From Octopus vulgaris (Eukaryota), in the NCBI GenBank assembly GCA_951406725.2, contig OX597815.1, positions 85,746,001-85,810,000 on the forward strand: DNA of 64,000 nt, given 5' to 3'. The notes under the pieces are model-generated. The model was given only the letters and a program-made list of their open reading frames with translations. It searched no databases and was not told where the DNA came from. This document shows positions 1 to 64,000 of the stretch, one piece after another. Position 1 is the stretch's first letter; every line of letters starts with the position of its first letter. A program made the translations under genes and the position numbers.

Positions 1-55
1 AATCTCACTGAGGTTAAATTTTGCCTTTCCTTCTTTCGGGGTCAGTAAAAAATAT
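1..55 (+). mobile_element. Fragment of SINE family A (central domain)
   Basis: GAGGTTAAATTTTGCCTTTCCTTCTTTCGGGGTC matches the GAGGTCGACTTTGCCTTTCATCCTTTCGGGGTC core of the copy at 3784-3816. Confidence 0.6.
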
Positions 56-2224
56 CAATCTAGGACGACGATTTAGCCGAAAAATGCCGGACATGTTGCT
101 GAGCTGCATGCGACAGCAACGCCCGCGACGACACTGGTGCATGACTGAGTGAGTGCCTGAGTGACGGTCTTGCCCCCAGAGAACATCGGTGGTGTAAAGA
201 ATGCAGAGCATGGGTCTCTGTCAGACTTCTACAAAGTCTTTGCCTGGGTGCATTTAATTTCGATTGAGTTAACGTAAACCAAGAATGTTCAATAGCATTA
301 GTGAGAGACTATCAACTAACCAGGATTCAGCTAGAGAGAATTTATGTTGGAAATGCCTGGCTATTCTTGATTAATACAAGGGATTAAGCAGTAACATCTA
401 GCTATTAGAGAAGCTTCAGTGCTAGAATCAATTAATCACTCAATCAATAGTTAATTATTTCACGCATGTGTAAGGAATATCATTAATTAATTGACATTGC
501 TTAATAATAGTTATCCATCAATTGATGGATGGAAACAATGAGTTTCAAGTCTGAATGAAATGAGAGTCCTGGTATTTATAATATCGTTTACCTGATCATT
601 AACGAATGAAAGTCAAGTGAAAAATTTCCAATTAAAATTTCAAAATAGGTTACGATCTTAGCTCGATAGGGTGTATATAGCAGTTCAAGCCTAGTTGATG
701 GACAATTATCGTTAAATACGCTAGCATAAGAGACTAAAAAGAAAGCAAAATAAGAAATACTTCGAATTTGTACAGGATTATTAAAGGGATTAATTTAGTT
801 AATCTTGCAAATACTTTTTGCAAATGAAAGACAATCAATTTAAAGACACCGGCACTAAGACAAAAAGACCAAAAACAAAACAATAATGACAAATGTCTGG
901 TTATTGTTTCATTACTTTCACATAGTACAAGATAAAATGTATTTATAACTTCAAAGAAGAACGACTTAAATAGACAACAAATAGAGGTTCTGAAAACTTA
1001 AAAATAACAGTTAGGTTAGACTGGAATAGAGATCCATAGCAGAAAAAATACCGTGTTAAAGCTACTTAATGGTGATATATGTGGCACTGGAGTCGTCGAA
1101 AACTATATATTTTTGTCTCCTTATGATGTCGGATATCACAAACGATTTGCTAAATTGTGCCAAAATTTAACACGAAATTTCTTCGCACTTAAGCTGTTAG
1201 CATCGGGCGAAGGGATAGTTAATGTCTGTTGCTTTGGTTTAACGCCAGGCTAACACTGATTATTAAAAGAGATTAAATTAATCTATCACTTTCTCTAATT
1301 TTTAGAAATGAAAGACAATCAATTTAGAAACATCAAAAATAACAAAAGAGTAAAGACAGAAACAAATAAAAACAAAAAAACAGCAATAACATTTGTCTGG
1401 CTACTGTTTACTTACTTTCACTTTTAATGCAAGCAGTAAAACTATTTACAGCATCCGGGTTGTAAATAGTTGTAAATTGCAATGTCCCAGTCATGATAGA
1501 CCAATCTTATTTAAGACAATATATCCAGCCTCACGTTATCGAAACTGTCCTACGTTACTATTTGTAAATGATAATGTGTGATTTGAGGAATATTTGGTTG
1601 CTATTTCTAGCAAATCGAGTGATATCGCTGGTTCGAAAGAACAAGTTATTTTTGTTGCTAGTGTAAGTTAGTTTGATTATCCATTAAAATTTTTAGCCAT
1701 AATATATCTAGAACTATACTATATAGTTTACGGTGGTAAAATGTTATTTGAGTGTGGTTTGAATGTTATTCGTAACAGGTCGATTGGTCTTTCAGCGGCC
1801 TTCATGTGCAAGTAACGGACACTTTAAAATAAAGATATTTTTCTTTGGTTACTATACGTTAAAATGAAAGCTTCTCATCCCAGTAGTTGAAGCCTATGCA
1901 GGAAAGTAGAGTTATTGTAACTGCAGAAGTTACAATAGACGAGCAAGGTAACCTCTATTTGTTGCATAATCTGCTAGGAATAGTAGCCAAATATCCTGAA
2001 AATCACGTGCTACTGTTTAAATAAAGGACATTGGATAACAATATGGTTTACATTTAGCTCGAAAAGAAAAGTAAAAACAATAATAACAAACAAAAAAACA
2101 ACAGAAATACAAGGCAATGAGAGATTTCGATCTTCTATGAATAACAGCTAACTCTATCTTAAAATCAATGCTAACGTTATTAGATTAGTACAAGCGTTGG
2201 TCTCTATTAGACAGCAGCAATTTC

Positions 2225-2380
2225 TGGAGAGAATGTAAATCGATTACAACAAGTCCAGTGCTCAACTGGTGCATATTTCATCGTCCAGAAATGATGAAAG
2301 GCGAAGTCAACCTCGGTGGAATTCGAACCCAGAACGTAAAGACGGACGAAGTGTTGCAAAGCATTTTGTCCGGCGTGTCA
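2225..2380 (-). mobile_element. Degraded SINE family A copy
   Basis: GATGAAAGGCGAAGTCAACCTCGGTGGAATTCGAACCCAGAACGTAA is the reverse complement of the family A head/core. Confidence 0.7.
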
Positions 2381-3414
2381 TGCCAAAAAGTATACATTGA
2401 ATGTAGATCTTTGATTCGTAGCTGCTCATTTCGATCTGTCATATAAATTCTTTGGGTTAGCTTGATTAGATCAGGGTTAACTTGGAATTAAAAACCAACA
2501 GCATTAACAAAAACAAATACAAAGAAACAAAATTAGAAACTATAAGAGTAGAGGCAAAACTAAAATTAATATCATATATTCAAAGAATTTATTGGTAACA
2601 CCAGCTGGATGACATTTTCCATTTCACTTCTGGTATTTGTCTTGCTAAAATATAAGGAATTTTGTTCATATCTAAACGATACGCTACTTTAACTACTGAA
2701 GAAACACACTTTTAGTTTGTAAAATGTGTCCTATGAACTTTTAAATATTTTAGATATTTATAAACAAAATCAAAGCAATGAAACTCAAAACCAAATAAAA
2801 CCACTAATTTTTATTAAATGTTGTGATAAAACTATGTTGTCATAGTAACTATTTGGAATTGCCATGCACATGGGTATCGATTTCACACTTGAGAACCGTT
2901 GCATATTTCAATTTTTAGCATTTGTATTATAATTGTATATATTTATCATAAAATGTCTTGAAGATTAATCTTCTAAAAAAAATGCTATAAGTTGTCAACT
3001 AACTATCGGTATATAATAACTGATATGACAGCACGGGTTCGAATATTGAACAAACAGAAACGACATTATATGGAACATTGAAAAAGAGAAAAACAAATAT
3101 ATTTAAATGGTCTGACATGCAAAAAATCCTTCACATCTACCCACACATAATCTACGCAGATTTATACAAATATCAACTATGAAATGTAGGTTTGTCATTC
3201 ACTTTGTTCCGAATTTTTTTTTTTCCTGTGACTTTTTTCTTTCGATTACTTCCAGACTGGCGACGTTGAACAGAGAAGTTAACAGCTGCTTTATTTTATC
3301 GATTCCGGAAGAATGGCGGGCTAAGTTGACCGTGGTGGGATTTTAGGACTTAAAGAATCAGAAAAATACACCAAGGTATTTGGTGCAACGCTGTAATGAT
3401 TCTGCAATCCACCT

Positions 3415-3472
<58 letters not shown>
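3415..3472. repeat. (TAC)n microsatellite
   Basis: Pure trinucleotide run directly visible. Confidence 0.95.
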
Positions 3473-3473
<1 letters not shown>

Positions 3474-3695
3474 GTACTGTCCCGTTACATTTTGAGATTA
3501 AATCCTTCCGAGATTAACTGTGTCCCTATTTCCAATAAAACAACTACAAACTGATTACTAGAATTAAATTTATCCACTATATCATTCCCTAGATTTGTGA
3601 ACTTGTGTAATATTAGAAGTGATTGCAAATAATTAATTCTGAAATTGGTGAAGCCAGAATTGTGATAGGAAATGGGTATATAGTTTACACTTGAA

Positions 3696-4306
3696 GGCGG
3701 CGAGCTGGCAGAAACGTTAGCATGCCGGGTGAAATGCTTAGCAGTATTTCGTCTGCCGCTACGTTCTGAGTTCAAATTCCGCCGAGGTCGACTTTGCCTT
3801 TCATCCTTTCGGGGTCGATTAAATAAGTACCAGTTACGCACTGGGGTCGATAAAATTGACTTAATCCATTTGCCTGTCCTTGATTGTCCCCTCTGTGTTT
3901 AGCCCCTTGCAGGTAGTAAAGAAATAGAAATAGGTATTTAGTCTGCCGCTACGTTCTGAGTTCAAATTTCGCCGAGGTCGACTTTGCCTTTCATCCTTTC
4001 TGGGTCGATTAAATAAGTACCAGTTACGCACTGGGGTCGATAAAATTGACTTAATCCGTTTGTCTGTCCTTGTTTGTCCCCTCTGTGTTTAGCCCCTTGT
4101 AGGTAGTAACGAAATAGAAATAGGTATTTAGTCTGCCGCTACGTTCTGAGTTCAAATTCCGCCGAGGTTGACTTTGCCTTTCATCCTTTCTGGGTCGATT
4201 AAATAAGTACCAGTTAGGACTGAGGTCGATGTAATCGACTTAATCCCTTTCTTTGTCTTTGGTTGTCCCTTCTATATTTAGCCTCTTGTGGGTAATAAAG
4301 AAATAC
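3696..4306 (+). mobile_element. tRNA-derived SINE family A with three tandem 190-bp internal modules
   Basis: Pol III-like head (GGCGGCGAGCTGGCAGAAACGTTAG ... GAGTTCAAATTCC). GTCTGCCGCTACGTTCTGAG recurs at 3751, 3941 and 4131. 11-bp TSD GTTTACACTTG at 3683-3693 and 4307-4317. Confidence 0.88.
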
Positions 4307-4584
4307 GTTTACACTTGTTCCCGTTTTGAGTGCAAATTCTGAGGTATCAATTTCTGATGTTAACGAACTAGGTGAAAAGACTAGATCATTGTTTCTCAAT
4401 GTTTTTGCCTTCTAGATGTTTAAGTAAAGCAGTATTGGTGCTATTGGTGCTCTTCACATGCTAGGCAAAAATTACTGGCGAACTTCACATGGGAAGTTTT
4501 AAAAAGGAACCGTTTAATATCGAACATTAAAGAAAATATTATCTGACGTTGTTTTATCATAGAAACACACATACACAAATATTT

Positions 4585-4983
4585 GACTTGTTTCAATCAT
4601 TGGACTGCAGCCATGCAGGGGAATCCACCTTGAAGATTCTTAGTCGTACGTATCGACCAGCCACTACTCATTTATAAAGACTGCTACTTAATTTGTCGGA
4701 ACGTTTTTGCTGAACCGTTAGGTTAAACGGGCGTAAACAAGTAACAGGGGGTGTCAAGTGGTGGTGAGAGAAAACACAACCCCACACACACTCATGCATA
4801 CATACATGCATACATGCATACATATATACCACATGCATGCATGCATGTAAAGACTTATGCATACATGTAAACACACGCACACGCGCACACACGCGCGCAC
4901 ACATACACACACACATACACACACACAAACACACACACACATGCACAAACACTCACATATTCACGACGCTCTTCTTTCAGTTT
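4585..4983 (-). mobile_element. Degraded SINE family B (3' part) with internal CA/CATG microsatellite
   Basis: CTTGTTTCAATCATTGGACTGCAGCCATGC and GAACCGTTAGGTTA match the reverse complement of the 61633-62039 copy. Confidence 0.6.
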
Positions 4984-5330
4984 TCTAGGGCATGTCCTAT
5001 TCTGTAAAATACTGAACGCTTGCTACCATGGAGACGTCAAACAGAAAATTTCTCAGCTAAGAGATGAGAAACAGAGATGAAGCCCAAATGTGTGCAATTA
5101 TGGAAGGAGCGTCTCATGCAAGATGCAGAACTTGTTGCTGATCTTTAACTCATCGAAAGTTTCAAAAATATTTTCCTGGCAATAACATATCCATGCAATA
5201 AACATTATTAAATCACTATAGACATTATTAAATCTCTATAGACTTTTGTTAATGGAATCAGAATAAGAAGAATTCACACGCACACACACTCACACAAATA
5301 CACACACATCTATATATGTATATAAGCAAG

Positions 5331-5630
<300 letters not shown>

Positions 5631-6190
5631 ACATAGATACATGCGTGCCTGTGTGCATTAAGTTTTCTTTGTCTCTTCTGGAATGGGAAAAACGAATTGC
5701 GAATAAGATTTGTCGACTAGCTCAAACAATCAAATAAGCAACGATAACAATAATTCCATTTTCTGCAGAAAAGCATTAATTTCTGCTACAACCATTGTTG
5801 CAAAATGTTTTCCAATCCAGTAAAGCGAGACATCCTAAAATGTTAGTGATGCCAGGTGGAAATAACATGTATTTTCGTAATTCTCTCATTTCATTTGAGT
5901 CATGCTCTTGGTCAATTTTCTGAACGCTAAATACGCATATCCATATAAGCATAGAACCAATATAAAATCTCTGTGCTATAAATATATTAGTAACTATAAT
6001 GATATTGTATAATTTATCTGACTAAAATTGAAGTATTATACGTGGAATGATTACGAAATAGAAAAAGAAATTGATAACAACAATAAGAGCACATATATAA
6101 AACGTTCCAAATCCCATAAAAAATCTCCATTGAAATCTATGTAATGCTAGAATGGATCAGAATTCAATGATCTATCTCCGAATGGCAATA

Positions 6191-6236
<46 letters not shown>

Positions 6237-6259
6237 TGTATATATATATTTATATACAC

Positions 6260-6308
<49 letters not shown>

Positions 6309-6624
6309 ATACACACACATATAGTTTACTGATCCGTTAAGGTAAGGCCAGCAAAGAAAGTACTCCATCCAGTGAGAGGTAAATATCATTTAATGTACAC
6401 AGTATAAAGAAATATAAAGATACGCGCTACTAACAGTTTCATGTATTGGAGATGAAAAGCTGGGAAGATTTTTATAATACGCCTTGTGCCTCTAAGCAGT
6501 CTGCAGGCTCTTAGCACAGGGCCTATTCAATTTATTGCAAATATGGCTAGACTCGCATCTCTGGTGTATGAAAGTATTAGTAGCTCGTATCTTTATAATA
6601 CGTACATTACATGACACACACACA

Positions 6625-6663
<39 letters not shown>

Positions 6664-6834
6664 ACACAGACACACAGACACACATACACACACAGACACA
6701 CACATTTACATACATACATACATACATACATATAGTAAAGGAAAGTAAAGCAAAACCAAGGCAGGTCGATTATCTCAGGTCATTTAGAATATTTAATTAT
6801 TTAATTAGAAAAAGGCGAAGTAGAAGTAATTAAT

Positions 6835-6910
6835 GTCTAACAGTCTTTTCGGGGATATTCCATGTAATGGTTCAACATCCCCATACACTGGGTATTCCGT
6901 CATCAGAGGC
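6835..6910 (-). ncRNA. Degenerate Penelope-type hammerhead ribozyme motif
   Basis: Minus strand: GCCT-CTGATGA-...GGGGATGTT...AATATCCCC-GAAA-AGACTGTT-AGAC. Both core boxes are intact, helices I and III are imperfect. Confidence 0.4.
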
Positions 6911-8860
6911 AAGGTGCGTATGCAGGTAAGTTCCAGACAGAGAATTCATAGTATACAAAAGAATAAAACAGTATATACAAGAATAAAGTTCAAAGTTCAT
7001 CTTGTTCCGAAAGGCATGGAGGTTTGTCTGTATTTCCGTGAAGGTATAACCCCTTAATGATAATCCTAGTTAAATCCAGGCAGTAGTTTGAGCGATGCTT
7101 TCAGATTGAAGAATATATCTAGCAGTTAGCGTCATACATGGTGGCTGTCCCCTCGTTATCGAGTATGGCCATTGCACGAAGCTTAATCAATGTTGTTATC
7201 GTGCAATGCCTGTGCAAGAAGATTTTTTTTTAAAGTGAGGAAAGGCTGTGCACTGAGTCAATCCCACTCACTAAGCAACAGCAGCCATAATCCGAAAAGA
7301 AGAACAATTCAACATCATCGGTAACCACTGAGCCGCAGGTTTTACGTCGGAGTTATCCCAGTTACCTGAGTTACCTTCTCCTAGAAGGATGCTCTAACAA
7401 AGGCTAGGAGTCCTTCACTCCCAAAGGTTTAATCGCGCGATCGGGTACTCAGTCCGATTATTTCCATGTCCCTGCGCATGATACAGCCCTAAGACATTTA
7501 TTGGATGGCCGTTGACTCTCAAGAGTTACTCCGCCCTTTGACGGGTTTTGTTTTTCATCCTGCAGGGTGTCCAATAAACACCCTCCTCACCAATCATACA
7601 TACATACATACATACATGCATGCATGCATGCATACATACATACATACATACACACATACATACACACACATACATAAATACATACATACATACATACATA
7701 CATCTAATGGTGTATTTATGTAGTCATATAACTATGATTTAATTAGATAAGCGGAAACAATGAGTTTGTCGGAAACAAAGTAGTTTGGTAGGGAGGCTGA
7801 AAGAAGAACGGGATGAAAAAACCCCAGAATATATTTGATACTCAATGATCTTTTAGTTAATCTTCAACTTATTTCATAAAATCGTGTGTGTGTGTGTGTG
7901 TGTGTATTCAATATCTGGGATAAAGTGTAACAGTGTATATGCGAGTGTCAGCATTTGTCGGTGAATCAGTGATGTATGTTCATCTATAATGAAAAAAATT
8001 GCCTTTATTTAAAAGACTATGTCACTGCTTCAGTGGTTAAATCTGATTATGTGAGGAGTATGTAAGAATTAATAGATTTTGAGTGAGAAAATAATAAACA
8101 CAAGTGGAAATAAGAGTAAAATTTTCATAGCAGAATTTTCTGTAGGGGTTCCTTCATACACTTCGTGTCACATAGTGCAAGAAAGAACATATATTTCTTA
8201 ACCTTTTAACTTCGAAATTAAATTTCATGTAATGATGTTAAATATCTGCCAAAAACAGAATGTGTGTTTTCTGTAAGTCATGTTGACTCAATAAACTTGA
8301 CATATCTCAATAAAAAGTAGTTCTATAGATGACATTCCACAACAAAATTTAGATTAGTATATAAAACTGCTTTCCGCAGTCAAGTGTAATGAAATTTTGA
8401 ATGGATGCATCTGATTTCGGCAGTAAAAGGTTAAACGTGGGATTTTAAAAATCTTACCATAACCAAAATTCTGCAAAAGACAATGAAACCAACTAGAATA
8501 TAATTGATATGATCTAAGTATATCTGAATGAAAAATGTCAGTCAAAAGATTACTACACACGCACACACACACACACGCACGCACGCACCCATACACACAC
8601 GCACATGCACAAACACATACTCACAGACATACACACATAGTACTGATACAAAGTAAGTAGACCATACATTGATCGGATTAAACGTGGATACTTTTCAATG
8701 CGAGTTGCTGTCTAGTATATAACATTCATTTTGATATATGAGTAAGAAGTTGAAAAATAGTGGACCGAAATGCTATTGCAAAATCAACATATTTCTTTTA
8801 TGGATAGAAAGAAATCAAACATTTAGAAAAATATATTTCGAAAGACATTCAGTAGTTGTA

Positions 8861-9790
8861 CGAGATGGTATCAAAAAGTTCCTGGACTGGTTATGTTTAA
8901 TAAAACTAACTTATTTACTTGAGTTTTAACATCATCTCCTTCAGAATAGTCTCCTTGCGCAGTAATATACCGGTTCAAGCGTTTTGGAATGCGGCCTGGA
9001 AGTTGTTTTCCGTAAGCGAGTCGAGAACCTTCTGCGATTTGCTCTTGACAAGTGTTAAAAATACGACTTTTGAGCTGCGTTTTCATGTTGGGAGAAGAGA
9101 TGGAAGTCTGCAGGTGCTAAATATGATGAATAGAGTGAGTATGGAAGCGATACCATGCTGTTTTTAGTGAGAAACTCACGAGTGAGAAGATATCGGTGAC
9201 AGGGTGCATTGCCGTCGTGAAAAATCCAATTCTTCACGCTCCACAGGTCCGGTCGCTTTCGCTGAATGTCCTGGGGGACGAAATCTCGATGCTCTTCAAA
9301 CGCTTCAAAACGTTGTTGATTGCCCTCCAATGAACCTCATACACACGCTGATGAATTCTCTCCACATTTCCGAGGGTGGCGCTCGTAACAGCTTTTTTCA
9401 GATCGCTCATCGGCTTCCAGGGACATTATTCCGCATTTTGAAGTACCCTTGCCACTCAAAACATTGCACACGAACTATTGCCTCGTAGCCGCAAGCATGC
9501 CGAAGTATGTTCAATGTCTCTGTAGCAGACTTTGCAAGTTTAGCGCAACATTTCATGTTGGCTCTTTGTTCCAAAGTGCTATCCATGACAAAAATCGAGA
9601 ACTACAGCATACACGTGATCACAAAAATATGAATTTCACAAATTTCATAAATTGTGAAGTAAACACAGCGATATCACTCGGCACAATTTTTCATGAAGGT
9701 CAGTACTAGCTATCATTGTGCACGCAACCATGTGTTGTTATTTGTTGGCGCGCTACAGAACTAACGCGGGAACTTCTTGATACCACCTCG
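8861..9790 (-). mobile_element. Internally deleted mariner transposon (930 bp)
   Basis: TIRs CGAGATGGTATCAAAAAGTTCC / GGAACTTCTTGATACCACCTCG with TA on the left. Minus-strand remnants MDSTLEQRANMKCCAKLAKSATET (ATG at 9586), HDGNAPCH, YSSYLAPADFHLF and AQGDYSEGD. Confidence 0.9.
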
Positions 9791-9959
9791 TTATTGGATG
9801 AGGTAAGATTCATGTCAACTGAACTGATCAAGGGTGCAGGAAAGAGTTCCATAACAATACTCCACAACCTCCGTGGTATGATCTGGTGAAAGAAAGAGTG
9901 GTTGTCAGATTCGTGCCCGTTAGAATATGTCCCCTTACAAAAGGGTAGGGTTTGGACAC

Positions 9960-11240
9960 CTGCTTATGTATGAGAAATTTTGAAACCATCTTTCTGATAC
10001 CACATGCAAGTAAAGTACTTTTGGTCATCATCCTAGAACGTTTGAAATCATTCCTCGAACATGAAATAGCTAAAGAACAGGCTGACTTTAGAAGCGGAAG
10101 TGGCAAATGAGATCATTTTCACAATCTTCCAGACAATTTTAGAAAAAAAAAAATTAATACTTCGCAATTTCTGAAATTTGTGAAATTCGAACAAATTTCC
10201 TTTGCTACATTGACTGCAGAAAAGTTTTTGACCGCAAGCTACAGCCACATGTGGAGCATCATGTCTAATCTCGGCATTCTGGAACACGTAATTAGGCTCA
10301 TCAAGCAGCTTGTCATTCTTGCATTCAAGAAAATAATGGTAATTCAGAAAAGTTCAAAGATAGGAAAGAAGTTCGTCGGGGGTGCATTCTTTCTCTATAT
10401 TTCTTCAACATATACACTGGGTGATTAATGCAAGAAGCAATACAGGAAGAAAATGGTATCAAAATACAAGACTTGTATACTTCTAATCTGAGGAATGCTG
10501 ACGATTCTGCTCTACTTACCGAGACTAAAGCCGGACTGCATGAAATGATAGAGTCGAGAAGGTATCAAATATGCATAGTCTTTATTTCAACCACGAAAAG
10601 ACAATGCCATGGTAGTAGGAAAAGACAAAGTAAATGTTAAGATCGATCTAGGTTAGTGAGAGGCTCGAACTGCTTGAGTTGTACAAGTATCCTGGAGCCT
10701 AAATATCTTTGGGACACAGCTAACCATGACAAGAACGACTATGGAAAAGCTTAATAACATCTGGAGCAGCAAAAGTATCCCAAATAATTTCAAACCACGG
10801 CTAGTGCGAGAACTCACTTAGCCAATAAGCATTTATGGTTGCAAAGCATGGATTCTGAACAATTTTGGAGAGAACATGATCAATGCGTTCGAAATGTGTG
10901 TGTATAGGAAAATGTTACGGGATCTCTTACAAGGACCATCGACAAATGAATGAATGTTACAACAAGGTGAAACACAACTTTTGAACATTGGGAAAAAACA
11001 AGCGCTCATGTGTTATGGCCATATTCGTAGAAGCAGCAGTTTCAAAAACGTTTTTATAGAAGGAAGAGTAGATGGTAGTAGATCAAGAAGCAGGCAAAAT
11101 ACGCAATGGATGGACAATATCATGAGCTGGTCGGACAAGAGTGGCAAGGCGGCTGGAGAATTTGTGCTTAATCAGGGATAAAGATTTTCGCTTAGTTTCA
11201 CCAATGTGCTTGCAGGCATAGGATATATGACGAAGAAGTA
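9960..11240 (+). pseudogene. RTE-clade (BovB-like) LINE reverse transcriptase remnant
   Basis: Across frames: IFLIPHASKVLLVIILERL..EIAKEQADFRSG, NLRNADDSALL (YADD box), YGHIRR..EGRVDGSRSRSRQNTQWMDNI. Many stops and frameshifts. Confidence 0.85.
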
Positions 11241-11735
11241 AGGGAAATAACTTACGTTTCTTATCATTTGAAAAAAAAAAAACACGGTTGTGACAAATTT
11301 AAAAGGCAAAAAATTGATCTCGGTATACTAAATTGTGAATTGGCTAAAATATGGCGGGAAAATGAAATAGTTATTAGAACATTTCATTGAAAGGATATTG
11401 ACATGCTTAATCTCACACGATAAATAAAAGATTGCTGCTATTAGGAGCCTGCTGGAAACTGTAGCATACCGTAGTTTAATGTGTGTATGTAGACAATAGA
11501 CTGACTGCAGCCAAACATCGTTGCATGCAAGACAATGTGCGATAAAAAAGTGATGGCTTATTTTAAGCTTACTATAATATGATAGCATTAATGGGCTTCG
11601 AAAGTAATTCCTAGAGATTTTGTATTCAAAATATGGCAGAAATCGGAGAAATTTGTGAGATGATTTCAAGACATGACTAATAGATATGGGTATCAGAGAG
11701 ACAGGGTTATGCATAGAGATACACATATGCATCTA

Positions 11736-11791
<56 letters not shown>

Positions 11792-11944
11792 TACACTCGC
11801 ATATATAGTTGTACACATATAAGCTTATATGTGAATGTGTGTGTGTGTATACATAGTTAAATACGTATGTGTATGCATTTATGCATGTAAATATATATAT
11901 GTATGTATGTGTGTATGTCAAGTGAGTTATGCATAACATAAGAA

Positions 11945-12080
11945 CAGGCATGATTGTATGGTAAGAATTATATTTCCCAAACACATGATTCCTTGGGCAA
12001 GTGTCTTCCACTATAGCTTCGAATCGAACAAAACCTTGTGAGTGGATTTGGTTGACAGAAACTGAAAGAAGCCCGTCATA
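11945..12080 (+). mobile_element. SINE family B, 5' part
   Basis: CCTTGGGCAAGTGTCTTCCACTATAGC ... CCTTGTGAGTGGATTTGG ... AACTGAAAGAAGCCCGTC. Confidence 0.75.
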
Positions 12081-12097
12081 TTTAAATATATATCTGA

Positions 12098-12388
12098 GAC
12101 CCCCTTCGGTCACGACACAGACCAGGCACAAGTCCGGGCAAGGTTGTTTATGGAAGACCAGCAGTCGCCCATGCACACCGGCCTCCCCTCTCCACGCCAC
12201 CAGTGTTATCCAAGGGAAAGGCAAGGGCCGATACAGCTTGGCACATGTGACGTCGCAACTCATTTCTATAGCTGAGTGAACTGAAACAATGTGAAATAAA
12301 GTGTCTTGCTCAAGAACACAACACGTAGCCCGGTCCGAGCGTAAGCTCACGATCGTAAGCTCGACGCTCTAACCACTGAGCCATGCGA
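12098..12388 (-). mobile_element. tRNA-derived SINE family C
   Basis: Minus strand begins CGCATGGCTCAGTGGTTAGAGCGTCG (A box), followed by GTGTTCTTGAGCAAGACACTTTATTTCAC. Related copies at 37490-37742 (-), 45866-45975 (+) and 28695-28978 (+). Confidence 0.75.
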
Positions 12389-12528
12389 CTTCACATATAT
12401 ATATATTTCTTCAAAAACTATGTCACTGTATGAAAAAAGTTTTATAACATTCTTCTGACATAATGACTCAAATATATTTTTTAACCTTTTAAAACAAGCC
12501 TTCTGTAGTTTTTTCACTTTTTACTATT

Positions 12529-12571
<43 letters not shown>

Positions 12572-12722
12572 TATATGTGTGTGTGTGAGAGAGAGTGTGT
12601 GTGTATGCGTATGTGTGTGCGCGCACGAGCTCGTATGTGGATATATGAGTATGTTTGTTTATATTTCAAAATTAATGCAAATAAAAAATGTATTGAGTTA
12701 AAATGTTGAAAGGTAGATATAC

Positions 12723-12760
<38 letters not shown>

Positions 12761-12937
12761 ATAATAACTGCCACCTGTTTTTTTTTACTTATATATTACT
12801 TATTATATATTGATTATTCATTTTTATACTTTTTGAGATCTAGTTATATGTTTTATAAAAAATATACTTTATTTGTTAATTATGCTTTGGTTTATGTATG
12901 TTTGACTTGCATAATAGTGGTTTTATCTCAAATTTAT

Positions 12938-12941
<4 letters not shown>

Positions 12942-12990
<49 letters not shown>

Positions 12991-13076
12991 TTATATTATA
13001 TATTATATATATATTATATATCATATATATTATATATTATATATATTATATATTATATAATATATATATATACATA

Positions 13077-13130
<54 letters not shown>

Positions 13131-13345
13131 TAATATATATGTATACATACATTTATATATATAATATAATATGTATTATATATATAATACATTTATACAT
13201 TTATATAAATAAAATATATGTATTATATATATAATACATTTATATATATAATATATATAATATATATATATACATACATTTATATATAGCGAGAGAAAGA
13301 GAAATACATACATATACATATATGTGGGTGTGCGAGAGAGGGGAG

Positions 13346-13377
<32 letters not shown>

Positions 13378-13400
13378 GGAGAGAAAGAAAGAGAGAGCGA
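12942..13400. repeat. Long imperfect (TA)n/(TAA)n low-complexity tract followed by (GA)n
   Basis: Directly visible. Confidence 0.9.
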
Positions 13401-13931
13401 GAGAAACTGAGAATGTATGACAAATATTGCTGGGAAGGGTGTAAAAAATGCATAATGTTCTATTGTATTTTCATATATTAGCGAAGGTGTAAATTCAAGC
13501 TGTGAAAACTGCGCCAAAATTTACAAGTGAGTAAATAAATAAGCAAAGATTTAAAGTATTATATCCGCACTAAACAATAAACAAAATACTAAGATTTAAA
13601 CATATGTATTCATACATATATCTAGTGACATAAAATGCAACTATCAAAGCACATTTAAACATAATGTTAAAGAAAAGAATAAAGGAAACGAATAGCAGTG
13701 TTTCTAACCGAGGGTTGATAACTTGATACCAAGAAGGAAGTATGCGTTTATGTAAGAAACCTATATTAACTATATAAACCTAATATATGCATACGTAAGG
13801 AAATATATATCATGTATACATCTATATGTATGCATGAATGCTTGTATATAGTGAAAGCAATGAGCAAATAGAAAGATACAAGGTTTTAACAAATATTATA
13901 TTAGCTTAACACTTAACAGGAAGAGAATGCA

Positions 13932-13967
13932 TTTCGACGTTTAGGATGCTAGTCCGTCATCAGAAGA
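13932..13967 (-). ncRNA. Minimal hammerhead-like motif with G12 mutated
   Basis: Minus strand: TCTT-CTGATGA-C-GGA-CTAGCA-TCC-TAAAC-GTC-GAAA, with palindromic ACGT helix III. Preceded on that strand by a pyrimidine-rich tract, as in Penelope 3' regions. Confidence 0.45.
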
Positions 13968-14472
13968 AAAATATAGAATAAAAGTGAAGGAGAGTGAAAG
14001 AGAATAGGTAGCCGGTGTAAAAAACCCCGACTAGGTGAGTGTATGTGTAACCGCTTTGTGTGCGAAAATGCGTGGAAGTGGTAGCAGTTGTGAAAGAAGG
14101 GGGTTGGGTGTAGAATATGGCAGGAGTATGTGCAATGGAATGCACTAGAATGCAAGGGAATGTATGTGCAAGAGAATGCATATGAGATGCCTACGCATAT
14201 GATTAGAAGGTTCTAAACGAAATTTACTCTTAAGGCCAATATCTGATCTTGATATTAATTAATAAAAAGGATCAATTACAAAGATATTTTACAGAAAAGA
14301 GTAACAAGGTGAAATTGGACAGAATGGAACACATGTAATTATGTTTTCTTCCATATCCGGCACACATTATATACTTTTGTTGCATTTTCACAAAAACACA
14401 TATATTTATTTTTCTAAATTTTTATTCACCGCATTTCTTTTGTATCCATATCAATGTTGTCTTATTTATTAA

Positions 14473-14564
<92 letters not shown>

Positions 14565-14566
14565 CT

Positions 14567-14607
<41 letters not shown>

Positions 14608-15611
14608 ATATCTATCCTTCTATCTATCTATATGCATAAATATATATGTATACATCTTTCTCTTGCTTTGACAGCTGCATCTGTTTGTCGTTTTTGGGTA
14701 TTATCTTGCATTATTTTCAAATATCTCTTTCAATTTCGAAACACAAAGATTCCAGCAATTATTACAAGAGGCCACTAGAGCTCGATTTTAAACTTAGCTG
14801 AAAGTATTTCATTTCACATTCTTTCTTACATTCTCTTACAACCGACTGTTGTTTGCCAAGTAGCCTTTCTGCTTTATAAACATTTTTATCTAAGTTACAA
14901 CATTCTATACACTCTTTTATTCACTTCTAAAGATAAGAGACTTATTTTGTTTGCAGCAATGAAGGTACAAAGAGCCTTTCGAGCCCATATTTTACAATTT
15001 TTTTTACATTTCCCTATATTGCTTGATAAATAAAATTATCTTTTCAGTGCAATCTTTACAAATATTTTACTTTTCTTTAAACGACTTGATAAATAAAAAT
15101 TTTTTCATGGGTTGATATATGTAAATTCATTCGTGGCCTTTTCAATTCAAAACCGACAATCATTTGCATCTCATCTCTCTCAAAAACGTTTTTCTCGAAA
15201 GTTGTTCACATAAGCTGCTTCTATCTTCAACATTCAACTGTTTTTCAAAATGCAAGCGAATAACTTTGTTTTTTTATCTATAGATTGTTACCATTCTCTA
15301 TTCTTTTGTCTGACACCATTTTATAGTTCTTTTCTTCTTAACAGGTTAATATATGTGCACTATAAAGTTTGAAGACTTCAAATTTATGAAATAGTGGCCA
15401 TGGTTGCAAGAGTGGCAACGAAACGTTACATCAGCTGAAAAAAAGGAACATTTTAGCAAAGATTTTATAATAATACATCCTCCTTTAGATAAATAGAAGC
15501 AATATCTCAACAAAATTAGCCTACTGCAGCCGATAATTAAACGAAAAGTGCTTTGTACATGAGCATTGGACGGAAAATCACAGAAATATCCAAACCTTAC
15601 AAAATGCAAGT

Positions 15612-16135
15612 AAAATGTGTGATCAGCTCACAGAAGACAAAAATAAAATCCTTAAAACTCAGTATGACCAAGATCTCTATGTTTAAAGATATTTGAAAAA
15701 ATACAAACCTTTCGAAAATCGTTAGCTTTGGAAGTGGACGGCACAAAAGAATGGGTATTACTTTGAAATGTATTTGAGCTCTTTTTTCTTTCCATTCTCT
15801 GCAGACTCTTCTGTCCTTTACTGTATTGCATATTCCCCTATCTTCATCATTATTTTATTTTCCATCAACGGTGATGTTTCAATTTCCCTCAATCTATGCC
15901 TATTTTTTTCAACATTTGCTATCTAAGGATAATTAATTTTAACGGTGGCAAAATACAGTAAAGGACTGAAGGATCTGCAGAAACGGGAAATAAAAAAGAG
16001 CTCAAATGCATTTGAAAGTGATACCCATTCTCTTGTCTCGCCCGCTTCCAAAGCTAGTGATTTTCGAAAAGTTTGTGTTTTTTCAAATATATTTAAAAAT
16101 AGAGGTCTTGGTCATACTGAGCCGATCACACAATT
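15612..16135. repeat. Diverged long inverted repeat (arms about 190-210 bp, spacer about 115 bp), MITE/foldback-like
   Basis: CTCAGTATGACCAAGATCTCTAT...TCCTTTACTGTATT on the left is the reverse complement of AATACAGTAAAGGA...ATAGAGGTCTTGGTCATACTGAG on the right. Confidence 0.85.
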
Positions 16136-18261
16136 TATTTATGTATATCTTTTAAAATTATATTTCTAATATCAATAAATACGTGGAGATATAGAGTTTG
16201 AATGAGTGCAGAGCGCAAAACACTTAACGTCCCGGAGTTTTCTACTTGTATTGGTATATAAATGCAAATACACACGTTGAAATACACACATACATTTATG
16301 TACACATACTCGCACGTACATTAATGTGCACACGAGCGCACGCACACATATCGTACAAACACGCACTACACAAACCAATTCATAAATATACACATATATA
16401 TATGCCGACATATATACACGTTCATATATAGCTAGATCAAAATACAATTGCGAACGTTTACCTTAAGCGCTATATACACATAAACACTTACACAATATCT
16501 AATTATAAGTTATAAACGTTTCAAGGACATATTTCATTTCTCACATACATTGCTTAAGAGATACTGTATAAATAATTTGTGATAAAGACTGAGTTTTAAA
16601 AATGATAGAGTGTGATGTTAGATGCTAGTCTCATATTTTTGTTATTCACGTGCAAGGTTTCCTTTCATTTAGTTGTAAAACCAAGAGTGGATAATATACT
16701 GCATTTTCAGCGAAAGAATTATGAGATTGTAACAGGCACTGTCACTTCTTCACTTACATTTCATTAAAGTGGTTATGGGATGGCTGGAATGATGCAATAC
16801 AGTGGCTGTAGTGGTGTTATAGTCATCGTTGTATATGAGCCATGGTCGCTACCATCACAGATACTCGTGTATCTTGTGTGAGGTAATTAATCAAAACACC
16901 CACATCATCAAAGCAAGCGATTCAATGTTGGCTGCTGTGACGTGGTTGGATTTGCAGAGGTGCTAGTAGAAATGTCGTGTAATGATGCGCGAATTAGAAG
17001 TGTTTTAGCTGTAGAAGTGTGAAATGAGTTGGTAATGTTGGTAATGTTTGAGGAAAGAAATCCTACGATCGAAAGTATTTCAGCAATAACTATCCAGGTT
17101 TTATGGGTTTCTAGAATTCCAATACTGTGCCATGTTGTTGTTGTCGTTGTTGCTGTTTAGGCTAGATCAGTCCTGATTGAACAGCAGCCATACGATCAAA
17201 GGCGTTCTATTATGTTTGAATATCAAAGACTAAATTACGGAATGTATCCTTTCGTTTTATGCGAAGGTAGAGTAGGAGTTAAGGGAGATTTGGCTACCAT
17301 TTTAAACAGAGCAAGTGACCACATATAACATACATGCTTCTTTCTTGGGAAGTAAATATATAGTAATGAAATATTATTGATTATAAAGTTTTGATTTTGG
17401 TTTTGAAATGGTAACTGTAGGATTGTGGTGAAATAATAACGCCTTCAAGTGCTTATTTTCTTGAGCTGTAGACTCATCTATGATGTTAAACATTAGAATA
17501 TTCAAGTGACGTTCTACTTGCTGATACCTGCTACAGTCATATAGCATGTTTGTCAAGACGATATTGAAAACACGCAGGTCTTTGAATCCTAATTTATTGC
17601 TATATCTGATCATAACCCGAACCAGAGAGGGTAGCAAGTTTGCTCTTCAGCGATGAGGCCAGTTCAGAGATTCGCATAATTTCCAATGATAAAGATCTTT
17701 GCCAATCTCTCAACAATCTTCTAGATATATTTCCTATATTTATTCCAGAAAATTTATTTTAAATATCTCAACAACGCTTAGTAACAGCTGTTGTATAATG
17801 AAAACGTATGTATAGGACTTTATGCTTACTTTTAAATCACAAGTGAGCTTTACACAAAGAAGGAACCATATATAAAGTAATAATCCAAACGAATGAGAAC
17901 AAAAGTTTTCCACAAAACCAACACGACGTCCTATTCTTTTCCTTCATGTGTTCTCAGGGTATATCCTGCACTTTGTTTCCACCCTAGTAGTAGGTCTATA
18001 AAATGAAGCATCATTAATCATGGTGATTCCCATGTTACGCCGAGATTCGGGGTCTTTCATTGCAATCTCTTTTTGGTCCTATGTATTGAGGCTGCAATAT
18101 TTTATAGGGTACTTAATGTAATGTTCAAAACGTTCAAGCACCTAATTGCATATTGTTTTCAATGGCCCATCTGTAAATGTCCTTGACGACTATATATCGT
18201 TTTCTGACATTATTGGCATTCTTTATTACTGCTGATTTCATTTAATTTTTATTAAAATTTA

Positions 18262-18697
<436 letters not shown>

Positions 18698-19035
18698 CAT
18701 ATATACATAGATATAGCCACATTTTGTGGGTTTGTTTGCTAATATATTATGGAATGAATTATTAAAAGGAGGTGATTGATTAACTCGGTAAAAATATTAG
18801 TCCCTTATGTTATAATCAGAATAGTTTCTATTTCGGGAGAAGGAGCCCAAGGGAAAATTCTACAGCAGGGCAATTGCATAATCAAGCAGTTACCAAAAAT
18901 AAAAAATCAAACCTTACTATACACACGCGCACACACACACATATATATAATGATAATAATATAAATAATAATATAAATAAATAAAATATATACATACATA
19001 TATGTGTATATGTACATACATACACCTATATATAT

Positions 19036-19231
19036 ATATGCATATATGGGTACAGGACGTTACAAACCGTAAACAACATGAAATACGAAAACAAAGGAGT
19101 TGAATACGCAAACAAAAAGTGAAACAAATGGAAAACAGGACAAGTAACATAAAGAACGACCCTTCATCAGTTGTTGGCTGTCGATCTACTCCTCAAATCA
19201 ATTTGTGACGTCCTGTCCCATATAAGCATAT
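19036..19231 (-). mobile_element. Short fragment of repeat family F with 30-bp inverted ends
   Basis: ATATGCATATATGGGTACAGGACGTTACAAA vs TTTGTGACGTCCTGTCCCATATAAGCATAT. Minus strand GGAGTAGATCGACAGCCAACAA-CTGATGA-AGGG matches 42583-42612. Confidence 0.55.
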
Positions 19232-19246
19232 ATATACGTGTATGTA

Positions 19247-19281
<35 letters not shown>

Positions 19282-19287
19282 CTTTTG

Positions 19288-19765
19288 TGGGTTCCAGTTA
19301 GAATCTGAGGCCTTGCTGGCACACCGCTTTTACTGCGTCCGGGGATTTTTCCAGTATTGCTTCTGGTGAAGTAGCGAGTTGGACGTTACCGCTCTTCTTT
19401 GTGCCTCCTGCGCGATGTGTGTTTCTCCGGAATTACAGATAAAAAGCTGCCTAGACGTTTTTTGAAGACTTTCATGTCTACAACTTGCAAATCCCTGATG
19501 TTTTGTGGTAGGGCATTAAAAAGTTGTGGCATCTGAGCAATCTGTACATGGAAAGTTGCGTCATTGCTCATGTGGATTCTCAGGTCACGCACCGATTCTA
19601 ACTCTGGGATTACTTTGACTTCTGGTCCCGTGTACTTCAGATCTAGTTTATTTGTGGACTGATAGCTGAGTGCTTGGAATTTTGCGCTATTGAACTGCAT
19701 TTTATCCATATCAACTCATTTATATATTGCTTTCAGGCAATTCTGCAGTCTTAGGATGTCAGTAG
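19288..19765 (-). pseudogene. CR1/L2-type LINE 3' fragment with internal deletion
   Basis: MQFNSAKFQAL..VRDLRIHMSND..QLFNALPQNIRDL..FKKRLGSFL, similar to 63398-63885. Ends in the tail shared with SINE B. Confidence 0.8.
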
Positions 19766-19768
19766 GAT

Positions 19769-19810
<42 letters not shown>

Positions 19811-19865
19811 ATAACATACAGGCATTTCAACGACCTCTCTGTATATATGTGTATGTGTGTGTGTG

Positions 19866-19990
<125 letters not shown>

Positions 19991-19992
19991 TT

Positions 19993-20458
19993 TTTGCTTG
20001 TTTCAGACATATATGACTGCGGCCATGTTGGAGTATCGCCTTAAAGGATTTTAGCTGAACAAATCGACCCCAGGACTTATTCTTTGTAAGCTTAGTACTT
20101 ATTTTATGGGTATCTCTTGTCGAACAGCTAAGTTATGGGGACGTAAACACAGCAACACGAGATGTCAAGCGGTGATAGAGGGGATAAATACTGACAAAAA
20201 GACATAGAAACACATATACATATGCATATACATATACGTACATACATACATACATACATACACACACACACACGCACAGACACACATATATACATATATA
20301 CGACAGGCCTCTTTCATTTTCCATCTACCAAATACACTCAGAAGGCTTTTTTCTACTCGAGGCAATATCAGAAGACACTAGCCCAAGATGCCACGCTGTG
20401 GGACTGAACTCGGAATCATATAGGAAGCAAGGTCCCTACCGCCCAACTGCGCCTGCGC
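19993..20458 (-). mobile_element. SINE family B, near full length
   Basis: Reverse complement of tail, core and head of 61633-62039. Confidence 0.85.
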
Positions 20459-20477
20459 ATATTATATATATATATAA

Positions 20478-20847
20478 GTAGTTGAATGAATTATCCTAGT
20501 ATGGATAATTCAGTTAACCGATACCCGGGTAGCAAATTCACGTCAGAAAAACACGGTTGAAGCTACATGCCAAGGGCAGAGATCACGTGCTTTCGTGTGG
20601 AAATTTGTGTGTTTTTTTTAATACAAATAAATGAAAGAATGGAGTTGAACGACGATTTAACAAAATTTCTTTATTCTCGACATATGTTTCGAAGACTGCA
20701 TATTCCTAATTTCGAAGGAATAAGGGGTGCATTATGCCGCCTTCTCAATGCACCCCTTATTCCTTCGAAATTAGGAATATGCAGTCTTCGAAACATATGT
20801 TGAGAATAAAGGAATTTTGTTAAATCGTCGTTCAACTCCATTCTTTC

Positions 20848-20853
<6 letters not shown>
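20478..20853 (-). mobile_element. Penelope-like pLTR fragment with inverted duplication (107-bp arms, 13-nt loop)
   Basis: 20478-20748 is the reverse complement of about 52484-52760. Arms 20627-20733 and 20747-20853 are near-perfect, and each carries the GAAACATATGT half of the HHR. Confidence 0.85.
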
Positions 20854-20894
<41 letters not shown>

Positions 20895-21041
20895 AGAGTA
20901 AGCACATAAATGTGAAAAAAGGTGGAAAAAAGAGTGCTCAAATACCAGGGGTATGGTAATATGCTTTAAAACTGTCCGACGAACGGGAACATGAAATTCT
21001 GAGTAACAACTTTTGTTATATTTCTGCTGCTTTTAAATAAA

Positions 21042-21098
<57 letters not shown>

Positions 21099-21512
21099 GC
21101 TTGTGCATCTCTTTTACAATCGATTTCCAGTCAGCCCTGCCATGGTTCAGATTGGACTGAGCTGAAGTGCTTTTTACAAACATTGATTTACAATGACACA
21201 GTGAAGTCTGTGTTATAATTGTACGAATCACATTCGTATTATTGATATTTTCTGTAATATTTGTGAAACAAATCAAGAGTGTTGTTGACACTTGCTGGGT
21301 AAAGACACGCTGTCTCGCGCCCACACGTTATCTATTTACACGACACAGACACACACTTACGCTCACAGGCCAATGCACATTCACAGACCCGTGAACGACG
21401 CCCACAAGGATCGTAAACATAAAACTAGTAGATGTCATTTAAGAAATTTTAGCTTCAAAATAAAACTATAGTCGTTACATATATTGAATACGTTTGTTTC
21501 TAGATGTAAACA

Positions 21513-21586
<74 letters not shown>

Positions 21587-21780
21587 AGATATATATATAT
21601 ATATATATGTAAAGTCAGTTGCCATATCAAAGCGGCTGTTCCAAGTTACTACTTGTTTAACCCCAGGCAGATTCTCCGCCAGCTGCTTATCGGTGCGACT
21701 CTGCTTCCTTTATATATATTATATGTTGTTAGTAGGGGGAGCGAACCCCTACCACCCTCTAGCAAGTAATAGGATCGCGA

Positions 21781-21821
21781 GACTGACTCAGTTTCGAGCT
21801 GTTTGTCGCAACCTCAGTGTC
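21781..21821 (-). ncRNA. Possible degenerate hammerhead motif
   Basis: Minus strand: GACA-CTGAGGT-TGCGACAAACAGCTC-GAAAC-TGA-GTC-AGTC. A9 is altered and helix II is weak. Confidence 0.25.
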
Positions 21822-21917
21822 GAGTACCTGTCCGCCAGAGCGATAGCCAATATATGGTAATATATTGTAAACAATGCGACCATCGATCACTGATTTGCAA
21901 CAAATCTCAATAAGGGA

Positions 21918-23370
21918 TCAGATGAGTAACTATACTAAATATTAAACTCAGTCGCCACATCAGCCACTTCGATGTGGCGACTGATTTTACTTTTTGGTAT
22001 AGTTGCTACTCTGATTAATTATATATATATATATGATTTATTAAAAATACACATTAAGTACAGGACATCACCAGCGAATGAAAAATACGCAAAAACACGA
22101 GAAATAAGTACAAGATGAATACTTATAAAAACAAAATACAAAAATACACATTAAGTACAGGATATCACCAACGAGTCAAAATACGTAAACATACAGAAAT
22201 AAGTACCGGACAAAATATCAAAGTCTAACCCCTCCTCAGTTGTCGACTACTTATTACTACCTGTTTCGATGTGGCGACTGATTTTACTTTTTGGTATAGT
22301 TGCTACTCTGATTAATTATATATATATATATAATTTATTAAAAATACACATTAAGTACAGGACATCACCAGCGAATGAAAAATACGCAAACACACGAGAA
22401 ATAAGTACAAGACGAATACTTATAAAAATAAAATACACATTAAGTACAGGATATCACCAACGAGTCAAAATACGTAAACATACAGAAATAAATACCGGAC
22501 AAAATATCAAAGTCTAACCCCTCCTCAGTTGTCGACTGCTTATTACTACCTGTTTCGAACTTTCAATAAGACAGGAAAACTTCATAAGACCGCAGCTTGC
22601 AGAAATTTTAGAAATTAAAATTTATGAAGAGTTAGGACTTCGAACGAACACACGACATCAAAGTGGACGTACAGAGTAAACAATCGATGAAGACAGACAT
22701 TAAGGGCTGTTAGGCCAAGATGAATTGTAATGGGTAACGCCTGGGAGAAATTTTGAAACGATATAGAATAAATAGAAGAGAAAATTGGTAGAAGAGAAAA
22801 AATATCGAGAGGCGAGATAAATTACGTCCAGCTGGATGGACGTCCCATCCCCCCCACCAAAACATAGAGAGACGAGGAAACTGACTTGTAGTCACATGTA
22901 ATCAACAGGTAGAGAGGAAGGGGGAAAAGAAAGGAGAAGGGAAAGAAACGAAGAATTGAGGAGGATGGAGAAAGAAAGAAAGAAAGATAGACAGGGGACA
23001 GTAAAGAAGGAGGAGGGAAACGAAATATAGTGGATTATAGAGGGCCAGAGAGAAAGGAAGAAAATAGGCAGAGAATAGTGTAGAATCGCAGAAATTGTAT
23101 ATATAAATGTAAAAACTTACTGTTGACAAAGGCTGCGTGACGTTCAATTATAAATAATTAAAAATACACATTATGTACAGGACATCTGCAGCAAGTGAAA
23201 AATACGTAAACACCTGAGAGATAAGTACAGGACAAATAAAAAAATACAAAAAGTACACATTAAGTGCAGGATATCACGAACGGGTGAACTATACGTAAAC
23301 ACACAGAGATAAGTACAGAACAAAATACCAAAGGAAGTCTAACTCCTCCTCAGTTGTCAACTGTTTATTA
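21918..23370 (-). mobile_element. Repeat family F: about 820-bp unit with terminal direct repeat, 297-bp tandem duplication and terminal hairpin
   Basis: Near-identical units start at 21968 and 22265, with a diverged third copy at about 23160-23370. Hairpin TCAGTCGCCACATC/GATGTGGCGACTGA at about 21947-21984. AGGGCTGTTA motif shared with 62593. Confidence 0.7.
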
Positions 23371-23629
23371 CGAGCTTTCACAAGCGAGCGCACATGTATA
23401 TGCTTATGATAACAGAATTAGCAGGGAGGGAGAGAGAGAGAAAGAGATAGAGAAAAATAATGGGAGAGTGAGAGAGAAAGGGAAAGAAAGAAAGAGAGGG
23501 AGACAAAGTAGGGAGAGATTTTCCGGCTATAGTTTAAAAAGATGGCATTATAAGTCCTCACATATTTCAGTGCTAGCCATAGAAATAGACATCCCTGACA
23601 ATCAGCTACAAATATACATTTAAGTCAAG

Positions 23630-24242
23630 TTTTGGCACAAAGTCAGCAATTTCGATGTTGGAGGTAAGGTGATTATATTGACCTTAGTACTCAACTAGCA
23701 TTTATTTTATCGACCCCAAAATGGAAGAAAGAAGAAGTCGACCCTGCTGGAATTCGAACTCGGAACGTAAAGACAAACAAAATGCGCTGAGCATTTTATC
23801 CAGCGTGCTAATGATTCTACCAGCTCGCCGCCTTGAAGAAGCTGTATATATTCTTTTCTGCTCTTGGCAAAAGGCCCAAAATTTGGGGAGAGGGGGGCCA
23901 GTCGATTATATCGACCCCAGTACGCAACTGGCACTTAATTTATCTATCCCTAAAGGAAAGTCGACCTCGGCGAAATTTGAACTCAGATCGTAAAGACAGA
24001 CGAAATACCGGTTTCTTTACTACCCACACGGGGCTAAACACAGAGAGGATAAACAAGGACAAACAAACGGATTAAGTCGATTATATCGACCCCAGTGCGT
24101 AACTGGTACTTAATTTATCGACCCCGAAAGGATGAAAGGCAAAGTCGGCCTCGGCGGAATTTGAACTCAGAACGTAACGGCAGACGAAATATCGCGAAGC
24201 ATTTCACCCGGCGTGCTAACATTTCTGCCAGCTTGCCGCCTT
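23630..24242 (-). mobile_element. Adjacent SINE family A copies (monomer plus two-module copy)
   Basis: Heads end at CAGCTCGCCGCC (23832) and CAGCTTGCCGCC (24240). Module junction GACGAAATACCGGTTTCTTTACTACCC. Confidence 0.85.
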
Positions 24243-24417
24243 AGATGCTATAGATATTGAAAAAGGTCATGACTTAGGAAAACATTTGCTATTTGATGGA
24301 GGACAAAACGAAGTTAACAGTGAGTCAAAACATTTTCCACATGCTGCGTTTGTCTGAATGTTGTTTTGATGATGGATTGATAATATTAATTGTAAAATAT
24401 TCTTATCACTGGAATGA

Positions 24418-24577
24418 AGATGATGATAATGATGCTGCTGTTAATGATGATGGTGATGATGTTTATGGAAGTGGTCGTGATGATGATGATGATGATTGAT
24501 AGTGGTAGTGATGATGATGATGATGATGATGATGATAATGCTGCCGCTGCTGCTGATGATGATAATGACGATGATGG
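24418..24577. repeat. Imperfect (GAT)n microsatellite
   Basis: Directly visible. Confidence 0.9.
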
Positions 24578-25059
24578 TGAGTAATAGCCATACGATTAAG
24601 ATTTCATATACATATTCATGTGTTTCTTGTCAATATTCAAAAGAAACAGACAAGATGACAAGAGTGAATAAAATATTTGATTATCAGTAGTAAAGAAACA
24701 CAGAATTATATAGCTGTAGGCGATTCGTTCAAGTTTAGCATTGAATACCTTATTCTGCCATTAGCTTGATTTCCCGCGCTGTCGGAAGGTCGGAACGCAT
24801 ACCAGAGTTTCTGGGAAGATTATATGCAAAAAATAAAAATAGAAAATAGAAATAAAAATATGAATAATGCCCTGTGTTGTGGAAGATTTACAAATCACAC
24901 GCTCTTAGCCATACAACCATACCTTGCATTTGTTTGCTTTCGATTTTTATAAAATGATACTCCTGGAAAGCGTTGTCGGCTGAATGGATAACGTATCAGC
25001 TTGTCACGTGAAGTAAGTTGGGTTTACATCTCATTCTAATCCTTGTTCCACAGAAGTTA

Positions 25060-25276
25060 CCTGAGGGTGCTGAAAAGTTCCTGGCTTTAAGGGTGTCGCG
25101 AGTGGCCGGGCTGGAGGCCTAATCTTCCGAGTTCTTTTAGAGGGATTAGAAAACTTGAAGGACTATTGAAATAAGTGTATGAATCTGAGAGGGGAATGTG
25201 TCGAATAAAATCATAATTAACTGATCCTCTTGTATTTTCTTTTACCCAAAGCCAGGAACTTTTCAGCATCCCGTCG
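25060..25276 (+). mobile_element. Mariner-derived MITE (about 217 bp)
   Basis: TIRs TGCTGAAAAGTTCCTGGCTTT / AAAGCCAGGAACTTTTCAGCA with TA on both sides. Retains transposase C-terminus CMNLRGECVE-stop. Confidence 0.85.
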
Positions 25277-25670
25277 TATATGTATCTATATCTTTGTTGT
25301 GTAAAATTCAACATGTAGACTAGCACACGATCCGTTATGAGAGTACAAATATTATTATAAATAAAAACCACAAAAAAGTCTTGTGAAATACAGCAGCCAA
25401 GGGTTTCCCTTTCTGAATTATTAAATGTATTTTTGCATTTATGAAGCCGATTTAGCAACTGGTTTCTGTGTAATCGAACTTTGAATAAGCACACTTATTC
25501 ATAAAAAGATTGAGACCAATCAAAAGGAAATAATTCACTGCACAAGAATATATAAAGAATTGTTTTACAAGTGTGAAAAATTTCAGGATTGAACAATGGA
25601 ATTGGTGGTTATTGTTTTTTCAGTTCAAAATCCTTGCTATAAATGTGTGTGTGTGTGTGTATGTGTGTGT

Positions 25671-25729
<59 letters not shown>

Positions 25730-25756
25730 CGCATGGATCTCTTACTCTCCCTGTAT

Positions 25757-27984
25757 AGGCGAAGGAGTGGCTGTGTGGTAAGTAGCTAGCTTACGGCGCA
25801 TACGTGGGTTATTCCAAATTTGAATACTGTCAAGACGTGCTTGTGTAGCCGTCCAGAATTGAAGAAATATTGAAGGCGCGACTGTAAGGTAGGCATCTAT
25901 TTTTTGGGGTGGGTTGGGGTGGTGGATTTAGTGGGGTTTTGTTGTTTGATATTCTTTTTCTTTTTTCAAATAAGAAATCCTCACTGGGTCCCGGACATTT
26001 GTCTGCCTGCGTCCCGGACATCCGTCTGCCTGGGTCTCGGACATTTATCTGCCTGCAGTCGTGCTGTGAGAATTGTTGTTTTGGGGGCGTGTCTTGCCTT
26101 CGAAAAATTGTGAAATTTTGGAAAATTCTACCAATTTGTGGAAGATTTCTTTTGTGTTCCTGCTGCTGTGACCCTAGAGTACCTGTTTGGAGTGCCATTT
26201 TTTGGAATACTTGTTGGCCAGGATAACCGGGTGGCCGAAATTGTGTGCTGCCGGGACTTGAACTGTCTTCCATCTTTCTTTTTCTCTGCACTGTCTTTCT
26301 GCTCTTTTTGTTTATTCTTGACTTTATTTAGACTTTCTGTTTGAACTATTTTTGCAAGCATGGGATAGAAGGCAAACACTGCGTTGCAGTGGGGGATTGT
26401 ACCTCCCAAGCAGTAGTGGCTAAAAGACTTGAACGAGGGAACCGTGGTGTTGAGGACTTATTCTAAGTCACTCGACACCATCGCGGTGTTCCCTCAAATT
26501 TAAATTGAAAAAGAGTTGGTAGAATATCTGCCAACTATTAAGTTTATTGCCAGGGGTGTCAAGTACGCAACGGTGTGGCTGCTATTTGACACCCCTGAGG
26601 TGGTCGCAAATTTGCGAGCCGGCGCTTAGAAGGGCAAAATATTGTGTTTCTTCCCACACAATGTGGGAAGAAATTAACAAGAGTTTAGGTCTGTGGGCTG
26701 CTACCTGAGATAGAACCCGAGTGGAAAGAAGATACTATTCGCCGGGGTCCTAAATGTTAAAATTTTGCCTGCGGCTAATTGGGTGGGGTCAAAAGTGGTT
26801 TTGACCCTGTGGACCCAATCAGCCAATAATCTGATTTACCCAGATTTTTTAAAAATGCCGGGTTTAAGTATCCGGTGATTCTTGATCCTTGAGGGACGGC
26901 CCCCACCAAGTGTTACCTGTGCCAGAAACTAGGCCACATTAAAAAGAACTATCCCCAGGAGCAAGGTAAGGTTCTGGGGCAGTTAATAAAAGTAGCAGCC
27001 CCCGCTCCCCCATTTGAGGGAGAGATGGAGGCAGTCGAAGAGGTGGAGACCTCCTCGAAAAAACTAAATAAAAGAAGGTGGGCAACAATGGTTGCCCACC
27101 GAAGGACTATAAAGCTGCGGAAGGGAGGGTGGGGGGGAGGTAGCAAAGGGGAGGAAAAGAAAAAAGAAAAATATAAAGAACGGGGCATTGCCGACGGTTG
27201 ATGGTACACTGCCGGCATGTTCTGAAACCTCGTCGGTGGAAATTGTGCCACCGACAGAGGAAACTGTGGTCCCTCCCAGAGCTACGAGAGATGATTTTGT
27301 TATCTTCTTCCAGAAGGGAGGGGCGATTCAGAGCTTCTTGAGGAAGCTAGAGGGCCGGAGGTAGGAGACCATGCCCTGGACTGAAGACCCGGATTGTCCT
27401 CCGCAGGTGACTACGGAGGTCATATCGGACGTCGATATGTTCAGGGTGATGGGCTCCTTTCCGAAGGACCAGTTTAGGTTCGCCTTCTGGGGCCCCGACC
27501 TGGAGCTGGAGCATTGCCTACAAGAGGCATATGGCCTGGTCGGGGAGGAAGGATAAAGAAGCTTTAGCGCCTAAATGTTTATTGCTTGTAAGAGGCTCAA
27601 TGCCTCAATTTGTAATGGACTATGAAGTCCAGTAATAGTAGAACTGAGGTAAGAGGTTTAATACCTCGTTTTGTTGTTTTTTGTTTTGGAAAGAAAAAGA
27701 CAATGTTTTAGAGAAGCAGAAGATCGGCGGACGTCTTTTGCCTTCTCCCATTTATACCATCCTTTTCATAACTCATCCCTGTTTTTTGTCCAGCCCGCAA
27801 GGTACTCCCTCTGTATACGGCCTTCATGACCAATGAAATGAAATAAAGTAGCTTGCTTACCAACCACATAGTTCTAGGTTCAGTCCCACTGCGTGGCACC
27901 TCGGGCAAGTATCTATTACCATAGCCTCGGGCCAACCAAAGCCTTGGGAGTGGATTTGGTTGACGAAAACTGAAAGAAGCCCGT

Positions 27985-28031
<47 letters not shown>

Positions 28032-28247
28032 GTATGTATGCATGTATGTATGTATGTATGTATGAATATGTTTGTGTGTCTGTATGTGTGTCCCCAGCAT
28101 CGCTTGACAACCGATGCTGGTGGTTCGGCAAAAGAAACCGATTGGATAAGTACTAGGCTTACAGTGAATAAGTTCTGGGGTCGATTTGTTCGACTAAAGG
28201 TGGTGCTCCAACATGGCCGCAGTCAAATGACTGAAACAAACAAAAGA
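25757..28247 (+). mobile_element. SINE family B split by a 2.05-kb insertion
   Basis: Head GGCGAAGGAGTGGCTGTGTGGTAAGTAGCT (25758-25787) resumes at 27846 with AAGTAGCTTGCTTACCAACCAC and runs to the tail at about 28247. Confidence 0.85.
25795..27845 (+). mobile_element. ORF1-only non-LTR retroelement (L1/Tx1-like, HAL1-type), decayed
   Basis: 15-bp TSD AAGTAGCT(A/T)GCTTAC at 25780-25794 and 27846-27860. Three 23-bp tandem repeats at 25988-26056. Zinc knuckle CYLCQKLGHIKKNY at 26911-26952 after LEGRPP. (AATGA)n-like tail, and no RT motifs seen. Confidence 0.75.
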
Positions 28248-28694
28248 ATATATATCTGTGTGTGTGTGTGTGTGTATGAGTGCTTATATGTGTATGTATT
28301 TGTAAACAAACACTTACTTTTAGTTAATATGAATACGAGAAGGAATCACAGTATTTTTAAAGCATGATACTGAGTATTCTAGATATATTTGCAGCTGCAT
28401 ATATGCCATTGGATATATGGAATTACAAAGTATATGTTACCACTATGATAAACATAACTGTAATAATTTTATTATTCATGAGCTTCTCTCTAGTTATGTT
28501 GGTTATTGTTTCTGACAGCAGGAAAAGACCACAAACATGGCGGAAGAATATTGTCGATTATATTGACCCCAGTACTTGAATGGTACTTATATCGATACGA
28601 GAATGATGAAAGGTGAAGTTCGTTTTGGCAGATTTCGAACAAAGAATGGCAATAGACATAAGTAAATACTGCCATGCTATTAATCTGACGGAAG

Positions 28695-28978
28695 GTGCGA
28701 CTTAGTGTTTAGGGTAATAGGCTCACGATTGTAAGTGACTTCGATTCCCGGTAGCGCGTTGCTCCAGTTCATTCAGCTGCCAAAAATATGTTGTACCTGT
28801 AATTCAAAGGGGCAGCCTTGTCACATTCTGTGTCACGCTGAATTTCGCAGAGAACTATGTTAAGGGTATGCGCGTGGCCGTGGAGTGTTCAGCCACTTGC
28901 ACGTTAATTTCACGAGCAGGCTGTTCCGTTGATCGGACCAACTGGAACCCTCGTCGTCGTAACCGACGGAGTGCCAGT
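28695..28978 (+). mobile_element. tRNA-derived SINE (family C-like head)
   Basis: GACTTAGTGTTTAGGGTA..GGCTCACGATTGTAAG..TTCGATTCCC head followed by GTTGCTCCAGTTCATTCAGCTG. Confidence 0.55.
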
Positions 28979-30311
28979 TATTTATCTGACGCTTAGTAAA
29001 CTCTATCAATCGATCGCCCTTTACGTATGTGAACTACTTCATTAAAGAAAGCGTGTATTTCATAACTAGAAATTCGCTTTTGCAGATATTACTAGATTAA
29101 ATCACCAATTGTTGGTCATCCTCGATAACGAATAACCAAGTAAAAATGATGAACATTAGTAATTTATTGCTAGTCTATTCTCCTCTACACAGACTGAAAT
29201 TAGAGATGAAACAGATTTAAACAAAAAGCAATACCTACTGACAAGCGGATCTATATGACCGAATACTATATATTCGTCTATATACTTTTGTTTTAGAGCC
29301 TTTCTGAAAACTATTTTCCATTTCGCTCCTTACTAATGTTATCTTAAATGCACTCGTAATCGGCATATGATGTGTCGTTGAGTTGTATGTGATGCGAGAA
29401 ACTCAGTTTCGGAGTCAACTGGTTAGTATTAAGAATATCTATGGAGATAAATGTTTAACATTTTCTGAAGACAGATAGCGACAAACCTGGTCGTGTTTGG
29501 CATCCTATTATAACGCATTAATTAGTAGAAATTGTACATTTGCATTAGAATTCTATAGATCACACTTTAAAGAATGATCATGAATAAGTGTAAAAGCTAA
29601 TTTGTTTAATAGCTAATTTCAAACTATTTGAAGAACATAATTATTATAATAAAATATCAGCCGTAAAAGCTTTCATTGCATGTTTTGAATTATCGATGCT
29701 AGCCCAAACTAAAAACAAAAACCAAATAAAATTGTTACCTGAATAAAGTTATGTATGAAATAAGCTGTGTATCATATGAATTAAGCATATTTTGTGTTAT
29801 ATGTGACATAAATATTAAAATTTTACACAGTAGACTAACATTCTCGCCAATATTCAGGAAAGGCGCTATAGTACGAGATGTGGTAAGCTGATTGAGAATG
29901 GTACTTTGTGCACAATAGATTTGTGTCTTATTCAAGAAGTGGTTACCCATATACATATTCCATTTATACCAGCGAAAATCCTTTGTAAATCTTTATCTAT
30001 ATAGAAACTCTTCGTTCTATTATCCAAGCAGGTTTGACAAAAAATAAGGTGTCATAATTTTGATATTTTCCTAACTTGCAATGAGAGTCACCGTTTACTT
30101 AACTTTCACTTTTTATATATCAGTATAGCGATAATAAATGGCGATATTTAGTAATTTGTGTGGCCGAGGAACATCACGGAACACCCATTAAGTATGTGGA
30201 TATATCTACAAATCTTTCTAGCTGGATCTGAAACGATGTTTAAACCTGTCTGTGTGGTATAGAAATTTCCTTTGCAGTCACACTTTCACACACATACAAT
30301 TAAATACAGAC

Positions 30312-30373
<62 letters not shown>

Positions 30374-30921
30374 AATAACCTTCCAAATCTGTTTTGACAG
30401 AATCTTTTTCCTTCAGCTGGATAACGACAACTGACAAAACATTAACTCAGACAAAATTTATATATATGTATATAGAACATGATCTAATTTTTATTAAAGG
30501 CAGTGCTCCAGTATGGCCGCAGTCAAATAACTGAGATAAGTAAAAATAAAAATATACGCACACACATACACATACAATACTTAGATTACATCATGACAAA
30601 AATCTGCCATCATCAGGCAATAATTTTAAACACTCAGATAGCTCGGTACAGAGTTTAAGTTGACCAGCTTGCTATGTGCTTAGCACCTTGCTTAGTACAT
30701 AGCAAACTGGTCCGCTTGCATCATACATCCAGCTAACGACAACTGAATATTACAAGCCCAGTATCCGGCCTTTTCTGATGATCGCAGATTTTTGTCATGA
30801 TGTAATCGAAGTATTCATCAATAAAACGCTGCTGAAACACCTGTTGTGAAATTTTAAACTCTCCTTGTGTTCTATGTATGTGTATGTGTGTATGTATTCT
30901 TTTATTTTTACTTATTTCAGT

Positions 30922-30922
30922 T

Positions 30923-30997
<75 letters not shown>

Positions 30998-31058
30998 TTC
31001 TTCTTCTTCTTCTTCTTCTTCTTCTTCTTCTTCTTCTTCTTCTTCTTCTTCTTCTTCA
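30922..31058. repeat. Compound (ATC)n(TTC)n microsatellite
   Basis: Directly visible. Explains the poly-H/S/I/E/D/K/M pseudo-ORFs. Confidence 0.95.
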
Positions 31059-31216
31059 TATTTGTTAGGTGGTATGATTTCTTGTTTGTATTTGTAAACA
31101 AGTGAGAGAGAAACAGGTAGAAACAAGGAACATGGCACTTGTATTTGAACACTATACAAATATTCTTTTAAAAAACTTTTGTTTTAATTTTTCCAAAATT
31201 TAATTGCTGTCAATAC

Positions 31217-31258
31217 TTACAGTTGAAAAAGTCTCAATGTCTGAAACCGGTACTGAAA
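31217..31258 (+). ncRNA. Degenerate minimal hammerhead motif
   Basis: TTACAG-TTGAAAA-AGTC-TCAAT-GTCT-GAAA-CCGG-TA-CTGAAA. Palindromic ACCGGT helix III, CAG/CTG helix I, and two transitions in CUGANGA. Confidence 0.4.
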
Positions 31259-31343
31259 TTATTTTAGCATTTTCTATCTTGACTCTTTTTCCATATATAT
31301 CAACTCGTGTGTTCCTTTTCAACCTTCTACACACACACACACA

Positions 31344-31390
<47 letters not shown>

Positions 31391-31402
31391 GCACACACAC
31401 AG

Positions 31403-31444
<42 letters not shown>

Positions 31445-31490
31445 ATATATACAGTGATTCCTCACTACTTCGCGGTTCAACTATCACGGA

Positions 31491-31548
<58 letters not shown>

Positions 31549-31703
31549 GTTGTATACAGTCAACTTAACGTGGCAGTAAGGGAATTACACCACCGCTGTT
31601 TAGCCCTAGGAAGTATCGACGCTTCCTGTCGGCCTCGACACATTTCCTGTGTCCTTATATATTTACGAAGGGGAGACAAATACCCCCAACAGCTAGGCCT
31701 GCA

Positions 31704-31750
31704 TCTAGAGACACGCATGTTTCAGGGTATTTGCCCATCATCGGTCTAGA
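31704..31750 (-). ncRNA. Type I hammerhead-like motif (CCGAUGA core variant), left arm
   Basis: Minus strand: TCTAGA-CCGATGA-TGGG-CAAATA-CCCT-GAAAC-ATGCGT-GTC-TCTAGA. Confidence 0.65.
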
Positions 31751-31833
31751 GTAGCAGAGGCCTGCTAGCTGAAGATATCTGTCCAGACCTCGTAAATATA
31801 TATATATATCTTCAGCTAGCAGGCCTCTGCTAC

Positions 31834-31880
31834 TCTAGACCGATGATGGACAAAGACCCTGAAACATGCGTGTCTCTAGA
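31834..31880 (+). ncRNA. Type I hammerhead-like motif (CCGAUGA core variant), right arm
   Basis: TCTAGA-CCGATGA-TGGACAAAGACCCT-GAAAC-ATGCGT-GTC-TCTAGA. Predicted cleavage after C31874. Confidence 0.6.
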
Positions 31881-32081
31881 TGCAAGCCTAGCTGTTGGGG
31901 GTATTTGTCTCCCCCTCGTAAGTATATAAGGACACAGGAAATGTGTCGAGGCCGACAGGAAGCGTCGATGCTTCCTAGGGCTAAACAGCGGTGGTGTAAT
32001 TCCCTTACTGCCACGTTAAGTTGACAGTATGCAACCACTCTATCGCCCCACCACCGTACATATCTCTATGAGATATTTAGA

Positions 32082-32117
<36 letters not shown>

Positions 32118-32488
32118 ATATATATATATGAAAACCTAAACTTTTTTTATTAAATCCATGAAAATATTAATAATAAATATCATTTTCCAGTCTAGGAACA
32201 ACAAAACAAGCGTAAAATAGCAAAAAAGCATATACAGGGGTATTTGAACTTAAGACGGGCTGTGATTGCTGCAATGGAGAGAGACGACGAATCACAGCTT
32301 TCTATTTTGTAATCTGGCCTGTGATTGGTGTTTTGACCGATGCTCAGATCTGCAGCATCTTTCCTTGTCTCTCTCTTGCGGCCATTTCGCTTCAAGCTTT
32401 CTCGCCGAGTGGTTTACTGTACTACTTCACGATGTGCTGTGTGTGATTTTTTTTTCTTTGCATTGAACTTTGCGTTTTCATCCCTGCA

Positions 32489-33355
32489 ATGGCTCCCAAG
32501 CGTGCTGCTTTTTCCAAGGCTGGTACTGAGCCTAAACGCAAACGAAGAATGATGATGATCGCTGAGAAGGTGAAACTTCTGGATATGTTGAAGGAAGGGA
32601 AAACTTTCGCTACCGTAGCCCGCCATTTTAGCGTGAACGAATCCACCGTTCGCTACATCAAGAGGGACGAGGCTAACATTAGGAAGACGGCTGCCATCAC
32701 CTTTGATATGTCGGCGAAGAGAGTGGTTATGGCTCGTAATAAAACTATCATCAGTATGGAAGCTGCTTTGGCCTTATGGAAAGCCGACTGCCAAAAGAAG
32801 AACATAGCCTTGGATACGAACATCATCCAAACAAAGGCTAGGAGCTTGTACGAGACTTTCACCGTTAAGGAACCTGAGGACGGCAGTGGCGACCACGAAG
32901 AAGAGGAAAAAGAAGAAGACGGCGTAGAAGATCCGCAACCAGGTACGTCCAGGGATTTACAACCTAAAAAACGTCCTTTTTCTGCTAGCAAAGGTGGTTT
33001 GTTAAGTTTCAGAAACGCTTCCGCCTAAAAAGCGTTTCCCTGCATGGCGAGGCTGCTTCTGTTGACCACGAGCGCTGCTGAAACATACGTGAATGAAATT
33101 TTCAAGAAGATTGTCTCCGAATGTGGATATAAGCCCGAACGAGTTTCTAATATGGACGAGACGGGCTTGTTTTGGAAAAGAATGCCGTTGCAAAATTTCC
33201 TGCTCAAAGAGGAAGCAAAAGCCTCTGGCTTTAAAGCATTCAAGGATCGTGTGACCCTCGTGATGTGTGGCAATGTTGCGGGATTTTTGTTAAAGCCAGG
33301 ACTTATTTACATGTCTAAAAACCCAAGGACTTTAAGAAACAAAAACAAGAATCTG
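32489..33355 (+). pseudogene. Tigger-type (CENP-B HTH + partial DDE) transposase, frameshifted and truncated
   Basis: IAEKVKLLDML..VNESTVRYIK, FSASKG, frameshifts near 33000-33050, then NMDETGLFWKRMP and KDRVTLVMCGNVAG. The rest of the DDE domain is missing. Confidence 0.9.
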
Positions 33356-33724
33356 CTGCTACTACTACGGTTGCACCTTCGGAAGAAGTGGAAGAAGTGT
33401 CCCAGGAAAGGGCACCGCCGTAAGCTTCATAATCATCATTTCTACTGCGCAGCAAATTCATCACCATTATCATTCAAATTTTACTTCAACTTCTTTCGTG
33501 TTGAGTACAGTAACAATCTTTATTTAAAGTGTTATTGCTTAACAGTTGTCCTTGTTATTAATAGACTACTGTAATGAGTGGGTCAACAGTACAGGGAGGT
33601 TTTTAAAAGTCCAAATACACGTTAAATAAATACTGTAAATATGGTGTCCCTACTTCGCGGAAGTTCAGTTATCGCGGCCGGTCTCGGAATCAATCTACCG
33701 CAATAAACGAGGTATCACTGTGTA

Positions 33725-33777
<53 letters not shown>

Positions 33778-33814
33778 AATTTATATTCTTTTATTCGTTT
33801 CTTTTATTTCTTTA

Positions 33815-34043
33815 TTTGTTTCATTTATGTGACTGCGGTCATGCTGGGGCACCGCCTTGAATTTTTAGTCGAATGAATCGATTCCAGTACTGACATTTTT
33901 TTAAAGACAGGTACTTATTCTATCGGTGACTTTTGCCGAACCGTTAAGTTACCAACACCTGTTGTCAAGCGGTGCTGGGAGACAAACACAGACTCAAAAT
34001 ACAAACTCTCCTTCTCTCTCTCTCACACACACACACACAAACA

Positions 34044-34130
<87 letters not shown>

Positions 34131-34298
34131 ACACACACGACAGGTTTCTTTTAGTTTCACGCACGATATTAGTGTTACAGACAGCAGTCAACCGCGAAGC
34201 TAGTGGAAGACTCTTGCCCAAGATGCCACGCAGTGGGACTGAACCCGGAAACATGCAGTTGGGAAGCAAGTATCTTACCACACAGCCACTCCAGCGCC
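33815..34298 (-). mobile_element. SINE family B with long internal (CA)n
   Basis: Tail GACTGCGGTCATGCTGGGGCACCGCC and head TTACCACACAGCCACTCCAGCGCC as reverse complement. Confidence 0.85.
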
Positions 34299-34389
34299 TA
34301 TTGTGTATTTGGAATTACTTTATTAATCTAGTTTACTTCTTATGATAAACGGGTATAATTTGGGAGAGAGAACGTAAAAGAAAGAGAGA

Positions 34390-34426
<37 letters not shown>

Positions 34427-35119
34427 GTCAGAGAAAGAGTGGAAGGGAGGGAGAGATTTTCTGCTATTTCTAGACGGTAGAAAGAACGGGTAGAAATAAT
34501 TTCTTTTGTTGTGTTGTATATCTCATTGATTGAAGACTAGTTAGGTGACCACTCTACAAAGTAATACGTTTATCTTATCTTACATCAAGTCTATTCACAT
34601 TTCATTAGTAATATCTGTTAGCACATATATCACTGCGACAACGAATCTGCCTTTGTCACACAACGGTTCTGCAACTGAAATAACAAAGATTAATTTTACT
34701 ACTTCATCCTCCCATTTAAACTCATCCATTTGAAGAGGTAAGGATAATCTATCTATCTTCACTTTGATCTACCATGTCGAGCAGTTGCTTAAGTTTTCTA
34801 ATGCCTTTATTTATTACGTATACGCACGCTCGTGCAGCAACGCACACATCGGTGCGAACATATACACGCACCCACATATTATTGGATTATGTAGGGTCAT
34901 AGACCTCAAGAATTCTGTTTGATCATAACAACCCCGTTAATATTTCAGTTTCTTTCTTATGTTTCCAACTAGGTTTGTCGAATGGCAGGTTAGGAACCAT
35001 ACAAAGTCATCAGCTTGAACAACACAGGCATTAGACCGTAAAAATAAACTCACAATACATATATAAATACATACATACATACATAAATACATACATACAA
35101 ACATACATACAAATATAAA

Positions 35120-35450
35120 TCTTGAGAAATTAGGCTTCTCAGAATTAGAAAAGAGAAAGCTGACTCAAAGACTACAAATCCAAGCCATCACTGGAATTGT
35201 AAAAATCTGTAAAACTTTCCAGAAGTGTATCATTTAAGTATCTATGAGCGTGTCTAGACATGCGACTACATGCATGAGAGTAGATACATAAAACAAAGCA
35301 TATAAATCTGCACATATACATACATACGTACATGAATATCCTGTTGGTGTTGTTGAAATTCCAATGACCTTCATTGGAATCTAGACTGGGTCTAGGTTAG
35401 AAGCCGACTCTTTATTGGCAAGAAATCTTGAAATAAAACTGAATAATGAC
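35120..35450 (+). mobile_element. 3' end of an R4/Dong-like LINE inside a (CATA)n tract
   Basis: LEKLGFSELEKRKLTQRLQIQAITGIVKICKTF resembles the C-terminus of restriction-like-endonuclease LINEs. Followed by a UTR with AATAAA and flanked by ATAC repeats. Confidence 0.55.
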
Positions 35451-35569
35451 ATGCATACATACATATATACATACATACTCACGTCACGAAGACACAAAAG
35501 TGCTTACAACATTCTCATAGACCATTGGCATGGAGGTGGGTCAGGTTAATTATTCATATTTAGTAATCA

Positions 35570-35880
35570 AACAAGGCGAATTTGTCAATCAGTCAAGGGG
35601 AGTATAATGACGTATTTTTCGCTTCTACCAGATGAATATTACAAATACCTCGGTCTCAACATAAATATTGGTGCTATAAGTAAAGCTAAAGTGAAAAGTA
35701 CTTCAGCAGATTCCAGACGGTACTGAAGTTGAAGCTGACTAAATTCTATAAAACTATATTCTAAAAGCTTTCGGAATGCCTGTACTAGTATCAGTTATTG
35801 GGAAATATTAGAACGATTTCTAGAAAAGTTTAGAAAGGCTGTGGACAATTATCTCGAAACTAAGGCAAGACAGATATGTT
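35570..35880 (+). pseudogene. Degraded R4/Dong-like RT thumb fragment
   Basis: PDEYYKYLGLN ... KAFGMPVLVSVIG resembles the YKYLG ... FAxPVLxYSFG segment. Confidence 0.45.
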
Positions 35881-36092
35881 CTGTCGATTCTGAAAGGATA
35901 GAATACGGTAATCTTGTAAATTTTCATTTCAAAATGAAAGAGACATAATTGTTTCATGGTATTTTCCTCCTACTACCGAGTCTACCCATACATGCGTTTC
36001 TCTTTGATTTTCAGTTGCCACGAGATCACAAAGTCATCGACGTGTATAGTCACAAATATATATAAAGGAGTCTAGTCACAAAGCTATCAAAA

Positions 36093-36294
36093 TGTTTCAT
36101 ATAAAAATCGTTCCTTTCACTTTTCCTTTTCCGAAAGGTGGAGGAAAAAGAAAATACTGCATCCGTGTTTTCATTGAAGGATGTATCTGATACACAGAAA
36201 CATCCTTCAATGAACACATGGATGCAGTATTTTCTTTTTCATCCGCCTTTCGGAAAAGGAAAAGTGAAAGGAATTAACAATATTATATGAAACA
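36093..36294. repeat. Near-perfect palindrome (79-bp core stem, 5-nt loop)
   Basis: 36111-36189 pairs with 36195-36273, extended by TGTTTCATATA/TATATGAAACA. Confidence 0.92.
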
Positions 36295-37489
36295 AACGAA
36301 GCACTAAAATACAAATGTGAAACTGCTGCGAATAGTTACCGTCAAATAGCAAGATTATCAAAGGGAGGAGGCTTAAAGTTGTCAGGGAGTTTAATCATAA
36401 CGTTGGCTATGTTAACCACATCAAGAAATATAGTTACAAAATTAACAAGCAGTTAAAAGGCAATGAAGGAGTTTAATCATAAAGCTTTCAAGATGCATTA
36501 TTATCAAGGAGCATAGTCGATATTTTTCTATTTCATTATACTACGTGTACTTATTTTATCGACTCCATTTGGAATGGAAAAGAAAGTAACTCCTAGTGTA
36601 GAAAAGTTGGATTAATCTCCATTGTCTTTGAATATGCTGAGGACATTTTGACAGGTTTGCAAGGGAAGGACCAACAACATAATGACATCTTTGTTGTATC
36701 ATTTAGTATTAAGGTAACCTGTTTCAAATATATAGACTTCTTATAAGGTTATATTCATCATAATTTTGGTTTCATTTCACCATATATTTTAGAAAATGGT
36801 GGCTCTGGAATTCATTCATTTCTTTTAAAATGTATAGCCATAATTCAAGTAGAATGGTATACCGTACAAAGCGATTGAAACTACATTGTAGAAGTTTTGC
36901 TCACTGGAAACCATCTATTGTTTAACAGCTCTCTCTGCATTATGTTATTAATAATATTGCTTTTTTTTTTAACATCAGCACAGCATACCTATGATTTAGA
37001 AGAAGGGAAATACGAGATTGTGGCGTCACGCTCTTTCAAAGGGCATTAACTATAAAAATGAAGTGAAGCGAAAAAGCTTCAACGAGATATTGGAACGGCG
37101 TCGCGGAAAAATTTTAATCGAGAAATTATCTCTTGCATTACAGCAATCAGTAAGTTATGTAACTAGTAATATTGAATTCCAAGATACTAAAAGAACAAAA
37201 TTCTCGAAAGACGAAATTAAATAGCTAAAAATATCCAGACTTGCAGCAGCGAATATAGATTATATCTTCTAATACTTTCAAATTCTATTCAGCATCTTCA
37301 TTTAAGTATGATATAAAATGATTAAATAAAGCAGATATACGAGAAAAGTCTTATCTATAAAATTGGATTCGAACAAATTATACTAAATACATTTTAAAAT
37401 AAGGTGAAATACAATCTTTCAGTTGCTATAGAAATTATATTTTTTTTGCCACTTGACGGTTGTCACTCGTAGTCCGAAAAAGACAGTTC

Positions 37490-37742
37490 TGCAATTTCTT
37501 GCTGAACAACCTGCACACATGGTTTATAGTGGTCAGATGATTGTACTGTACATTAGCTCATTCCCTCCATGAAATCGACGTTTCTTGAACAGGTGCACAG
37601 TGTACCGTTCGTCAGGTGAGGGAGTGATCGTAGAGTGACGTGAGATGTGTTTTGCTCAAGTACACTATGCATCCACCTGTCCAGAAATTGAAACCAGGAC
37701 CTCACGATCGTGAGTGTAAAATCCTAACCACTAGGCCATGCA
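37490..37742 (-). mobile_element. SINE family C-like copy
   Basis: Minus strand GCATGGCCTAGTGGTTAGG..CACTCACGATCGTGAGGTCCTGGTTTCAATT..CTTGAGCAAAACAC. Confidence 0.65.
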
Positions 37743-40039
37743 TCCTCACACCATTTAGAATAATGCTATGTTTAAAACATAATATTAGTGTCACAGACAG
37801 CAGAGTCAACCGGCTATCGATCTTCCAGCTGAAGGATTATTGGTTGGTCTATTATCATTACACCGCGCAGTGTCTATAGTCCAAGTACTTAACATTTCGT
37901 TGTCAATGCTAAAAGGTTATCATAAGAGATATATTGTTTACGATACCTAGCAGGGTAACTAGCGTTGATTTCTGATTTAGACACAAAACCATAACTTTAG
38001 TGATAATATTGAAATCAATACTTGAATAGTAACTTATTTTACCCACCTCGACAGAATTTAAATTCAAAACCTAAAGGGTCGCAACTAAATACTACATATA
38101 GTTTTGACTGTGAACCTTAACAATGTTGCCGTTCTTCTGTTTTACTGGATTTAAATCAATCATTGAGACTTTTATGAGATCTGTGGAGAATTATGAATTG
38201 AGCTCAAATTCTCCAAAGGTAATATGAACCCAATAGATCACAGAAAATCCTTCAGATTTATTAGGCTCATCTACAAATCAGCTTTTTACCTTATATAAGT
38301 TTTATATTCTAAACTTTATACTTAAGTTTGCTTCTCTAGCTGATAGGGGAGTAGGGATACTGTAAAACCGACAGAATGCCGACCAAAGGTGCTCTGTGTT
38401 ATTAAATTATGCCCTTTTGTGATTTGGACTTCATTGGATATGGTGTAGATAAAATAAACCTATTTTTTATAGTAAAAATGAGACAAGCAATGATGAAGAT
38501 CATTCCAAGTTTTCTCAAATAGATGCGACATTTACAATCATTCTTAGTATCATCATCTGCACGTTGGTAGAATGGCAGAATCAGTAGAGCGGTGGGCAAA
38601 CAGCCTTGCAGAGTTCAAATCCATATTAGGACTATTTTGCCTCTCATAACTTTTATAAATAAAAACAAATACTAGGGTCAGTGTAACAGACTATTCCTAT
38701 CAGCCAAATTTCAGGTTTTATGCCCATGTTAGAAACAGTTATTACTGTAGTATCACATCTAACAACCTGCTTCTCTTCTCAGACTAAACACACATTAACT
38801 ATGCAGCAATGAGAAAATTTCATTCAACAGATGAAATACGTCGCTTCTTTACTTTTGCAATTCAAAAGAGATTACTTATGTTGAAATTTTCAACAGCCTC
38901 TAGCAAGGAAAATGAATCGAAACTAAAATAACAAAATAGAAAAACAGATTTAACGAATAATCAATACTCTGAGGCGTGCCCTTCAACAAAAACTGTTCCA
39001 GGCACAAGAAATTGCCTGGAAAACCATTAATGTAAAATAGCTAAAAGATGATTGTCAACGAAAGATTAAAACTGAACTAAATGGTACAGATTTGACATAT
39101 ATTTAATGGAAACTTAATTGGATATTTAAGATGGTTCTTGGTCATCATTGAGAAGAACCAGAACAAGATTTCAAAAGTATTTATGGAGACAACAAAAAAA
39201 AAAAAAAACGAAAGAAACCCCAAAATATCTTTATGAAATATGAGCATGATGTCCGTAAAGCAAGTCTTTCGTAATTTCTTTTCTTCTTTTTGGAGCGAAA
39301 TAGCGATAGCAGCAGTAGCAGAAACAGGATGGTGATGATGATGACGTTACCAAAGACGTGTAATTCTAAATAGTATGCCAAAATATCCATTCATATTTTG
39401 AAATATGGAAGAAGCGGAGAAAATGAAAGTGTGGATTTGCAATATTTCGACGTCTTTTTATTTTTTTTACAGTCGATTGCAGATAAATGCATTGATTCAC
39501 AGCTATGATGTATAATAATGTACATTGTCATGGGAATGATGCAAGCATTATTTTTCATGGGCTTATATCAAAAAGTAGAGATTAGTTGACAAATTCCTAG
39601 CGATATTAGGCATATCTAAGTTTGTAAAATAGTTAAAACAAAAAGAAAATTGAACCAATTACACTGTCTTGTTAATAACACAAAGCCGTGTCATTTTTGA
39701 TGTCGTTGTAGTTATTCAGTGATAGAACAAACAGGTAGAAAGACAGATTCAATACATCGTTATATTTTACATTCGAACCCTCACGTTCTGATATCAATTA
39801 CTGGCAAAGTGAATTTTCGTAAAATACGTGATCGACTTAATCAATTACAAAGTCACGACCAAATGTCTGCACTTTGCTTATCAATGAGATGTTGATGTCA
39901 CTTCTTCGGGGGTCAATTTAGGTGTCGCTGGAAGCATCAACGTGGAAACATCAACAATAGATATAACGAAATCGTTAAAAGCAACAACAACAGTTACAAC
40001 AACCTGAAAATCAGCAGCAACAAAGGAACAAAGATTGTA

Positions 40040-40810
40040 GTACATCATAGCGGGGATAGGAAGTTAGCCTGACTTCGGTGGAGGCCCTGTTTAATCTGAA
40101 TAATTCAGAAGCTTTCGATAGAACGAACTTTCTCCATTTGACTGCCGCCCTGAAAGCGCCCAGTTTCTGATCCATATTCAGTGGTTATTTCGTAGAAATG
40201 TACAGTTCATTGATAAGTAGGCTGAGAAAATGTCGACATGGAATCATTTTATACGGCACGCTCGGTTCGTCGAGAGTGTCTTCTCTCACCTCTTCTTTAA
40301 CATGCTGGACCTCCAGCCGTTGATGCAGGAGATAAAAGTATTGAGGAGGATATCACTTTCGAGTTAGTACGCCGAAGGGCCATAGCAGTGTATGTATATG
40401 ATGTCACCGTAATGACGTCGCATACCACTGAGGTGAATGGCACCATTCTAAAATAATTTGACATGATGGTAGATATAAAGGCAAATCCTCATAAGTGGGT
40501 GGGCTTAAAGGTCGGCCTCTAATGAGGCAGGCCCATTCTGTTGAACAGTGTCATGTATCACAGAACAAACGGATTGGTCAAATTGCTCGTGATCTGATTT
40601 GTTTCCTACCTCGAGAGGATCAAATCTGGGATGACGTTACGAGCAAGGTGGCTTGCCTTACCAGGAATGAGCCAAGAAGATGGACGCATTTCATTAGTGG
40701 TGTGATTCATCTGCTGTATATACCTTCTGCAAAGTTGGTTCAGCATGCTGTAGTTGTTGATGTACAGACATATTCGAGGGCTGTTTCACCTACAGAGCAT
40801 TATAGGTGAC
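40040..40810 (+). pseudogene. L1/Tx1-clade LINE reverse transcriptase remnant
   Basis: ALFNLNNSEAFDRTNF (DxxKAFDRV box), RSVRRECLLSPLL (RQGCPLSPLL box), VYVYDVTV (YADD box), WDDVTSKV. Confidence 0.7.
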
Positions 40811-40958
40811 CGGTTTAGTCTCCGTTTGTAAATCACATTTCCACCTAGCTAATCTCTTTGACAAACTGAGATACGGATTTATTAACCTCCAAAAGAAAGC
40901 TGAAATTCATATCTTTGTTGGTGGGGGAAGAGGAGAATGACCGAAACACACACACAGA

Positions 40959-40999
<41 letters not shown>

Positions 41000-42169
41000 A
41001 CACACGCACATACTCAAAATAACAAAAGGAGGGATAACATTTGCTAATACTAATTCAAAACTGAAACTGTAGAAATTGAAAGTAAATTAGGAAAAAATTC
41101 CTAGCCCTACCAAAAAGGCAAAAAAAACAAAAACAAAAAAAAAACAAACCAAAAACCAACAGCAACAAAAAACAAAACAAAACAAAACGAAATAGAACAA
41201 CTGTGAGCAGATAAAACAAAAGTAAGTAATTAACGACTACAAATAGGAAATGGTGAGTGAAGTTTTGGGAGAACTTATTACCATACAATGATATTATGTT
41301 TACACTGGTCACGTTTTGCTATGAATGTCTAATTTCAATGATTCCATCGGCAAAAACATTATTTATTGGTCATTGTGGACAGTCAGGAAATAGCTACCAT
41401 TTCCTGACCGTATTTCTTTCTTTGTGTCTCATTACACCAAACGATTCTTTCTTTAAGTAGCCTGTCTCATTCTAGAAAGGAAAATAATATTTTTCCGTAC
41501 AATAGTTTTTTTCTGTCAAACTAAACTATATTGTCTTTTTCTTTTATCTTAAGCTTTGGTAGACACTATGTAACCGAATTTAGAGGAATTTCATATGCAA
41601 CGTTAAGGCATTTCTCAGGATTAACATCGACAGAACTTGTTGTTATGTACCTACACCTCAGCACTGATCGAACAAATTTATGATTAAATCATTCTAGTCG
41701 TGATCATTCAGTCTTTTCCATGTACAGTAAACCAATGAAGATATCCAATTTGGTCTGTTCTATGACGGTGTTGGGGTCTAATTTGAGTGAGATTTCACTA
41801 TGATATCCAGCAGGCTGAGCTAACACGTAGAAGCCAATTGCTGGTTTGACTGGTGCGGGTGAAATGAAATGACAGATGTTAAATGAAACATAGGCACATT
41901 TTGTTTATGAGTGGCTGAAAGGTCGAGCTTTCAAACTAATAAATCTTGACATTCTTCCATAACTGTTATGTTTGAGAAAGTTTCTACAAATTTATTTAAG
42001 CATTCACCCACTCAGTTGCGGAAAGGCGTGCGCGCGCGCACCCACCCACAGATATGTACGCACATATAATGTAATATGTGTATATACTTACAGACATACA
42101 CTCACACACACACAACACATATAGTCACACATATATGTACACACATATAATGTAATATATGTATATATA

Positions 42170-42790
42170 CTATTTCTTCTCTGTCTATACTTCTCCCTCT
42201 CTTGTTCATCCTTTCTGATTTTCTCTCCCACCCTTCCCTATTCTTCTCCTCTCCCCTTCACCGTTCCCTCTCTCTCACTCCTTCTCCTCGACTCTCTCGT
42301 CGCTGGCACGTGATCAGAGGGAAGCCATCTTTCCAACTGCTATCTTCACAAAGACCAGCTTATCCTGTCTCTTCATAAGCTGTCTCCTTAAGCGTTCAGA
42401 ATAATTTTTCCATCGTCTTGGCTTCATAGCCCTCATCGTTTGTTTTTACTGTTTTGTTCTCACTGTCCTGTTTTTGTTACGACTTTCACCCTCCGCAAAA
42501 AATCCCAAATTTTATTTAATTTGGTTTGCGGGATGGACTGTTTCAACGAAGTTGCGTCTTGTCCTTACCTTCAAAACGCGGAGTAGATGAAACAAGAACA
42601 ACTGAAGAAGGGAATATTCCTTGTGTTGTATGTCTTGTTTCTCTGTTTTTTCATTGTTTGAAAAAAAGTTCGTTTCTATGTTTTTGTTTTTATGTTTTTG
42701 TTTCTCATTGTGTTCAACGTTTTTTTTATGTCCTCTACCCATATATGCATGTATATATACATATATGCATATATTTATATATTATTTATA
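42170..42790 (+). mobile_element. Repeat family F copy
   Basis: Collinear reverse complement of about 62110-62860, e.g. CTCGACTCTCTCGTCGCTG and TTTCTCATTGTGTTCAACGTTTTTTT. Confidence 0.8.
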
Positions 42791-42791
42791 T

Positions 42792-42866
<75 letters not shown>

Positions 42867-42869
42867 TCT

Positions 42870-43304
42870 TTAACTCTTTTGCACGCTTCAGCTATTTGAC
42901 TGCGCACCTATTTAGTCAAAGAAATCGACCCCAAAGCCCATTCTTTCAAAGACTAGTACTTATTCTATAAGTCGCCTTTGCCGAACGGCTATGTTTCGGG
43001 GACATAAACACACCAACATCGGTTGCCAAGCGATGGTGGGGGGACAAACACTGACACAAAGTAACAAACACATAAGTATATATACATGTACATACATATA
43101 TATATATATATATGTTTATACCACGCTCAGAGATTTATTATTGCTTGTTTACACTTTTTCGATATCAGTGACTTTTCGTCACTGGAAAAAGGATACATAC
43201 TTGCAAACGGAGGCCTTTTCATCGACAACTCGTGATTGTCACACGCTGATGCCCTGAAATGATTTTTATAAAATAATTTTAGCATTTTCTATCTTGACTT
43301 TTTC

Positions 43305-43343
<39 letters not shown>

Positions 43344-43502
43344 AACGACTGGTTTCTTTCAGTTTCCGTCTACCAAATCCATTCAGAAGGGTTTGGTCGG
43401 TCCGGGGCTCTATTAGAAGACACTAGCTCAGGATGACACGCAATGGGACTGAACTCGGAACCACGTGGTTGGAAAGCAAGCTTCTTACCACACACCCACG
43501 CC
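42870..43502 (-). mobile_element. SINE family B in two pieces (3' part 42870-43060, 5' part 43345-43502)
   Basis: Matches to the core and head of 61633-62039, separated by unrelated sequence and (TA)n. Confidence 0.65.
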
Positions 43503-44369
43503 TTACATGTGTGTGTGTGTGTGTTTGTGTCGACCACCATCTTCGCTTGACAACCGATGTTGGTGCATTTGTATGGTAGAGATATATATGATATTGTAGC
43601 AATAACCATTTTAGCCATTTTGAAATGTGGCGCGAATTGGCAATATGACGTAATGTCGTATTGCCGAAGAATTATTATTTTCGTTTTTTCCATTGGTTAA
43701 TATAACTGCTCATATAAAGATTCTAGAAGTTTCGAAAAGAATATTTGTTATGGATTTCGATTCTTTTTAAGTCAAGTTGAGCAGTTATAAAAACCCTGGA
43801 TTTTGGAAAATATATCAGTGTTCGTTGGTTGTCACTTAACTCCACGACACTCACTCTTTTGGAGACATCGGTAATTTTTATGCCATGTCTAAGTTAATCA
43901 CAAATCTATTCTGTTTTGTTGGTTAATGCATTAGATAGAAAGAAGAAATTAGTTAATGAATTTATGGTCTTTCTTCTTCACGACAAAGTAATCTTTCTTA
44001 TTGTAAATAATATAATATGTTATATCTATATAATAAAAAATAATTAAAAAGGAAATGTTTCTCTTCACGTTTGTTTTTCAACTGAGCATAAATAAGTATG
44101 CGTTTCTGTAATCCTTGATTATGTTTTCTTATAGCGGTTTAAAGGACACGATTAAAATAATCAACATACATGTCATTAATATAGCGTTTCATGCGTATAT
44201 GTCTCTATGACGTTATAACTGTAGTAGGGTTTTAGGTATAATGATAACACTTGAGTATAAGTGACGTTGAATCCTTATATTCTCCCTTACTCAGAGAAAA
44301 GCCAAAAAAGCTTAAGGTAGAATAAACAAAAACCGCCGTAGGAAAATATTATATATATATATTCATATA

Positions 44370-44481
<112 letters not shown>

Positions 44482-45309
44482 TGCATGTATTTACTTGTAT
44501 GTTTGTGTGTCTGTGTGTTTATGTCTCTGTTTATGTGTGCTTCATCTTCTACTGTTTTCCGTCATTATCGATCTCGGAAAAAAACAAAAGCTTAAGTCGA
44601 CTGGGTGCTAATTGAATAAACCAAAACTCATTAAACCAAACACACGCATCGACATACAGACATACACACACACTGACTCACACAGACCCACTAACATACC
44701 ACATATAGTTACTGCCATATAGTTACAAATATTCAAATAGTCATATACATACTCACACACACACACAACAACAACAACAACAACAACAAAACCAACAACA
44801 TACGCACACAACCACACATGTATATAAATACATACATATGTATATACATTCAAACGTGCAAACATGCTCAGAGCTTGTTTCTCTTTTTATTTTTGATCTC
44901 AAGGTCGAAGCGTGTACTATCTTACCTATGAACATTATTTTACACAACGTAGCTTAATCTTGGCTCCAAATCGTAACACATTCCATGTATACGTTCCGGC
45001 GTTAGTTCCGTTTTCTATTATAAACCGCTCTCCTCACAACCCGTCCTTATTTATACATACATCATAGTCTCTTTTACTGTCCTTGTTTCAACTTTCCTGT
45101 CCTTGTACGTCTATCAGGGTTCACCATCTATACTCCAGCACCTTACGTTGCTGGCGCGCAAAATTTAACAGTATTGTCAGATTGTGTCGAAACTGTGATG
45201 ATATTTTGTTATCATCTGATGAGGGTTAGCGTACATTCGTTTCTGAAGCTTTTGTTTGTCATCACTTTGTGCAATCATTTGTTATTATTGTTGTTACACA
45301 TTAGACAAA

Positions 45310-45510
45310 GGCGGCGGCCTGGCAGAACCGTTAGCAAGTCGGATAAAATGCTTAGTGGCATTTCGTCCCTCTTTATATTCTGAGCTTAAATTTCACCGAG
45401 TTCGACTTTGCATTTCATTCTTTTGGAGTCGATAAATTAAGCACCAGTAAAGCATTGGGGTTCATGTAATCGACTAGCAACCTCCCCACAAATTTCAGGC
45501 ATTGTGACGA
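45310..45510 (+). mobile_element. SINE family A copy
   Basis: GGCGGCGGCCTGGCAGAACCGTTAGC head and GACTTTGCATTTCATTCTTTTGGAGTCGATAAA core. Confidence 0.8.
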
Positions 45511-46121
45511 TAATAGACTTACACTTTAGACATACGTACACATATATACTCACAGACACGCATATATATTACATAAATATGCATACATGCATCTGATAGG
45601 CCTCTCACTATTTCGGTTTACCTAATTTCATTTACGAAATTTTGGTCGACCTGAGACCACGACAAACGTCACCTGATCACTATGTTGCAGAATCGCTCAG
45701 GTGTCTTCTTCATTTATAGCTCTATCAGTATTGTGCAATGAACTGTTAACCTCATTACAGTCATGTCTGCATCCTAAAAATATTTTTGTTAAAAGTGCCT
45801 CTAATCAGAGATGATATAATGAAATTCGGGTTATATAATATATTTAATGCAAGTGACTAGACAATGCGCATGGCCTAGTGGTTAGAGTGTTGCGCGATCG
45901 ATAACTCATGTGTTCAATTCTCGGACGAGCGACCTGTTGTGTTCTTGAGCAAAACACCTTATTTCACGTTGCTCTTGTAAATGACTAACCCTGCGGCGGA
46001 ATAGACTTTCGATCATGGGGTATGTTGGCATGCTCGCCTTGCCAACGAGCTGGTTTCATTTGAAAGCTAAAACACACAAACACACATACACTCGCACGAA
46101 CACACGCACACGCATGCAAAC

Positions 46122-46196
<75 letters not shown>

Positions 46197-46250
46197 CTGT
46201 ATATGTATATATGCATAATATATATAAATACATCATGTATATATATATAA

Positions 46251-46988
46251 ATAAATAAATATAAGGATGATATTAAAATACCGTCACGAGTGGTAAGCGA
46301 ATTATCAGTCGTACAGGCAAATTAATAAAATATATACATACAATATTAGATATGTACATATATATACACAAGGGTACTATATGAGTACCTATATCCCTAA
46401 AAAATAGAAGTCAAAAAATACTTCTGTACCACAGAATAGTCACAAATCTATTACAGACATATTTTTTTAGCGATATAGGTACTCATGTAGTACTCCTGTG
46501 TATATATATGTACATACATAATATTTTATGTATATATTTTATTAATTTGCCTGTACGGCTGATAATTCGCTTACTACTCGTGATGGTATTTTAATATCAT
46601 CCCTATATTCATTTATAAATTCTACAAATTTCGTTTCTTCCTATAATACTCGGTCACTTCAAACGAACGTTTGCAGATATGGTGGGGGAGAATGTTAGTA
46701 GTAATTTAGCTGGCGGAATTTGGCTGATGAGAAATCGGGCACCTATTTGGTGCGAAATTTCGAAACCGATACCAAGTTGGTCAGCATTTACTTGTTCTGA
46801 TCCAGTAGAGGTAAGACATTATTATTGGTCACTGATATTTTTTCCTACCATGTCTGTAATAGATTTGTGACTATTCCGTGGTACAGAAGTAGTTTTTAAC
46901 TTCTATTATTTTAGCGATATAGGTACTCATGTAGTACCCTTATGTATATATATGTACATATCTAATATTGTATGTATATATTTTATTT
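46251..46988 (+). mobile_element. Non-coding HHR-bearing element: 444-bp monomer with about 80-bp terminal redundancy plus 210-bp inverted copy (retrozyme / non-autonomous Penelope-like)
   Basis: TTAGCGATATAGGTACTCATGTAGTAC at 46467 and 46911. 46251-46460 is the reverse complement of 46850-46910 joined to 46467-46616. Confidence 0.8.
46709..46785 (+). ncRNA. Type I hammerhead ribozyme
   Basis: GCTGGCGGAATTTGG-CTGATGA-GAAAT..GCACC-TATTT-GGTGC..ATTTC-GAAA-CCGA-TA-CCAAGTTGGTCAGC. Core boxes intact, long helix I, 5+5 bp helix II. Helix III ACCGAT is one change from palindromic ACCGGT. Confidence 0.8.
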
Positions 46989-47014
46989 ACATTATATATA
47001 TGTATACATTATAG

Positions 47015-47057
<43 letters not shown>

Positions 47058-47689
47058 ATGTATATATCACATACACACACGCGCGCGCACGCACACATAC
47101 CCTTACACACACACATATATATATTATTATATATGTGGGTATCTGAATTATTCAATATTTTGGAAGGTATAGTTTTCAAACGAAGGCTGTTTGAAACCGT
47201 CCAATCAACGCGTCAACCTTCCTGGTAGTCGTAAACTAATATAATCTTATATAAACCCAATTTTGGGGACAGCTGAAAACAATGCAAAAAAGTAAAAACG
47301 AGAGAAAAAGAGGCCGATGAATACTTTGGAATATGTCAGGAAAACGTTCTGATTTATGGTATTACAGCCACAGCAAGTGGCTACGATTTTCTTCTTACTC
47401 CTCATAACTTGTAAGTTCAAAAAGTGAAACCTTTAACGACATCCACCAAACTCCTGACATTTGTCGATTAGGAATTTCAGATTCTACATGTGCTTCTTTC
47501 TGATATACTGTTGTAACCAATCATTAATGCAAAATATGGAATTTTGTTTCAGTATTTATATAACGATTTTATGTACGTAAAAACTCTAATGCACTGAAAA
47601 CTAAAGGTGTCGTCAATATCATTAACATTCTGCTCCCTTTCTAATCTACCTTCTCCTCCTTATACTTACTACTGCTACTGCTGCTGCTG

Positions 47690-47753
<64 letters not shown>

Positions 47754-49850
47754 GTAAAGCTATAAGCAACGAAACGAATGTCAAATAACAACTCAATGTG
47801 TTGGGAGTTACAGAAGAAAAGGAAGCAAAGACTGTCAGAAGCCTCCCAAAAATTCATAAAGCGATCAACGCACAATTTATAAACATGATCATGTTTATCA
47901 CAGAAACAGGAATGAGGTAGGTTTCGTGAGACGTATGTTGGAAGGAAAGATACCATTAAAGTAGAAATACATCTTATACTCCATACGGGAGGCGACGAGA
48001 GAGGAATGATGAGAATTAGAAAAAAAATGCTTAGTAACGTTAAGAGGCAGTACAAGAGAAGAAAGACCCGTAGAACAACGACTATGGAACAACGACTAAG
48101 GAAGAAGAGAGATAAAAAAAATGTAAATTTGCGGCAATGAGAGAGGGGTTGAAGTAAAACTACGTAAACAAGACCAATAATCTAACAAACTCGCTTTTCA
48201 ACATGTTTTAAAAGAGGAAGAACAGAAGGAAGAACATCAACCCAAATATGGCAATAATATTTCATACAAAGGCAAATAAGACATTAGTAAGAAAGGGAAA
48301 ATACGTTCAGTGAAAAGTTAATGATGAGCTTGGTATAGCGGCTGATTTAGCAATCGATCTAATATAATATTTCCAAGATGGATATTTAGAAAATGGCAAG
48401 AGAAGACTAGAAATGGGAATATCATTGTAGTTCTTGTAGTGATTAATAGAAAGTAGTTTAGTTTTTGCAGAGTTGAAAATACCGGGCCAAGAATACAATC
48501 CTAATGAACAGCAGAGGAGATAGTATAATGACAAAATGGTGGTCTTTAACAATAACTTTAGTGCTACATTCATCTGGAAAATATTCAAGGGTTTCTAACG
48601 CTTCTTCGAAAATGATTTAAGCCTTAAGAATGTGGCGATGACCTTTCAAATGTTCTCTTTATGTCATCAATAATAACAGTTGTTTTTGATATTCATGGGT
48701 AACAGTACTCGTTTTGGAACAACTTCTCTCAAGGGCAACTTCTCTCAACCCTATAAACAGAGCGCAGTAAAACCGTTTACTTATTTGTCATAAAATCAGC
48801 AACGAAAACGAAGTATTGAAGCTGTTCTGTTTGTCAGAACATAGACAGAGTAATTCACAATTGAGGGTCGGAATTATTTGATAAAAGACTTGGGGATAGG
48901 GGATTCATGGACCGGGGTCATCATTCACGGTAATGTTTGGATGCCGACTTTTTTTCAGGAGATGCTGTGCTGGGTAAGATTTGTCTAGATGATAGGAGTG
49001 GATTATTTTCTCTGAGTGACGTCGATATAATTTTTGCCTGAAATGCAGTAAGGCAAATATAAGTAAAATATCAAGGAGACTTCCGACAATGAATTGTTGT
49101 ATATGCATTGTGCATTGACATAACACTGAGAATGGTTTCAGACACCCATTTAATCATCCTTACTCGACCGTACTCGGCAGTTGGTGACTTTCAACTCTGC
49201 AAAAACTAAACTACTTTCTATTAATCATTACAGGAGCTACAATGGTATTCCCATTTCTAGTCTTTGTCTTTTCGTTTTATCGATTTCTAAATGTCCTTCT
49301 AGGAATGATTGTATTAGAACTGTTAATAAATCAGCCGCTATACCAAGCTCACCATGAACTTTTCACTGAATTTATTCTCCCCTTCTTACCAATCACTTAT
49401 TTACCTGTGTGTGAAAAAATATTGTCTCATTTAGGTTGATACCCTTCTTTGTGTTCTTTCTCTCTTAAAACATGTTGAAAAGCGAGTTTGTTAGATTATT
49501 GGTCTGGTTTAAGTAGCTTTACTTCAACCCCTCTCTCATTGCCACGAAATTACATTTTTTTAAATATTTCTCTTCTATAAAGACTCCCGTAGTCATTGTT
49601 CTGCTGGACTTCATAACGTTGCTAATCGAATGATGCATTTTTTTGCTACTTCTTTTTTTTTCCCTTCCTAAGATGTGTTTCTACTTTAATAGTTTTTCCT
49701 TCCACCATACGTCTCATGAATCCTACCACGTTCTTTGATAAACGTGATCATATTCATAAATCGTGTATTGAACGCACTACAGTTCTTTTGATATTCTTTC
49801 TTTCCTTTTCTTCTGTAACTCCCAACACATTAAGGCGTTGTCATTTTATC
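47690..49850. mobile_element. Degraded CR1/Jockey-like LINE on the minus strand ending in (TAG)n, plus an inverted second copy of its 3' part
   Basis: Minus FNSAKTKLLSIN..SWKYYIRSIAKSA. About 47770-48250 is the reverse complement of about 49430-49850 (e.g. AATAATCTAACAAACTCGCTTTTCAACATGTTTTA). Confidence 0.6.
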
Positions 49851-50021
49851 ACATCTTATTTTCTGACATTAGTTTTAATACGAAATAAGCAAAATATTTA
49901 TGACGATAGAGTTTTGTATGAATAGATTGTCGCATGTATCTGAAACGCTAAGCGATGAAATAGAGAGGCTTGATCAGTGATTCATGTACATTATGTTTTT
50001 AATAAAACGTCTTGAATGAAT

Positions 50022-50417
50022 CTTTACTCTAGGCACAAGGCCCGACATTTTGTGGGAGGGGGCCAGTCGATTAGATCGAACCCAGTACGCAACTGGTACT
50101 TAATTTACCGACCCCAGAAGGATGAAAGGCAAAGTCAACCTCGACGGAATTCGAACTCAGAACGTAATGACAGACGAAATACCTATTTCTTTACTACCCA
50201 CAAGGGACTAAACACAGAGAGGACAAACAAGAACAGACAAACGGATTAAGTCGATTATATCGACCCTAGTGCGTAACTGGTACTTAATTTAACGACCACG
50301 AAAGGATGAAAGGCAAAGTCGACCTCGGCGGAATTTGAACTCAGAACGTAGCGGTAGACAAAATACCGCTAAGAATTTCGTCCGGCGTGCTAACGATTCT
50401 GCCATCTCGCCGCCTTT
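50022..50417 (-). mobile_element. SINE family A, two-module copy
   Basis: 16-bp TSD AAC(G/A)TCTTGAATGAAT at 50006-50021 and 50418-50433. Junction GACGAAATACCTATTTCTTTACTACCC. Confidence 0.88.
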
Positions 50418-50948
50418 AACATCTTGAATGAATGACAAGTCGGTGACTAAAATGTTGTATAAACATTTTAAAGTTTATAATTAGTATTAACATCTAGGAG
50501 ATAGGTTATCAGTTGTAATAATTAGTTTTAGGAGAGATGATAAGGATTATAAGCTTAAAATGGATGTATGTATACATACATAGGTAGAAGCATGCATACA
50601 TGCATACGTATACACATACATACATACATAAATACATACATACATACATACATATATACATACATACATACATACATAGATACATACATACATACATACA
50701 TACATACATACATACATACAGGTATGTGTATACATAAACTATACACGCTAAGGAAACAGTTTATGCCATTCAATGAATTAAATTACCTACACAAACACAC
50801 GCACAGACACACACACATACATCATATATCAACTTGTCATGGCATGTGATAAATTATTTTAAATAAATTAAACATTTGTTAATTAGTTTCTATTAAATTG
50901 CGAAAGTTAAATGAAGGCATATACAGACGCTAATATATGATCTCGTAA

Positions 50949-51150
50949 AGGCGACGAGCAGGCAGAAACGTTAGCAAGCCGAGCGAAATGCTTAGCAGTA
51001 TTTCGTCTGTCTTTACGTTCTGAGTTCAAATTCCGCCGAGGTCAACTTTGCCTTTCATCATTTCGGTGTCGATAAATTAAGCACTAGTTGCGTACTGGGG
51101 TCAATCTGATCGACTTTTCCCCTTCCTTTTGCGGGCCTTGTACCTTGAGA
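50949..51150 (+). mobile_element. SINE family A monomer
   Basis: GGCGACGAGCAGGCAGAAACGTTAGC..GAGTTCAAATTCCGCCGAGGTCAACTTTGCCTTTCATC. Confidence 0.85.
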
Positions 51151-51277
51151 AGAAAAGAATATATGATATCGCATATAAGAATAAAAATCTATAAAAAAAG
51201 GTAGAAATATGCATATATACGAGCTTATAAAAGTTGAGAATCGGAACAACTGAGGCAGTATATGTTAATAAACGTAG

Positions 51278-51341
<64 letters not shown>

Positions 51342-51529
51342 ACATATGTATGTACGTATAGATAAATAACGTATACATTTATAGACACACATACACATAA
51401 ATACATACACATAGGCATACGTAAATACGCACGCACACGCACACATATAAAAAGTATGTGTAAGGGTGTGCATATATATAAGGTCATATCGTTATGTATG
51501 TCTCTCTCTCTCTCTGTATCTCTCTCTCT

Positions 51530-51598
<69 letters not shown>

Positions 51599-51719
51599 CA
51601 ATAATAAGATGTCAACAAAAGAATGAGACCTCGATATTATGTAAATAGAGGAATTTATATATGTATATAGCGTCTGAGCTGTTTATATCTTTGGTAATTT
51701 TGTTGAGGTATCTAAGTTG

Positions 51720-52760
51720 TTTATACCTAACGGGCGATTTACGGAATTTAACGCTCCTTACAGAAGAATTACAGAACTACGAATAAGGATACACTTAGAA
51801 AAGCCAACTTGGAAATTAAGAAAATCATGGTTACTCATGATAATAAACACAATCGTCGAAAGATCCTACGGGTGTTTACACTGGAAAAGACACACCTTTC
51901 ACTCATATAAATAGTGACTAATATAGATAACCCCTCGATTTCAAAAAAAATTTTTCCTATATTTCACCCCAATAGTCAAAAAGATTTTCTTATATTCTCA
52001 ATTACTACTATCCATCCTTGCGTTGCCTCTCACCTCGCCCGATTCTTTCTCCCTTTCGCTATCTACTTTCCTTTCTCTACAGTAAACATAATCGAACACA
52101 CAGACACAGACCTTTCACCTCACAGCTGTCAGTTTTCTGACATCTACCCATCCACAAACACAATCACACATTCAGACACACACATACACACATTAAGACA
52201 GTTATATACAGTCACATACACAGGCACTCATTCACAAAAGAAATCATTTAAACCCACCATTCTTTTGACCTGCACTCTCTCACCTTACTATTCTTATGCC
52301 TCCCTCCTCCTACTTCGTTTGAATTCTCGAACCTTTAGAAACTTCTAGATTCTTCTACATTCAGCCACTCTGACGTCACTCATTATAAAGAGACACTCAT
52401 TATCGCCATGGGCTCCTTGAGAGCGGTCAGCTAAAAGCTTTTTGTGCATTTTGATGTCGACATAAGTTCCTTGATTTTCCTGATGAGAAATCTGCATAAT
52501 GTACTCCTTATTCCTTCGGAATTAGGAATATGCAGCCTTCGAAACATATGTCGAGAATAAAGGATATTTGTTAACTAGTCGTTCAACTCCATTCTTTCAT
52601 ATACTTATAATTTTAAAATAAACATACAAATTTCCGCACGAAGACACGTAGTCTATGCCCTAGGGCCGTAGCTTCAACCGTGTTCTTTCTGATGTGAATT
52701 TGCTACCCAGGTATCGGTTATCTTTCGAATTATCCTTAATAAGATAATTCATTCAATTAC
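51720..52760 (+). mobile_element. 5'-truncated Penelope-like element (possible GIY-YIG C-terminal remnant, pyrimidine-rich UTR, HHR-bearing pLTR)
   Basis: NLEIKKIMVTHDNKHNRRKILRVFTL loosely fits the Penelope endonuclease C-terminus. HHR at 52469 followed by AATAAA. 3' part matches 20478-20748. Confidence 0.55.
52469..52563 (+). ncRNA. Type I hammerhead ribozyme with complete catalytic core
   Basis: CCTTGATTTTC-CTGATGA-GAAATCTGCATA..TATGCAGCCTTC-GAAA-CATATG-TC-GAGAATAAAGG. Helix I 10 of 11 pairs, helix II 10 of 12, palindromic ACATATGT helix III. GUC cleavage predicted after C52552. Confidence 0.88.
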
Positions 52761-52771
52761 TCAAATATATA

Positions 52772-52817
<46 letters not shown>

Positions 52818-52826
52818 TGAAAATGC

Positions 52827-52873
<47 letters not shown>

Positions 52874-52914
52874 TAGATAGATATATAGACACACACACAC
52901 ACACATATATATAT

Positions 52915-53147
<233 letters not shown>

Positions 53148-53992
53148 AAGAAAAAAGTAACAAGAATGGATCAGTAATTTAGTACACTTGTTTCATACTA
53201 AAAACCTAGGTACTGATTTGTGGTAGAATATTGACTCTTAACAGCCGAGCCTGTCATATGCATGTGACTTCTAATATATAAATATAGCGGGAAGCTATTG
53301 CTGTCGAAGTAAAACTTATTATATTTTATTCATGCGATAGAAAACGCAATCTAAATTCTCAGCTTGTTGTTGCTTATTTGTGTATTCCAGTGCAACTCCA
53401 ACCGAAATCATTCACTAAATATATATACATAAGACTACATTACCGAACGTGTCCAATTATTTTAAAGAGAGAATGATTTTATTCGTATCCCCACGTATGT
53501 GTTCATGCGCCTGTTTCCATGTACACACACGCGCTCGCACGCACGTATATGAATTGAATGATTTCAAAATATCGCCATTTGTTTCGACTTCATTATTACA
53601 ACGTATACGACTCAAAGCTAGTACTGACTCAACCAACCTTCGCACTGATAGAAAGGGATAACCATCCCTCTGTTACACATCCATTAATGTTATATTGCCT
53701 GAATAAAGGAATCCATAAAAATGATGAACCCGATGCCCACGAATATGGACTGTGATCTTAAGAGAAATGTAATTTGGGAAATTCCATCTAAGGATTATTG
53801 TAATTACTATATATATCCTACATTAAATCATGATAGCTCGATCAACCCCCAAATACTGGTTCACCAGTCCGCATCACTAGATTGTGGTGGCATAACGGAA
53901 TAGGAAGTATATTTGCATATTCAAAACGTTTCACGCAAATATATATAGAAGATATATATACATTCATGCATATGTGTATGAGTATATATATA

Positions 53993-55278
53993 CGAGGGGC
54001 GTTCAATAAGTAATGCTCGTGACCCACTTACAATTATTTGATCTAGCTGAAATTTTGCATGTGCAATTATTTATATATCTAGAGATTAAGTGGCAAATTA
54101 CAGCTCTGAACTAATTGTGGTTTCTGATTTACAGGTGTTTGAACTGAGTCAAGTGTGAAATGGAGCCTGTTGAGTGTCGAGCAGTGATCCGGTTTTTGTA
54201 TTTGAAAGGACGCACACCACAGGAGACTTTTGATGAAATGAAAGTAACTTATGGTGATGATGCCCCATCATATGACCTTGTAAAATGATGGCATCGTGGA
54301 TTCAAACATGGTTGGAACTCTGTGGAAACAGCTCCCAGATCTGGTCGCCCCCCTTCTGCCATTGATGAGGCATCTGTCCGTCAAGTTGAGGCTGCCATTT
54401 TGGAAGATCGATGCATAACTATTCGCCAAATAGCCCATGAGGTCAAGATTAGTACCAGGTCTGTGGAAACTATCATTCATGACCATTTGCATATGCAAAA
54501 GGTGTCTGCTAGATGGATTCCCAGGTTGCTCACACCTTTCCAGAAGCAAGAACACGTCGAGTGCTTGAGGATGAATTTGGAGATGTGCCAAGAAGATGAG
54601 TCAAAATTTTTCAAAAGACTGATTACACAGGATGAAACCTGGGTCCATCACTATGATCCAGAGACCAAAGCCCAGTCAATGCAGTGGAATCACCGTGACT
54701 CACTTCCTCCAAAGAAGGCAAGGGTGCAGCCCTCCGCTGGCAAGGTCATGCTCACAGTCTTCTGGGACCAGGACGGAGTAGTGATGACAGATTTCCTGGC
54801 AAAGGGTACCACAATTACAGGAGCCTATTATGCTTCACTTTTGAAGAAATTAAGAGAAACTATCAAAATCAAGAGGCGGGGCAAGATCAGCAAAGGCATC
54901 CTCCTCCTGCAGGACAACGCTCCGGTCCACAACTCGCTTGTCGCCAGATCAGAAGCACAGGCGTGCGGCTATGAACTCCTCCCCATCCCCCCTACTCTCC
55001 TGACCTTGCACCCTCTGATTTTCACCTCTTCCCAGCCATGAAGTTGATTCTGAAAGGAAAGCGTTTCCCAGATGATGCAGCCTTGATTTCTGAAGTCACG
55101 TCGTGGTTGGAGGACCAAACTGGGGTCTTCTACAAAAACGGTCTCCAGAGCTGCATCAAGATGGGAGAAATGCGTAAATCTGGGTGGTTCCTATGTAGAA
55201 AAAGACTAATAACTTTGCCAAGTTTCGTTGCTCTACTGCAATGGGAAGTGGATCAGGGGCATTACTTATTGAACGCCC

Positions 55279-55282
<4 letters not shown>
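53993..55282 (+). mobile_element. Full-length mariner transposon (1290 bp)
   Basis: TIRs CGAGGGGCGTTCAATAAGTAATGC / GCATTACTTATTGAACGCCCCTCA, flanked by TA within (TA)n. Confidence 0.95.
54160..55209 (+). pseudogene. Mariner DD34D transposase with one nonsense codon and two frameshifts
   Basis: MEPVECRAVIRF.., TGA at 54286, RSGRP, WIPRLL, TQDETW, LQDNAP, frameshift near 54985, YSPDLAPSDFHLF, frameshift near 55160, GGSYVEKD-stop. Confidence 0.95.
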
Positions 55283-55326
<44 letters not shown>

Positions 55327-55959
55327 CAAAACAAATGAATATGGTACTTAACTTAGATGCACCAGAATTCTTTATGGTATTAACCATAAAAATATGTGGG
55401 GTAATTATAACCAAGAAAAAAGTAACAAGAATGGATCAGTAATTTAGTACAATTGTTTCATACTAAGAATATTTTATTTAAAGCTGCAAATATTACAGCA
55501 AATATAATGTCAAGTATTCATCAGCTAAATCACATATATGTTTTCCAATCATCCTAGAGAGAGTAAATATCCTTATGAAGTGAACTGAACCAGTTTGTTA
55601 ACAACACCTTTCCTCATGTTTTTAAGAAATGTTAGAAATTATCGCGTAATTATTTGCATGGTTTTAATATACAAGATCATACAATCAATATCATGCTGTG
55701 TGTCTCACGGCATTATATGATGGTTTTAGTATCCTCCATAGTTTATTAGTGTATTTGAATGCTTGTTCAATGGTAATATTGACGGAATCTATAACTCTAT
55801 AAATGCATTTATTAGGTAGCATGTGTTATCTTGTGATTTATCAACTGAAATAAGAAATGCTATCAGGAAAGGAAAATGTGTAATGCACACGCACACAATG
55901 ATGCACGCTCTCACATATACATGTTGTTTCTGTATATATATATATATATATATTTTTTT

Positions 55960-56585
55960 TTTCTAAAAAAATTTATCGATGCATATTAAAAAATACCTTT
56001 AAAAAATACCTTTAAAAATACCTTTAAAGGTTAACATTTTTAAATACCTTTGAAAAATACCTTTAAAGGTTAACATTTTTTTTCGAAAAAATTTTATCCT
56101 ACATTAAATATGAATTTAATAGTTTTCACTTCCGGATACTCTCACTCTGTGAGAGCCTCAGTTCAAATCGCACGTGTCTTGAATGGGCTGGAGTATTTCT
56201 ATTTGGGATGTTATTTCGGGTACTTAGTTGTGCTCATGACTTAGTGTTTTGCTTCTTCCATGGGTATGAGTAAGTATCTCATTTATTTCTTTGCCACATT
56301 TATCACTGACGAAGGGAGGGTTCTTACGAACTAACCCTGATATCGGTCCGATATGGTAATAATGGAATTTTTTAGAAATTTCTGTCGCCCTTTTTTCGAG
56401 TAGCGTGCGTATTGTGAAAACTTATATGGTTATGGACAATATGTCCAATTTCGGCATATTTGGCATTAGAAATTTTTTTCGTTTGCCCTTATTTATAAGT
56501 TGTTTATAATTTTAACATTTAAAGGTATTTTTTAATATGCTGGCCATTGATAAAATTTTTTTTTTCGAAAAAAAATTATCCTACA
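55960..56585 (+). mobile_element. Non-coding HHR-bearing element: about 482-bp monomer with terminal redundancy and short inverted copy
   Basis: TTTTTTCGAAAAAA..TTATCCTACA at about 56078 and 56560. 55963-56005 is inverted relative to 56517-56560. Stuttered AAAATACCTTT copies at the 5' junction. Confidence 0.7.
56300..56359 (+). ncRNA. Type I hammerhead ribozyme with a single core substitution (A14U)
   Basis: TTATCA-CTGACGA-AGGG..CCCT-GATA-TCGGTCCGA-TA-TGGTAA. All three helices pair. Confidence 0.75.
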
Positions 56586-56588
56586 GTA

Positions 56589-56644
<56 letters not shown>

Positions 56645-57044
56645 AAAAGGGACAAGAACGCAAAACAATACAGACAGTTTGGTGATACAAGAAAAAGACA
56701 ACAAAACATCCAGATAGACGATACAAAGAAAACAAGGACGGTCATTCGGAGTTTTCTTTCCTCACCCGAGTTCCAAATATATGTATATATATATGGAACT
56801 CGACTGAGGAAAGAAAACGTGATTCGAGAGATATACATTTACTGGAGTCGTTGGTGTTCTGTCTGAAGTCCAAAAAAAAAAAAAAAATATTCACAATTTA
56901 ACATTATGTTAGTGTATCGATATTGTACCTCGTATGTGTTCGCTTTTGTTCTATGTGGAGTGGTTAATGGTTTACGCGTGCTTCTTCTCGATCAACGAAA
57001 GACTAAACGAATTAGATTATTGTGGTCAATATATATACTCTCTT

Positions 57045-57253
57045 TACTATTTTACTCTTTTACTTGTTTCAGTCATTCTACTGTGGCCATGCTGGACCGT
57101 CGCCTTTAGTCGACCAAATCGACCCCAAGACTTATTCTTTGTAAGCCTTGTACTTAATCTATCGGTCTCCTTTGCCGGACCGCTATGTTACGGCGACTTA
57201 AACACACCAGTATCGGTTGTCAAGCGATGTTGGGGGGACCAAACACAGACACA

Positions 57254-57306
<53 letters not shown>

Positions 57307-57462
57307 ATATATATATATATACATATATACGACGGGCTTCTTTCAGTTTCCGTCTATCAAATCCACTCATAAGGCTTTGGTCGGCCCGAGGCTATAGTAG
57401 AAGACACTTGCCCAAGTTGACACGCAGTGGGACTGAACCCGGAACCATGTGGCTCGTTAGCA
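57045..57462 (-). mobile_element. SINE family B, near full length
   Basis: Reverse complement of 61633-62039 with internal (CA)n. Confidence 0.9.
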
Positions 57463-58257
57463 AGACTCTTGCATACATTCGTACGATACACATGTATATA
57501 CATACATACTTTTATATGCATGTGTACGTGTATGTCTATGTAGTTGTATACACATGCACATATACCACATATTTTAAATTATAAAGCCATTAAGTACTTT
57601 GTAGGCTTGATATCCTAACTATAAAAACATACATATAGATATACCTATGCTCGTACAGACACACGCTCACACACACACATTCATGTACATATACAAATGA
57701 CATTTTAGGCTTGGTTTGTACATGCATATATGTAATTGGATAATTCGTCACGAGACTGAATGAACCAATGTATCAAAGACAATAACATGTCGATATTTTG
57801 GCATATTTCCAGATCAGTTTTGACGGCATTACATAAATATCTTTACTCCGTCAACTACTATCTTCCTTCATTTTATTCTCTGTATTGGCACAATATTTAG
57901 AATATCAATGAAAACCAGCCAATCCTAATTTTCACTCTACATAGATTTTCTTGCAAGCAGGCGATATGATTCATGAACAGTTATTGAAATGCCAATAACA
58001 CCCCAGTAGAAGGGTGAATTACAAATGAAGTTGTGGTATTTAAGTTGATCCGTTTCTTCAAGTTTTATTGCAACACGTTGCCTCAACACGTGTCCATACA
58101 TCGTGCATTATTAAAATTATTTCATTTGATTGTATAGTTCAGAATCAGAAATGGATTAATATAAATATAAGGGGATATGAATATGAGTACAGAAGTACCT
58201 GTATGATAAACGCATGTGTTCGAACGCAATATATATATATATATACGATACACATCC

Positions 58258-58379
<122 letters not shown>

Positions 58380-58597
58380 TTGTCTGTCTGTCTGTCCATG
58401 CATCTATGTGAGCAAATATAAATCCTTCCCTTGTCTCTCCTCTGATCTTATAAGCACATGTGAATTCTTACCTATATATATAAATTTATCTATGGAAACA
58501 TGCTTATATAAGAGTACACACAGACGCGCACGCGTTGACACATAAACACACACACACGCACACACACACATACACAGACATTTTTTACCTCTTGGTT

Positions 58598-59055
58598 GTT
58601 TCAGTCATCAGACTGAGACCATACTAGGGCACCGACTTGAAGAAATTTTGTCGAAGGTATATTCGTGCTGTTCTTTTTAAGTCTAGTACTTATTCTATCG
58701 GCTGCATTGCCGAACCGCTAAGTTGAGGACACGTAAACACACCAGCACCGGGTGTCAAGCGGTAGTGTTGGACACACAGTCGCGCGTGCATATAAGTATA
58801 CTGTGTGGGCATATGCATATTCTTGCGTTTTAATATTTAGCAGATGCAACGGAATGACTCAAGAACCGAGAATTTCGTGCATATATATATATACAAGATA
58901 GGCTTTTTTCAGTTTCTGTCTACCATATCCACTCACAAGGTTTCGGTATGCCCAAAGCTATAGTAGAAGATATTTTCCCAAGGTGCCTCGTAGTGGGTCA
59001 GAACCCAGGACCATATAGTTGGAAAACAAACGGCTTACCACATAGCCACGTCTGC
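58598..59055 (-). mobile_element. SINE family B, diverged
   Basis: Tail, core and head recognisable. Confidence 0.75.
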
Positions 59056-59359
59056 ATCTATAAGATAAGCTAAGTAAATTTAAGCAGTGTGATGAGGAAT
59101 TGCTTATGATCACATAAATCTAATAATCATTTGACATTTTGGCACAAAGCCATTAATTTTGGAGAGTTTGTAAGTCGATTATATCGACCCCAGTGCTCAG
59201 CTAGTATTCATTTCAAAATAATGTTCAAACTCTGCCTTTCATCGTTTCGAGGTCGATGAAATGAGTACCATTTGAGTCATTGGGGTCAATGTAATGAGAA
59301 TCAGTTGAGCACTTGTGCCAAAATTTGGAATCAATAATAATAATAATAATCCTTTCTAC

Positions 59360-59537
59360 TATAGGCACCAGGCCGGAAATTTTGGGGAGAGGGGCTAGTC
59401 GATTATATCGACCCCAGTGTTTCACTGGTACTTTGAACTCGGCAGAATTTGAGCTCAGATTGCAGCGACGGGCGAAAGAGCAGCGACAGGCTAAGAATTT
59501 CGTCCAGCGCACTAACCATTCTGCCAGCTCGCCGCCT
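59360..59537 (-). mobile_element. SINE family A copy (another at about 60130-60352)
   Basis: Ends CATTCTGCCAGCTCGCCGCC. Confidence 0.8.
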
Positions 59538-59540
59538 TTC

Positions 59541-59583
<43 letters not shown>

Positions 59584-59612
59584 GTGATAATAATAATAAT
59601 AATAACAATAAT

Positions 59613-59669
<57 letters not shown>

Positions 59670-59692
59670 AATAATAATAATAATAATAATAA
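59541..59692. repeat. Compound (AAT)n(AAC)n(AAT)n microsatellite
   Basis: Directly visible. Confidence 0.95.
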
Positions 59693-60564
59693 CGTCTTCC
59701 TTATTTATCCCAAAGGATTGTCGAAATGATCATGGGTGGCGCAGGATTGTATGAAAAAAAAAGAGAAACGTATAAAAAAGAGAAATAACTAAAAAGAAAA
59801 AGATCAAAACAAAGAAAAATATTCCAGAATACTTTCAACAATTACATGTGGAAACCTTACGAAGGCATGGTCACCCAGACTACTAACTTAAGGGCTCTTT
59901 CAGGTAGCCATGACAAGGCAAAAAAATGTTAATGAAATTATCTGTTATTCCCTTGTCTAGACTCGCTTCTCAGCCATCGTTTCCTCACACACTTCATGAA
60001 CTGTCTATGAATGCGAGGGTTGATGTTCCATCAATAGCATAGTCCAGTTTGTAGTGTGATATATAATATTAGTAATATCAATGTACCATGTGTATCTAAA
60101 TCATTATATCCAATATTGGTTTGAAATAAGGGCACTCGGTCAGCAAATTCGAGGGAAAAGTGAATTTAATTACATCAATCTCAGTACTCAACTGGTACTT
60201 ATTTTAGCGATAAACTTGCACTTATTGTATCGACCCGGAAAAGATGAAAGGCAAAGTAGACTCCGGTGGAATTTGAACTCAGAACATAGAGACGTACGAA
60301 ATGCCGCTAAGCGTTTTGTCCGGCGTGCTAACGATTCTGCCAGCTCGCCGCCTTTGTTATATGCACCGTTGACATATAATAAACACTACTCATATCTGAG
60401 AGCGATATGTGTGGTAATCATATAATATCTAATATCTAAAAGCTTTAGACTTTATTCACAAAACAACCATGTATCTGTTTATTTAATCGGCTATTTATTC
60501 AAATATTTTCTTCATTCACACCTAATTCTCCTAAAGATTTCAACCGTAGTCATATACCTATTTT

Positions 60565-60599
<35 letters not shown>

Positions 60600-60696
60600 A
60601 ATCATCATCATTATTTTATTTCGTTAAGTAGTCTCTAAATTACTTATGCAGTCGTTCTTTCTTATGTTAACTCCTATGGCAATAGATATTGGTTTG

Positions 60697-60768
<72 letters not shown>

Positions 60769-60847
60769 TAGTATGTACGCCGCATGATTAAACTTATCCC
60801 CCACAATCCCAATGTCTCTGAGACCTTTCATACTCCAAATTAGAATA

Positions 60848-60938
<91 letters not shown>

Positions 60939-61015
60939 AACTTGTTTTAAATCTTTCAGAGAGCTATACAGTAACAGTATCGAATAGTAAAGTTTATTTA
61001 CCATATATGTATATA

Positions 61016-61074
<59 letters not shown>

Positions 61075-61084
61075 GCTAACATAA

Positions 61085-61530
61085 CATAAAAAAAGTAGGA
61101 CGCAGTATCGATTTATAAGCCTTTAATAGACTTGTATTATATTATAGATACAAAATGAAATACGGTGTCCCTACCAGCAATTAATATATACATAGCACTT
61201 GCCAGGAATGTGCTTAATATGTAAATTGGTCTATCCAATATTGTTAAACCCCAAAACTTTGTGACTATTTCCGCAATGTGTCCGTGGATGGTCAATGGGT
61301 TGGATGTGGTGAAGAGAGGGAGCAATAACTCCTGAATTATGCATATACATCTATTACTTATTATTGTCTGTCTTCGATCGTATTGTTTACTTAGACTCGT
61401 TCGCATCCGAAACGCAACTTTCAGTGTTGGCTCTAAGTTTTATAGTAGAGATGACTTAAAAGTGATTGAAACACACTGCTAACACAAAAAGTAGGACACA
61501 GACTGGATTTATAAAACTTTAATATGCTTA
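61085..61530 (-). mobile_element. About 400-bp unit with 45-bp terminal direct repeat, possible Penelope remnant
   Basis: AAAAAGTAGGAC..GATTTATAA..CTTTAATA at about 61090 and 61486. Minus ORF HGHIAEIVTKFWGLTILDR..ASAMYI loosely fits the GIY-YIG C-terminus. Confidence 0.35.
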
Positions 61531-61632
61531 GTAGTATAGTATGGCTGCCAAACGAAATACGCTGTTCATGCCAATGTACATACATACATAAATATGTACA
61601 TACATACATACATACATATATATATATATATA

Positions 61633-62037
61633 TGGCTGTGTGATAAGTAGCTTGCTTACGAACCACATGGTTCTGGGTTCAGTCCTACTGCGTGAAACCT
61701 TGGGCAAATGTTTTCTACTATAGCCTCGGGCCAACCAAAGCCTTGTGAGTGGATTTGGTAGACGGAAACTGAAATAAGCCCGTCGTATATATGTATATTT
61801 ATATATATGCATGTGTGTGTATATGTTTGTGTGTCTGTGTTTGTCCCCCCTCCCAGCATCACTTGACAACCGATGCTGGTGTGTTTACGTCCCCTAACTT
61901 AGCGGTTCGGCAAAAGAGACCGACAGAATAAGTACTAGGCTTACAAAGAATAAGTCCTGGGGTCGATTTGCTCGACTAAAGGCGGTGCTCCAGCATGGCC
62001 ACAGTCAAATGACTGAAACACGTAAAATAGTAAAAGA

Positions 62038-62039
<2 letters not shown>
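61633..62039 (+). mobile_element. tRNA-derived SINE family B, best-preserved copy
   Basis: TGGCTGTGTGATAAG A box, GGGTTCAGTCC B box, internal TA/TG tract, LINE-like tail and (TAAAAGAG)n end. Confidence 0.9.
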
Positions 62040-62084
<45 letters not shown>

Positions 62085-62087
<3 letters not shown>

Positions 62088-62970
62088 TTGGAAAAGGATG
62101 CGTGGCGTTCGATCATATGATGATATAAATAATATATAAATATATGCATATGTACATACATATTTGTACATACCTACATTTATATGTATGTATACATGCA
62201 TATATGAGTACAGGGCATAAAAAAAAACGTTGAACACAATGAGAAACGAAAACATAAAAACAAAAACATAGAAACGAACATTTTTTCCGAACAAGGAAAC
62301 AAACAAGCAGAGAAACGAGACATACAACATAAAGAATATTCCCCTTCTTCGTTTGTCCCTGTTTCAACTACTCCACGTTACGAAGGCAAGGACAAGACAC
62401 GACTTTGCTGAAACAATCCTTCCCGCAAAGCAAATTAAATAAAATCTGGGATTTTTTGCGTAGGGTGAAAGTGGTAACAAGAACAGGACAGTAAGAACAA
62501 AACAGTAAAAACAATAAAAAAATATGTAAGTAAAAAAGTAAAAACAGTAAAAGTCAGAACAATGAGAACAAAACAGTAAAAACAAACGGTGAGGGCTGTT
62601 AAGCGAAAATGATGGAAAAATTATTCTGAACGTTTAGAAAGACGAGCTTATGAAGAGACAAGATAAGCACGTTTAGTCTTTACGAAGGTAGTAGTCAGAA
62701 AGATAGATTCCCTTTCGTGACGTGTCAGCGACGAGAGAGTCGAGGAGAAAGAGTGTGAGAGAGGGAACGGTGAATGGGAGAGAAGAATAGGGAAGGGTGG
62801 GAGAGAAAACTAGAAAGGATGATGAAAAAGAGGGGGAGAGAGATAGACAGAGAAGAGATAGTAAAGATAGAAGAGTGCGCATCGTAATTAAGATAAATCT
62901 TACTTGGAAAAGCATGTGGCGTTCGATCATATGATAATATAAATAACATATAAATATATACATACATATA
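62085..62970 (-). mobile_element. Repeat family F: 816-bp unit with about 65-bp terminal direct repeat
   Basis: TACTTGGAAAAG..GTGGCGTTCGATCATATGAT at 62085 and 62901. Body matches 42170-42790. Confidence 0.8.
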
Positions 62971-62980
62971 TGCACATATC

Positions 62981-63026
<46 letters not shown>

Positions 63027-63070
63027 AATATGTAGGTATGTACATATATGTATGTATATATGAATATATA

Positions 63071-63185
<115 letters not shown>

Positions 63186-63265
63186 TGAATTTACAAAAAA
63201 ACAAGAGAGGGAGACAGGTACAACAAACAGGTGTATTAGTTTAACGCTCGGGAAGGTGAGAAAGT

Positions 63266-63301
63266 CTTTTACGTTTCGAGCCTACGCTCTTCAACAGAAA
63301 G
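63266..63301 (-). ncRNA. Minimal hammerhead-like motif (A6U, extra A before helix II)
   Basis: Minus strand: CTTT-CTGTTGA-A-GAGC-GTAG-GCTC-GAAAC-GTA-AAAG. Helices I and II are perfect, helix III is palindromic ACGT. Confidence 0.55.
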
Positions 63302-63397
63302 GATTAAGACGCAAAAAAAAGGAGGGCGAAAAAGATGTGTAAAGATTAACAGTTCAAAATGATGAAAAAAAAATATGTATGTGTGAAATTAACAGCG

Positions 63398-63956
63398 GAC
63401 CTTGAAGCAATCCAGAGAAGAATCACAAAGAAGATCGTCTCTTTGCAACAGCTTAGCTACAGCTTAGCTACCGGGAGAGGTTGAAACAGCTAAGATCCTA
63501 CTCTCTGGAGAGAAGACGGGAGAGGAATGCAGTTATATATATCTGGAAGATCCCGGAAGGAATTGTGATTAATTTTGGCATTGAAAGCTACACCAATGCC
63601 AGAACGGGACGACACTGCATAGTGCCAAAGATCCCAGCAACGCCATCACGCTTCAGGACTAGTTACTACAACACCCTGGGTTTCAAGGGCCCACAGCTTT
63701 TTAATATACTCCCAAAGAGTCTGAGGAACTTGCACAAAGTAGATGTAGCGGTTTTTAAATCAAAGCTGGACCTCTTCCTGTCGAGAGTCCCAGATGAACC
63801 TACCTCACGGAAAGAGGTGCAAATGAGAGTAGCTGTATCAAACTCCATTCTTCACCAAGTGCCACAAAGTAGAGGAGGCTCTTAGTAATAACAGTGTAGC
63901 AAAACGGCGGTGCTTCAGCATGGCCGCAGCTCTGAGCTGACACTAGAGAAAAAAAA
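63398..63956 (+). pseudogene. CR1/L2-type LINE 3' end (ORF2 C-terminus and 3' UTR)
   Basis: LEAIQRRITK..SLERRRER..GPQLFNILPKSLRN..FKSKLDLFLSRVPDEP, stop at 63885, then the tail shared with SINE B. Confidence 0.85.
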
Positions 63957-64000
63957 TACATACATATATATGATAGAACCTCTCGTCGAAGACGATGTAT

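What the first reader, a model, noticed from the sequence alone, without database searches (positions are those of the whole stretch)
46251..46988. 444-bp ribozyme monomer whose inverted copy reads through the head-to-tail junction
Seen: the plus-strand unit has about 80 bp of terminal redundancy. The adjacent inverted copy spans the end of the monomer (46850-46910) and continues about 150 nt into its start (46467-46616), further than the redundancy itself. There is no coding capacity and one well-formed HHR. Inference: the cDNA was templated on a circular or multimeric RNA, as proposed for retrozymes. This is the best candidate here for a roughly 444-nt circular ribozyme RNA.
Basis: partly seen in the sequence, partly recalled or inferred. 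Interest (0 to 1): 0.75.

Follow-up and report, generated by a model that had tools for sequence, protein, structure and literature searches.

The report
Aged Penelope-pasted hammerhead retrozyme insertion
This is one old, damaged copy of a non-coding 440-base mobile repeat that carries a predicted self-cutting RNA motif, a kind already known in animals; its back-to-back arms were likely copied by a Penelope-type enzyme from one RNA, possibly a circle, but the inverted arm alone does not show a circle and this copy is unlikely to make one.

Summary
The described anatomy is real: a 444-bp unit with 84 bp of redundancy, a 211-bp inverted arm and a minimal type I hammerhead. It belongs to a dispersed, non-coding family (about 1,000 first-look candidates; 181 loci analysed) inserted in (TA)n. 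Copies are neither random permutations nor ends of a long element. Their 3' ends sit at two fixed sites about 70 nt apart, their 5' ends vary, and 38 of 261 arms run past one unit back into the same unit. In 26 of 30 back-to-back pairs one arm ends at each site, and paired arms share rare variants (30 against 4.8 expected): a Penelope-type, two-sided insertion from one RNA. The informative site is the ribozyme cut, which the inverted arm does not cross but the direct arm does. A circle (about 0.55) or an uncleaved multimer (about 0.35) remains open. This copy has one mutated ribozyme and cannot excise a monomer. It is a new member of the animal non-LTR retrozymes. The scan has noted the same two-site pattern in other retrozyme families of this genome.

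The parts
46200..46250 (.). (TA)n-rich left target flank, next to a (TCTA)n run
   Evidence: sequence; 177 of 200 classified family 3' ends lie in a TA run
46251..46460 (-). left cDNA arm, unit positions M391-444 + M1-157; 3' end faces outward at the long ('tail') site; does not include the ribozyme
46251..46323 (-). tail (about M84-157), present on this arm only
46460..46987 (+). right cDNA arm, 1.19 units (M1-444 + M1-84); 3' end faces outward at the short site; crosses the ribozyme cut site once
46673..46857 (+). long basal RNA stem (46673-46699 with 46831-46857) that carries the ribozyme at its top; kept by compensatory changes between subfamilies
46720..46775 (+). minimal type I hammerhead motif; predicted cut after 46771; stem III palindrome damaged at 46769
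46945..46987 (+). AT-rich hairpin (about M42-78) followed by the short priming site (M78-87)
46988..47067 (.). (TA)n-rich right target flank
   Evidence: sequence

Best explanation
This is an aged insertion of a non-coding 440-nt repeat with a hammerhead motif (a non-LTR retrozyme), likely written into a (TA)n microsatellite by a Penelope-type reverse transcriptase/endonuclease that likely primed both DNA ends of one break on the same RNA, probably a circle. Shown: family, unit, two fixed 3' ends next to hairpins, variable 5' ends, back-to-back arms with one long and one short end, arms sharing rare variants, read-through of the cut site, no open frame. Inferred: rare copies with two ribozymes are transcribed, cut by a double hammerhead into 440-nt monomers and ligated; the enzyme starts at M146-158 on one DNA strand and at M78-87 on the other, using UAUAU pairing with the TA target, copies upstream round the unit, and the two truncated cDNAs are joined at their far ends. 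This copy is a dead end. Part confidences: non-autonomous Penelope-type retrozyme about 0.9; two-sided copying of one RNA about 0.75; circular template about 0.55.
For: Dispersed family: 82 exact ribozyme-core matches and 79 tail-motif matches, controls 0. 3' ends: 144 of 225 at M143-165, 56 at M70-93, 25 elsewhere; 43 head-to-head pairs and 0 tail-to-tail; 26 of 30 classifiable pairs have one end of each kind (P 3e-5 against 0.5; 12 of 16, P 0.04, in loci first found by other queries). Paired arms share 113 non-majority bases against 30.6 expected, and 30 rare ones against 4.8 (33 pairs); the window's arms differ at 10 of 183 sites against 17.6 expected. No pile-up at the cut: 22 of 74 tail-selected arms cross it; 4 of 49 arms reaching M322 stop at M306-321. 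No long source array: longest arm 2.46 units, 4 arms cross the cut twice. The unit, both end sites and the core persist in an older subfamily at about 74-83% identity; 5 of the 6 basal-stem pairs that differ between subfamilies stay paired, 2 through changes on both sides. Penelope-type elements exist here: 148 GIY-YIG matches, 16 in 781-aa frames. Inverted 5'-truncated copies, one-sided tails and (TA)n targets are described for these elements (PMC8557442); two internal start sites and extension of both strands were shown in vitro (PMC11167929).
Against: No RNA or cleavage data. The anole Penelope enzyme uses uncleaved RNA, and Naiad elements without hammerheads also form partial tandems, so read-through does not need a circle. 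In L033 the last pass differs from the first two (2 shared variants with each, against 28 between them), which one pass round one circle cannot give. Repeats within one arm share rare variants only weakly (5 against 2.2, P 0.07; all shared variants 45 against 21). No significant stop at exactly one unit. 4 of 30 pairs break the long/short rule and 13 of 43 could not be classified. No autonomous partner was identified. 23 of 57 long-end arms stop at M225-254, about twice the rate at M166-224, which could mark the 5' end of a linear transcript.
Confidence: 0.55

Rival explanations
1. Same element and same two-sided Penelope-type insertion, but the template is an uncleaved linear read-through transcript, with partial tandems renewed by template jumps or unequal exchange; the ribozyme is largely a passenger.
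For: Ribozyme cleavage was not needed for insertion and unprocessed RNA was the main substrate in vitro (PMC11167929). L033 passes are heterogeneous. Haplotype mosaics occur (L003, L032, L046). 5' ends cluster at M225-254.
Against: Only 4 of 261 arms hold two cut sites and none exceeds 2.46 units, a thin supply of multimer sources for arms that go beyond one unit. The core, the palindrome and the stem are kept across subfamilies about 20% apart. Successive passes mostly carry the same haplotype.
Confidence: 0.33
2. The copies are 5'-truncated ends (pseudo-LTRs) of a long autonomous Penelope-like element.
For: Fixed 3' ends, tail, inversions and TA targets are those of such elements. Retrozymes have been traced to pseudo-LTRs in Xenopus.
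Against: All 38 arms longer than one unit return to the same unit. Among 100 single arms of 250 nt or more only 2 pairs share upstream sequence, and they join the unit at different positions. No similarity to 40 loci around Penelope-type genes beyond short AT-rich hits.
Confidence: 0.06
3. The inverted arm arose after insertion by DNA-level fold-back or conversion, not by a second priming event.
For: Shared rare variants between arms could also come from conversion between inverted repeats.
Against: The window's inverted arm holds a continuous M391..157 stretch that the direct arm does not contain in one piece. Family-wide the partner arm ends at the other fixed site in 26 of 30 pairs, and there are 0 tail-to-tail pairs against 43 head-to-head.
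Confidence: 0.06

Closest known systems
Metazoan non-LTR retrozymes (Cervera and de la Pena 2020, PMC7229834; Li, Clavereau and Pollet 2026, bioRxiv 10.64898/2026.07.22.740005)
   Same: Non-coding unit of a few hundred bases, low GC (35%), one type I hammerhead per unit, head-to-tail repetition, strong predicted self-pairing, co-occurrence with Penelope-like elements.
   Different: 440 nt, above the 170-400 nt of the 2020 paper though inside the 51-972 bp range of the 2026 preprint. Mostly sub-unit fragments, at most 2.46 units. Fixed paired priming sites and inverted arms are not described in the parts read ('inverted' has 0 occurrences in the 2020 main text). Circles and cleavage are shown there, not here. 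No sequence link to an autonomous element was found here.
Penelope-like element insertions (Craig et al. 2021, PMC8557442), including non-autonomous Chlamys elements such as MRC1
   Same: 5' truncation, partial tandems, inverted 5'-truncated copy, tail on one end only, (TA)n targets, hammerhead in the repeat.
   Different: No ORF; tail about 70 nt rather than 30-40; here the tail/no-tail split between the two arms is near-strict (26 of 30).
Anolis Poseidon element PAc in vitro (Frangieh et al. 2024, PMC11167929)
   Same: Two internal start sites at a stem-loop, AT-rich targets, both strands extended, read-through of the ribozyme site.
   Different: That paper found no difference in start site between the two strands; the genomic pairs here imply one site per strand. 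Start sites here are UA-rich and can pair with the target, whereas PAc starts in an AC-rich loop not homologous to the target.

Membership tests
Metazoan non-LTR retrozyme | Type I hammerhead motif in each unit | tested here: met
   Core positions match in 15-17 of 17 young and 12-17 of 17 old copies; stems I, II, III paired in 91-97% of cells. Damaged in the window copy.
Metazoan non-LTR retrozyme | Short non-coding unit repeated head to tail, no LTR or ORF | tested here: met
   440-444 nt unit; 38 of 261 arms above one unit; no conserved frame.
Metazoan non-LTR retrozyme | Two consecutive units with complete ribozymes ('active' criterion of Li et al.) | tested here: met
   Met for the family in 2 of 181 loci (L006, L033, each with one stem I mismatch). 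Not met for the window locus, which has one.
Metazoan non-LTR retrozyme | Self-cleavage of the transcript | not testable with these tools
   Needs in vitro transcription; only 1 of 9 predicted Xenopus dimers cleaved, so the motif is no guarantee.
Metazoan non-LTR retrozyme | Accumulation as circular RNA | tested here: inconclusive
   Only assembled contigs of runs guessed to be RNA were available; they cannot show circles.
Non-autonomous Penelope-like element | Fixed 3' end with optional tail, 5' truncation, inverted 5' copy | tested here: met
Non-autonomous Penelope-like element | Insertion in microsatellite / AT-rich targets | tested here: met
   177 of 200 3' ends in TA runs.
Non-autonomous Penelope-like element | Sequence shared with the end of an autonomous partner | tested here: inconclusive
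   None among 40 loci drawn from 148 scored GIY-YIG matches of 6,136 candidates; most candidates and other clades were not examined.
Autonomous Penelope-like element | RT plus GIY-YIG open frame | tested here: not met
   No frame in the unit; no tblastn hit of 5 local Penelope-type proteins anywhere in the window.

The most novel reading that the evidence does not exclude
A Penelope-type enzyme pair copies one retrozyme RNA circle from both strands of a single (TA)n break, each subunit starting at its own hairpin-adjacent site about 70 nt apart; this one rule yields the inverted copy, the one-sided tail and the partial tandem, and it has carried a 440-nt viroid-like lineage through at least two subfamily generations with its fold conserved.
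Probability: 0.4. Interest if true: 0.55.

Novelty: new member of a known kind. Interest (0 to 1): 0.3.

Why it matters
The class is known and this copy is dead, so the locus itself matters little. The family is a usable record for two open points: which enzyme moves animal retrozymes, and how Penelope-type elements make their inverted, one-tailed insertions. The long/short rule and the variants shared between arms give a concrete prediction (one RNA, two strand-specific start sites) that the existing in vitro system can test. Younger retrozyme families in the same genome, noted earlier by this scan, are better bench material; this family adds depth in time.

Tried and rejected
RNA evidence: no RNA holder listed (19 of 24 rows hold part of the stretch, none on record as RNA). 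Contigs of 6 runs guessed to be RNA and 2 of unknown kind were laid: pieces of many genomic copies with their own flanks, no piece spanning a unit, no joint going back one unit in the guessed-RNA runs, thin cover at M162-230; contigs cannot show ends, strand or level, so nothing is concluded. Autonomous partner: none found; Penelope-type fragments abut the long end in L010 and L150 but show no DNA similarity to each other, so shared TA targets explain them as well. snRNA-type promoter (lead from note e1-8662630): a 12-of-12 match to the element at about -61 of U1 genes lies on the antisense strand near M370-381, but a U1+U2 matrix score was reached by 18% of 500 shuffles and no sense-strand match was found; not supported. 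Stop at exactly one unit as a circle signature: 4 of 13 short-end against 0 of 12 long-end arms at M78-95, and 7 of 19 against 1 of 14 at M115-126, both P about 0.10; not claimed. Consensus folding of 30 young copies gave almost no covariation (2 of 48 pairs); covariation appears only when the older subfamily is added, and the side hairpin is not supported (3 of 5 differing pairs broken in this register). Rfam gave no hammerhead match. A look-up of earlier scan notes by this sequence found nothing.

Full report
Observation. The region is as described. A direct repeat of 84 nt (92%) lies at 46460-46543 and 46904-46987, 444 apart. I number the unit M1-M444 from 46460. The minus-strand copy at 46251-46460 aligns in one piece to M391-444 followed by M1-157, 195 of 211 identical. 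A minimal type I hammerhead motif lies at 46720-46775 with the predicted cut after A46771 = M312. The unit folds better than all 100 shuffles (z -5.3), mainly through a 27-bp stem under the ribozyme; the family majority folded as a circle gives z -7.3 against 60 shuffles. Rfam does not recognise the motif. The only frame across it (63 aa) is not kept in the family majority.

The family. The window lies in G000, a 2.8-Gb genome in 227 contigs; earlier scan notes call it an octopus, which I did not check. DNA searches gave 596, 1,024 and 1,073 first-look candidates, 40 scored each time. Exact patterns found 82 ribozyme cores and 79 tail motifs, dispersed over the large contigs, controls 0. After dropping 29 duplicate loci I mapped 181 loci with 261 aligned segments ('arms') on the unit. 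The samples are selected by query and are not a census. Arms of 250 nt or more are a median 92% and at most 96.5% identical to the majority (150 arms), so the family is not recent. The window's arms are 92.7% and 95.1% identical to it. The family motif is GAAACCGGUA; the window has A at 46769, where 16 of 17 young copies have G, and the self-duplex needed for a double hammerhead drops from -10.3 to -1.3 kcal/mol. An older subfamily at about 74-83% identity has the same unit, end sites and inversions. Between old and young majorities 6 of 27 basal-stem pairs differ; 5 stay paired, 2 through changes on both sides, and the catalytic core is kept. This counts copies along a shared history, not independent events.

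Insertion anatomy. Of 225 arms of 100 nt or more, 144 end at M143-165, 56 at M70-93 and 25 elsewhere. Junction reading places the real ends at about M146-158 and M78-87, each just after a hairpin and in a UAUAUUU(U)AUU stretch that merges with the target; 177 of 200 such ends lie in a TA run. 5' ends vary. There are 43 head-to-head pairs and no tail-to-tail pair. In 30 pairs both ends could be classed, and 26 have one long and one short end (P 3e-5 against 0.5); in loci first found by queries that did not need the tail it is 12 of 16 (P 0.04). 18 of 76 tail-selected loci have such a partner. The window is a typical case: long end on the left arm, short end on the right. Paired arms are more alike than unrelated copies: 416 differences against 522 expected, 113 shared non-majority bases against 30.6, 30 rare ones against 4.8 (33 pairs). 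That points to one template RNA or one source locus per insertion; later conversion between the arms is not excluded.

M444|M1 is not a special junction: it is where this copy's right arm stopped. A ribozyme-made circle would be closed at M312|313. The left arm does not reach that site, and its extra 3' length is the tail. The evidence for a circular or multimeric template is elsewhere: the right arm crosses the cut and overruns one unit; 22 of 74 tail-selected arms cross the cut, with no pile-up there (4 of 49 arms reaching M322 stop at M306-321); 38 of 261 arms exceed one unit and all return to the same unit. A cleaved linear monomer is therefore not the usual template. The proposed refutation (collinear ends of a long element) fails too: among 100 single arms only 2 pairs share upstream sequence, at different unit positions, and nothing links the unit to 40 loci around Penelope-type genes.

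Circle or uncleaved multimer. For a circle: no long array to serve as source (maximum 2.46 units; 4 arms cross the cut twice; both cores complete only in L006 and L033); successive passes mostly share haplotype (45 shared variants against 21 expected, 28 arms); ribozyme and fold are conserved; circles are the main form in coral, mussel and axolotl retrozymes (PMC7229834). Against: the anole enzyme inserts from uncleaved RNA (PMC11167929); elements without hammerheads also form partial tandems (PMC8557442); L033's last pass is unlike its first two; rare variants shared within an arm are not significant (5 against 2.2); no significant stop at one unit; 23 of 57 long-end arms stop at M225-254, unexplained. 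Public contigs did not decide. I put the circle at about 0.55. Whatever the family did, this locus has one damaged ribozyme and cannot release a monomer by double cleavage.

Mechanism. Shown: the anatomy above. Inferred: a Penelope-type protein cuts (TA)n on both strands, binds the two hairpins at about M42-78 and M123-142, starts cDNA at the UA-rich site behind each, one per DNA end, copies upstream through the ribozyme, and the two truncated cDNAs are joined. Such enzymes are present (148 GIY-YIG matches, 16 in 781-aa frames), but the partner was not identified.

Comparison and literature seen. Li et al. 2026 (10.64898/2026.07.22.740005): parts 1-3 of 5, main text through discussion; supplements not seen. 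Cervera and de la Pena 2020 (PMC7229834): passages and sections 14 and 17; its supplementary figures, not seen, may list cephalopod repeats. Frangieh et al. 2024 (PMC11167929): parts 1-2 of 4. Craig et al. 2021 (PMC8557442): passages. PMC6155905: passages on dimeric cleavage. That palindromic stem III loops are typical of Penelope hammerheads is recalled, not read. Five searches listed no paper on octopus or cephalopod retrozymes and none pairing retrozymes with twin priming; the library lacks most subscription journals. Earlier scan notes report the same two-site, back-to-back pattern for 355-, 360-, 490/495- and 596-nt families in this genome; my counts were made before that look-up, and those notes are not independent support.

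Verdict. Real feature; new member of the animal non-LTR retrozymes with a Penelope-type insertion footprint; first reading partly supported. Interest 0.3. Most novel reading not excluded: two strand-specific starts on one circle (probability 0.4, interest 0.55).

Noticed in passing
window 52476-52556 (+): A second hammerhead-like motif of another family (palindrome ACATAT/ACATGT type); a near-identical motif lies in L098 near a Penelope-type gene.
   Followed up: no
window 55528 (-): A third, weaker hammerhead-like motif with an AT-rich stem II.
   Followed up: no
window 47783-49846: About 700-bp inverted arms at 75% identity around a 710-bp centre; possibly an old DNA transposon or another inverted retro-insertion; no hit with local Penelope-type proteins.
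   Followed up: partly
window 54289-55041 and 32447-33574: Mariner-type (Transposase_1) and Tc5/pogo-type (CENP-B, DDE_1) transposase remnants.
   Followed up: no
L121, L122, L130: A young Penelope-type family with an upstream frame of 330-480 aa and a 781-aa RT/GIY-YIG frame; its end repeat carries a variant hammerhead-like core (UUGAUAAG ... GAAACAUGU) and upstream tandem repeats with CCAAT- and CRE-like motifs (motif names recalled).
   Followed up: partly
unit M225-254 (window 46684-46713): 5' ends of family copies cluster here (23 of 57 long-end arms), at the 5' arm of the long stem; stall site, microhomology or transcript start is unresolved.
   Followed up: partly
L305-L330: U1 and several U2 gene groups share an ATCAGT core at about -58 to -62, a probable proximal sequence element of this genome.
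   Followed up: partly
L003, L032, L046: Mosaic haplotypes between the two young subfamilies, suggesting template switching or conversion.
   Followed up: no
window 45305-45500 and 45865-46060: Interspersed repeats that look like tRNA-derived SINEs (resemblance recalled, not tested).
   Followed up: no
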